Assembly: GCF_006345805.1 (NCBI RefSeq) | Contig: NC_042997.1 | Span: forward strand, 20,646,001-20,710,000 | Direction of reading: 5' to 3' | From: Octopus sinensis | Taxonomy: Eukaryota | DNA: 64,000 nucleotides | In this document: one piece after another, positions 1-64,000 of the stretch | Layout of the letters: every line of letters starts with the position of its first letter | How positions within the stretch are numbered: the stretch's first letter is position 1 | Program-made: the position numbers and the translations under genes | The notes under the pieces: generated by a model | Databases searched by the model: none | What the model was told of the DNA's origin: nothing | The model's input: only the letters and a program-made list of their open reading frames with translations

Positions 1-187
1 CACACCAATAAAAGATTCATGCTTTGCTGTTAATTATTCCATTGTTACGTAATGAAATTTCCTTTACAATGAATTAAAATCTATGACATTTTATGCATGT
101 ATCAATAATGTGTTGTAAAAAGGGAGTGATAAAGTAAATTACTTTAAGAGACAGGATAGATAGATAGTTAGATAGATAGATAGATTT

Positions 188-226
<39 letters not shown>

Positions 227-1049
227 TAGATTGATAGATAGATAAATATTTAAAGAGAGAGTGAGAGAGAAAAGGAGATGGAGAGATGTACAAAGTCTAA
301 CTTTAAATCCTCTAAAAGATCTCACTTTCTAATTTATGAGTTTATTTATAAAGTACCAGTTCCTAATAACTGTATTTTTGGTAATCTTAATGACTTTTGT
401 TTCTGTATTGGTCTGTAATATTCCATTTTCAATTGGTGGAATACTTCAGAATATTTGCATAATATCTAATGAATTGTTACAGGAAGACATATGTCTCTTT
501 TTCTTTTACAACAGGATACTTTATTTGGATCTATTGAAATGTTAAGAGAGTATAGCACTTATTTCATTTAGACTAATAGAAATAGTTTACAGAGGAGTCT
601 TGAATAGAACCATGACAAAATGCTTATTGAATGGTTTAAACTTGAAGCCATAAAATATGTATTTCAGTATTCTGTATACTTGATATAATCTCTTTCAAAT
701 TGTTGAATAAATACAATTTCCTTGTAGTTCGAAAGTTCACTTCACAAAAATTTCTGGGTTCAATCCCACTTGGAAAAGTGTTTTCTCCTGTAGCTTCATA
801 AGTGGAATTGTGCAGAAGGCTGTCATACATAGATGATGACTGTCAACTTGTTAGATGAGCATGACCATCGTTGGCAGAAGAACAGAAGCTGATAAGTGTT
901 CAGTGACAGCAATGCTGTTATGTCGCAATACTACACAGTGGCTGTGTGAGTTACGAAATCCTTGTCACCACTGTTATGTCGCACGTTTGGATGCCTCTAC
1001 TTGACTCAACTCTACTCTACTCTGCTCTCACCACTACTCTCTGCTCTCA

Positions 1050-1370
1050 CCACTACTCTGCTCTGACGACGTCTAGACTTCTCCCTATATGTCTACGTAT
1101 TGGGCTAACCTACTTCATCGTCTGGGGGTATCCACACAACAAATACCCATACAAGAGCTTTAAGCTAAGTGTGGCTTGCACAACATCACAATGACTCTCA
1201 CTAGTAATACTAAGCAGCCCAGAGACAAGCAAATTGCAAAATATCTGGCTCAGTAGGGCAGTGGGTTTTATATTCAAGTTAGCCTTCTCTTTGAGGGATG
1301 CCTTATCAAAGACCAGGGCTTCCTCATTCCCAGGGACACCAACCCAAGTATTTCTATGTCCCAGTGCATA
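1050..1370 (-). mobile_element. Decayed non-LTR retrotransposon fragment (RNase H C-terminus plus Cys-rich end)
   Basis: GHRNTWVGVPGNEEA resembles the RNase H WVPGHxGxxGNExAD motif; downstream CGYPQT. Confidence 0.45.
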
Positions 1371-1387
1371 CATAAATGCACACATAT

Positions 1388-1430
<43 letters not shown>

Positions 1431-1433
1431 CAT

Positions 1434-1491
<58 letters not shown>

Positions 1492-1883
1492 GTTCTTGCA
1501 CAACTAGACTCAACACTACTAAGCATGTTACGATATTTCATCTTTCATAATCAAATTATGAATATCTGAATGAGTTATGTGACACGGACTCCATATAGTC
1601 TTTTGTAACAACATAATATTCTTCTGATATTTTCTCTCTGATGTATTCTTCTTTTTGCACTGAGGAGAATGGTAATATGTAATTCTAATTAATTTAATAT
1701 TTTCCATGTTTCTTACATGTTGGTGTTACATGGATGCATGGATTAAAATTTTATAAAACTTCTAACACCTTCTCTTCTCCAGCTTTAATTGCTTGTTGAG
1801 TTTCTATAGGATACATGTTCTATAAATGCTCATAACACACCTTATACTTGTAACATTTTCATATTTAAAATAAAAATACTTAC

Positions 1884-1942
1884 AATAGTAAGCTACCAAT
1901 TTAATATGAAGAATCTTAATTAGAAATCTGACTTTGGACTCC
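1884..1942 (-). CDS. Host gene exon candidate (phase 2 to 1): ESKVRFLIKILHIKLVAYY
   Basis: Acceptor ccttttacttttggtAG, donor att|GTAAGTA; only one frame is open and it matches the phase of the 3645-3752 exon. Confidence 0.6.
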
Positions 1943-1983
1943 CTACCAAAAGTAAAAGGATGCAATTGAACTCAACCTTTCTC

Positions 1984-2046
<63 letters not shown>

Positions 2047-2141
2047 ATTATATCATCAATCATCACATTTCAATATATATTCACCATGAATACACGTTGT
2101 GCTGAAATCGAGGAAGGCAAGCTAACAGAATTATTTTTAAT

Positions 2142-2212
2142 TCGTTATCTCTATATTGAATCAATTTTGGGATTAATCCCACGGATTTTTCCCCTCTTCA
2201 GTAGAGTATACG
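2142..2212 (-). ncRNA. Hammerhead paralog with G12 to A core mutation (probably inactive)
   Basis: Same sequence as 2644-2712 but ...TCCC-AAAA instead of TCCC-GAAA (CpG transition). Confidence 0.7.
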
Positions 2213-2643
2213 ATATTAAATAAAGGAAATACTTACAAGCACCAATGGAAAAAAGCAGAAGCAAGAGACATGAGTACACATAAGTACCCCAATTATGTCT
2301 AAATGCAAAATCCTTTAGCAAGCCTCAGCACACGTGTGACTGGTCACAAACCTCAACTTTTAGTGGTTACCAGTCCCGAAGTGAATGGTAATAAATTTAA
2401 TTCTAATATAGGATAAAATTTTTTTCTAAAAAAAAATTCGTCCAATTGGCAGCATATTAAAATACCTTTAAAGGTGAAAATTATAAACAATTATAAAACA
2501 AGGGCAAAAGAAAAAAGATTTCCATGCCAATATGCTGAGAATAGACTTTAAATCGTCAATCACCACTTTTCAATATACATTCACCATGAATACACGTTGT
2601 GCTGAAATCGAGGAAGGCAAGCTAACAGAATTGTTTTTTAATT

Positions 2644-2712
2644 CGTTATCTCTATATTGAATCAATTTCGGGATTAATCCCACGGATTTTTCCCTCTTCA
2701 GCAGAGATTACG
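2644..2712 (-). ncRNA. Type I hammerhead ribozyme, canonical core, apparently intact
   Basis: Minus strand: cgt-a-ATCTCTG | CTGAAGA | GGGA-aa-AATCC-gtg-GGATT-aa-TCCC | GAAA | TTGA-T-TCAA | TA | TAGAGAT-a-acg. Stems I, II and III all pair; the predicted cut is after AUA (between 2655 and 2654). Confidence 0.85.
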
Positions 2713-3644
2713 ATAAGAAATAAATGAAATAAACAAGCTCCCATGGAAAAAAGCAGAAGCAAGAGTCATGAGTACACATTCTGTTAGCTTGCCTTCCTCG
2801 ATTGGCATGTAAAGTCTGTGGTTGGCCTAGGGCTATAGCAGAAAACACTTGCCCAAGGTATCATGCAGAGGTACTGAACGTGAACCACTTAGTTGGGAAG
2901 TAAACTTCTCAACCACACAGTCATTCTTGCACCTAATATGTGTGTGTAAATTCGTTGTTGAATCAAGTATTGTGTCCCACAATCTCAAAGTTAGCAGTTC
3001 ATTAAGCAGAGATCTATAAAATAAATGTCTGATTGAAATATGTACTGAGGTCAGAATGGTCAATTAAATTTTTGAAGGTGATACCCCATCATGTCAAAAG
3101 ACTAAACCCAGTAAAATAATACTTAAAGACTTCATGGCTTCAAGATAATGAATTCAAAACTTTGTATTGAACTTCCACTTGATATGGTAATACAATCTGT
3201 ACATCTTGGTCTACTTGACTTTCAAAAATTAACAATTGTAATTTGAAGTTGAATGGTTAGCAGTAAGAAAGGCATCCAGATTTCTTAAGAAATTATTGAT
3301 CAGGCAGAGTTACCTTCTTTAGCTAAAGACCTCAAAATTATGTGACCTGACCTCATTTTCGATATTATTTTTGTAGTAAAAAAGAGTTGTGCAAACAATC
3401 ATACTTTATTTGATAGCTGAAATTTTTACTGAACCTTTTGATGCCTCATACACCAAAATTGGCAATTCAGTTTTCAAAGCCATAAGGAACGTATGTACAC
3501 ACACACACACACATGCACCATCTCTGTTTTATATATTAAGATTAAAGTGGTGATAAACAATACTTTTTGGTTCGTATACTACTTCTATCTTGAACAGGGA
3601 TTTTCTAACTTGTTTCTTAGTTACAAAAGTAGTAATTGCATCAC

Positions 3645-3752
3645 TGTGCTTTGTATATATTACAAGTGACATTAAGCTGTTGCCATGCTTGGAACTCCAC
3701 CAGTGAAGAGATCCAGTACAGATAAAAACCATGTTGTCTGGTGGTCTTAGAG
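3645..3752 (-). CDS. Host gene exon candidate (phase 2 to 2): SKTTRQHGFYLYWISSLVEFQAWQQLNVTCNIYKA
   Basis: Acceptor ctcctaccaccctAG, donor ca|GTGATG (an alternative donor exists at 3663); open frame phase-compatible with both neighbours. Confidence 0.5.
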
Positions 3753-4170
3753 CTAGGGTGGTAGGAGTTATCTCTCATTGCAATAAATATTGAGTGCAAG
3801 AAGTGCACTGAATTAACCAGCTGGAGATGTCTTCCTAAGGTTAAAATAGCAGTATTGATGTCTCTTAGAGGAAAGCCACATTAAAGTGGTCATAAACAAA
3901 TACTTATATATATATGTATAAATATATATATATATTATTCTTTTACCTGTTTCAGTCATTTGACTGCAGCCATGCTGGAGCACTACCTTAAAGGGTTTTA
4001 GTTGAAGAAATCGACCCCAGGGCTCATTCTTTGTAAGCCTAGTACTTATTCTATTAGTCTCTTATCGCTGAACTGCTAAGTTACAGGGACATAAACACAC
4101 CAGCATCGGTTGTCAAGCAATGGTGGGAGGACAAACAGACACACATAAATATATGCACACACATATATGT

Positions 4171-4216
<46 letters not shown>

Positions 4217-4240
4217 AGTGTAGATCGTATATGAGTGGGT

Positions 4241-4651
4241 ATATATTTATAAAAAAGAAGTTTCAAAACGCCACTATATAAGATAAATTTTAATTTTCTT
4301 TGAAATTTTACACGTTTCAGTTCTTCTTGAAAAAACGAACCTTATCAAAAATATTTTAAAAAGTTAAGTGTAATTAAAAAGTTCATAATTGTTTCTTACT
4401 GGTCTGAACAATTATGAACTTTTTTATTACACTCAAGTTGAAAGTTACAGCTATTATACTCACTACCGACAAAACACCACCACATGGATTCTGTTGAGAC
4501 CAGTAAGAAACAATTATGAACTTTTTTATTACACTTAACTTTTTTAAATATTTTTGATAAGGTTCGTTTATTTCAAGAAGAACCAAAACATGTAAAATTT
4601 CTAAGGAAATTAAAATTTATCTTATATAGTGGCGTTTTCAAACTTCTTTTT

Positions 4652-4662
<11 letters not shown>
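4241..4662. mobile_element. Fold-back element (~165-bp inverted arms, ~90-bp spacer) in a (TA)n tract; each arm carries a U3-A8 hammerhead-like motif
   Basis: Arms 4241-4405 and 4497-4662 are reverse complements; motif TTGATAA-GGTTC-loop-GAAC(C/T)-(G/A)AAA-C(GT/AT)G-TA in both. Confidence 0.75.
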
Positions 4663-4688
<26 letters not shown>

Positions 4689-5382
4689 GACGAGCCTCTT
4701 TCAATTTCCATCTAACAAATTCACTCACAAGGCATTGGTCAGTCTGAGGCTCTGAGGCTATTGTAGAAGACACGTGACCAAGGTGTCACATTGTGGAACT
4801 GAAACCAGGACCATGTGGTTGGGAAGCAAGCTTCTTACCAGACAGCCATGCCTAGACCTATATACACATATTTACATAAGGTTAGAAAATGTAATACTTT
4901 CACTCTCAAGAATACTACTTGAATTACTTAATGTGAAGATTAAATGAATAAATAATCAATAAAACTAATACATAGATACTACTATTGTAAAATGAAAAAG
5001 ATAAATGCTTTCAAAATTAATGCAAAAAAATGTAATTATTATAATGAACCATCACTGTATACATTTCTATTGAAAGAACATATCTAACACTGAAAGTGCT
5101 TAAATTGGTATTTAATAGTTGAAGGTTTTATATTTGTGATTGTACATTTTGTTGTCTTCTGTATTGGCTAAATTTTTCATGAATATATTGTTTTTGTTGG
5201 TTTTTTAGTTCTAGAATGAACGGATTTATTATCAAAGTGTCCACTTTTTCATCTGCTGAACATTGCTTATCTAGGACAGCATTATCTAATGTGCTCATCA
5301 CTTTTCAGAATCTTAGGGTGTAATAGTAGGTAAAACGACCATGTTGAAGCCTTCTTTTGATTTGTTTACAGTGAGGGCATAG

Positions 5383-5775
5383 AAGTGGCTGTGTGGTAAG
5401 TAGCTTGCATACAAACCACATGGTTCCAGGTTCAGTCCCACTGCATGGTGCTTTGGGCAAGTGTCTTCTACTATAGCCTCGGGCCGACCAAAGCCTTGTG
5501 AGTGGATTTGGTAGACGGAAACTGAAAGAAGACCATCGTATGTATATGTATGTGTGTGTGTGTTTGTGTGTCTGTGTTTGTCCCCCAACATCGCTTGACA
5601 ACCGATGCTGGTGTGTTTACGTCCCCGTAACTTAGCGGTTCAGCAAAAGAGACCAATAGAATAAGTACTAGGCTTACAAAGAATAAGTCCTGGGGTCGAT
5701 TTGCTCGACTAAAGGTGGTGCTCAAGCATGGCCACACTCAAATGACTGAAACAAGTAAAAGAGTAAAGAGTAAAG
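5383..5775 (+). mobile_element. tRNA-derived SINE family A (internal TA/TG microsatellite, tail ..cagcatggcc.cagtcaaatgactgaaacaagtaaaagag); copies at ~3940-4855(-), 21225-21600(-), 22480-23015(+), 26262-26690(+), 38195-38595(+), 43655-44330(-), 47400-48830(-)
   Basis: A-box-like gtggctgtgtggtaag and B-box-like ggttcagtccc; near-identical body in all copies; resembles described octopus SINEs (recollection). Confidence 0.9.
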
Positions 5776-6385
5776 CGGTACATCTGACAGGAATCAAGTG
5801 CAATTCTTATAAGAGAAGAGAAACTACCAACACTTCAGTCAACCATCCACTGCCCTATCAAATTAGTTACTTTCTATCCAGGCAATAAAATAAATACCAG
5901 TTGACCACTGAGGTTGGTGTAAGTGACTTTCTCCCTCCCCCAAAATTGCTGGCCTTGTGTCAAAATTTGAAACCACTATATTTACTTAGGTCTAAATTGA
6001 GCAAGATTTAACTTTGTGCTTCCATATCTTTAACTTCAGCCCTTGTCATGGTACACTTTTACTCTTTGTCAATTACTTGTTGAATAACGACTGCAAAAAT
6101 ATGAAGTCCAAGCAATAAGATTAGAGTACAAGACAAATGCTTAAGGTCATGATTGCTTTCCAGTAATTTAGAATCTTATTTACTTTAGAACTCTGTAAGA
6201 TTTTGCTGAAGCCTGGTTTCATTGCTTATACTCACTTTGTCCTTTTATTGGTGTCAATCATTGAAATGTAATCAGGATGTGGTACTTCCTTCAAGTAACA
6301 TATATTAATCCCAAATTGAAAATAAATATAAAAACAAAACAACAAATTGCAGTTCTATATTTAAGAGATGAGGAATTATGTATAT

Positions 6386-6544
6386 TAGTTACATTATTTA
6401 CAACTGACGGATATTTGTCCTCATCTTGTTTGTTGTTAACACAATGTTTTGGCTGGTATACCCTCCAGCCCATGGACATATGGTTTAGTGGTTAAGAGAA
6501 TGGGCTACAAACTCCAAGATTCTGAGTTCGATTCCAGGCAGTGA

Positions 6545-6584
<40 letters not shown>

Positions 6585-6951
6585 TATAATAATAATAATT
6601 ATAATAATAACATCGAAAAATACCTTAGGAATGAGAAGCCAGTTTCGAAATTACCATGCAGTGGGACTGAACCTGGAACCATGCGGTTTGTATGCAAGCT
6701 ACTTACCACACAGCCACTTCTATGCCCTCACTGTAAACAAATCAAAAGAAGGCTTCAACATGGTCATTCGAAGGCTGGAGGGTGTATCAGCTGAAACATT
6801 GTGTTAACAACAAAAAAGATGAGGACAAATATCTGTCAATTGTAAATAATGTAAATAGTAAAACAACAAAAGTCAGTAGGATGTACACAGAGAATTTAAT
6901 GGGATGGAAAAAAGATGGGGTATGTAACATTTTAAGCATGGCTCTTCATCA
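6386..6951. mobile_element. Inverted pair of Penelope-like repeat fragments (6386-6470, 6773-6858) plus a decayed hammerhead-like core at 6925-6951 (-)
   Basis: The arms are reverse complements containing GGCTG..CAGC(C/T)-(G/A)AAAC; minus-strand CTGATGA-AGAGC-cat-GCTT-AAAATG is consistent with CpG decay of GCTC-GAAACG. Confidence 0.5.
6474..6650 (+). mobile_element. Short tRNA-headed SINE with internal (AAT)n
   Basis: tggtttagtggttaagag...gagttcgattccagg, then (AAT)n and catcgaaaaataccttaggaatgag. Confidence 0.6.
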
Positions 6952-7293
6952 GAAAGAGGAAAGGCGAAAAGTCTGGAGAGAAGAAAAATATAGTCCAAGA
7001 AAAGCACAAGATTGACCCCAGTTACTTACTTAAGCCCTTCACACCTTATGAAGCATAAGCAATTCACTGTTCCTGACTCTGGATTTTCTTTTCTGTCTCA
7101 CTCAGGTCTCAGTTTTGAATTGTTATCAATGCTTCTATGATTTTACCCTTTTACTAGGTTGGGGCGTTGGCCCTACACAGACTCATTTTTAATCTCTGAG
7201 AAGATATTGCTCTGGCCGCTATCCTTTGATCTGGTCAGCATGAGAGGCACTGGCAGGAGTTTGTGCTTTGCTGGCATAACTATCAGGCTGACT

Positions 7294-7684
7294 AAGTGGA
7301 GGTGCAATGGCCCAGTGGTTAGGGCAGCGGACTCGCGGTCATAGGATCGCGGTTTCGATTCCCAGAACAGGCGTTATGAGTGTTTATTGAGCGAAAACAT
7401 CTAAAAGCTCCATGAGGCTCCGGCAGGGGATGGTGGTGATCCCTGCTGTACTCTTTCACCACAACTTTCTCTCACTCTTACTTCCTGTTTCTGTTGTACC
7501 TGTATTTCAAGGGGCCGGCCTTGTCACTCTCTGTGTCACGCTGAATATCCCCGAGAACTACGTTAAGGGTACACGTGTCTGTGGAGTGCTCAGCCACTTA
7601 CATGTTAATTTCACGAGCAGGCTGATCCGTTGATTTGGATCAAGCGGAACCCTCATCGTCGTAACCAACGGAGTGCTTCCATCC
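7294..7684 (+). mobile_element. tRNA-derived SINE family B with 12-bp TSD (atcaggctgact)
   Basis: Head tggcccagtggttagggcagcggact...ggtttcgattccc; TSD at 7282-7293 and 7685-7696; partial copies at ~24240-24437(-) and 36085-36245(-). Confidence 0.92.
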
Positions 7685-8378
7685 ATCAGGCTGACTGGGG
7701 CATACAGGTCATCACATCACAAAACGGACTAGGCCTTATAGTAGATATTGATCCCAGTACTTTGTACATATTTTATTGCTCTTATGAAAGACAATGGGTA
7801 AAATTAACTGAGATAAAAGAAAGAACTAGAACACAGCATTGTTCATGAACACAGTAACTTTAACATCCAACACCACTACACACATATGCACACACACTCA
7901 CACCCTCGCTGACATACACACATATAAGCACACACATACACAGAAAACTAATTAGGTCATACCAGAAACTGTGACACTGAGAAAGAGTTAATTCAGTATT
8001 TGTGAAGTAAAGCTTTATTGTGGAAGCAGAAAAGTTCAATATCTTACAATGAACATCAATTTCATCCAAGGCCAGGAATTCATACATACAATGAGATTCT
8101 GTACAGTTTCCATTTACCAAATTTCACACATTGGTCAGCTTGAGTGTAGAAGATTTCATGTAACTAGGGTGACATTCAATAGAATTGAACTTGGAATCAT
8201 GCATTTTGATTTAAGCTTTTTAACCACATGACCATGCCTGTGAACTAACTATTTGTATTAAGAAATACTTTGGTCATAACCAGTAATTCACAGAAATTTG
8301 CTGACTTTTCCACTGTATTCAAATGCCATAAAAGGAATGAAGCAGAGAAACATAACTTGCTGTAAACACTATACTTAC

Positions 8379-8432
8379 TCCCATTGGTTTACTCTCAGAG
8401 AATCTTTATCGACTGGCAACAGACCTATCCTT
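8379..8432 (-). CDS. Host gene exon (phase 2 to 2): RIGLLPVDKDSLRVNQW
   Basis: Strong acceptor ttactttttcAG, strong donor ga|GTAAGTA; 54 nt; single open frame. Confidence 0.7.
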
Positions 8433-8983
8433 CTGAAAAAGTAATATAAACAAAAGCAGAAATTTATAAAAACAATCTTATCAGATTCTCCTTTAAACCT
8501 TTTCCAATAAACAGTAAAGAGGATATTAATTTAAAAAATATAGTCACATAATACCAATTTAAAGTAATATTCTAGGTTCTCTTTACATGTTAGCTAGCCT
8601 CTTGATTCAAAGCAAAAAAATATTTAAAAAGTATTATCACAAGAGATTTACAACAATGATTTCTTTCCTTTCCCAAATTCTTCAGAAAACTATATAAAAA
8701 TTGATGAGAAATAAAGGAATAGAATGGAAAACAAAACGAAAAAAAAAATGTAAAAAAATTACTTCTAAGATCTTGAAAATTGAAATAGGAAGAATGAAGA
8801 GATGAAAAAAAATACCAATTTGCATCAAAGCAATGTTTTCAATAAACCTTTATCAAAATCGAATTTTTAAAGTTCTAATATTTTGAAGTTTCTTTTTTAT
8901 GCTTTTATATTTGGATAGCCAAAAATATTATCTTTGAAACTTGTTACCATTTCATCCTTACACTAAATGTTAAATATTGTCAC

Positions 8984-9024
8984 ATAGTAATGGGTTGGCC
9001 ACAGCACAATAAAGTATGTTCACA
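8984..9024 (-). CDS. Host gene exon candidate, frame ambiguous (CEHTLLCCGQPIT or VNILYCAVANPLL)
   Basis: Strong acceptor tttttctttcAG, weak donor GTGACA. The phase-0 reading bridges the 9541 and 8432 exons; the other reading better resembles recalled CFAP46. Confidence 0.35.
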
Positions 9025-9540
9025 CTGAAAGAAAAATTTCTAAAATACTTAACATATAAAGATCACAGTTCAAGACTCGATTTTCTCTCCAATACTGGAG
9101 CGCTGAAATACCATATTTAGATAAATTTTGGTTGGTAAAAGTAGAAGCTCCATAGCTGGTTCATTCTTGTACTGGTTCATTTACACTGAACCAATGATAG
9201 AGCCTCTATGTAGCCACCTGACATATTAGAAATACCAACTAAATCATCTTCAAAACAAAACTATACCATCTCAAAATCAAGGACACACTGAACAATGTAT
9301 TCCTTCATATACAAACAGAGAGTGGCTGAGGCTCCAATGACGATTTTGATCAATTTTTTTCCCCTATGTCAAAGAGGACTTAAGTTAAACCAGAACAACA
9401 ACAACGGTAGTTATATAATAAGATTTAATGGAAAGTAGTTGCCCCAAGTCCTGATAATTATTATATAAGCCAAAAAATTCATCAAAAAAAATATTGAATG
9501 TGATCCCAGAATAAACTGAAGAATGGTATATTCAGTTCAC

Positions 9541-9605
9541 CTGTAATGTGGGTTGCTCTAAGCAATTGACTGATTTCTTCCATATCTTGCTCAGCTTCTG
9601 CACAG
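9541..9605 (-). CDS. Host gene exon (phase 1 to 0): (A)VQKLSKIWKKSVNCLEQPTLQ
   Basis: Acceptor tctgttAG, donor cag|GTGAAC; joins in frame to exon 11227-11323. A second frame (CAEAEQDMEEISQLLRATHIT) is also open. Confidence 0.65.
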
Positions 9606-11146
9606 CTAACAGACTTCATTCAACATCAATTTCAACAAAGTAACGATAAATGAAAATGTTACATAACTTTTACTTTTACAATTATTATCTGAGTTGTATA
9701 TTTCTATCCTTACTTTTGAAATTTTCCTCCTGCTTTCCCAATTAGATCAGCTAGTATAACTATACTTCCATATATATAAATGTTGAACTGTGGAGCACTA
9801 AAATAAGAAATCTACATATCTAACGAAGAATTCGCGATTCATGTAGATATGGTTACATGGCTAATAATCTTCTTTCACAACCAAATGTTTCTGTACTTCA
9901 GTCAACAGTGTAGAAGTCCTTCATGTGTGTGTGTGTGTGTATTTATATATATGGCAAACGAAAGATAGAAGATGGAATATACGAGGATTTATTATTAATC
10001 ACGACAATTGTTTCCGACACATCTAGCATAGATTTCTTATGTAAACCATTCATTTTATTATATAAATGTATTGGTTGTAGTGGTACTTACTTTGATGAAT
10101 ACAATTTCTGCATTGTTGAAATATATTGTGATGAATTTCATGTTTCAAAACCTTACTTACTTTTTACACAGCCTGATATTTCCACAAGGCCAGACATGTT
10201 TTCAAGAAGGACTGGAAATGTATGATAGTAATACTCAGTTAAATCTATCAACACAAGGAGACATAAATACGCACACACACACACACACAACACACACACA
10301 CACACACACACACATACAGTCGACACTTACCAAACCCACTCACAGCCTGGAGCAATAGTAAAAGAGATTTTTGGTCCAAGCTAACTTACAGTGAGATTGA
10401 ACTCAAAACCTGCGGTTGAGAAGCAAACTTCTTAACTGCGCAGATATGCTTGCATTTAGTTATTGTTCTTTTATAATCCACACTTGTTGTTACTTTGGTA
10501 TAATGTGTATATAATGTGTATATATCATGTACTACAATCAATTTGGTATTGTGAAAGAGTGAAATCTGTACAACACTACTAATACACTTAATATATTGAA
10601 GTCAACCAAATTTTAAGCTGCACTTTAATGCTGAAAATGAAAGTGAAAATATGTGTGAAGAATATATTTTGATAAATAAATGTATCCTTATCGTGAGCAC
10701 ACTAGTTTGTTCATATTTCCTTGTATAAGGCTTAAATTGCAGCTCTTTTCTTTACTGTTGGAACATATTACATTTATCACTAAGGAACATAAGCCTAACA
10801 TTTTGGGATATCTTTACTGCTATAGCATTAGACAGAATATGCGAGGAAACTGTGTGATTAGATTCATATGACATTTATCATAGTCAAATGCTGTAAAGGA
10901 AAGAAAATCCTGTATACATGTACATCCACTCATGCCAATAAATGCACACGTATACATAAATATATGCATGTATCTACACGCACTTGTTACATAGGATATA
11001 TATGTCTCTTCCTTCACTTCTCTCTGTGCATATACTTACGCACACACACATGCATATATATACATGATATGCATGTATGTGTATGAATGTATTTGTGTGT
11101 GTATATATATATATATATATATTATATTTTATATATGATATATATA

Positions 11147-11182
<36 letters not shown>

Positions 11183-11226
11183 TGTATGTATGTATAATAT
11201 CAGAAGATTCACTGATGGAAAATTAC

Positions 11227-11323
11227 CATTTTTGAGTGAATTCAATTTTGCCAACTGACACCATACATTTATAACTGCCAGTGTCTTTGACATTCTATCA
11301 TCTATCTTAGGGAAACTTTTAAC
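11227..11323 (-). CDS. Host gene exon (phase 0 to 1): VKSFPKIDDRMSKTLAVINVWCQLAKLNSLKN
   Basis: Acceptor cttgtaatAG, donor aatg|GTAATT; 97 nt; the other two frames contain stops. Confidence 0.7.
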
Positions 11324-14276
11324 CTATTACAAGCATTGCTAAAGACAGGGAACTTAGAGAGGACAGTAACTTCTATCTTCTATCATTATCATGATAGAAA
11401 ACAAGTACTTTTGATTGAGTAAATTGGGGTACTAAACTGTCTTAAAGTGTCACATGTAAGTGCTAGTCTTCGATATATAATAATATATTGTAGAGTATCG
11501 TCATAATATTGAGTTAATGGTTGCTACATATCGTGTACTGATGTAAATTTGTTCAAAGAATATTGTTCCCTTAATGTTTCGGATAATTCTGTAAAAGTAT
11601 ATTTGATAATAACGTTCCCTGCAGGTATGTATATGACTATTAAATAAACTATACATATTTTGATATCTTATATCACATAGAGAAATATTCTGTATCACAA
11701 GGAAATGATGTGTCATATACAAGTTTCACATCCAATATAAACTAACGAAATCTTTGTATCTCACATAAAAACATTGTTTTCCATTTTAAATTCCGTTTCT
11801 TAATGGTTTAATGCACATGACCTCAGCCTGCTCTCTAAGACCACCGAGACCAGCATGGTAATGATCTTGAACATTTGAAGGCTGACAATTGTAAGAAAAT
11901 TATTAACAGAGAGGAAATTCTAAAGAAGAGACTTGGTTGTTCTGAGTAGTATGGATTATGCATGATAATTGATAGAAGCCTAAAGATGAAGTGAGGTGAG
12001 AGCAGAAGAGAAGAGTAAATTGCATGAGTCTTGATGAAGGTAACACTAGGACTGACTGCTTCCATGCACAGTATTACTTATTCATTATTCATTTATTCAT
12101 TAACAAATATGCTGAAAATATGATTAAATCAAGACATATTTTGAATACTGGAAGTTTATAATTTTTGTTGTGTGATCCACAGTCAACCCTGCTCAAGCAC
12201 ACTAGCAAAAACCATCCAACCTTTTTTTAGGTATATCCAGAACAACATTATCCAATGTTCCTTATAGTCTTTTTTTTTTGCAATCGCATAATGAGGATTT
12301 GTGGGAGATCAACTCGAGCTCTGTTTCATAAGGTATTTTTTTCTGAATTTTACCTCTTCTTCATTTTTTTTCATACACTCACTACATATATGCTAAGCAA
12401 AAAAGGAGTCTACTGTATAACATAGTTTATTACTGATTCACAACGTTTTGTTCATTTAACATTTTTAAGTTCATTATTAGAAAAAGCTATGAATCATAAG
12501 AAAGAATTTTTCAATCTTCCTTAACAAAAGCACTACGAATTATGACAAAGAATTCTCAATCTAAAATTAATTTCTTTACTGTAATCTCCCACTCACTCCA
12601 AAAATCGTGAGATTTACACCCAAGTTACAGTTGTAGCAAGCTTTTATTGACGTCATTACGATTTATTGGTAGTGTGGAATACTGAGAAGTTTTTGATTGA
12701 AATTAATTTGAGCAGGAACACTCATTAAGTTTTCTACTGCATGTTTCTTGTACTATGAGAGGAGCTTTACAGACTTGCTCATAACATTAAAGGTTTAAAG
12801 GATAACATTTTAGCACTCATGGCCAACAAGGCACTTATCTAATTCAGTGGTTCCCAAACTATATTGGGCTGCTGCACCCTTGATACTTGATCCACGTTCC
12901 TCGTGCCCCACTCTCCACTCAGTGCCACAAACGTAGACCACTTTCTGCAGCAAATTCAAATCAGCAGTATTTCACAAATAAAACTTAACCTAATTAACCC
13001 ATTTTTTAGGTGGGTGTGTGGGTTGTTACATCCATTGCTCCCTTTTGGCCACCCTATTATTGCCCCACTTTTCTTTAACACCTCTCTTGATCTTTCTTAT
13101 TTCTTTATTGCCCACAAGGGGCTAAACATAGAGGGGACAAACAGGAACAGACAAACGGATTAAGTAGATTACATCGACCCCAGTGCGTAGCTGGTACTTA
13201 TTTAATCGATCCCCGAAAGGATGAAAGGCAAAGTTGAACTAAGAACGTAGCGGCAGACGAAATTTCGCTAAGTATTTCACCCAGTGTGCTAACGTTACTG
13301 CCAGCTCACCACCTTAATCTTTCTGCCATCCACAGGGAGTGGAGGGGGGCAGTACCACCCACTTAGGGAACCACTGGTCTAATTAACAATGTTGCAGCCT
13401 CTTACAGAGATGAGTTATACATAGGATGGTCACACTTTTTTCTTTGTGACCTGAGACATTTGAGAGTTAAGCCATGTTTGACATTAATACAACCAATAAA
13501 AATATTTTGTGCACTATGTAGAGTGAGATCTGAAACAATGATTTATATATTCATTGTTCATACGTTTCAGTAGATTTAAACACAAGTATTTGCTACTCCC
13601 CAAAGAAAAGAAAGATATTTCAAGAAATTAAGAATTAATCTTCCAAAATTAATTTTCTAAATGGGGAAAAGTAAGACTGATCTCACAGATATGAGACAAC
13701 TCTGAACATATTTCAGTCAACTAGACTTCCAGTCTACTAGGCTTCGTCAGTATAGTATAATCTGCATGATTAGTTGAACATACTCAAGAGTGAGAACAAT
13801 GGAAACCAAAGTACAGAAATAATTATAAAACACTGTCAAGCAATGCATTTTATTGTAAAAAAAACATTAACAAATATGCTGAAAATTTTAATAAATTTTT
13901 TTTGACAAATGATTAATGAATGTCATTATTAATAACATTTCTTGGATGATAATTCATTTCTATAAACTATTCTAGAAAACACACATCACAAAAAAACAAA
14001 AAAAAAAACAGGGAAAAATGATCAAACTATTTTGTCAACATTAAATTAGATAATTATTTTTGTAACAACTTTTTCAAATAATGAAATTAAAGTTTTTATG
14101 TGGTAATTATCAAGTTTGAGAAAAAAAAAAGAAGTTGGACATGGTGCTATATAATATCTCAAATTTTGTGTCAACTCTTGAGAATCTGAATTTAACTAAT
14201 GGTGATAAAATACACACAGACAGGCATAATCATGCTCACAGTTACACATAAGGTGTTTATGTATGCAGGTATGTAG

Positions 14277-14331
<55 letters not shown>

Positions 14332-14687
14332 ATGTATTGATAGTTAATTTGGTAGAGAGAAAACATGTACAGGTATATACTATTTTAATTAGCTAATTAT
14401 TTCCACATTGTATTAAACCAGAAATTTATAGGAAAGGTGTAAAATTAACTCTCAAGGTATTACTTGTAGTATTTTTAATCATTCAGAATAATAACATGAA
14501 AATATCTTTAACAATATTTGACCTTATTAAATGTATGTAAATTGTGCAAGCTATTTGGTCAAACCCTTGACTGAATCTGCCTTCCACAAACAATATATCT
14601 ATATATAAGACTGTCAGTGAGTATGTACATGTGTGTGTGTGTGTGTGTGCGTGTGTGTGTGTGTGATCATTTAAACTTTATATATAC

Positions 14688-14756
14688 TTTCAATAGTAGC
14701 ATGAGCTGGATGGTTCTTCACAATCTGAGCCATTGCTTATTATGAGCCACTGCTCC
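14688..14756 (-). CDS. Host gene exon (phase 1 to 1): (G)AVAHNKQWAQIVKNHPAHATIE
   Basis: Acceptor tacaatctttAG, donor aa|GTATAT; in frame with exon 15010-15106. Confidence 0.65.
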
Positions 14757-15009
14757 TAAAGATTGTAAAGATGCCTATAATGTGTCTTTTTGTTTGGCCT
14801 CTACAACAGAATACCTTTCTTATTGCCAACCACTTTACTGAGTGTAGTGGGTGCATTTTTTTTATCCCCTGAAACCAACGCTAGAAGAGTTGAATAAACC
14901 TTGGCAAGACAGGATTAAAAGGAGCTTTAAATTTTAAATGTTATCAACTTATCTGTCATGTGCTAGATGTTTTTCATGGTACCCACCCTTGGGAAGCAAT
15001 TCCACTTAC

Positions 15010-15106
15010 CATTCACTAGTAGAGAGTGTACAGCAAGCTCCATCATTGCATTGGCATGAGTGATGGGGTGCATTCCAGTGAGTAAATCTGGACAATATTC
15101 AGTAAT
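15010..15106 (-). CDS. Host gene exon (phase 0 to 1): ITEYCPDLLTGMHPITHANAMMELAVHSLLVN
   Basis: Acceptor ttctatgcactatAG, consensus donor atg|GTAAGT; 97 nt open frame. Confidence 0.75.
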
Positions 15107-16138
15107 CTATAGTGCATAGAATGAAGTTGGAATATGAGAAGAAACAATGACATCAGAAGGGCCAGAGACTGGAAGTTACTTGGTGGGAATAAGAGTGTAA
15201 TCGTTGAAGGTACTGGAGGTAGGAATTGTACATTTACTCTGGTGACTTAGAAGTTGGACAGAAAAGAGTGAGAGAGTGTGTGGAGAGAGTGGAGAGGGAT
15301 GGAGAGAGTGGAGAGGGAGGGAAAGAGTGGAGTATACCACCAGGAAACTATCAAGCATTCTTTCGGTTCTTCTTATGCACATCGTTGTGTATGGGGTACA
15401 TATGAACATTAGTGTGTGTGTGAGTGTGTGTATGTGTGTGTGTATACATATATGGATAGGGTTGGTTTTTTTCAATTTGCGTCTGTAATCTATAAAAATA
15501 AAGGAGTTAGTGAATGCAGAAAGACAGTGTGGACAGTTTAGAGAATTGGGGTAAGCTAAAGATTACGGTTAATCTATAGATTACCAACACATGTGATGCT
15601 TAAAAGTTTACTTACAGAATAGTCCCACATTCCAAAAGCTATTATTTAGCATAAGGATTAGACAGAATTTGTTGTCAGGAGTCTCTCAGAGTACTCAGCT
15701 AGAATTTGAGTGGTGTCAAGTTCAGATCCCTGTGGAGGCTTACTGCCCACTTTTTCCCATCTTCTAAAGGGAATTTATCCAATTCTCTAATCTGTCCTTG
15801 CAGCCTTCTCAAATTCCTTTCTTTTCTTTTTATATAACTTTTGATTGAATGCCTTGCTTTACAATGCACACACGTGTATGTGTGTATGTGTGTGTGTGTG
15901 TGTGTGTTGTGTGTGTGTGTGTGTGTATTATTTGATTTTATACTACACTAAAAATAATTTTACACTAAACTAAATAAAGGATTACTCAATACTTTTGGTA
16001 GAGTACAGATTTATTATTCCTTAACAAGAACATTATCGACAATAACTGTGAAGCTTTAGCTGGTTAAGTCATCAGCAGACTGTCTGATGATGGCTTAGCC
16101 AGCTGAAGTAACTGTCAATACTAATATATTATTCTTGC

Positions 16139-16180
<42 letters not shown>

Positions 16181-16185
<5 letters not shown>

Positions 16186-16418
16186 AGGGTGATAAATTGA
16201 ATATTAGTTTAATTAACATCAATTTAAAACCAGTAGCCTAGCATATAGAAAAGTCTGAAAATTCAGAATAATTGTAATACATGCAGACAGATGTCTTACC
16301 CACTTAAATTCTAGTGTTTGCTGAATTCTTCTAGAGAACATTCTTTTCTGTGTGGTTAGATCGTAGATGAGCTTCTTCTAGCATATTGGATGTCCACTTT
16401 GTGGTCATCCCTTATTAT
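16181..16418. mobile_element. ~240-bp (TA)n-flanked element with short imperfect TIRs (taataagggtga / tcatcccttatta)
   Basis: Both ends abut TA tracts; the same terminus tataagggtga occurs at 48150-48160 and 48661-48671. Confidence 0.45.
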
Positions 16419-16485
16419 ACGTATATATATATATATATATACATATACTATCTATATAGATAGATATGCATATACTATATATATG

Positions 16486-16541
<56 letters not shown>

Positions 16542-19500
16542 CATACATGCATGCATACATACATGCATACATACATACATACATACATACATACATACAT
16601 ACATGTATTCACAAAAATAAAACGTGATACCCAATGATACACCTGAACGTGCATAGACGTATGAATGCAGCCATATAATATATAATATAACTAATACAAG
16701 TCATAGAGTGGAGAAAAGCAACATAAAACCTGGATATTTTGATTACTCACAACTTAACCATTTCCTACAGAATTCTGTGCCAATTTTTATATTCCTTAGT
16801 TATTTACAAAAAAGTAAGAATACGAACTATGTCAGATTATTTGTATGTCTGCAAGGTTTTATCTGATTGAAGAATATTATTATTATTTTCTTTTTCTTTA
16901 ATTATTTATTTTCTTTTGTTTTTGTTAAATCTTCTTAAAAGCTAAAAGAATTGTCTCTGTCTGCATGTTGGTAGGGTAGTAGACTATATAACAGGATTTG
17001 AGAATTCTTTGCATTACTTTGAATCCTTAAAAATATTCAACAAAATAAGAATCATTCAGAGTAAAAAAGAAAAATAGCAATAAGTAATCTTCAGGAAAAA
17101 AACAGTGAACAAAAAGTTTGAAAAAGGGCTCAAGTACAGAAATACAAAAAGGTCAAAGTAGTTAAAAAAGAAATTTCTATTTACAATACTGAGGATATAT
17201 ATGGCTTTGCATACAGCTACATTAATACTTTGCGGCATATATGACCCAATAAATAGGTTTTTGTATCGATGTTTCCCTGAAACAAAATGAAATTGCAATA
17301 ATCCCATTTTTATGTTTTACAAAGACATTTGTTTATTTAATTTGTTTTGCTTTTAATACTTGTTCACATGGTATATGACTCATTTATACAGACCAAACTG
17401 GAATCATAGATCCTATATTACAAGTATACACTAATGCAATCACTTAAGGAATTTGATGAATTATAGGATCCAAACTAGGGCATCAAATTGAATTCCAGTC
17501 TCAGTGAGAAAGTTTTTTTTTCTGCCTTTATCTCCTGATGGAAATAGGATTACATTGGTGTTTCACTGATTAACAAACTCCATAATCATTCAACTGCTGG
17601 GATTGAGGAAGAAATAAAATATAGAAGCCACAAAACTGACTTAATTGTCTTAAATTCAAATTCTCATTTACACCATGTTGCATCTCCAGATAAAATATAT
17701 CATTTCACATGTTTCTCGAATGTAAGTTTAAATGTAATTCAGAGATCTCTGTGAGCCAGTAGGGATTTATAAATCCAATGATTATCACTGATTTAATGCT
17801 ATTATGTGAATGAGAGATAAATTTCAGAATCATTTGCAAAAGATATGTTACATATCCCTAAAAGATTGTAAACACACATATTAACTATACTGTCCAAATG
17901 TACAACACTTTACTACAATAGATTTGATCTCACAATCCATGAGTGATTAGAATTATATATCATTTGATCATTTCATTTCTATTCTTAAAATTAGACAAGA
18001 AGCATTACTTAAATGAAATTAATATCTCACCATATTCAAAATTACAACTTAGTAACAAAGGATTATTTTATGCTTATATAAAATAACGTGAGTACAGAGC
18101 AACAAATTAGTGGCTCTAAACGAAATCAAATCTAGTTTTTGAGTGGTACTTTATTACTTCAGGAAGGATACTCATACCATAAATGTCTTTCTCCAAATTG
18201 TACAAGGTATGATACTCTAACATTTCTGACAATCCTCATCAAATTTATATTTATAACTGAAAGGTCATGAAGGAATCCATTAAAGGACAAAGCCAGATAA
18301 ATAAAGCATTTTAGTTTATGCAACCGATTTCAAATCTTATGTAAATTATGATTCATTGTTCTCAAAGGATGTTAATCATTTGAATGAAATCAAATTTTTC
18401 TATTCCTGTATCCACCATTTCAATATTGTAAATATACAGTGAGAAATAATTCCACACTTTTAGTATGTTTTACATTATAATATTGTATTAATCTCTCGTA
18501 TGAATAAATATCACCAGTGTTGTTGAAAAAAGATCAGTTCTTAAGACTGTATTTTTATTTGGTGGCTGCTTCAAATTCAACCAGCTTCTATTTGTCCCCA
18601 TTTCATAGCTATACAGTATTGACCATTCAGTCATCTTGTTGTCAGGTGGATGCATCTGATGTGGTTATGTTTGCTGTTTTAAAACAAAGCTGGTCAGCCA
18701 GTAACTTTCAGGTCAAAGATGTTTACTGGTAATGAGATTCTTTATTGACCTGATGAAAAGGAAGAAACTACAATAACTGAAACAATGAAAAAACCAGGTT
18801 TATTTACTGCTGATTTAACACTATACAATTATTACTGACCAGCAACCTGTTGTATTTATGCTAGACAAGCACAGGAGAACAAAATAGAAAAAATTACAAA
18901 ATATGAGGATAACAGTAGGCAGTTGCATGTTTCAATTATTTCATTGATTATTGATCAGGTGTTAAGAACGATGGACTGGATACTCAAACATTCTGTAGTG
19001 GTATTTTTTTGTTAATGACTTTCCACGAAGGACTGTGCCATCTGGATTCTGTGAGAATGCTTCAGTTTGTTCAAGCAAAGAACATACCGTTTTCTGCCGA
19101 GAACATGATTATCTGTTCAACTCAAAGATGAAACCAGCTAAATGTTCTGCTTATCAGCAACATCAATCTCAGCTAAAGTATTTGTCACTATGTTCCTTGG
19201 CACAAATGATATGGTATTGATGATTAGCTGGTGTATTATATGAATGACTTTATAGTGTGTGTGTATGTATGTATGTATGTATGTATGTGTGCGTACGTGT
19301 GTGCCTTTAGTTGTTATTGAATGTTTTGCTTTATCAAAGAAGAACACAATGTTCAGTTTTCTTTTGTGGAGGAGAATGTTATATTATTTCCTACTTATTG
19401 TTGTTTCTTAAGCTATCAGTATGTGCAGCATTTTCTTTTATCTTCTGAGTTGAATAAAGCCTTAGAAATCAAAAGGTGTTTCGATTTGTAACACATACTC

Positions 19501-20623
19501 ATCAGAAAATTGGACAAACATGGTTTCAAACAATAAAACCTTTCCAAGTGAAGAAAGTACCACTCAACAAAAACTAGGGATCCTTCAGCTTAGATAAAGA
19601 GCTAGAGAGCTTTTAAGAAAATATTGAGAAGCAAAATATGCAAGTTGAAAGACTTCTTCAACCAGCTCTAGGTTGCTGTATATGAAGAGAGAAAAGAGAT
19701 GATGATAAATTATAACACAGAAGACAACTGGATGTTTCGTATTTCTTTATTGCCCACAAGGGGCTAAACATAGAGGGGACAAACAAGGACAGACAAATTG
19801 ATTAAGTCGATTACATCGACCCCAGTGCGTAACTGGTACTTAATTTATCAACCCCGAAAGGATGAGAGGCAAAGTCGACTTCGGCGGAATTTGAACTCAA
19901 AATATAATGGCAGACGAAATACTGCTAAGCATTTCGCCCAGTGTGCTAACGTTTCTGCCAGCTTGCCTCCTTTTTCTGAAAACAACAGACTACATCACCT
20001 GATCTGTAACCAGCATAAAATTCTACACAAACAGAATGTGACACTGTGGAGGAAATCAATGTTAGATAAAGCTATAAAGGGCTAGAGTCAGGCCTAGAAC
20101 AATTTGAAGAAAAGAGGGAGCAAAAAGCATCACCAAGAAAAGAATCAGGTAAATTAGGAAAAGGAGAAATCAAAAGTAAGAAATGTCATTTAAAATAACT
20201 TCTTAAATTTAATATCATACATCTTTTTCTCTTTCCTTTGCTTTTCTGAATTTTTTCTATGATAAAAAGTACCACCCAAGGCGTCATATCCTCTTCTGTT
20301 TCTTTATCTGTCTTATTTATCTTCATTGTACACTGCTTTGATTGCTGGATAGACTTTTGCTTTATATTTCTACACTTTTCAGGCATGTGCATTTGCTTGC
20401 TGGATTACACTTGGTATTTGCATGTCTTCTCTTTACTTCTTAATCTTGCTCCAAACACATTACAGTTGGCACTACTTCATGCAACTGTATATATATATAT
20501 ATATATCTGTGTGATTGCCGTCGTCAACCTAATCATCATCATCATCATTGTTCAACATCTATTTTCCATTCTGGTATAAATTTAACTTGTGCATGTATGT
20601 GTGTGTGTGTGTGTGTGTATAAA

Positions 20624-20664
<41 letters not shown>

Positions 20665-21455
20665 TGCATATGCATAGGTATATATGTATGTATATGTATA
20701 TATATACACACACAGAGAAAAGGGAAGGATTTTGACCTTTTGAGCATAGCTCTTCACCAGAAAGGTAAATGGAAAAATCCAGAGATGGAAATATATTATC
20801 AACAGCACGTGTAGTTAGTATATATGTATACATGCACACATACATGCATGTATATATATTTCTTTACTACCCACAAGGGGCTAAACATAGAGGGGACAAA
20901 CAAGGACAGACAAAGAGATTAAGTCGATTACATCGACCCAATGCGAAACTGGTACTTTATTTATCGACCCCAAGAGGATGAAAAGCAAAGTCGACCTCAG
21001 CTGAATTTGAACTCAGAACGTAACGGCAGACGAAATACTGCAAAGCATTTCGCCCGGCATGCTAATGTTTCTGCCAGCTCGCTGCCTGTATATATTATAC
21101 ACACAAACAGACATACATGCACACACACAGAGACATACATGCACACATGCACCCACACTCACAGACATACATGCACACATGCGTGCACACACACACACAC
21201 ACACGTTTTTTTCCTTTATTCTTTTACATGTTTCAGTCATTTGACTGTGGCCATGCTGGAGCACTGCCTTGAAGGATTTTTAGTTGATTAAATTGACCCA
21301 AGAACTATTTTCGAAGCCTAGTACTTATTCTATTGGTCTTTTTTGCTGCACTGCTAAGTTGCAGGGAATGTAAACACACCAACACCATTTGTCAATCAGT
21401 GACGGGGAGGACAAACACAAACACAAAGATATACACATAGATATATACATACATG

Positions 21456-21501
<46 letters not shown>

Positions 21502-21529
21502 ATATGTATGTATGTATGTGTGTGTGTGT

Positions 21530-21566
<37 letters not shown>

Positions 21567-21617
21567 CAATGGGTTTCATCCACTCACAAAGCTTTGGTAA
21601 CTTGGTCACTTGTTGTT

Positions 21618-22075
21618 ACCTCTGTGAGGCCCAACATTCAAAGATCGTGCTTCACCACCTTGTCCCATGTCTCATTGGGTCTACCTCTTCCACAGGCTCC
21701 CTCCGCAGTTAAAGATCAGCACTTCTTTACACAGCTGTCCTCCTCTATATGTGTCACATGGCCATATCAACACTGTTGTCTCTCTTGCATGCCACACTTG
21801 ATGCCTCTTATACCCAACTTTTCTCTCTAGATGCTTACTCTCTGTCATACATGCACACTAACATTGCACATCTTGTGAAATATAGCAGCTTCATTTCTTT
21901 CAAGCCTATGCATGCCCTTGGTAGTTACAGCCCATATTTCACTGTTGTGTAGCATGGCTGCTCACACACAGGCATCACACAATCTGCTTTTCACTCTGAC
22001 GAAGAAGACCTTAGTCACCAACAGAAGTAGGATCTCACTGAACTTTGCCTAGCCTATTCTTATTTGGCAGCTATA
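21618..22075 (-). mobile_element. RTE LINE RT C-terminal fragment
   Basis: Homologous to 31390-31560 (gtgcttcaccacct.gtccca...cctcttccacagg). Confidence 0.8.
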
Positions 22076-22084
22076 AATATGCGT

Positions 22085-22478
22085 ATATGTTAGCTGGTGT
22101 CATGTAAAAAGCACCATTCAAGCGTGATCATTACCTGCATCACCTTACTGGCTTTTGTGGTGGTATGTGAAAAAACATTCGAGTGAGGTCATTACCAGTG
22201 CCGCTGGACTGGCTCGTGTGCAGGTGGCACATAAAAAGCACCATTTGAGCATGGTCCTTGCCAGTGCTGCTGGACTGGCCCTCATGCCGGTGGCACATAA
22301 AAGCGACCACCACACTTTAGGAGTGGTTGGCGTTAGGAAGGGCATCCAGCTGTAGAAACTCTGCCAGATCAGATTGGAGTCTGGTGCAGCCATCTGGTTC
22401 GCCAGACCTCAGTCAAATCGTCCAACCCATGCTAGCATGGAAAGCAGATGTTAAACGATAATGATGATGATGATGTTA
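22085..22478 (+). mobile_element. RTE LINE 3' UTR with (GAT)n tail; further copies at ~27110-27400(-), 27590-27750(+), 29835-30150(-), 34200-34600(-), 39910-40120(-), 42610-42860(+), 46803-47030(-)
   Basis: Shared tggttggcgttaggaagggcatccagc...caacccatgctagcatggaaagc..acgttaaacgatgatgat, also present in the 30737-31712 element. Confidence 0.85.
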
Positions 22479-23491
22479 GTGTATGTGTGTGTATGTGTGT
22501 ATTATATTTGTGTGTGTATGTGTGTGTGTGTGTGTGTGTGTGAATGCATCTATGTCTTTTTGTCTGTGTATGTCCCTCTCTACTGCCTGACAACTAGTGT
22601 TGGTGTGCATACATCTGGCAACCTAGTGGTTTAGCAAAAGAGCCTGATAGAAAAAATACCAGGTTTATAAATATTGGAGCTGATAAGTATTATATGTATA
22701 TTAGTACTGGAGCTGATCCATTTGACAAAAATTGTACAAGATGGTGCCCAGCATGGATGCAGTATATATTTCTTTACTACCCACAAGGGGCTAAACACAG
22801 AGGGGACAAACAAGGACAGACAAACGGATTAAGTTGATTTCATCGACTCCAGTGCGTAACTGGTACATAATTTATCGACCCTGAAAGGATGAAAGGCAAA
22901 GTCAACCTCGGTGGAATTTGAACTCAGAACGTAATGGCAGACGAAATACAGCTACGCATTTTGCCCAGCGTGCTAATGATTCCGCCAGCTCGCCACCCTT
23001 GGATGCAGTATAATGACCGAAACACAACTGGCACTTCATCGAACTATGACCACGAGGATTCCAGTGATCTGATCAATGGAAAAAACTGCTTATGAAATTT
23101 ATATGCAAGTGGCTGAGCACTCCACAAACACATATATCCTTAACATACTTCTCAGTGAGATTCGGCATGACACAGAATGTGACAAAGCTGGATCTTTTGA
23201 AATACATATACAACTCATTTTGTCAGGTAAGCGAACTGGAGCAATGTGAAATAAAGTGTCTTGCTCAAGGACACAGTGCATCACCTGAAGTTGAACTCAT
23301 GATCTTACGATCATGAACCAAGTACCCTAACCACTAAGCCACATGTCTTCACTGAAACAAGTAAAAGAATAAAAGAATACATGCTATATATGTATATATA
23401 CACACATATATACGTACAAATATACATACATATATATACATATTTATATTGATGCATAAACACTTACTTGTGTGCATAGGCTCATATATTT

Positions 23492-23496
<5 letters not shown>

Positions 23497-23589
<93 letters not shown>

Positions 23590-23605
23590 ATATGTATATG
23601 TGTAT

Positions 23606-23636
<31 letters not shown>

Positions 23637-23640
23637 CAGT
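23497..23640. repeat. Representative compound (TA)n/(TG)n microsatellite; dozens of (TA)n, (CA)n, (TACA)n, (GATA)n, (AAT)n and (GAT)n tracts occur throughout
   Basis: Directly visible; these tracts generate the YI/HT/CV/MYVC-rich ORFs in the track. Confidence 0.98.
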
Positions 23641-25419
23641 GTACTAATCAGTACAAGTGTACTTCATGTAAGTACGTCAGTATAACTACATTTTGGAACA
23701 AATCAGTAATTTCATCTAGTGATAAATGAAATTAGATTCCATTTGCTCAGATTATACATTCAAAGATAATCTATTAACACATTTAATTGGTGTAACAAAA
23801 TTTTTAAACACTTCTCTGAATTAATCAATATGAAGTTCATGGCATATGCATTTGATTCGGATGTATAAGTGTGTGTTGTTGTGCATATACATGCATGCTT
23901 CTATATATATTAACATATAACTTATTTAAATTTATTTCTAGATTTCTTGTAGAAAGAGCTGGTTTCTAACCTAGATCTAAAGCTCTTTCATTGAAATTTC
24001 AACAGCATCAACAGTATAGTTGCACATATATGTGTCTATATGTGCAAGTATGTCTTTATGTATGTATATTTCTATATATTGTTGCGTGTCTCAATACATA
24101 CTTATAAGCTAAACTTTTGGGGAAAAAAACGATAAACGTCACCCTTATCAAGCCTAGCTAGGCTCATGGGCCCGGTTTCCCAGTTTCTGTGGCGTATGTG
24201 CCCCCCCAGCTAGACGGGACACCAGTCCATTGCAGCATTACTCAAGAAGCAGGAAGAGAGAGTGAGAGAAAGTTGTGGTGAAAGAGTACAACAGGAGTCA
24301 CCACCCCTGTCGGAGCCTCGTGGAACTTTTAGGTGTTTTCGCTCAATAAACACACACAACACCCAGTGTGGGGATTGAAACCATGATCCTCTGAATAGTG
24401 GTCCGCTGCCCTAACCACTGGACCATTGTGCCTCCTCTAAACTTTTGGAAACTTTTACATAATTTGATAATTCCACAGATGATTTGTATCTGTAGTTTTC
24501 TAATTAGCTTTCTCCTTTCGGGTTTTCAGAACCCTAATTTCTCAAGATGTATGCATGTTTTTCTTTGAGATTATAAGCTCTCCTTAAGAGGGTTCAAGAC
24601 AGTCACTAACAAAGTGACAAAACATTTTGAGTAAATATGTGGTTGAGTTGGTGCAATGGTTGAGCTGCCAATGCAAAAAACCAAGTGTGTGCATCTGTTC
24701 CTTGCAAATATTCACTGTGCCACTAACTGATTGATTTTTGAGAATTCACATAAATTTCTTTTGAATTTTCTTTGAAAAACCCAGAAATACTAATATTTCT
24801 AGGCTTTTGTGTAAATCTGTTGATACATACCTTAATAAACTATAATTATAGGTACAGAAGAAACTTTATAATCAGGAGACAAGAGCAGTAAGTTGTGCAT
24901 TAGTTCACCATTAATGTTAAGTTTTTCCTGGATTTTGATAGTAGATTCACATCTGCTGAGCAGCTGTCCTCTACAAAAGTGTAGGACTTTTGTTTTCCCC
25001 ATCCCACAGTAAGATATCAAGTCCATTGCATTTGCACTGGATTACTGTTCTTATGTATGTATGTACGCATGTACGTATGTATGTATGTATGTATGTATGT
25101 ATGTATGTATGTATGTATGTATGTATGAGTGTGTATGTGTGTATGTATGCATGCATGCATGTATGGATACATGTATGCATGTATGAATGCATGTATGCAT
25201 GGATGTATGAATACATGCATACATGCATGTATGCATGTATGTATATCCCAAGTATGAAAGGAAACAGTATCCAATTTGGAAGTTCTGGAAACATGGGCTG
25301 CATGGATTCATTCCTTAATTACCATTACTCCAAGTCTGTTTGGACCCCAAATGGTAATACCTGTTAGACGTCTTGAGAAAGACAGCTCTTCTAAGAGAAA
25401 GATACTCTGACATAAGGCT

Positions 25420-25646
25420 GCGAGCTGGCAGAAACGTTAGCATGCCGGACAAAATGCTTAGCAGTATTTCATCTGCCACTATGTTCTGAGTTCAAATTCT
25501 GCTGAGGTTGACTTTGCCTTTCATCCTTTCGGGGTTGATAAATTATGGACCAGCTATGCACTGGGGCCGATGTAATTGACTTAATCCCTTTGTCTGTCCT
25601 TGTTTGTCCCTTCTATGTTTAGCCCCTTGTGGGCAATAAAGAAATG
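25420..25646 (+). mobile_element. tRNA-derived SINE family C (~230 bp); copies at ~13099-13310(-), 19739-19967(-), 20858-21083(-), 22768-22994(-), 44005-44234(+), partials at 25700-25880, 50660-50800, 63790-63975
   Basis: gagctggcagaaacgttagc...gagttcaaattc.gccgaggtcgactttgcctttcatcctttcggggtcgataaattaagtaccag; the central part resembles the Meta-type SINE domain (recollection). Confidence 0.88.
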
Positions 25647-26415
25647 AGAAAGATACTCTGACATAATATTGCTGTCAAAACAGTGCCAGTCATCTTGCAA
25701 TAGTTGTCACTGTCTGACTTTATGTTCTGAGTTCAAATTTTGCCAAGGTCGACTTTGCCTCTCATCCTTTTAGGCTCAGTAAATTAAATACAAGTTGCGT
25801 CCTGGGGTCAATCTAATCGACTGGCCCCCGCCCTCAAAATTTCAGGCCTTGTGCCTAGAGCAGAAAAGAATACTTGTCACTGGAACCTACTATTTGATAT
25901 GCAGACTGTGTGATATTCAGTTACCTACATGATAATTTAATAAGCAAGCATTTCAGTTGAGAGAAAAGCTGAAATACTTATTGTCAAAACCAATTCATAT
26001 TAATTTACTTAAGTATATCTATAAATTTATAAATATATATATATATATGTATGTGTGTTAACACATACACATAAATGTTCAAATAAGGTTGTTATTTTAA
26101 TGCAAGTGTAAAATTAATAAGACATTTACTGGTGGTGTGATTCTATTCTGTGAGTTGAGTCAAATTTATAATGAAGATCAAGTAATTGGATTGTTCATCC
26201 AGTGTAACTGAAGAAATCCACAGTCAAAATTGAAAATACAGTCAACTTAACTAACATGGGTGCAGGAGTGGCTGTGTGGTAAGTAGCTTGCTTACCAACC
26301 TCATGGTTCTGGGTTCATTCTCACTGTGTGGCACCTTGGGCAAGTGTCTTCTACTATAGCCTCGGGACAACCAAAGTCTTGAGAGTGGATTTGGTAGACG
26401 GAAACTGAAAGAACC

Positions 26416-26494
<79 letters not shown>

Positions 26495-26756
26495 ATGTGT
26501 TTGTGTTTGTCTCCCCAACATCGCTTGAAAACCGATGGTGGTATGTTTACGTCCCCATTACTTAGCAGTTTGGCAAAAGAGACCGACAGAATAAGTACTA
26601 GGTTTACAAAGAATAAGTCCTGGGGTCGATTTGCTCGACTAAAGGCAGTGATCCAGCATGACCAGTCTAATGACTGAAACTGGTAAAAGAGAATCGATTT
26701 GTCTGTCTGTTGGTATGCAAAAATATATATATGTAAGTTATAATGTTATGCATAAA

Positions 26757-27075
26757 GGTGCATGGCTCAGTGGTGAGAGCATTGGGCTCACAATCATGAA
26801 GTGGTGAGTTCGATTCCTGGACTGGGTTGTGTTTCCTGTTCTTGAGCAAAACACTTTATTTGACATTGCTCCCATTCCCTCAGCTGCAGAAATGAGTTGC
26901 AATGTCACTGGTGCCAAGCTGTACCAACCTTTGCCTTTCTCTTGGATAATGCCAGTGGCATGGAGAAGTGGGTCTGGTATGAATGGGCGACTGCTGCTCT
27001 TCCATAAACAACCTTACCCAGGCTTGTGCATTGGAGGAGAACTTTCTAAGTGCAATCCCATGTTCATTCTTGACC
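26757..27075 (+). mobile_element. tRNA-derived SINE family D; related copies at ~23020-23345(-) and 34760-34990(-)
   Basis: tggctcagtggtgagagc...gagttcgattcc followed by tgttcttgagcaa.acactttattt. Confidence 0.7.
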
Positions 27076-27887
27076 AAAGAGGTTCTTTACCATATGCATA
27101 GAGTTGACGTATCATCATCATCCTCATCATCGTTTAACGTCCGCTTTCCATGTTAGCATGGGTTGGACGATTTGACTGAGGTCTGGCGAACCAGATGGCT
27201 GCACCAGGCTCCAATCTGATCTGGCAGAATTTCTACAGCTGGGTGCCCTTCCTAACGCCAACCACTCTGAGAGTAGTGGGTGCTTTTACATGCCACCAGC
27301 ACAAGGGCCAGTCAGGCAGTACTGACAATGGCCACACTCAAATGGTGCTTTTTATGTGCCACCTGCGCAGGAGCCAGTCCAGCGGCACTGGCAACAGCAA
27401 AACTTCTCTTGATCCACCTGTAATATACTCCTGTTTCACAAACACATTATAACTCCTGACATAGATATAAATATAGGTGCTGGCAAATATGCAATACATG
27501 TCCTCAACATTCAAATATAAATAGTAGACAAATGAAAACTTACATTTGTGGAACAGGGTCAAAAGCCATATATATATCCAGTCCTAGCTGTAAAGTGGTT
27601 GGCATCAGGAAGGGCATCCAGCTATAAAATCCAAGTCAAAAAAGATACTGGAGCTCAATGTAGCCTTTGGATAAACTGGATTGTATGAAACCATCCAAGC
27701 TGTGCCAGTATAGAACTTGGATGTTAAATGATAATGATGATCATGATCATGATATATATATATATATACATATATATCTACTCGATAAATACATTCATAC
27801 GAGACATACTCGTATATGCATATATGCAAACAAATATATAAACATGTATATACATGTATATATATATATATATACATAAATATATAC

Positions 27888-27920
<33 letters not shown>

Positions 27921-29720
27921 ATTTCAACAATTGAGGGCAAAATTAATTAATTATTAATCAATTTCACCAAGTGTTCAGTATGCAAAGGGACCATTCAAGG
28001 CGAATTCAAATTATTACATTATATAAAGGGCTTAGTAAAATAAATTACTTTGCCGCATACTTTGCCGCGGCAAAGTAATTTATTTTACTAAGCCCTTTTA
28101 TATAATGTAATAATTTGAATTCGCCTTGAATGGTCCTTTGCATACTGAACACTTGGTGAAATTGATTAATAATTAATTAATTTTGCCCTAATTGTTGAAA
28201 TTATAATTAATCTCCCTCTATTAATGCTTCGGACTTTACCGAAATAAGCATAGAGTTTGATGATTTTAACCCACGCTGGTGGAAAGGGGAGAACAGAGAT
28301 TCTTCGCTTGCTTATTTTGAATTTGTTGACACTGTTATTGGGAGCAGATCTTCGAGAGGGTATGTTCTTATTTTCAGTGTTTCCAAATCCAAACCAAGGA
28401 ATTTCCGAGCCGATGATAGAAATGTTGTTTTGACTAATCTTGAACGTACGTTCTCGAATAACCTTAGCATTTGATTTTTCGATGTCATTCCCCCAAACTT
28501 TTGTGAGTTAAATTATGCAAACACTATATATGAGAGAGATTTTCTTAAGTATTAGAAATAGCCTTAAAAAAGTTTTTTAGCTGCTATTTCTAATGATTTC
28601 AGTATGCGGCAAAGTAATTTATTTTACTAAGCCCTTTTATATAATGTAATATTTGAATTCGCCTGAATGGTCCCTTTGCATACTGAACACTTGGTGAAAT
28701 TGATTAATAATTAATTAATTTTGCCCTCAATGTTGAAATTATAATTAATCTCCCTCTGATTAATGCTTCGGACTTTACCGAATAAGCATAGAGTTTGATG
28801 ATTTTAACCCACGCTGGTGAAAGGGGAGAACAGAGATTCTTCGCTTGCTTATTTTGAATTTGTTGACACTGTTAGTTGGGAGCAGATCTTCGAGAGGGTA
28901 TGTTCTTATTTTCAGTGTTTCCAAATCCAACCAGGAATTTCCGAGCCGATGATAGAGAATGTTTTTTTGACTAATCTTGAAACGTACGTTCTCGAATACC
29001 TTAGCTTTGATTTTTCGATGTCATTACCCCAAACTTTTGTGAGTTAAATTATGCAAACACTATATATGAGAGAGTTTCTTAAGTATTAGAAATAGCCTTA
29101 AAAAAGTTTTTAGAGCTGCTATTTCTAATGAGTTCGTATGCGGCAAAGTAATTTATTTTACTAAGCCCTTTTATATAATGTAATAATTTGAATTCGCCTT
29201 GAATGGTCCCTTTGCTACTGACACTTGGTGAAATTGATTAATAATTAATTAATTTTGCCCTCTTGTTGAAATTATAATATCTCCCCTCTGATAATGCTTC
29301 GGACTTTACCGAAATAAGCATAGAGTTTGATGATTTTAACCCACCTCTGGGGAAAGGGGAGAACAGAGAGATTCTCGCTTGCTTATTTGGAATTTGTTGA
29401 CACTGTTAGTTGGGAGCAGATCTCGAGAGGGTATGTTCTTATTTTCAGTGTTTCCAAATCCAAACAAGAATTTCCGAGCCGATGATAGAAATGTTTTTTT
29501 TGTTTGACTAATCTTGAAACGTACGTTCTCGAATAACCTTAGCATTTGATTTTTCAATGTCATTACCCCCAAACTTTTGTGAGTAAATTAATGCAAACAC
29601 TATCTATGAGAGAGATTTTCTTTAAGTATAGAAATAGCCTTTAAAAAGTTTTTTAGCTGCTATTTCTAATGAGTTCAGTATGCGGCAAAGTATTTATTTT
29701 ACTAAGCCCTTTTATATAAT
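27921..29720. repeat. Tandem array of a ~540-bp unit (3 full copies plus a stub) with a 140-bp inverted copy at the left end, embedded in (TA)n
   Basis: Units start at 28069, 28608, 29142 and 29684 (ggcaaagtaattt); 27921-28060 is the reverse complement of the unit start; palindromic junction ctttgccgcggcaaag. Confidence 0.9.
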
Positions 29721-29723
29721 TAT

Positions 29724-29758
<35 letters not shown>

Positions 29759-30209
29759 AATATACATACCTACATATATATACATATATATCTATACATA
29801 TATTCATATATATATATATATGCATATATATACATCATTATCATTTAACGTCTGTTGTCCATGCTGGATGGTTTGACTGGGCTGGCACACTGAACGGCTG
29901 TACCAGACTCTAATCTGATTTGGCATGGTTTTCTATGGCTGGATGCCCACTCCGACAACAACCACTCTGAGAGTGTAATGGGTGCTTTTACGTGTTGCCA
30001 GCATAGCTGCCATTTGTGTGGCACTGGGGTGCGTTTACATGCCATCAGCACAGGAGTCAATTTACATGACACCAGTATCTGCCACGACTGTGATTCTGCT
30101 TGGCTTGATGGGTCTTTATCTTAAGCATGACATAATGCCAAAGATCTTTGCTACTGTGAGAGCCAACACTCAAAAGGAACTCAACCACATATATAAATAT
30201 ATACGGATG

Positions 30210-30245
<36 letters not shown>

Positions 30246-30409
30246 ATACATATATCCACCGTTGAATGAGCTACACTAGTATGTGAATCCACCTCTGATA
30301 CGTGGCACTTGGTCAACAAGGGAGTTCGATGCCACTGCCCGCATCTGTGTCTCCTGCCGAGAGGTAAGTTCATCTGGGACTTTATACATATAAAATCCTT
30401 AAATCCTTA

Positions 30410-30655
30410 AAAATGCTTCAGTCCGAAGGCTGCGGCCATGCTGGGGCACCACCGTTGAATGAGCGCTGCCTGCATCTGTGTCTCTGGGACCCCCGACATC
30501 TGGGACCCCGACAAGAAGAGATCCAGTTTAGTTTTAAAGAAACCCACATCCATACAATGCAAGCCTCTCAGGCATTTAGAGAGGATGTTGAAGAGCTGTA
30601 GTCCTCTGAAACCCAAGCTGTTGCTATATTTGGTCCTGTCTTTATATATAGATAA
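30410..30655 (-). mobile_element. CR1/L2-type LINE extreme 3' end with UTR
   Basis: NSLGFRGLQLFNILSKCLR...FKTKLDLFLS; ends in ggtggtgccccagcatggccgcagccttcggactgaagc. Confidence 0.75.
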
Positions 30656-30736
30656 ATACATGCTCTTATATGCATATATGCATACATATATATAAATGAA
30701 TATATATAAATAAATATATACTCATATATGCATATC

Positions 30737-31712
30737 ATCATCATCATCATCATCATTTAGCATCCGCTTTCCATGCTAGCATGGGTTGGACGGTTCAACT
30801 GGGGTCTGTGAAGCCAGAAGGCCCAGTCTGATCTGGCAGTGTTTCTGCGGCTGGATGCCCTTCCTAACGCCAACCACTCCGTGAGTGTAGTGAGTGCTTT
30901 TTACGTGCCACATGCACAGGTGCCAGACGGAGCTGGAAAACGGCCACGGACGGATGGTGCTTTTTATGTGCCACCGGCACGAGGCCAGTCGGGGTGGTGC
31001 TGGCAACGGCCACGAACGGATGGTGGTGCCAGGCGAGGCTGGCAACGGCCACGAATGGATGGTGCTTTTTACGTGCCACAAGCACGAGGCGAGTCTGGGT
31101 GGTGCTGGCAACGCCCACATTCAGATGGTTCTCTTACGTGCCACTGGCATTGGTAACTCAGCTGCAATTTCCATTGATCGATTTCGATTCTGATTCTCAC
31201 TTGCCTCAACAGGTCTTCACAAGTAGAGTTTTGTGTCCCAAGAAGGGAAGGTATGCATAAGTGGGCTGGCTACATCCCATGTAGAAGGCCATGGGTTATG
31301 GTCTCACTTGTCCTGCTGAGTCTTCTCATGCACAGCATACTTCCAGAGGTCTCGGTCTCTAGTTATTTCCTCAGTGAGACTTAAATTTCGAAGGTCGTGC
31401 TTCACCACCTCGTCCCAGGTTTTCCTGGGTCTGCCTCTTCCACAGGTTCCCTCAACCGCTAGGGTGTGGCACTTTTTCACACAACTATCTTCATCCATTC
31501 GCGCCACATGCCCATACCAGCGCAAACGTCTCTCTTGCACACCACAACTGATGCTTCTTAGGTCCAGCTTTTCTCTCAAGGTACTTACACTCTGTCAAGT
31601 ATGAGTACTGACATTACACATCCATCTGAGCATACTGGCTTCATTTCTTGCGAGCTTACGCATATCCTCAGCAGTCACGGCCCATGTTTCACTGCCATGT
31701 AACATGACTGTT
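30737..31712 (-). mobile_element. RTE-clade LINE 3' end (RT C-terminus, 3' UTR, (ATG)n tail)
   Basis: CVRTVMLHGSETW, RRLRWYGHVARM, GRGRPRKTW; the UTR contains tandem atggtgcttttatgtgcc repeats; cat-repeat tail at 30737-30757. Confidence 0.92.
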
Positions 31713-32044
31713 CGTACACATATATGCAAACATATATATACATGCATATATATACATAAATATATACACATACATATATATATATATACATAAATATGCA
31801 TACATATATATATATATATATAAGTAGTTGAATGAATTATCTTATTATGGATAATTTGAATTAACCGATACCTGGGAAGCAAATTCACATCAGAAAAAAC
31901 ACGGTTGAAGTTTTGTGCCTAGGGCACAGATTACGTGCTTTCGTGTGGAAATTTGTATGTTTATTTTATTTATCGCTATGGGCTCCGTGTGAGCAATCAT
32001 CTAAAAGTTTTTTGTGCATTTTGATGTTGACATAAGTTCCTTGC

Positions 32045-32127
32045 TTTTCCTGATGAGAAAGCGGCATAATGTACTCCTTATTCCTTCGCAATTAGGAATA
32101 TGCAGCCTTCGAAAGATATGTTGAAAA
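32045..32127 (+). ncRNA. Type I hammerhead ribozyme candidate with long branched stem II
   Basis: TTTTC | CTGATGA | GAAAGCGGCATA...TATGCAGCCTTC (10 of 12 pairs; the loop contains ATTCCT/AGGAAT) | GAAA | GATATG | TT | GAAAA. Stem III has a G-G mismatch. Confidence 0.65.
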
Positions 32128-32168
32128 TAAAGGAATTTTGTTAATTCATCATTCAGCTCCATTCTTTC

Positions 32169-32223
<55 letters not shown>

Positions 32224-32249
32224 CATTTACATATATATACATAAATATA

Positions 32250-33539
32250 CAAGGGACGTTCAATAAGTAATGCCTCTGACCCACTTGCAGTTGTTGGATC
32301 TAGCTGAAATTTTGCATGTGCAATCATTTATATCTCTATATTGTAAGTGGCAAATTACAGCTCTGAACTAATTGTGGTTTCTGATTTACAGGTGTTTGAA
32401 CCGAGTCAAGTGTGAAATGGAGCCTGTTGAGTGTCAAGCAGGGAATCGGTTTTTTTATTTGAAAGGACGCACACCACGGGAGACTTTTGATGAAATGAAA
32501 GTAACTTATGGTGATGATGCCCCATCATATGACCTTGTAAAAGGCTGGCATCGTGAATTCAAACATGGTCGGAACTCTGTGGAAACAGCTCCCAGATCTG
32601 GTCGCCCCTTCTGCCATTGATGAGGCATCTGTCCGTCAAGTTGAGGCTGCCATTTTGGAAGATCGACGCATAATCATTCGCCAAATAGCCCATGAGGTCA
32701 AGATTAGTACCGGGTCTGTGGAAACTATCATTCATGACCAATTGCATATGCAAAAGGTGTCTGCCAGATGGATTCCCAGATTGCTCACACCTTTCCAGAA
32801 GCAAGAACGCGTTGAGTGCTCGAGGGTGAATTTGGAGATGTGCCAAGAAGATGAGTCAAAATTTTTCAAAAGACTGATTACACAGGATGAAACCTGGGTC
32901 CATCACGATGATCCAGAGACCAAAGCCCAGTCAATGCAGTGGAAGCACCGTGACTCACCCCCTCCAAAGAAGGCAAGGGTGCAGCCCTCCGCTGGCAAGG
33001 TCATGCTCACAGTCTTCTGGGACCAGGACGGAGTAGTGATGACAGATTTCCTGGCAAAGGGTACCACAATTGCAGGAGCCTATTATGCTTCACTTTTGAG
33101 GAAATTAAGAGAAGTTATCAAAATCAAGAGGTGGGGCAAGATCAGCAAAGACATCCTCCTCCTGCAGGACAACGCTCCGGTCCACAACTCGCTTGTCGCC
33201 AGATCAGAAGCACAGGCGTATGGCTATGAACTCCTCCCCCATCCCCCTACTTTCCTGACCTTGCACCCTCTGATTTTCACCTCTTCCCAGTCATGAAGTT
33301 GTTTTTGAAAGGAAAGCGTTTCCCAGATGATGCAGCCTTGATTTCTGAAGTCACGTTGAGGTTGGAGGACCAAGCTGGGGTCTTCTACAAAAACGGTCTC
33401 CAGAGCTGCATCAAACAATGGGAGAAATGCGTAACTCTGGATGGTTCCTATGTAGAAAAAGTCTAATAACTGTGCCAAGTTTCGTTGCTCTACTGCTATG
33501 GGAAGTGGGTCAGGGGCATTACTTATTGAACGCCCCTCG
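32250..33539 (+). mobile_element. Mariner (Tc1/mariner, DD34D) DNA transposon, near full length (1290 bp), TA-flanked
   Basis: TIRs c(a/g)aggg(a/g)cgttcaataagtaatgcc(t/c)ctgacccactt at both ends; TA at 32248-32249 and 33540-33541. Confidence 0.95.
32417..33466 (+). pseudogene. Frameshifted mariner transposase
   Basis: MEPVEC...PRSGRP, WIPRLLT, QDETW, QDNAPVH, HPP(Y)FPDLAPSD; 34 residues between the 2nd and 3rd Asp; frameshifts near 32610 and 33248. Confidence 0.92.
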
Positions 33540-33964
33540 TATAAGCATAAATACATAAATATACAGACACACATGCAGACACACACACATGCATTCATAC
33601 ACACACACACATACACACACACACAAACACACACACACACCACACACTTGAAAGAGGGTGAAGAAGAAATAGAAAACAAGATGTCAGTGATATTTTAGAA
33701 ATTCATTTAAAACTTCCGCAGCTATTTCAATGGCAATAATGAATGTATACAAGCATATAATTGTTAATAAGAACAGCAAGTTATGCAATGTAATTATTAA
33801 TAATCAATAATAGTTGTAATATAACATAATTATTTATAATTAACAATAGTTATAATTACATAATATAAGTATTTCTTTGGTGCAGGAACACAAATTACTA
33901 TATCGAAATGTGTGTGTATGTGTGTTGTGTGTGTGTTTTGTGTGTGTGAGTATGTTTGTGTGTG

Positions 33965-34002
<38 letters not shown>

Positions 34003-35129
34003 TTATGTGTGTGCTTTGTGTGTGTGTGTATGGTTGTATGTTTGAGAAGTTTACGAGGTACAGGCATAGTTGTGTGGTTGAAAAGTTCGCTTCCTAAACT
34101 CACGGTTTCACATTCTGTCCCATTATGTAATATATTGGGCAAGTATCTTCTCCTCTAGCCCCCACTTGGCTGGTAGATGGAAACTGAAAATAATGAATTG
34201 TCATCATCTTCATCGTCATCGTTTAACGTCTGCTTTCCATGCTAGCATGGGTTGGACGATTTGAGAGGTCTAGCGAACCAGATGGCTGCACCAGGCTCCA
34301 ATCTGATCTGGCAGAGTTTCTACAGCTGGATGCCCTTCCTAACACCAACCACTCCAAGAGTGTAGTGGGTGCTTTTACGTCCACTGGCACAAGGGCCAGT
34401 CAGGTGGTACTGGCAATGGCCATGCTCAAATGGTGCTTTTTATGTGCCACCTGCACAGGAGCCAGTCCAGCGGCACTGGCAACGACCTCGCTTAAATGTT
34501 TTTTCACGTGCCCCCAGCACAAGTGCTAGTAAGGAGACGCAGGTAATGATCACACTCAAATGGTGTTTTTAATGTGCCATCGGTAGCATGTTTCTCTGGC
34601 AACGATCTCATTCATATGGAACTCTTAGTGCTCCACTAGCACAGATCCCAGTCATTGAATTTGATTTTGATTTCGATTGTGTGTATATATATAAACTCTC
34701 GACACTGTCAGTCATGAATGACCATGAGTGCACTTAAGAGATTCCATTCCAGGGTACAAGTCACCTCAATGGCAAATGCACAACCTAGGGTTGTTTTTAT
34801 GGAAGACTAGCAGTCACCCATGCATACCAGCCCCCACTCTCCCTGCCACCAATGTTATCCAAGGGAAAGGCAAAGACTGATACAACTTGGCACCAGTGAC
34901 ATTGCAACTCATTTCTACAGCTGAATGAACTGAAGCAACGCGAAATAAAGTGTCTTGCTCAAGAACACAACATGCAGCCCGGTCTGGGAATCAAACTCGC
35001 AACCTCATGGTCTTCTTCAAGAAAATGTATTTGCATTTGTTCCACAAGGGAAAACAAAGAATATTGCTTAACAAGAGGTTTTGTAGGAATTACTACATCT
35101 TAAAATATGCTCCCATATCCACTGCTCTT

Positions 35130-35720
35130 TGTGAATGGTAAAGAGGGATACCATTTCAGTATAATACCAACAAACCTGGAAACTGCACCAACAAAGCAGT
35201 TTCCTTCATGACTTCAGTATCAAAGCATATTCTCCAATTACTCCCACTAACCTTACTGTAAGCCATTACACCATTATTTTTTCAAGCCGTTCGTTACATA
35301 TTCTAATTTGACTGCATCGGCTCAGTTTACGTTTCTTATTCTACAGCCATACCAGCAATCCAATGTCAACCCTTCTGCAAGATTTCAACAGTTCACTTCC
35401 CTGTTACCATCTCCCATTGCAGCCCCTTTCCGAAATGTACCCATTTACATACAATATCTCCATTACACCTACATTCATTCGACTGTCAACCATACAATGA
35501 ATCGTTTTAGTCACAGAGCTGACTGCCACAAAGGAGAGTATATCCATTGACAGCTTTCCAATGAATTCAAAAATCACATAACCCCACTCCCAATTTTCCA
35601 TGACAGGTTAGGGCCTGGAATCCTCCAGATACATGACACATTGCTTAGTCAAATCAGCCCATCATTTACTCCACAAATGTTTTGTCATCAATGCTGCACT
35701 TTCCCGTTTCACACATTTCA
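35130..35720 (-). mobile_element. Highly decayed LINE endonuclease fragment
   Basis: GVMAY- and IAMGDGN-like remnants of APE motifs (GGVxxY, GDFN). Confidence 0.35.
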
Positions 35721-35727
35721 ACATGAC

Positions 35728-35766
<39 letters not shown>

Positions 35767-36583
35767 AACTATGCTATTTTACTCCTGAGCAATGCTGGGG
35801 GTCTCTACTAGTGTATACATATATATGTACATGTGTATGCATATGTATGTGCATATATATATATATATATATACATACACACACATTACATATGTATATA
35901 TACACATACACATGTACATATATACATATATACATACATATCTATATATATGTGTGTATCTATCTATATACATGTACATACATGTACATTTCTCTCTCTC
36001 TCTCAAATTGTTGTTTGTTTGTTTGTTTTTGTTTTTCCAGTTTCAGCTCTTGAGCTGTGGCCATGCTGGGGCACCGCCATTGTGGTGAATGAGTACAGCA
36101 GGGATCACCACCCCCTGCCGGAGCCTCGTAGAGCTTTTTTAGGTGTTTTCGCTCAATAAACACACACAACGCCCAGTCTGAGAATCGAAACCGCGATCCT
36201 GCGACCGCGAGTCCGCTGCCCTAACCACTAGGCCATTGCGCCTCTGTATATATATATATATATATATATGCGCATACATCTAGATATACATTTATCCATG
36301 TACATATATTCACAAATGTGTATGAGAGTGCGTCGAAAATAGACATTAAAGGATGATGATGATGATGATATGAATGTATGTGTGTATGTATGTATTAATG
36401 ATATATGTGCTTATGCATTTTATAAGTGGCAAAAAATGACACTTACACACATCAGTATATGCCTGTGTGTATTCATACATGTTCATATTTACATAGATGA
36501 ATAGCTAAATATATATGTGTGTGTATGTGGATATATACATACATACACACATGCACACAAACATGCATACATACATACATACA

Positions 36584-36617
<34 letters not shown>

Positions 36618-37517
36618 CATACATATGTGAGAGCATGTGCTACTGAAACATTCCATTATATAATCAATACCATCTGACGTATGGGTTATCTTGCTAACTT
36701 TAAACAATTATCCAATTCGTGTTTGTAGCCTCTAAATGGAGCGATCACCTGCTGATTTTTTGATAATTTCAGCAGGCCTTTACAGCAAGTTGGGGCAAAA
36801 GTAAATTTCCTTTCACTTCAACATGATTGCAATCTATTGAGCTATCATTTTGACCAGATGGTCAAAATTACAGAGGAAATGCTTTCCATTTTGGAACTAA
36901 ATCCAATTAAGCTTTCCACTACAGTCACAATTCATATTATAGTTACAACCAGTATCTTAACCAAAACTCTATATGAAGAAGTACTGTTTATTTACTCAAC
37001 CAAATCAGTATTCACTACTTTTGAGATATTCATAAACCATGAGAATGCTAACATGGAATAATGTAGAACATACCCTATCATTTCTGTGCAGAGTTATGTT
37101 TGTTATTTATATTTTTCCTTTTCTTTTTCTCCTTTTTTTATTTTTTTATTTTTTTTTTGGTAATACAAAAGAAAATTGGTTTCATTATTTAAGAGAAAAA
37201 TATGAACAGAAACATGATAAGAATTTGTGGATGATTTACTCAACCAAAATAAAAGTTTGCATGTTCATTTCCAAATAGAAGAAACAAATGTATATATATT
37301 ATTTTATTGTTTTCTTTTCCGACTTGAATGCACATACTTGAATATACACATAGAGATATGCTCACACTACACACACATACACACAAACACATACACACAT
37401 ATGTATATATATATGAATACATTCACATGCACACACATATATGTATTTATAAATATCCATATATATATATATATATATATGTATGTACATATGTATGCAT
37501 GTATGTATATATGTATA

Positions 37518-37569
<52 letters not shown>

Positions 37570-37659
37570 CACATATATATAGATGTGTGTGTGTGTTTAT
37601 ATTGATGCATGTATATGTATATATACATATTTGCATAAGTACATAAATATATCATCATC

Positions 37660-37970
37660 ATAACTATCATCATCACCATCATCATCATCTTCCTCATCAT
37701 ATTTCTCATCGCCATTTATATGTCTGTTCTTCCAAGCATGGTAAGCCGGATGTAAAATTGGCTTACGCAGGTCTTACCCAATACAGCATCCCACCACTCG
37801 TTGGTTTGTTTATCATCTCTTTCGCAAGCTTCAGCATCCTGAGATCTTCTTTCAACACTTTCGCCTGTGTCTTACTTAGTCCTCCTCTTCCGCAGATTCC
37901 TTCCACATGAATCTCCTTGTAACTTTTTGGCAAGAATCAAATCATGTCTGTTTCAAATCAACATATTCTC
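37660..37970 (-). mobile_element. RTE LINE 3' fragment (second subfamily)
   Basis: Minus strand gtggaaggaatctgcggaagaggagg...gtgttgaaagaagatctc (EGICGRG motif) with a cat-repeat tail. Confidence 0.6.
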
Positions 37971-38813
37971 TATTTGTCATCTGGAGTGTGTTTGCCACAT
38001 ACACAACTTAGCCTAAGTAGTTAGATAGAAGTCTTGGTAAAGACATAACCAGTGTCATTAAGAAATTTACTTTACAACAATCTGTTCCCAGGTTTGATCA
38101 CACAGTGCAAGGAGCAAGTGCCAAGTGTTATCTTAACTTGGTCAATATCTTGTTAGGGAAATTTGGTAGATAGAAATTGTGTAGACACCTATCATAGGCG
38201 CAGGAGTGGCTGTGTGGTAAGTAGTTTGCTTACCAACCACCTGGTTCCGGGTTCAGTCCCACTGCGTGGCACCTTGGGCAAGTGTCTTCTACTTTAGCCT
38301 TGGGCCGACCAAAGCCTCGGGAGTGGATTTGGTAGTTGGAAACTGAAAGAAGCCCATCGTATATATGTATATATATATATATGTGTGTGTGTATGTGTTT
38401 GTGTGTCTGTGTTTGTCCCCCCTCCCCAACATCGCTTGACAACCGATGCTGGTGTGTTTACATCTCCGTAACTTAGCGGTTTGGCAAAAGAGATTGATAG
38501 AATAAGTACTAGACTGGGGTCGATTTGCTCGACTAAAGGTGGTGCTCCAGCATGGCCACAGTCAAATAACTGAAACAAATAAAAGAGTAAAAGAGTATAT
38601 ATATGCCTGAATGTGTGTGTGTGTGTGTGTGTGTGTTTGTGTGTTAAAAGATGCATTGGGTGACATTTTTTCATATTCAAAAGAAGCTCATATGCACGAC
38701 TGCAGTCCAATAACTGAAAACTAGTAGAAGTACAAAAATAATCTCTTTGATTTGTAGGTATGCATACACTTTGCCCATTTGACCATCTGTGGCTTCCGTT
38801 AGAAGAAACCTAC

Positions 38814-38840
38814 CTTATACAATTCAGCAATATAATAAAG
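38814..38840 (-). CDS. Host gene micro-exon (phase 0 to 0): LYYIAELYK
   Basis: Long polypyrimidine tract cttcttcacttctcttcttcaaattgcaccAG, donor aag|GTAGGT; 27 nt. Confidence 0.6.
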
Positions 38841-39520
38841 CTGGTGCAATTTGAAGAAGAGAAGTGAAGAAGGAGATGGCATTAATAAAATCAATAAAAA
38901 TTTTAAGAACTCTAAAAGAAGCAATAGGGCTTTAAACAAATTATGCTGATAGATATTTCTGAGACTATCCATTCATTACAAACTCCTTATATTCAATCTC
39001 CTTGTACTTAAATCTGGAATCTCAAGAATTAAATCAAAATTAATACCTTAGGAGCCAACTTATTTGCAATGATCTTCATACTTTTCAATGTGATTGAGAT
39101 CCTCAAAGTCAAAAATCTAGATATTTCATATATTTCATTTGCACTTTATTTATCTTCTGATACATTTCTAATGAACTTAATTATTAATCCAGCGAGGAAA
39201 TACTTTGCTTCTTTCTTTCTTTCTTTTTTTCTTTCTTTCTTTCTTTCTTTCTTTTCTCTCAGATTTGTTTACAGGATTAAAAATATTGATGTATATTTTC
39301 TAGTGTGTTTTTGGAATATTTATTATCGGTGAGAGTTTTTATAATTTTATGCCGGAATGAGACTTATTTCCTTTCTTAATCTGCCACATCTGTTTAAATG
39401 CCTACTGTCTCAGAAACATGTATGGAAGTGAAACAGAATTTATATCTGTTAATCTTCTTATATAGAATTAAAAGGTATGGTAAAATGATTTTGATGATAA
39501 ATATGGAGATGATGGTGATA

Positions 39521-39553
<33 letters not shown>

Positions 39554-40279
39554 GTATTAATGTCAGATTTTAACTTCCGAGTGTATAGTCAGGTGTTGTT
39601 TAGTAAGATGGGATATGTTAAGACTTAGTATCTAAGAAATATCTGAGCCTTGACTCCGCACCATCATTATCGTCATTTAACTTCCACATTTCCATGCCTG
39701 CATGGTTCAGAGGGAATTTGTTGATGCAGTCTTTCTATGGTTTGACCCCTATCTATCACCAACCCCCATCTGTTTTCAAACAAGATAATATTTTTCTGTG
39801 GCCAGACATGTTTTTATGGAAGGCTAAAAATAATATTGCTTGATGTTCATTTATAACTATGACATGATGCCAAGACAAGGGTACACACAAATACACACAT
39901 ACACACACACATCATATAACGTCCATTTTCCATTGTGGCATGGGTTGGAGAGTCTGACAGGATCTAGCAAGCTTGGGAGCCATAGCAGGCTTTTTTGTCT
40001 GTCTTAGCATAGTTTCTACAGCTGGATGCCCTTTCTAATGACAAGTAACTATACAGAGTGTACTAGATGCTTCTTACAGAGCACCAATGATTTTTATATG
40101 GCACCATCACTGATAGGGTCACCAAGTACCTTGCAAGGCAAAAAAAAGTGGCAAAGACTTTCCTCAACTGGGAGTGGGGAAAAGTATTGTGGTGGTGGTG
40201 GTGGGGCTTTGTGCCAGTTGGGAGATTAAATGTATAAGAGGGACAGAGAAAGGTGTCTTGTTGTAGATACATGGATTAC

Positions 40280-41580
40280 CCAGCTGAATGGAAAGAAATG
40301 TGAGTTAGAAAGTAATATAAGTAGAATGATAGAAAGAAAGATGATGGTGAAGATGTGTTGGGACATGGCCTTATGAGATTTTGGGGTGGAGTGACAACAG
40401 GTGAAGTGATGCAAAGGTTTTGACTAGATGAGTGAGTAGGAAAAAGATGACTACAGCAAATTCATGGTCCATGTCACATTACCATTTATCATTGCACTTC
40501 ATATACATGCATCAGAGAGAGGAAGACCTTTGGTTGCCAATAGTAGTGAAAGCTCTCAGAACTTTCTCTATCCTATTCTTATCCTAGCTTTTGGTACATC
40601 CTTCTCCTTTGCTAATTAGGTCATCTAGATAGCAAGGTTTTCCACTACCTTTAGAGAACCTCTGGGGCATTTGGGAAATCAATTTCCCATCTATCTAGAC
40701 TTTACAGTTCCTGTGCTTCTTCCGCATACAAACATTATTTTTTGTTAACCTTCCTATTATTCCACTGCATATCTTGTGTGTCCATAGCTTGTACTGGGTA
40801 CACTAAATGGAATTTCTGCCTACACCTTTCCTTCATATCGAGCAGAGCCATTGAACTGAAGGGGTTAGAGTCATGTCTGCTTTCTTGCTTACTAGGTCCT
40901 TGGCCTTTGCTAAGTTAACTTTAAGGCCCTTCAATTCTAGGTTTTGCTTCCACACCTGAAATTTCTTCTCTAGTTCCATTATAGATTATGCTGTTAGAGC
41001 AAGCTCATCAGCACATAATATACTCTATGGGCAGCTGGTCCTAGATTTCTCTGTTATTACCTGGCCTAAGGTATGATGATGAATAGAACAGGACTGAGTA
41101 CCAAACCTTGGTGAACTCCTACACACCTGTACTTGTCCTGTACTGCTTTCACAAGCCATTCATCTATCCCTTGCTTGCTCAGAGACCACCATAACACAGA
41201 GCAAGGCACTTTGTCAAAGGTTCTCTCTCTCCTGATGAACAAATGCCAAGTACAATGGCTTATTCTTTGCTAAACACTTCTCTTATAGTTGCCTGGATAT
41301 GGAAATAGTATCACTAGTGCTTCTCCCCAACATCAAACTGCTTTTCATCTAGCCTAAATGTGTTCTTAATTAATTGGGCTATGGCACTTTCCCTAACTTT
41401 CATCGCCTAATCCAGCAATTTGTTGTATCTATGATTATTTCTATCTGAGTTATCTTCCTTGCCTTTGTAGCAGCTGGCTATGATGCTGCTACACCAATCC
41501 CTGAAGATCATGCCTTCCTGAATAACCTGATTAACTAGACAGTGCCCTACTCTACCAGATATTTTAAGCGTCTTAGCATT
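40280..41580 (-). mobile_element. Decayed RTE LINE reverse transcriptase region
   Basis: DWCSSIIASCYKGKED..RNNHR (RT N-terminal motif of the RTE clade), followed by GRSTSDTIF and later RT segments with stops. Confidence 0.8.
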
Positions 41581-41612
41581 GGCATACATACATACATACA
41601 TACATACATACA

Positions 41613-41644
<32 letters not shown>

Positions 41645-44600
41645 CTATTTAATAGACACATCTTTTTATGTGCTACTAATAGTTTCATATGCTGAGAAGT
41701 ACCTCAAACATATTCATCAGGCACAAACTACATATCATAGCAAACTAAAAAATGAATAAGAGAAGAAGCACAAAATGTTGAGATGGAAGTATACAGAAAA
41801 CATGGAAGGTTAAAAAACAAAAAACAAAAAATGGAAACTGAAAAAGTAAAAAGCAAAAAAAATGTAAAAGAGTTATCTCCTTTAGACCTTAAATTATAAG
41901 GCTAGAAAGATATCAACAAGTTAATCAGGTGTAGGCGGAATTTTTTAATTCTTCATGTTTACAATTGCTACAGTTCAGTAGTTAGTTAGGGTCTTACATC
42001 TGAAAAGGGTCTGAGCTTTTACAGTTACACATATATACGGACCTCTTTCTTTTGCTGTTTTCCAGATCCACTCCCAGGCTTTGGTCGACCAGGACCTATA
42101 GTAGAAGGCTATTGCCCAAGGTGCTGTACAGTGAGACTGAACCTGCGATCACATGGTTTGGCAGCAAGCTTCTTTACCACACAGCTATGCCTGCCATAAT
42201 CGTACATATTTACCACCGCCTAATACTCAGTGATCAACAAGCCAACGAGAAAACTTCATGATTATATAGTAAGCTAGAAATAGCAACCAAATCTTTCTCT
42301 TATCATATACTACTCTCACAAAGAGGAAGCATAAAGCAGTTATAATTTTACAATTTATTATGCATGCAAAAGTTTGATGGGGTGGTCCCAAATCGGATGC
42401 CTTTAATTATAGGTTCACATTATTAGAGCTAGCATGAAGCTAAATATAACTGTTTAGTAAATGCATAGTTGTGCACTTAAGAAGTTCATTTTGCATGAAT
42501 TGATTCTAGGTTTAGCACCTTGGGCAAATGCTTTTTACAACAGCTTCTGGTTGACCAATACATTGTAACTGGAACTGGGGGGGGGGGGAACTGGATTTTG
42601 ATGTTGGTTCCATATAAAATGCAATTGTGCTGGAGCCACATTAAAAGCACTGGTGTTAGTGCCACATAAAAAAGCACCCAGTATACTCTGTGGAGAAGTT
42701 GGCATTAAGAAGGGCATTCCAACTTTGGAAACCATGCCAGAACATATGCTGGTGATTGGTATGGCCTCATGGCCTTACCAGCTATGGTCAAACCATCCAA
42801 ACCATGCTAGCATGGAAAATGGATGTTGAATTACGATGATGATGATGATGATGAGGATGAAGACTATTACATGCACAAACATGAAAAAACATACCCTCCA
42901 TTATTACTATTGTCAAACAATGAAACACTGAATATCACCATTGTAGACTCAGAACCAATGACTAGTTATGATATAAAACAATAAACAAACAACTCATTAA
43001 CAGTAAACATCAATGTCAAATTTATCTATTAATAACTGGACAAAGCTACCACATCTTTAAGTATTGTAAGTTAATGTGTGCTTGGCAAGAATTATTTTTA
43101 TCAAACAGTAGCAAACAGTGAGGTATCTTTTCTTACATGCTAAACTATGCAACATTTGGTTAGAGCAGTATTAACATAGTTAATGTCATTAGCTAAAGAA
43201 TTTTAACAAATTAGAATTATATTACATCCAAGAAATTTAACCAGTTAAAGCAACATTTTACAGCAAAAGGATTATAACAAATTAAAATTATATCATTACA
43301 GCAAGAATTTTTAGCTAATCAAAATTAATTTAATGATCACTTTGTTATAAGAAAGGCAAAGAGAGGCAACACCTAAATTTTAATTAAATAAAATTAATTA
43401 AAAGCAGAATGTAAGCAATGTGTTTTTAACGACTTAGAGGGAAAAGAGCAATGCCTATAACTCCGATAAGGGCTTCCAAAATTCATGAGATGAAACAAAC
43501 CTGAATGCAAAAGCCTGCAGCAGAGTGGGGTCTAGTAAAAGCATAAGGGCCAATCGCTAGTGTTATACTGAGCAACGGTTGAGCTTATCACTCAAGAAAA
43601 GAAGTGTGAGTCTGATTATGGCAGCTGAGTGATGACTCTAGTCTAAGATATTACTCTTTTACTTGTTTCAGTCATTTGACTGTAGCTATGCTGGAGCACC
43701 GCCTTTAGCTGAGCAAATCGACCCTAAGACTTATTCTTTGTAAGCCTAGCACTTATTCTATCGGTCTCTTTTGCCGAACCACTAAGTTACGGGGATGTAG
43801 ACACACTAGCATTGGTTGTCAAGCGATGTTGGGGGGACAAAACAGACACACAAACACACACACGCAGACACGCACACACACACAGACATGCACACACACA
43901 CACACACACACATATATACATACATATATATGACGGGCTCCTTTCTGTTGCCGTCTACAAAATCTACTCACAAGTCTTTGGTTAGCCCGAGGCTATAATA
44001 GAAGGCGGTGAGCTGGCAGAAACGGTAGCACACTGGGCGAAATGCATAGCCGTATGTCGTCTGGCATTATGTTCTGAGTTCAAATTCTGTCGAGGTTGAC
44101 TTTGCCTTTCATCCTTTTGGGGTTGATAAATTAAGTACCAGTTACACACTGGGGCCAATGGAATCGACTTAATCGCTTTGTCTGTCCTTGTTTGTCCCCT
44201 CTGTGTTTAGCCCCTTATGGGTAGTAAAGAAATATATAATAGAAGACACTTGCCCAAGGTACCACGCAGTGGGACTGAACCCAGAACCATGTGATTAGTA
44301 AGCAAGCTACTTACCACACAACCACTCCTATGCCTAGTCTAAGATATCTTCAACAACTTTTTATAAAGCCTCTTTACTAAAGCATAACTATCAATAAATG
44401 TCTTGTCTAAAATATTAGGTATTTCTTCTCATCAATTAAGCGAAATATATCTGCCTTTTTTCTTTGTGAGTGGTGAGGGGTTGGGTAAGGTTTTGATCAG
44501 TCACTTTAAACCTTACTCCTTTGTGAAGTTTGTTGTCAATGTTTTTAATCTTTCAGAAATATCTTCAGTTTTTCTTTGATAGCTTTTAATTTAACCATTT

Positions 44601-45039
44601 TAATTTTATGTCTAGCATAAATAGCGTTAACAACTTGAGGATAATTTTCAGTTCAAAATAATTTTGACGAAATGAAAGTTCCTGTTAAGATCAATAATAA
44701 AGTATTAGCAAAGAATATCTAAAATGTTTCATCTTTTTTTATGAGCGACTTGTTTTGGATGCAAATTTTCTTAAGTGTTTTATCCATTAGTTAAGAAATC
44801 TTTCTTACTATAGAACATATTAGCATTCTATGGGCAAAAGCACCCCTTCTGAGTAAAATTAATTCTGATATGTCTATGAGTAACCTCAGTTGGCAGTGTT
44901 TATTAATGTGATTGCAATATCTCTAAGATAGATATATATCAGTTGCTCTGATTACAATTTGCAGGTAAATTTCTCACTTGCTTGCACTAAATTAATACTT
45001 TAATGCCTTCATATATAAAGTTATCTTATAATAATGATA

Positions 45040-45580
45040 ATGAAATTATTGTATACAGTACTCAGGTGCACTACAACTTGTCAAAAGTGCGTATAAAGCA
45101 TATGCAGTAATGTACAAATGTCTGGAAAGTGAACAGTGTATGAGTCAGATACATGCTTGTGTGTGTATGGAGGGGAGAAAATCAGGTATAGTGTTGGTGA
45201 ATCCCAGGAAGCATGGAAGTTTTGAAGAATGCAGTGCTCCAACAACTAACAACTTATGCCAGCAGTTTGTTCCATACTTCAGCAACTCTTAGCATGAAAA
45301 AATGTTTCCAAAAGTCATGGGAGCTGTGCTGTTTTCTGACTTTGTAAACATGTCCACAGGTGTTAGACAGGTGGAGTTTGAAAAGGTGCTCAGAGTTATT
45401 GTTAGTAAGATGATTAATAATTTTATGGGTGTCTGCCAAGTCAGCTGCCAGACATCGAAGTTTCAATGTATCCATGCCCAGGGAAGTAAGGCACTCAGAA
45501 TATGACAAATGCCTGATGGAGGGTATTCTCTTGGTTGCATGTTGCTGAACGGTTTCCAGATGATTAATATCCTGTGCAAG
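45040..45580 (-). mobile_element. CR1-clade LINE 3' fragment with 3' UTR; second UTR-only copy at ~45860-46085
   Basis: DINHLETVQQHATKRIP..LSYSECL..LGMDTLKLR..ADL..THKI...FFMLRVAEVWNKL is the classic CR1 RT C-terminus. Confidence 0.88.
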
Positions 45581-47647
45581 AAAATAATAAAGTTAATTTG
45601 TTATTTGCATTTACAACAAAACCTATTTAATAAATGAATCAGTTCCCATATTCATTGTGAAAATATTGGATATATTTTCAAATGAAGCAATTTCATGTCC
45701 TATGTCTATATTCTAAATTCTTTTGGTGAGATTTAGCTGATTGAAATATAATAAATGAAATTATTGGAACATAGAAATTTTTCCTTTGAAATTGTAATTA
45801 TTAGATTTTATATATTACTGCAGTTATAGAATAGTAATAAATCCTTACTTAAAATAATAACAATAATAATAATAATAATGAAATGATTGTATACAGTGCT
45901 CAGGTGCACCACAACTTGTCAAAAGTGCATATAGAGTATATGCAGTAATGTACAAATGCCTGGAAAGTTAACAGTGTATCAGATATATGCTTGCGTGTGT
46001 ATGGAAGGGAGAAAATCAGGTATAGTGTTGGCGAATCTCAGGAAGCATGGAAGTTTTGAAGGATGCAGTGCTCCGACAACTAACAACTGATGCTGGCAGT
46101 TTGTTAACTATTTGAATAAACAAAAAACACATTATGATAAAAATAACAGCAATATCAATAGCCTTATGGGGTTTAAAATTTCTTCAGGGATACCAATCAT
46201 TTCTTTGAATTCTTGAAGGAATAAGTTTCTCATTTAGTGAGCAAGTTCATGTAGTTTCTGCAGTGGCTGTTACAAAGGTCTTCAATCATTTTGAGTTGAA
46301 AGAAACATTGGATATCAAGTTATACACTATATGCCTTTATCTGCTAGAAACAGCAGCCAAATCTTCCTCAACCAGCATCACACTATCTTTAAAAAAAAAA
46401 AGAACTTAGATAGAATGTTGCTATTCATACCATGCTTGTAAAACCGACAGAATGGTCACAACAAGAATGTGCTTGATCATAGGTCTTCTACATCAGAACT
46501 AATCTAGGTTAAACAACAACAATAATACTGTATTCATGGTAAGTACAACATAGTCCTGATACAGACTGAAATATGACATATTGAGCTCACAAGTTCTTAG
46601 GGCTATAGCCAAATATTTAATCAATGGTTAATATTTTTCAGTATTTTAGGTTATGATAAACTTCTAATAAATTTGAGTTTGCCAGACACATACAACAACT
46701 TAGCTATCTAATAAACAATACCACCAATTAGATGTTGTTTATTTACAAATCATTATTTACAATTCATTACAATGAATGCATATAATGACATGCATTTTGC
46801 TTTCATCATCATCATCATCGTTTAACGTCCGCTTTCCTTGCTAGCATGGGTTGGACGATTTGACTGAGGACTGGCAAACCAGATGGCTGCACCAGGCTCC
46901 AATCTTGATCTGGCAGAGTTTCTACAGCTGGATGCCCTTCCTAACGCCAACCACTCCGAGAGTGTAGTGGGTGCTATTACGTGCCACCGGCACGAGGGCC
47001 AGTTAGGTGGTACTGGCAACGGTCACAGAAAATCGTGTTTTTTTTTGTATCATTTTGTAGTCTTGCCCTCTTCTTAATTTGTAAGTTACTTAATCAAACA
47101 TTTTTACAGACTTATGGCTGCAGATTTTGTAGGTAAGATTTAAGTCACAGAGTAACGTGGTGACTTTTTATCATTGCATTTTGTCTGTCTGGCATTCTTT
47201 ATGTTTATTTACCTGTCTATCTCTCTAACTATCTGTCTATCCATCTGCTTGTATATCAATTTTTCTTTTGAAACTATATGCAGATGTTTCACAAAATAAT
47301 TAACATGAGAATAATAACTGAAAAGGTGCAAAATGGCTCTTGAATCCCTAAATATGTTAGTCTAAAAATAAAGCATCTAATGTAAAACTTATACTCTTTT
47401 ACTCTTTTATTCTTTTACTTATTTCAGTCATTTGACTGTGGCCATGCTGGAGCATCACCTTTTAGTCAAGCTAATCAACCCCCGGAACATACTCTTTGTA
47501 AGCCAAGTACTTATTCTATTGGTCTCTTCTGCCGAACCGCTAACTTACGGGTACATAAACACACCAGCATCGGTTGTCAAGCGATGTTGGGGGGACATTC
47601 ACAGATACAGAAAACATATACACACACACATACATATATATATATAT

Positions 47648-47685
<38 letters not shown>

Positions 47686-47689
<4 letters not shown>

Positions 47690-48157
47690 AAACAAGTCAA
47701 AAATAGAAAATGCTAAAATAATTTTATAGTGAACATTTCAGTACCGGTTTCGGTCATTTTGAGACCTTTTCAACTGTAACGATTAAATAATTAAATTTAG
47801 AAAAATTAGAAGAAAAGTTTTTTTAAAAGAATATTTCTATAGTAGTGTTCAGATTTAAGTGACATTCTGCCTTTCTCTGACTCCCTTGTTTGCACTTGTG
47901 TGTCCACACACAAGTGCAAACAAGGGAGTCAGAGAAAGGCAGAATGCCACTTAAATCTGAACACTACTATAGAAATATTCTTTTAAAAAAACTTTTCTTC
48001 TAATTTTTCTAAATTTAATTATTTAATCGTTACAGTTGAAAAGGTCTCAAAATGACCGAAACCGGTACTGAGATGTTCACTATAAAATTATTTTAGCATT
48101 TTCTATTTTTGACTTGTTTTTTCATATATATCAACTCGTGTGTTCCTTTTCACCCTT

Positions 48158-48199
<42 letters not shown>

Positions 48200-48634
48200 A
48201 AACAAGTCAAAAATAGAAAATGCTAAAATAATTTTATAGTGAACATTTCAGTACCGGTTTCGGTCATTTTGAGACCTTTTCAACTGTAACGATTAAATAA
48301 TTAAATTTAGAAAAATTAGAAGAAAAGTTTTTTTAAAAGAATATTTCTATAGTAGTGTTCAGATTTAAGTGGCATTCTGCCTTTCTCTGACTCCCTTGTT
48401 TGCACTTGTGTGTCCAACACACAAGTGCAAACAAGGGAGTCAGAGAAAGGCAGAATGCCACTTAAATCTGAACACTACTATAGAAATATTCTTTTAAAAA
48501 AACTTTTCTTCTAATTTTTCTAAATTTAATTATTTAATCGTTACAGTTGAAAAGGTCTCAAAATGACCGAAACCGGTACTGAGATGTTCACTATAAAATT
48601 ATTTTAGCATTTTCTATTTTTGACTTGTTTTTTC
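47686..48634. mobile_element. Tandem pair of ~438-bp near-perfect palindromes (47686-48123, 48196-48634) with four U3-A8 minimal hammerhead motifs
   Basis: 218-bp arms with a 2-3 nt centre; motif cag-TTGAAAA-GGTC-tcaaaat-GACC-GAAA-CCGG-TA-ctg at 48033-48070 and 48544-48581 (+), 47739-47776 and 48249-48286 (-). Confidence 0.8.
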
Positions 48635-49734
48635 ATATATATCAACTCGTGTGTTCCTTTTCACCCTTATACATATATATATATATATACATATATACGA
48701 CAGGCTTCTTTTAGTTTCTGTCTACCTGGTTGGCCCGAGGCTATAGTAGAAGACACTTGCCGAAGATGCCATGCAGTGGAACTGAGCCCAGAACCATGTG
48801 GTTCATAAGCAAGCTACTTCTACGCTTATGCTGATAATAAAACTGATGGTGAGAAAGTATAGATGATTAATGAAAATTGAACTTACCAAGTAGAAGTTTG
48901 AACATGACCTGATCATTTAATGTATAATGGTTTATTGAGGAAGTGTAGATATTACTGTTGCTGAAATGACAAACATTTCCTCTAAGAACATTTAAAATTC
49001 AATAACTACGTGATATTAAGATGCATTGTGGCAGACAAATATAATGAGAAGAGGAAATTGTTGAATAATTTTGATTGATTAGAAAAATTGTAAGATTTAT
49101 TATTTGATTTAGCAGCTACTTAAATATACTTCATGTCAGAAATATAAGTTTTTGGACAACATATTTTCAGTATTAATTTTGTTATATTTTTTATTTGAAA
49201 TAAAAGCCTCATAATTAATTAACCAACATTAAAGTGTCTTCAATTTTCTTCTTTCTCTTCTTTCAATTTGCACTTAAGATAATTAAGCTGATTAAAATAT
49301 TAATTTGTCCACATGCTGCCAAGTAAGTAAAATACATTTTTCAATCATATATGACTTCAGCTAAGCATCTCTGACCAACCCTGGTGTATACTAAAATCAG
49401 ATAAGTTGAGGATGAGAAATTAAAGGTGTGGGGTATGAAACTAAAATCCAATTAAAGAATGCTGCTAAAGTGTTTCAATTAACTTCATTCGTCTGAATCT
49501 TCTGCTTACTTGGCTTGTCTCAAAAAATATAAGAAAATTGAGTGGATTGTAAGTAATGATTTAAACTATGTAAAATATGACAGAAATGTATAGATGCTTT
49601 GATAATAAGTTATTATGTTGAAATTATGTTAAAAAGAATATGTCTAGATGCTTGTATTTTTACTAAACATAAAATGACAGTATCATTCAAATCTATTTTC
49701 GAACATCAAAACAGCTGGAAATAATCAAATATAC

Positions 49735-49772
49735 TTGTGGAATTTTAAATGGCTGGGGAGTAATGGTGTTGG
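49735..49772 (-). CDS. Host gene exon candidate (phase 1 to 0): NTITPQPFKIPQ
   Basis: Acceptor gcttctttcacAG, donor caa|GTATAT; phase fits exon 49896-49956. Confidence 0.35.
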
Positions 49773-49895
49773 CTGTGAAAGAAGCCTGCTTAGAGAAGTC
49801 TGACTCAATCATTATTGGTTCCATTGTAGAAATGCAAATATTATCTCCAAAACATAAATGTAATTGAAATATGTTTTATTCATGGTAATAATTAC

Positions 49896-49956
49896 ATCTG
49901 ACTGGAACTGTAAATTCTATGAACCAGTCATAACAAGTCTCAATAGATTCCAGTCG
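49896..49956 (-). CDS. Host gene exon (phase 0 to 1): RLESIETCYDWFIEFTVPVR
   Basis: Acceptor aaatatttttAG, donor at|GTAATT; single open frame; phase fits exon 50921-51036. Confidence 0.55.
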
Positions 49957-50399
49957 CTAAAAATATTTAATAGGAGAGATTTCAGACTTAATAAGGCTTC
50001 AGACAAGAATCAGGTAATTTCAAATAAAGCTAAAAGGTTTATAACACATTATAACACAAAATGAAAATATTACATTGCCATGCATAATATAACAAAACAC
50101 AAAATAAACTTTTGCTTTTAAAAAACTTTAAATAAGTGTGTGTGAAATACATCATTATAAAACCCATGAGAAGGTCATTCATTGAATGGTTTGCTTACAT
50201 TTTTATATAATATAACTATGCTAAACAAGTAATTGACAAAATCAGATGAAGCAAAATTGTTGTGATGGTACAGCAGAAATTAAGTGCAAAATTATTTTTA
50301 AAATTCTAATTCCAATATTATACACAGAAACATGAAAGTAGATTAGTGTGAAAAGAATAAAAATTGAAATGTTTTTATATCAAGAACTGGAATGACCTG

Positions 50400-51338
50400 T
50401 GAGCACTAGTTGGTTAAAACTCTTTCAGTTGGAGTGATCCATTTATATAGCAACTTACATCAAAAAAAGGCAGACTAATTGACTGATAAAAAAGAAAAAA
50501 ACCAATCACATTCATTTGTAACTATGGCCACCACATTCTTTGTCAAGTCACTTCATGAATTTCTTGTTGCATTTCACAAGAAAGGAATCTGTGAAGGAAT
50601 CTGTAAGCTGGCAGAATCATTATTGCTTTGGACAAAAGCACTTGGTGGCATTCGTTTTAGCTTTAAGTTCTGAGTTCACATTCTACCAAAGCTAACTTTA
50701 TCATTCATCTCTTTTGAGGTCAATAAAATAAGTACCAGTTGAGCAGAGGAAGTGGTCATTGGCTGGCCCCCTCCCCCAAATTTAATGCCTAGTGCCTATA
50801 GTAGAGAGAATATGACAAGAAGATGTAGTTGTGACAATTATCTACACTGGAGTTGATAATTAGATATGTGCTGGCTGTTGCCATTATCAGTTCATTTTTA
50901 TGATATTCAATGTTATTTACCAACCCAAAGACAGCAACTAGCAATTGAAATAACACAAGTTCTGAACTATACTGGTTAATGATAGTCTGCTGTGATCTGA
51001 TTGTAGAATTACCAGTAAGACTGTATGACCTCCATCCTGTAAACGGGAAATATAACAGTGTCATTCTTAGACCAACAACATGGCAACTCTAGTTCATTAA
51101 CTTAAATATCTGTGTTTTTATGATCTCAAAATGGCTCAGTAGTCATCTTTTCCTCTCTGTGCAACTTTCAGTACCAAAATAATATCGCTGGAAACAGTGA
51201 GCACTTGTCGGTTAAAACTCTTTCAGTTGGAGTGATCCATTAACATAGCAACTTACATCAAAAAAAAAAAAAAAGGCAGCCTAATTGACTGATAAAAAAG
51301 AAAAGAACCAATCACATACATTTGTAACTATGGCCACC
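50400..51338 (+). repeat. Direct repeat pair (~135 bp; 50400-50531 and 51199-51338)
   Basis: gagcact..ggttaaaactctttcagttggagtgatccat...tttgtaactatggccacc occurs twice. Confidence 0.85.
50921..51036 (-). CDS. Host gene exon (phase 1 to 0): (G)WRSYSLTGNSTIRSQQTIINQYSSELVLFQLLVAVFGL
   Basis: Strong acceptor tatttcccgtttacAG, donor ttg|GTAAAT; lies within ORF-track entry 50789..51064. Confidence 0.6.
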
Positions 51339-51664
51339 GAATTTTCATTATTATTTGGTGGAGCAGAATAACACAAGAGAAGAAAAAAGTGTTAATACAT
51401 AATACAAATATGTGAAAGAACTAACTGGTCATGTAGTACATTGGCTCTTATAATTTCAAATATCACTTAACATTAAAAATTTTAGTGGTGGTGAAGAAGA
51501 AGAAGAAAATTATGATAAATCATAAAAGAGAGACAGGTCCTGTCAGTGGGCTGGTTCCTTTCCCAGCTCAAATTAGTACTTGATAATATCAAATGTGATT
51601 TCTTTAATCTAATTATGTCTATATAAAGACCTGACTTTAATCTGCTGACAAATACTTTTCTTAC

Positions 51665-51738
51665 ATTTGTATTTCACTAAATCTAGAAAGCTGTTGATCT
51701 AGTATGCTGAGTAGTTTTTCTATGTTGTTGTTTTTTAC
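51665..51738 (-). CDS. Host gene exon candidate (phase 0 to 2): VKNNNIEKLLSILDQQLSRFSEIQ
   Basis: Acceptor aatattacAG, donor at|GTAAGA; open helical-looking frame. Confidence 0.55.
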
Positions 51739-52570
51739 CTGTAATATTATACTTTCTTGATTGGCAGAATTGGTAGAGCAAAGAACAAAAAGCTCTGAGT
51801 TATCTGGTTTCAAATCCCACCAAAGCCAATGTTGTTTTTACCCTCCCTGGATCAATAAAATGAGGACTAGTTTGTTACACAATCAACTATAACCTTTCTT
51901 AAATTTGAAGCTTCATACATACAATAGAAATCATAGCTTCTGCTTATCTGAAAAAATCTGGCAATATCTTAAACTTAAAGCACCCAACTCCCTGTTTCTG
52001 ACAATTACCATCATAAGAGCTTTCTAACTGGTCATTCTAAAATAACATGCATACAACTACGTTTTCCTTGCACTTCATGCTAATATCTTCCTGTCATTTG
52101 ACTGGTTTCAACTCTTCATTGGCATTAAATCAGTCCCAGAGGCATTCTGTGATTGCTTCATTTCCTAGAAAGAACAGCCAAATATATCTTAAACCATGCC
52201 CTGCCTTCCTAAAATTCATCAAATTGGATAATGTATGCTAAAGCAGATTACCTCTAAAGAAAAGGCTGGAAAGTCATGGCTTGAATCTTCTTTTTTTGAT
52301 AAGTCTGGGTGATCAGGGTTTCAGGGTTGACTTGGAATTAAACAACATCTATCTCATATATATGAAAGTAGTTCTATAGATAAAAAAAAGTGGTTTGGTT
52401 ATGGTGACACCTTTATGAATTGAAATAGTAATCTTCATCTAATTGTAAGAAAGCATAGTGATAGTCTTTAATATGAGATTACATCCTGCTAAGCAGATGA
52501 AGTGCATATTTCCTCCTAGCAAAGCCATTTAACTACCATGAGTAACTTAGTTTTGGTATCTAATATTTAC

Positions 52571-52686
52571 TTAGCTAACTGTCGAATGTGAAGGCAACAA
52601 AAGTTTTCTATTGAGATGAACACCCATGAGATAGTATTCTGGTGTACCCCATCCATCCAGACATAAGTTATGAGAAACAGTGGTAA
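52571..52686 (-). CDS. Host gene exon candidate (phase 0 to 2): LPLFLITYVWMDGVHQNTISWVFISIENFCCLHIRQLA
   Basis: Acceptor gtgtccatatAG, donor aa|GTAAAT; the phase link to neighbours is not resolved. Confidence 0.35.
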
Positions 52687-53323
52687 CTATATGGACACAT
52701 GTAAATTGCAAATGAAAAACTATAATGGTGTGTAATGAGTAAGTGGCAAAAAAGTTAGCATCAGTGACAAAGAAGTGGAATGCTAAGTAAGTAAATTTGG
52801 AAAGCATGTGTATGTTAGATTAATAAATAAAAAAAGAATGTCTCCAACACAGGATGAAATATCTTATTTAACCAATAGAAATTCAGTTTAGATGTCGCTT
52901 CCAACAAAAGAACTAGTTACAAAAGGAGGGAAACTCCCCAATATATGTAAAAACTAGAAGTGCATTCAAATGACTGGAAGCTGTAGATCAGAAAACGGAA
53001 ATGTATTCAAAACAAGAGAGTTCAGCATTGTCCTGGTAACAGATAAAGTATATTATGAATGAAGAAAATAAATTAAGGGACTTTCTTTTTGAGAGTCAGA
53101 TGCAGTAAAAGAAAAAAAAATTCCAAATGGAAATGATAGATATCTTAAGAAATAGTCAAAGCCCTTAAGAAAATGAAAAGATGAACAGAAAAGGTAAAAA
53201 AAAAAGTTGGTGAAGGGAAAAATGCCTAAGAAAAAGGAATAATGAGGTGATACAAGCAAACACATATATTGGCAGGAAATCACAGCCCCAAGCAAAGGAT
53301 AACTTACAATAGAAGATCCTTAC

Positions 53324-53388
53324 CAGGGAAAATGTGCTGATCAGCATTCATAGATACATCACATTCAGAAAAAGTCTAGTCCAACCGA
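53324..53388 (-). CDS. Host gene exon candidate with an apparent 1-nt excess in a T5 run (SVGLDFSECDVSMNADQHIFP if corrected)
   Basis: Acceptor aattgttttcAG and donor ctg|GTAAGG are both strong; all three frames stop as given, and one frame opens if one T is removed. Confidence 0.35.
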
Positions 53389-54359
53389 CTGAAAACAATT
53401 AATTTAATGAGACTTAGCATCAACATTGCCTATAGATGGGAGAGAATAAGAAATGATATCAGACCAGAAGAAGCAAGAGAAAAGGAGAGAAGTAGTAGAA
53501 AGAACATTTCGCAAGTATAAAAGAGGTTTTTTTTTTCCTTTTTCAGTCATATTTTGTGAATTAGTGTAAAGATGTCATGACTTACACGTAGAAAAAACGA
53601 TTTGAGTGTGAAATCATTTTAATGTAATTATTAACTTATATCACATCTCTGAAAACTGGGCATTTGGATTCATTTTTGCTCATTTTTTTTTCTGAGAAAT
53701 AAAAATATTTATTTATTATTTTTTCCCTAATAATTTCTTAATTCATTTGAAGCTTACAATGTAGTTATGTTGGGATAACTTTTTTCTTTCGGGTTTTGGA
53801 AACTGCAAAAAGAGAAATGAATTACCATAAAAGGCATATAGAGGTACCTATGATGCCTTTAGTAATAGATATTTGAAAATTATTTAATTATGAGTAAGAT
53901 ATTCATGTTAAGCCTTCTTTAACTAGGTGATAAGGACTGCTAAGTAAGTTTGGTAATTGAAGGTATACATGTGTAGGAAACTAGTTCCTGATGCATACAG
54001 TTTTTTTTTTTTTTTTTGAGAAAGATCAATGCAGCGAGTGTGTTTAAATGAAAATAACTGTGTTACAAAATTCAGAGACTGAAACAGGGTCAGTTGTATC
54101 AGTGATAAACAAGAAAATGAGTTGATTGCTTGTATTTTGAATAATTCTATGTGTACTAGTGACTAGCAAAATTGTGCAATATCAGCATTCACACATCTGC
54201 ACACATCTTTGATTAGTATAGAAAAAAACCTACTAAGCATTCTGTTTCAGGTTTCAGTCTTTAGTCTATATGTATGTATGTATGTAACTGTATTTTGTCA
54301 TGGAAAAAATTTATTGCTGTAGACAAGTAGGTGTAAACACTTGAAATCTGTTCAAAGCA

Positions 54360-55100
54360 CCCTGTAGCCAGTCTGATGAATGCATACATTTTGGAGTGGT
54401 TATCTCCTCTTCAGCATCAGATATCAGACAGTAAAATGCTACAAACTGACAAGAGATGAATATCTCTTAAATTTCTCTCATCATAATGTCACTGGTTGTG
54501 CTAATCAGTGGCTAGCCATAAAATATAGAATAGAATGATAAATTATAAAAATGTCCACCTATTATCAGTTTGTAGTGAGCCCCTTCCTGAAATCTGATGA
54601 TGAAGAGGGACAACTACTTCAAACTGCATGCGTCCATCAGTCGGGTTAGAGGGTGCTTGTCTACAAGAAATTTCCTCCATTACAAAATACAGTAAATGAC
54701 TTTCTTGTGGGTTTGAATATGCCCCAAGCATATTTGTAATGGCAACAAGTTTGTATTTACACACATCACTGCTTAGTACTTCTATTTCATATTTTATTTA
54801 TAGTGAGCAACTGATTAGCTCAACCAGCAACAGTATGATGATGGAACTATAATAAGAGATATCCATTCCTTGTCAGTTTGTAGCATTCCCCTTTCTAGCA
54901 TCCGATGCTGAAGAGGAGATAACTACTCCAAAATGTATGTAGTCTTCAGGCTGGCTGTAAGGGCACTTTGAAATGACTTTGTGTGCTTACACCTATTTGT
55001 CTATTGTGTAAAATTGTCTCCATGGCAAAATATAGTGAATAACTTTCTTATGGGTTCAAATATGCCCCAAGCAAATTTGAACTGGTAACAAGTTTGTATA
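54360..55100. mobile_element. Cluster of decayed Penelope-like terminal repeats (one inverted, two direct) with CpG-inactivated hammerhead cores
   Basis: CTGAAGA-GGAG-ataac(c/t)a-CTCC-AAAA-TG-TA at 54381-54420 (-) and 54904-54940 (+); a more degenerate copy near 54595; 54560-54760 resembles 54870-55100. Confidence 0.55.
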
Positions 55101-56035
55101 TGTATAGATATATTTTTATACCTTCAAGACTCCATCACTAGCAATTTTAATGTTTGTTTCCTCATGACTGTGCAAGTGGATAAGTCTTCTTCCATAAGTT
55201 CTTTAAATGACTGTCCTCCTATACTCACTTTACTTGCCCATAACAATGTAGTCTTCTGTCTTGCTCATTACATCTGCTTTGTTTTATGTTCAGTTTTTCT
55301 CTCAGAATTGTTATACTCTGTCATACATGTACATGAATAACCAGCAGAGTATGCTTGCTTCATTTCTAACTAGAAGCTTCTGCATTCAAGACCCTAGTCT
55401 CAATGAGCATTGATCTTCATATTCAAGTGTCACATAAACTACCATTTACTCTGGAGGAACAACTATTTGTTGCCACATTAGGTACCATCAGGAAAATAGC
55501 CATACTCAATATATAGAAAAGTGTAGGTACAAGTTTCATGTGGAGTATCCTGCAGTATTTTCCTTCAGTTTTCTTATTGATATTCATAACCAGCTTCACT
55601 ACATTTCTTTATACTGTGTGTTACAAAAGAATTGCAATCCTGAAAATGTTGCATTCACATGGAATTCCATAATACAAATCCTATTTTTCCATTGGTTTCT
55701 ATTTCACATAATATATAAAATAAACGGACCTCAATATAAAATTTGACTTCACTTTACAGAGTACAATATAATGGCAAGATTTTCTTTTACACAATGGTTC
55801 TGTTACATAGAGCTACGTGTATATTGATAATTTTCTAATTCAGTTGAATATACATCACTAAATTCTAATCTACGTTGTTGCTTTTACTTGTTGCCATTAG
55901 ATATAAATGTACTACAGTCTGTATTGTCTATATTGTCCAAAAAAATGTGATCTACTGGTCCTATTGGAGTTATCATTCTTTCTTGATGTTTTCAAGATTT
56001 AAACACTACTAGAGGGAGCAATGTCTACTAATTAC

Positions 56036-56091
56036 TTAGATGTTATCAGTTGATTCAAGTTTTTCAGCTCATTATATTGCATACAAGAGAC
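56036..56091 (-). CDS. Host gene exon candidate (phase 0 to 2): VSCMQYNELKNLNQLITS
   Basis: Acceptor catcatAAG, donor aa|GTAATT; open frame. Confidence 0.45.
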
Positions 56092-57079
56092 CTTATGATG
56101 TTTGATAGTATTAGATTGATAAGTTTGGGCTTTGACTAAGAACAAACTCTGTCATCTGAATAAAGGATAATTTGGATTTTTAAAAAAAAGTTATAAATCC
56201 TTCACTGATTTTTAATACAATTTTTTAACACTTTGACACCAAGAAAATGAACTCATTTATTGATTAAACCCTTGCTGATGTGTAAAACAGTAACTTGATC
56301 TTCAAAACATTTCTTGTTACTGTTAGATGATTTGCATGAATTAGATTAATGATAGTGAAAATCTAATTATAGCCCAATGAAAACCGCTTAGTATTGAATG
56401 TCACATTTGATTATTTTGAAGAAGCTAATGTTTTATTCTGCATGTTGGCTTCTTTCCCAACACAATTTCTGTTTTATTGTGTAATTAAAGCACTCAAGAA
56501 TTTTAAATTGTGTTAGAAAAGCATTAAATTTTAATCCAATATATTAAAATTAATTACACATGCACATGTGTGTCGTTAGGACTTGAAGCAATTTTTATTT
56601 GCCTTTTACCTGAAAATACTAACATTAAAGATCAAAGAAGTGATGTCCTTTTCACATTCACCAAAATAAAATATTTACTTTATAAGTGAGTAGAAGATAA
56701 TGTACTATTTAGATTAAATTTTACTATTTCAAAGATTAAAAAAGTAATCATAAGTAACTTTTGTCCTTTAATTAAAGATTGTTTTACAACAGAATGACCC
56801 TGAAAGTTAAAATAAGGTGAAGTGTAGAACAGACATTAAGTGGAAGTTGTAAAACATGAACTTAAGTTTTCACTTATTCCATGACCATGAGATTAATAGA
56901 CTGTTTTATGCTGTGAAGTTGCTTACTTATCGATCCATCATGCCCATTTAGATCGTAAAGAAAGAGGAAAAATAAAAGACAAAAAAAATACATTCCCCTA
57001 AACTTTGAAATAGAAAGAACTTGGAGCATGTAAACAGTAAAGGTTGTACCTATAATAATTGGTGCACTGGGATCAGTAA

Positions 57080-57288
57080 GCCAAGATATAAACAAATGGT
57101 TGAGGGAAATTGAAATAGAATGCCCAGTAGAGCTCTTTCAGAAAGTTTGTCTCTTAGGGACAGCAAGGATTATCAGGATGGTGCTAAGCACTTGAAAGAC
57201 TGCTGAAAACTTTTGGATACCTAAGGTTACAAGTAGTAACCTGCTATCCACATAATCCCTACCAGGAATAACACTGAACCTGAGACAA

Positions 57289-57331
<43 letters not shown>

Positions 57332-58664
57332 TAATAATAATAAATGCCCTGATGCAGTACCAGGTAGTGGCTCTCATGGCTTCTGATCTTAACTGATTGG
57401 AAGTGTTATCATGTACATTGTTTTGTCTTGGTATAAAAGATGGGCTACAGCAAATATTCTGCTCAATACCACAGATTTGCTTGTCAGTTGTTTGACCTTA
57501 ACCAGTTGAGCATGTCCCTTAGTGGCTGACGATATGTGCATCTCTGATCACGAGCAGAAGTAGTGGGGGAGCATCATAGCCATGTGTTGAGAAGGATTCT
57601 TTGGGGTTTTGAATAATTCACCTCTGGAAACATGGGTGTTTCGTTCAACGTCCTTAAACAACCCTTATTCAGGGACCTTTTGAGCAGGATGGGTTACTCG
57701 ATCTGAAGAAAATTCTCACTGGGCTCCACCTGCAAGATCATGTGCTGTTTATCTTGATATGAGATCACCATGTCGTGCACATATGGTTGTGATGGATGTG
57801 CCTGGTGTACCCTTATCAGACCGGTAGTCATGATGAGTATACTGGGCTTCGTATATTTTACCCCAGTGTCACTTTGATGGCATGCTCTGCTCGCTCACTC
57901 AATAATAATAATAATAATAATAATATTAATAATAATAATAATGATAATAAAAGAAATGGAGAAACTTTCAAAATACAAAGACCTGGAAATAGGGGTAATC
58001 AGAATGTGGAATCTAAAAGCAGAAACAATTCCTATCATAATAGGTGTATTAGGTATGATAAAAAAATATTCAGACAAATACATAGCAAAAACACCAGGAC
58101 TTACAAACACATATAACATACAGAAAATTGCACTACTAGGCACTGCACACATCCTACGCAGAACACTTTCCATACAATAACCATCAGAGCATCACAACAA
58201 ATCACAGCACATACCCGAGGCACACAGAGCTGCGCTCGGTAGTGAAGTGAAAGCACGATATAAAAAATATACTACTGAATAATAATAATAATAATAATAA
58301 TGATAATAGCAAGTGTCTCCACCATGTAGCATCTACAATAGAGTGGACGAAACCATTGCCCATATCATGAATGAATGTCCTAGACTCACCCAAAAACCAC
58401 TACAAGTTGTGGTGACATGACCAGGTAATTGTAGTGTGAAAAGTGGGGGTCAAAGAGGCAAGATGTGGTATGAGTACAGGCCGCAGAGAGTGGCAGAGTC
58501 TGAGACTAGCAAAATCCTCTGGGATTTCCTAATCCAAACAGATCAGGTACTACAGCATAACAGACCGGACCTTGTGGTGGTGGACAAGGTTCACTACATA
58601 TGCTATATAGTTAACGTTGTATACCCCTTTGACCCACGAATAGTCAAGAACGAAGACAAAAAGG

Positions 58665-58718
<54 letters not shown>

Positions 58719-59030
58719 CAAACCCTCTTAAGTACAAAATAGCCTGGCTATGGAAAATAAAGAAGATGAAGGGCTCAGTTATTGTTGGGTCCTTGGGTAC
58801 AGTATTAGAAAGCATCAAGAAGAACATAAAGGAAATTGGAATAGAGTGCCCAGTAGAACTGTTAGAAAAGGTTTCCTCCTTGGCATGGCCAGAGTAACTA
58901 GGAAAGTATTATATAGCTGAAAAGAACAAATAGCATGGTACCATAAGCTGCAGGTAGTCATCCGACTAGGCATGCAAGACTTCAGTACCTTCAATAAAAC
59001 CTGTGATAAAGAGATAATAATAATAATTAT
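57080..59030 (+). mobile_element. Three tandem 3' fragments of R4/Dong-type (restriction-like endonuclease) non-LTR elements separated by (AAT)n
   Basis: 57080-57290; 57941-58270 (KYKDLEI...IPIIIGVLG...QKIALLGTAHILRRTLS); 58306-59030 (ETIAHIMNECP, KILWDFLIQTD..HNRPDLVVVDK). Confidence 0.85.
57346..57899. repeat. Unclassified ~550-bp interspersed element between (AAT)n tracts
   Basis: Higher-GC, CpG-containing block bounded by (AAT)n on both sides; no recognisable ORF. Confidence 0.4.
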
Positions 59031-59215
59031 GATAATGATGATGATGATGATGCCAACAAGGACAATGACGACAACAATGATGATGACGATGATGATGATG
59101 ATGATGATTTCTTTAATTTGCTGCAACTACACATGGCTCCAATGATTACAGAAGAAACAAGAGATGAAGATATGATAAAGGTAACTCAAAATCAATGTTT
59201 TCCTCAAGATATTAC

Positions 59216-59270
59216 CAGATGAATATTGGGAAGATAAATATCAAACATGAGGACTGTTTGATCAGAATAT
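59216..59270 (-). CDS. Host gene exon (phase 2 to 0): YSDQTVLMFDIYLPNIHL
   Basis: Acceptor gtgtattgcAG, donor ctg|GTAATA; open frame. Confidence 0.55.
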
Positions 59271-59795
59271 CTGCAATACACTTTTATTAAGGCACCTTTG
59301 TTGCTGCTAGGATTCAGAACACTGAACCATATCTCAGGTTCTAGCATTTTATGAAGCAAACTAGCTTCCCAACTACCAGATTGCGGCTAACCACAAGATG
59401 TGTATACCATGTAGTAGTTAAATTGTGTGCATGCATGTGCATCTTGGAAATTCTAGCCTTGTTGATGGTTACTACAGCCATAGCTAGTGACCTGAAGTTA
59501 TTGAGTAACTGACTCTACTTTCATGCTGACCTAAGGTCCGTACATTTAAATAATATACTCTGTGTATAGTTATATAAATGTTTCAGTAGTCAATATCATT
59601 TACAGTCATCTCTGAGCTACAGTTTTATATAACATCACAGATTTTGTAGAGAAGCTGGAGCTGGCCCTTTTGGGTTTACTGTATATGCCTGCATAGACTG
59701 TATTGGGTGGAAAACTTGGGTTGCCCAGGTGGTACACATCTAGTTACAACACAGATTTTAAACATGTTTTATTACAAATGTGTATGCATGTGACA

Positions 59796-60177
59796 GGAGG
59801 CGCAATGGCCCAGTGGTTAGGGCAGCGGACTCACGGTCGTAGGATCGCGGTTTCAATTCCCAGACCGGGCGTTGTGAGTGTTTATTGAGCGAAAACACCT
59901 AAAGCTCCACGAGGCTCCGGCAGGGTTGGTGGTGATCCCTGCTGTACTCTTTCACCACAACTTTCTCTCACTCTTACTTCCTGATTCTGTTGTACCTGTA
60001 TTTCAAAGGGCCGGCCTTGTCACTCTCTGTGTCACACTGAATATCCCTGAGAACTACGTTAAGGGTACACATGTCTGTGGAGTGCTCAGCCACTTACACG
60101 TTAATTTCACGAGCAGGCTGTTCCGTTGATCGGATCAACCGGAACCCTCGTCGTCATAACCGACAGAGTTCTTCCCA
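59796..60177 (+). mobile_element. tRNA-derived SINE family B with 14-bp TSD (atgcatgtgacagg)
   Basis: Nearly identical to 7294-7684; TSD at 59784-59797 and 60178-60191. Confidence 0.92.
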
Positions 60178-61071
60178 ATGCATGTGACAGGCACTAAAAG
60201 TCATTATTGCTTTTGTTTATCTCTGTATTACAACAGCCAAGCAGATTAATGATCAAAGAAATTCTAGCCACAACCCTGCCATATTGTCAGAATATTTTAC
60301 CTTAGGCCATATTAGAAACATATATTGAAAGTGATTTGACTTCTATTCCCTGCTGGCCAAGAAATCATGTGTAACCAGTTATTAGTTTGTGCACTGAAAG
60401 TTTGTACTTGAAGTTGTGTTGTTGCACCAAATAAGAACATTTAAAAAGAAAACCATTATAATTTATGTAGGTTGGAGGTGTACTGAATCTGAACTGTATT
60501 GAAGAATATTGTGTTCTTTTGAAATGTCTGGGAATGAATTACATTTGCAAAAATGCTATGCACAACCATCGGCATGTTTCTGAAAAACGGGTAAGTAAAA
60601 CTGATGAACTGGAATATTTTGTATATTTTTAAAAAATACCTAGCACAGAGTCAGAGTAAAGTTTGTAAACATTTGCCTGATCATCTAAAAGTGGAAAAAA
60701 AATTGTTGTATACATAGCTAGTGTTTCAGACGGTTTTATTTATTTACTTCTGAAAAAATTGAGAAATGCTTAACCAAGTACATTTTCGAATGAGACAATA
60801 TTGAAAAATGGTATTCTTGTAAGTTTGTATTTTTTATGCAATAAAATTTATAAAATATATTTACTCCTATGTATGTATATATGTACACGCACACACACAA
60901 CACACACACTCATATATATATGTATATATGCACACACATGCATACACATATATGTGTATGTATTTATATATATATATATATATGTATGTGTATGTGTATA
61001 TACACATAAATACATAGATACATACATACATACATATATATATATATGTATATATACACAAACATACATAG

Positions 61072-61110
<39 letters not shown>

Positions 61111-61289
61111 AAAGTAAAATATATGTACACGTTTACATTTCTCTCACTAAATATACTCCTCCCTTTTTTATGTGTTTGGGTGTTTCAATGTACAACCATA
61201 AAGTAAAAGCGATCAATACAATCAAGTAGAGTATGTAACTACTTTTATTGTAAGTGAAGATTATTCCTTTATTATAATAATAATAGTAT

Positions 61290-63060
61290 AGTATACAGGA
61301 TAAAATTTCTCTTACCATAGTCTCTGAGAAGAGCTCTTCTATTGTCAAATTGGACATGTTATGCAACTCAGTAACCCACCCATTCCATCTAACCTCTATC
61401 TCAACCACTGGCTGAAAGTGAGAATACACAGAGACTCCAATCTCATGTTAGTTCTAGCTGACCTGCTCACTCCAAAACAGGCCTCTCCAATTTCTCTCTT
61501 CATCACTTGATGTCACCTTCCTTTATACTTCCAGTCCATCCCTTTTGCTGTTCCCTTCACATGCTTAACATCTTTGGCCCATGACCCGCTATGCCATGAT
61601 CTAATTATCCCTTCAGGCACTCACATTCTGGTTTGAAGTCATCCATCCACAGAGGTGGATGTCACTCCCATTGTAATCTTCACAAGGTTGTGTCGTTGGT
61701 CTCACCTTCTTCTTGTTCTTCATCACCTGAGGAAGAGCTACAAATATTTAGAGGTGACATTCCAACATACATATAATGCAACATTCTGTCAACTGACTTG
61801 TTGTTTCTGGAACACCCTTTTATCACCCTTCCTCTTCCCAAGTAAGTCATGTACTGATCTGAACAAATGCAGCTCCTTTCTCTTCATTGAAATGCTACAG
61901 AACTGTTCTAGATGTCTTCGCTCATACCTGAAAACTGTAATTTGTGGGACTGACTCCTCAGCTTGTTCTGCCTTGGGTGATATGTACCAGAAGGCTGCCT
62001 CAGCAAGGAAAATTTGTCCCCTCTCAGTCATGATCTTTGTGTGATGGTGTCTTTACACAATTCTATTTCTACTTGGCCTATGAGCAACTCTGAAGAAGCT
62101 CAGACTTTCCACCTGTCAAACATGTCTTTCAACAACCATGAATATAACACAGTGCTGTTGTCCATTAATAGTTTGTCCACTGGACCCCATGCAGCACTCT
62201 TGCAATTTCAGCTAGTCTCCATCTGGATTTTTCTCCTTATCACCATCTTCCCTAGTCAATGATTAATCATCAAGGTATATTCTTTTCTGGTAATGGATCA
62301 CATCAGTTGCCAGTTGCTAGTCTGTTCCTGCTTGAATATTTCCCATATAATGCATACTATGTGGGTTAATGGAGGGAAACCTATCTCAGATTCTGACCTC
62401 CTTCTGGATCCTCTCTCTCATTATATCAGAGTCAACTTTGCAGATCAAAACAATATCCTACCTGCTCCCATATGGTGCATGCTGTGCAGCGTCTTCAGCT
62501 CCTAGCTCCTAAGCCAATATGTCACATTCATTCCACTCCGTGAATCCTCTGGCATCACCAACCAAGTTTTTTAAGCCTGGGAACAACATCTGCTTTATTT
62601 TTTCCAATGGCAAAACGACTACCAGAACCCCTGGGACAAACTCCAGCACTCTGGATTCACAGGCAATGCTTGACTATCATTTTTGTGGCCCTTTTCATTT
62701 GCATTCTGTTTGGGTCGGTAATCACCTATCCTACCCATCCATGTACCATGGTTGAATCACTTCAAATCTCAATAGTGTGCAATCCCCATTTTAGCACCAA
62801 ATTTCTGCCCTTAAGCATAGCATCTAGCTCAGCTATATTAATCTGATTGCGATTGTCCTTCTTGAGCCATGCTGCATCCTCTTTTTACTTCCAGAATGAC
62901 AACTACCATTATACTACTTGTGTCACACCATACAGTTCCTTTTCTGATGTGGACTTATACCAGCTTCCTTTTACTGAGTCCTCTACTCTCACTCTCTTCA
63001 GAAGGTTTTACAGCTAAGTAACTGTCTTCTTTCCTATTCTGTTGCCCCAGATCACCCCTT
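61290..63060 (-). mobile_element. Decayed RTE LINE endonuclease and linker region
   Basis: Fragmented APE-type segments and the linker VRWNGWVTELHNMSN; many stops and frameshifts. Confidence 0.65.
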
Positions 63061-63099
63061 CAGCTCAACTGCTGATATAGCTACGTGCTTTTCAGAGCT

Positions 63100-63790
63100 G
63101 TCACAAATTGGATTGGAAAATGTGAGAAAATTGTATGCACATGAGCCAAAGAGTGTGATAAAACATGACAGAGCAAAGATATTTTGGGACTTCATGATCC
63201 AATGTAATGAGGGAATCAAAAATCAGAAATAAGATGTTAGCTAAGTGTGAGGCTTCAAAATAAAAGAAAAGTGATATGAACTCAAGCCAGAGGCTGTGAC
63301 AGAAAATGAGAATTATAGGATCTTGCAGGACTTCCCCATAAAAATTGGCTGTACAAGTGAAGCAAGTAAACCTAATATGATTATAGAGGACAAAATAAAC
63401 AGTAAGTTCACAGATTTTGCAGTTCTATATGATAGCAGAGTTGGAACTAAAGATACTGGGTGGAAAAAAAATGAGAAATATCAGAATTTAGTCAGAGAGC
63501 TGAAGAGACTGTGGAAGACAAAGTTAACTATTTTGGTGGTAATTAGTGTACTTGGCACAACTCCTAAAGTGCTACCTAAGAGACTAAAAGACATGGGAAC
63601 TGAAATTTGCATTGTTAACATGTACAAAAGTACAATCCTATCTACTGTAAGAATCCTAAGAATGGTTCTTGAGATTTGAGAAGGAATTTTGCCATTAAGC
63701 CTCAAGATAAAATTCTTGCTAATTAAAGTAGCATGTACTAGCTTAATAATGACGACAACCACAATAAATAATCATAACAACAATAATAAT
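63100..63790 (+). mobile_element. R4/Dong-type RLE non-LTR 3' fragments
   Basis: KIFWDFMIQC near 63180; ORF 63296..63679 (RILQDF...KPNMIIEDK...EKYQNLVRELKRLW...ISVLGT...TVRILRMVL); (AAT/AAC)n tail. Confidence 0.85.
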
Positions 63791-64000
63791 AACTATAACA
63801 ATAATAATAATGATTTCAAATTTTGGTACAAGGCCAGCAGTTTTTGGGGAGGTGTTAGGTGGATTACATCAACCCCAGTGCTCAACTTGTGCATATTTTA
63901 TCAACCTGGTAAAGATGAATGGCAAAGTCAACATCAGCTGAATTTGAACTCAGAAGAAGGCAGACAAAATGCAGCAAAATATCATCATTATTTCCACATC

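What the first reader, a model, noticed from the sequence alone, without database searches (positions are those of the whole stretch)
47686..48634. Fold-back element carrying four minimal U3-A8 hammerhead ribozymes (two per strand)
Seen: two tandem ~438-bp palindromes with 218-bp arms. Each arm contains cag-UUGAAAA-GGUC-ucaaaau-GACC-GAAA-CCGG-UA-cug: stem I CAG/CUG, stem II GGUC/GACC, intact GAAA, self-complementary stem III ACCGGU and a GUA cleavage triplet. Established: the HHR core is C3-U-G-A-N-G8-A with a C3-G8 tertiary pair, so U3 plus A8 is the compensatory swap. Minimal type I HHRs with palindromic stem III occur in Penelope-like elements and retrozymes and are thought to act as dimers. 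Inference: same-strand copies are ~511 nt apart, suited to a double hammerhead that excises a monomer (possibly circularising). That monomer would itself be a ~218-bp perfect dsRNA hairpin, so this could be a self-cleaving, bidirectional fold-back retrozyme and an endo-siRNA source.
Basis: partly seen in the sequence, partly recalled or inferred. Interest (0 to 1): 0.88.

Follow-up and report, generated by a model that had tools for sequence, protein, structure and literature searches.

The report
Truncated Penelope-type hammerhead fold-back insertion
The palindromes and their hammerhead-like motifs are real, but they look like a dead, head-to-head copy of the tail end of a Penelope-like or retrozyme-type retroelement that landed in a TA microsatellite and was later duplicated, which is a known kind of thing, not a new self-cleaving fold-back ribozyme element.

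Summary
Observation confirmed. Window 47686-48634 holds two tandem copies (period 510/511) of a near-perfect palindrome, with 218-nt arms (226 counting a shared TA run). Each arm carries one type-I hammerhead (HHR) motif with a U3-A8 core, an intact GAAA, a self-complementary helix III (ACCGGU) and a GUA cleavage site.

The four motifs are one sequence copied four times. A second, older and diverged fold-back insertion at 4214-4663 supplies an independent relative. It has the same 3' module, the same U3-A8 core, a compensated stem II and a still self-complementary helix III. A descriptor that hits only these two elements scored 0 hits in 400 shuffles, so the motif is a real family feature.

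The architecture matches published Penelope-like element (PLE) insertions:
- inverted 5'-truncated copies
- a one-sided 31-nt "tail"
- a (TA)n target
- an HHR about 57 nt from the 3' terminus

U3-A8 PLE hammerheads, and opposite-strand HHR pairs 100-700 bp apart, were reported in 2014.

The "bidirectional self-cleaving fold-back retrozyme" reading is not supported. In a transcript through the locus, freeing one HHR from the 226-bp hairpin costs about +73 kcal/mol. The tandem copy is a later duplication between TA tracts.

No parent RT/GIY-YIG element or other genomic copies could be retrieved. Verdict: new member of a known kind, modest interest.

The parts
47380..47629 (+). Left half of a dispersed host repeat (SINE-like), ending in a (CA)n/(TA)n tract
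   Evidence: blastn finds 6 paralogues in the window. In the paralogues at 38.3k, 5.5k and 26.4k this half runs through (CA)n(TA)n straight into the right half with no insert, so they act as empty sites.
47630..47685 (.). (TA)n microsatellite, left part of the insertion target
   Evidence: TRF period 2, 28 copies; sequence.
47686..47903 (-). Arm 1L: inverted, 5'-truncated copy of the element's 3' end, without a tail
   Evidence: Inverted repeat I3, 99% complementary; alignment A2.
47739..47776 (-). Hammerhead motif, L-type (stem I 3' strand CUGAAAUG). Core UUGAAAA at 47773-47767; H17 at 47742; predicted cut between 47742 and 47741
   Evidence: Descriptor hit. Rfam HH9 19.7 bits. The isolated 69-nt MFE is hammerhead-shaped, -9.8 kcal/mol.
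47904..47905 (.). Palindrome centre (CC), the turn-around point
47906..48131 (+). Arm 1R: direct, 5'-truncated copy of the element's 3' end. It ends in the terminal motif GACTTGTTTTTTCATA plus TATAT
   Evidence: The terminal motif occurs only at the six arm termini in the window.
48033..48070 (+). Hammerhead motif, R-type (CUGAGAUG). Stem I 48033-35/48068-70; core 48036-42; stem II 48043-46/48054-57; GAAA 48058-61; helix III palindrome ACCGGU 48061-66; A17 at 48067
   Evidence: Rfam HH9 17.7 bits with alignment shown.
48132..48162 (+). One-sided 31-nt 'tail' CAACTCGTGTGTTCCTTTTCACCCTTATACA
   Evidence: Present after both right arms and absent from both left arms. Absent from all paralogues of the host repeat. 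Matches the 30-40 bp PLE tail described in PMC8557442 and PMC11167929.
48163..48195 (.). (TA)16 tract between the two tandem units
48196..48413 (-). Arm 2L (tandem copy of arm 1L), with hammerhead motif at 48286-48249
48414..48416 (.). Centre of the second palindrome (CCA; 1-nt longer than the first)
48417..48642 (+). Arm 2R (tandem copy of arm 1R), with hammerhead motif at 48544-48581
48643..48673 (+). Second copy of the 31-nt tail
48674..48697 (.). (TA)n, right part of the insertion target
48698..48830 (+). Right half of the host repeat (ACGACAGGCTTCTTTTAGTTTC...)
4214..4663 (.). Related, older fold-back insertion (E2) in the (TA)n of another copy of the same host repeat. Layout: 26-nt tail on the left (4214-4239); arms about 4240-4410 and 4492-4663, 85-95% complementary; rearranged centre 4411-4491. 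The U3-A8 hammerhead motif is on the - strand at 4348-4309 (intact GAAA) and on the + strand at 4554-4594 (G12 to A)

Best explanation
The locus is a dead-on-arrival insertion of the 3'-terminal 218-226 nt of a hammerhead-bearing retroelement. The element is of the Penelope-like element (PLE) or animal 'non-LTR retrozyme' type.

How the insertion formed (inferred, except where marked):
1. It landed in the (TA)n tract of a common host repeat (shown).
2. Reverse transcription began near the RNA 3' end and stopped early, giving 5' truncation.
3. The nascent DNA then turned back on itself, or a second priming event occurred on the other strand. This produced a head-to-head inverted pair (the pair itself is shown).
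4. One end kept the element's optional 31-nt 'tail' and the other end did not (shown).
5. Later, unequal exchange or slippage between the flanking TA tracts duplicated the whole unit (palindrome + tail + TA tract).

The hammerhead. Each arm carries the element's type-I hammerhead about 57 nt upstream of the 3' terminus. It has a U3-A8 core variant, a 4-bp helix II with G10.1-C11.1, and a self-complementary helix III (ACCGGU) suited to dimeric 'double-hammerhead' action. In the source element's own non-palindromic, probably tandem transcripts, this ribozyme is or was under selection. Activity itself was not tested.

At this locus the four copies are passengers. A read-through transcript would zip into a 226-bp perfect hairpin in which the ribozyme cannot fold. 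The only plausible RNA-level consequence here is a long dsRNA hairpin.
For: Structure and insertion site:
- Palindromes, period and tail.
- Empty-site paralogues show the insert sits inside the host repeat's (TA)n. The tail belongs to the insert.

The motif:
- It has all invariant HHR positions apart from the U3-A8 swap.
- Chance expectation is 0.003-0.05 per window.
- The weak Rfam HH9 match aligns GUUAC..AG-UGA-AG-UC-CAAAA-GA-CGAAACC-GGU-CUG.

Independent relative E2 at 4214-4663:
- It has the same fold-back shape, the same (TA)n target and a one-sided tail.
- The terminal motif ACTT[GC]TTTTTT[C]ATA is found only at the six arm ends.
- The 3' module (HHR to terminus) aligns significantly: scores 43.5 and 54 against shuffles of 12 +/- 8-9, with 1/500 and 0/500 shuffles reaching the observed score. 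The inner parts of the arms do not align (200/500).
- In E2 the core is UUGAUAA, so only the free position N7 differs.
- Stem II gains a compensated U-A pair (GGUUC/GAACU or GAACC).
- Helix III is ACGUGU or ACAUGU, still self-complementary, and H17 is A.
- The relaxed descriptor hits only E1 and E2, with 0 hits in 400 shuffles.

Folding:
- The L-type 69-mer's MFE is hammerhead-shaped.
- The domain-swapped double hammerhead is -24.9 kcal/mol, against 2 x -9.8 for monomers.
- The full palindrome folds at -356.5 kcal/mol, and freeing one HHR costs +73.

Literature:
- PLE insertions show inverted 5'-truncated copies, a 30-40 bp tail often at one end only, and a (TA)n bias. Canonical HHRs sit in the pLTRs, near the 3' ends, of Hydra-clade and other canonical PLEs (PMC8557442).
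- The tail is the stretch between two internal reverse-transcription start sites, and the PLE protein cleaves and extends both DNA strands (PMC11167929).
- U3-A8 PLE hammerheads, and dual opposite-strand HHRs 100-700 bp apart, are reported as truncated PLEs (PMC4209133). Here the predicted cut sites are about 326 bp (E1) and 285 bp (E2) apart.
- Animal retrozymes are related to PLE pLTRs (bioRxiv 10.64898/2026.07.22.740005).

Order of events: the L/R substitution is shared by both tandem units, so the palindrome predates the duplication.
Against: - No RT or GIY-YIG coding sequence is linked to the element. None was found among the window ORFs tested.
- No other genomic copy or parent element could be retrieved: 0 hits in metagenome, genome and viral contig scans, 0 in exact ORF look-up and 0 in two protein searches. 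The PLE assignment therefore rests on architecture and motif, not on homology to a known PLE.
- Both family members seen are fold-backs (2 of 2). That is also what an intrinsically palindromic TIR element would give.
- A strict snap-back model predicts a tail on both arms. I have to invoke resolution at the internal (TA)4 microhomology, or two different start sites.
- Rfam scores are far below gathering (17.7-19.7 against 52), and Rfam does not call the E2 motif at all.
- Stem I is short (3 bp plus an interrupted 4 bp) in E1 and is A-U only in E2.
- The R-type copy prefers an alternative hairpin (-12.5 kcal/mol).
- Descriptor 2 was widened after I had seen E2.
- Ribozyme activity is untested.
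Confidence: 0.6

Rival explanations
1. This is an intrinsically palindromic DNA element: a MITE or fold-back transposon with long terminal inverted repeats. It targets TA or (TA)n and moves by cut-and-paste. The hammerhead-like motif lies inside each inverted repeat, either as a real RNA motif of unknown role or as part of a transposase-binding subterminal region.
For: - Both family members in the window are fold-backs sitting in (TA)n.
- The two arms of each, and both elements, share a conserved terminal motif of about 22 nt, as TIR families do.
- TA flanks are compatible with a TA target-site duplication.
- From memory, microsatellite-targeting MITEs exist (rice Micron).
- Mariner-type transposase remnants lie in the window.
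Against: - Both elements are asymmetric. A 26-31 nt tail is present at one end only, and the tails look related. A TIR model does not predict this; the PLE model does.
- E1 has essentially no internal region (2-3 nt).
- E1 and E2 share only the outer 100 nt or so, while the inner arm sequence is unrelated. This is the pattern of 5'-truncated copies sharing a 3' module.
- The conserved motif is a full hammerhead core at a fixed distance (56-61 nt) from the terminus, as in PLE pLTRs.
- No hammerhead-bearing MITE has been described, to my knowledge.
Confidence: 0.17
2. This is a functional fold-back retrozyme in which same-strand hammerheads 511 nt apart pair as a double hammerhead. They excise (and perhaps circularise) a monomer that is itself a 218-bp hairpin, on both strands, and this feeds an endo-siRNA pathway.
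For: - Same-strand motifs are 510/511 nt apart.
- Helix III is self-complementary, and the isolated L-type segments favour the domain-swapped double hammerhead: -24.9 against 2 x -9.8 kcal/mol.
- The U3-A8 core is conserved in a relative.
- A transcript would indeed be a long perfect hairpin.
Against: - Each hammerhead strand is fully complementary to the other arm in the same transcript. Forcing one HHR costs +73 kcal/mol, and the stem II pairing probability is about 1e-19.
- The hairpin nucleates at the centre, before the sense ribozyme has been transcribed.
- The tandem arrangement is a local duplication that includes the tail and a TA tract. It is not a head-to-tail retrozyme array, and E2 is single.
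- E2's arms are decaying: G12 to A in one arm and a G.U at 10.1-11.1 in the other.
- There is no evidence of transcription.
Confidence: 0.07
3. The palindrome, the tandem duplication, or both are assembly artefacts. Possible causes are fold-back chimeric long reads or mis-assembly across the TA microsatellite.
For: - The arms are near-perfect, with a 2-3 nt centre.
- The two units differ only by one substitution and a 1-nt homopolymer-type indel, as consensus errors would.
- PMC8557442 notes that PLE tandem/inverted structures cause assembly problems.
Against: - The structure is internal to the window. It is bounded on both sides by the two collinear halves of a host repeat, so it is a clean insertion and not an inverted continuation of flanking DNA.
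- The ends are asymmetric because only one carries the tail.
- A fixed L/R substitution is present in both units.
- An independent, diverged fold-back of the same family exists at 4.2 kb, and its 85-95% arm identity cannot be a read chimera.
- The copy number of the tandem unit (1 or 2) remains unverified.
Confidence: 0.08
4. The hammerhead resemblance is fortuitous or a decayed relic. The U3 and A8 changes are simply two transitions in a dead motif, or the motif never was a ribozyme.
For: - The four copies are one sequence.
- Rfam scores are far below gathering.
- Stem I is weak, and the fold is no more stable than shuffles (z -0.7 and -1.4).
- From the rates, chance descriptor hits would number hundreds to thousands in a Gb-sized genome.
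Against: - An independently diverged relative keeps U3, U4, G5, A6, A8, A9, G12-A14 (in one arm), A15.1, U16.1 and A17. It changes only N7. Stem II carries a compensated insertion, and helix III stays self-complementary (ACCGGU to ACGUGU/ACAUGU).
- The surrounding module is only about 65-70% identical.
- The descriptor gave 0 hits in 400 shuffled windows.
- U3-A8 is a documented natural covariant, reported as active in vitro (PMC3088659; PMC4209133).
Confidence: 0.08

Closest known systems
Hammerheads of Penelope-like elements, including the U3-A8 core covariant and opposite-strand pairs in truncated PLEs (Cervera & de la Pena 2014, PMC4209133)
   Same: - Type-I architecture.
- Very short helix III with a palindromic sequence, implying dimeric action.
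- G10.1-C11.1 pair.
- U3-A8 in place of C3-G8.
- Two motifs a few hundred bp apart on opposite strands.
- Dispersed copies without an ORF.
   Different: - Here helix II is 4-5 bp with no bulged base after A9. This is closer to the 'canonical' metazoan type-I or retrozyme form than to the 7-8 bp helix II min-HHR.
- No linked Cercyon-like or other PLE ORF was found.
- The host organism was not established.
PLE insertion architecture: pLTR, inverted 5'-truncated copy, one-sided 30-40 bp tail, (TA)n target (Craig et al. 2021, PMC8557442; Mob DNA 2024, PMC11167929)
   Same: - Head-to-head inverted truncated copies.
- A tail of 31 nt (26 nt in E2) at one end only.
- Insertion in (TA)n.
- HHR a fixed 56-61 nt upstream of the tail-less terminus and about 95 nt from the tail end. 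The Anolis Poseidon element has reverse-transcription starts roughly 85-92 nt past its HHR cut site.
   Different: - The inserted piece is only 218-226 nt, and both arms are truncated at the same base, making a perfect palindrome. This is not a short inverted copy next to a longer element.
- The paper states the (TA)n preference for Naiads, which lack canonical HHRs. Its Figure 1 legend lists (TA)n as a preferred target, but I could not see for which clades.
Animal non-LTR retrozymes (Cervera & de la Pena 2020, PMC7229834; Li, Clavereau & Pollet 2026 preprint)
   Same: - Small (150-450 bp), AT-rich (arm GC 0.28) non-coding units.
- A canonical-looking type-I HHR whose short palindromic helix III works in dimers.
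- Proposed dependence on PLE machinery.
   Different: - Retrozymes are head-to-tail arrays that yield circular RNA.
- Here each unit is a palindrome, and the two units are separated by a tail and a microsatellite.
Rfam Hammerhead_HH9 (RF02275)
   Same: It is the best-scoring Rfam family. The shared strings are GUUAC, AG-UGA, CAAAA in loop 2, CGAAACC and GGU-CUG.
   Different: - 17.7-19.7 bits against a gathering score of 52.
- Four positions of helix I and the helix III loop are missing.
- The core is U3/A8.
Microsatellite-targeting or palindromic MITEs (for example rice Micron; recalled from memory, not checked)
   Same: A small non-coding inverted-repeat element embedded in (TA)n.
   Different: - A one-sided tail.
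- A hammerhead core.
- Relatives share only the 3' module.

Membership tests
Hammerhead ribozyme (type I) | 5' core box C3-U4-G5-A6-N7-G8-A9 | tested here: inconclusive
   The sequence is UUGAAAA (E1) and UUGAUAA (E2). U4, G5, A6 and A9 are present. C3/G8 are replaced by U3/A8. This keeps the 3-8 Watson-Crick pair and is a documented natural covariant, but it is not the consensus.
Hammerhead ribozyme (type I) | 3' core G12-A13-A14, the A15.1-U16.1 pair and a non-G residue at position 17 | tested here: met
   GAAA, then an A...U pair closing CCGG, then A17 (a GUA site), in all four E1 copies and in the E2 minus-strand copy. The E2 plus-strand copy has G12 to A.
Hammerhead ribozyme (type I) | Three helices around the core, with helix I open | tested here: met
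   - Helix I: CAG/CUG, plus 4 more pairs after an A.A mismatch.
- Helix II: GGUC/GACC, with G10.1-C11.1.
- Helix III: 1 bp in cis, or the 6-bp self-complementary ACCGGU in a dimer.
Hammerhead ribozyme (type I) | Score at or above the curated Rfam threshold for a hammerhead family | tested here: not met
   HH9 scores 17.7-19.7 bits against 52. No gathering-level hit anywhere in the window, and no hammerhead hit for E2.
Hammerhead ribozyme (type I) | Helices supported by compensatory change among homologues | tested here: inconclusive
   Only two independent elements are available. Stem II shows a compensated inserted pair. Helix III goes from CCGG to CAUG/CGUG and stays self-complementary. Stem I is fully changed but is A-U only in E2. 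MAFFT could not place stem II in register.
Hammerhead ribozyme (type I) | Site-specific self-cleavage | not testable with these tools
   Needs in vitro transcription and cleavage assays.
Penelope-like element (insertion of) | ORF with a telomerase-like RT plus a GIY-YIG endonuclease | tested here: not met
   There is no ORF in the element. The window ORFs and stop-free segments tested gave only mariner-type domains. Only a selection of segments was scanned. The locus would be a truncated or non-autonomous copy.
Penelope-like element (insertion of) | Hammerhead motif in the terminal repeat, near the 3' end | tested here: met
   The motif lies 56-61 nt upstream of the arm terminus in both E1 and E2.
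Penelope-like element (insertion of) | 5' truncation with an adjacent inverted copy, or complex tandem/inverted structure | tested here: met
   E1 is a perfect head-to-head pair. E2 is an inverted pair with a rearranged centre.
Penelope-like element (insertion of) | Optional 30-40 bp tail at one end | tested here: met
   A 31-nt tail on the right arms only (E1) and 26 nt on the left arm only (E2). It is absent from empty-site paralogues. E2's tail is slightly shorter than the published range.
Penelope-like element (insertion of) | Microsatellite, (TA)n, insertion bias | tested here: met
   Both elements interrupt the (TA)n of a host repeat.
Penelope-like element (insertion of) | Sequence homology of the module to the pLTR or 3' end of an RT-bearing PLE | not testable with these tools
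   Neither the source genome nor Repbase is available. All external searches were empty.
Animal non-LTR retrozyme | Head-to-tail tandem array of 150-450 bp units, each with one type-I HHR | tested here: not met
   Each unit here is a palindrome carrying both orientations. The two units are separated by the tail plus (TA)16, and E2 is single.
Animal non-LTR retrozyme | Expression as self-cleaved circular RNA | not testable with these tools
   No transcriptome data available.
MITE / fold-back DNA transposon | Symmetric terminal inverted repeats flanked by a target-site duplication | tested here: inconclusive
   Inverted repeats are present and the termini are conserved. However, one end carries an extra 26-31 nt, and a TA duplication cannot be told apart from the (TA)n context.

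The most novel reading that the evidence does not exclude
The fold-back is not an accident of insertion but the family's propagating form. On this reading it is a (TA)n-targeting palindromic element whose two arms each encode a U3-A8 hammerhead. Transcripts from either strand would be processed by the ribozyme, by Dicer, or by both. That would be a hammerhead-bearing element type distinct from both PLEs and head-to-tail retrozymes.
Probability: 0.08. Interest if true: 0.7.

Novelty: new member of a known kind. Interest (0 to 1): 0.3.

Why it matters
If the best explanation holds, the locus is a clean textbook-style example of how PLE-type retroelements insert. One small locus shows the microsatellite target, 5' truncation, the head-to-head copy and the one-sided tail.

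It also adds a family in which the U3-A8 hammerhead core is kept across diverged subfamilies. That supports the view that this core variant is functional and not decay.

It does not open a new question. Its practical value is as an annotation rule: near-perfect palindromes in TA tracts that carry a YUGANRA...GAAA motif are probably truncated PLE or retrozyme insertions, and are liable to be mistaken for MITEs, miRNA hairpins or assembly errors.

Tried and rejected
1. Searches for other copies, all empty:
- arm against window by blastn;
- two metagenome scans, one prokaryote-genome scan and one viral scan;
- exact look-up of 10 arm ORFs;
- two protein searches with concatenated stop-free frames of E1 and E2;
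- look-ups of two window ORFs.
The source genome appears not to be in the searchable collections, so genome-wide copy number and linkage to an RT could not be tested.

2. Rfam microRNA hits on the palindrome centres (MIR6426, mir-4716 and others, 50-71 bits) are all below gathering. They reflect any perfect hairpin and were rejected as miRNA genes.

3. The whole-window Rfam E-value scan was swamped by microsatellite hits. It gave no usable background for hammerhead scores.

4. MAFFT of whole arms (A3) and of the motif alone (A4) mis-registers helix II. I used descriptor output and a global pairwise alignment with shuffles instead.

5. My first cis-only drawing of the HHR dimer is not a valid nested structure. 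It was replaced by the domain-swapped double hammerhead.

6. No supplementary sequence files were held for the two key PLE papers.

7. Organism identity was not established. The flanking repeat resembles, from memory, an abundant octopus SINE. If that is right, PLEs are recently active there (PMC13282606). I ran no further search on this.
Full report
**What is there**

Window 47686-48634 holds two tandem units with a period of 510/511. Each unit is a near-perfect palindrome with arms of 218 nt, or 226 nt if the shared ATATATAT is counted. The palindrome centres are 2 nt (CC) and 3 nt (CCA).

Each palindrome is followed on its right side only by a unique 31-nt stretch, CAACTCGTGTGTTCCTTTTCACCCTTATACA, and then by a TA tract. 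The whole structure is embedded in a (TA)n microsatellite.

The four arms differ at two positions:
- An A/G difference separates both left arms from both right arms, so the palindrome is older than the tandem duplication.
- One further substitution is private to arm 1L.
- The second centre also has a 1-nt indel.

**The motif**

Each arm reads cag-UUGAAAA-GGUC-ucaaaau-GACC-GAAA-CCGG-UA-cug. The positions are + 48033-48070 and 48544-48581, and - 47776-47739 and 48286-48249. These are one sequence copied four times.

Chance expectation:
- A type-I hammerhead descriptor that allows any Watson-Crick 3-8 pair finds nothing else in the window.
- In 300 dinucleotide-preserving shuffles it gives 0.02-0.05 hits per 64 kb, or 0.003 if helix III must be palindromic.

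Rfam finds no family at gathering level anywhere in the window. It does give weak Hammerhead_HH9 matches of 17.7-19.7 bits against a gathering score of 52. The alignment shares the strings GUUAC, AG-UGA, loop-2 CAAAA, CGAAACC and GGU-CUG.

Folding of the isolated segment:
- The left-arm (minus-strand) 69-mer has a hammerhead-shaped minimum-energy fold, -9.8 kcal/mol.
- The right-arm version prefers a competing hairpin, -12.5 kcal/mol.
- The domain-swapped double hammerhead through ACCGGU is worth -24.9 kcal/mol.
- None of these folds is more stable than shuffled sequence.

**An independent relative in the same window**

A scan for inverted repeats turned up a second fold-back insertion, which I call E2, at 4214-4663. 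It sits in the (TA)n of another copy of the same host repeat.

Structure of E2:
- The arms are 85-95% complementary, so it is older.
- The centre is rearranged.
- It carries a one-sided 26-nt extra stretch, this time on the left.

What E1 (the element under review) and E2 share:
- The terminal motif ACTT[GC]TTTTTT[C]ATA occurs in the window only at the six arm ends of the two elements.
- The outer 100 nt or so (hammerhead to terminus) aligns significantly. Scores are 43.5 and 54 against 12 +/- 8-9 for shuffles, and 1/500 and 0/500 shuffles reach the observed score.
- The inner arm sequence does not align.

E2 carries the same motif at the same distance from the terminus:
- core UUGAUAA, in which only the free position N7 differs;
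- helix II GGUUC/GAACU or GAACC, a compensated inserted pair;
- GAAA intact in one arm and AAAA in the other;
- helix III ACGUGU or ACAUGU, still self-complementary;
- A17.

A descriptor widened to allow this (longer loop 2, G.U in helix III) hits only E1 and E2 in the window. It gave 0 hits in 400 shuffled windows. I widened the descriptor after seeing E2, so the figure is generous, but the conclusion is robust. The hammerhead core, including U3-A8, is a conserved feature of a family and not a coincidence or two random transitions. Rfam does not recognise the E2 copy.

**Insertion context**

The flanks of E1 are the two collinear halves of a dispersed repeat. In at least three other copies in the window, that repeat runs ...GTTGGGG-(CA)n(TA)n-TACGATGGGCTTCTTTCAG... 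with no insert.

So E1 is an insertion into the (TA)n tract, and the 31-nt tail came in with it. The two tandem units are separated by the tail plus (TA)16. That fits unequal exchange or slippage between the flanking TA tracts after insertion. It does not fit head-to-tail retrotransposition (inference).

**Comparison with the literature**

All of the unusual features are published hallmarks of Penelope-like element (PLE) insertions:
- Craig et al. 2021 (PMC8557442) describe strong 5' truncation. They also describe an inverted 5'-truncated copy abutting the element, a 30-40 bp tail often at one end only, a bias for (TA)n, hammerheads in the terminal repeats near the 3' end, and the assembly problems that result.
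- The 2024 Mobile DNA study (PMC11167929) shows that the tail is the stretch between two internal reverse-transcription start sites. It also shows that the PLE protein cleaves and extends both DNA strands, and that hammerhead mutants do not impair insertion in vitro.
- Cervera & de la Pena 2014 (PMC4209133) reported the U3-A8 covariant in PLE hammerheads, with about 1,300 hits in Schistosoma mansoni. They also reported pairs of hammerheads 100-700 bp apart on opposite strands, which they attributed to truncated PLEs. Here the predicted cut sites are about 326 bp (E1) and 285 bp (E2) apart.
- Perreault et al. 2011 (PMC3088659) had already noted natural U3-A8 covariation and cited in vitro activity.
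- A 2026 preprint relates animal retrozymes to PLE terminal repeats.

With its 4-5 bp helix II and CAAA-type loop 2, the motif here looks more like the canonical metazoan type-I or retrozyme hammerhead than the long-helix-II PLE min-HHR. I therefore leave open whether the source is a PLE proper or a PLE-mobilised retrozyme-like element.

A transcript through a palindrome folds into a 226-bp duplex:
- The minimum free energy is -356.5 kcal/mol.
- Forcing a single hammerhead costs +73 kcal/mol.
- The ensemble probability of any helix II pair is about 1e-19.

The duplex nucleates at the centre, before the sense ribozyme has been made. The 511-nt same-strand spacing is a by-product of a later duplication, and the relative E2 has no second unit. 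In E2 the two copies are decaying, with G12 to A in one arm and G.U at 10.1-11.1 in the other. This is what passengers in a dead insertion would do. A long hairpin dsRNA is the only RNA-level product I would expect, and only if the region is transcribed. That was not tested.

**What remains open**

- I could not retrieve any other copy or any RT/GIY-YIG parent. The window ORFs I tested show only mariner-type domains. The PLE assignment is therefore by architecture and motif, not by homology.
- Both members seen are fold-backs, so an intrinsically palindromic TA-targeting element (MITE-like) is the main rival. The one-sided and apparently related tails, together with the sharing of only the 3' module, argue against it.
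- An assembly artefact is unlikely for the palindrome itself. The insertion is clean and bounded, there is a fixed L/R substitution, and a diverged sibling element exists. An artefact cannot be excluded for the two-unit copy number.
- The organism was not determined. From memory the host repeat looks like an octopus SINE. Octopus vulgaris is reported to have recently active PLE families (PMC13282606), but this link is unverified.

**Verdict**

The hammerhead identification is supported, and strengthened by a second element. The 'new bidirectional fold-back retrozyme' reading is not supported.

The best explanation is a duplicated, head-to-head, 5'-truncated insertion of the hammerhead-bearing 3' end of a PLE or retrozyme-type retroelement in a TA microsatellite (confidence about 0.6). 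It is a new member of a known kind, of modest interest.

Noticed in passing
window 4214-4663: A second, older fold-back insertion of the same family (E2) sits in the (TA)n of another copy of the host repeat. It has a one-sided 26-nt tail on the left and arms 85-95% complementary. Its centre is rearranged, with a 33-nt direct repeat at 4407-4439 / 4509-4541 and a local hairpin at 4361-4393 / 4407-4439. It carries the U3-A8 hammerhead motif on both strands.
   Followed up: yes
window 3935-4173, 5398-5774, 21206-21451, 26281-26690, 38219-38597, 43651-43871, 47380-47640 and 48690-48830: A dispersed composite repeat (SINE-like) with an internal (CA)n(TA)n tract occurs at least seven times in 64 kb. 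Its microsatellite is the landing site of both fold-back elements. From memory it resembles an abundant octopus SINE; the organism was not verified.
   Followed up: partly
window 32372-33463 (+): A mariner/Mos1-type transposase remnant. Pfam HTH_48 matches 32372-32617 and Transposase_1 matches the 247-aa ORF at 32553-33296. The frame is broken between the parts.
   Followed up: partly
window 47843-47965 and 48356-48474, both strands: The palindrome centres give 50-71-bit Rfam hits to many unrelated microRNA precursor families, all below gathering. This is a generic perfect-hairpin artefact that could mislead automated ncRNA annotation.
   Followed up: yes
window 31307-31594 (-), 45257-45592 (-), 58421-58672 (+), 63275-63676 (+): Stop-free segments that look by eye like retrotransposon (LINE-type) protein fragments. 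Two of them (58.4k and 63.3k) resemble each other. None matched a Pfam family at E <= 0.1.
   Followed up: partly
window 47863 and 47750/48260 vs 48072/48583: Both substitutions among the four E1 arms are transitions. In the sense orientation one is T/C and the other A/G. The A/G change lies in the 3' strand of hammerhead stem I: the left-arm allele (A) gives a U-A pair and a hammerhead-shaped MFE, while the right-arm allele (G) gives U.G and favours a competing hairpin.
   Followed up: partly
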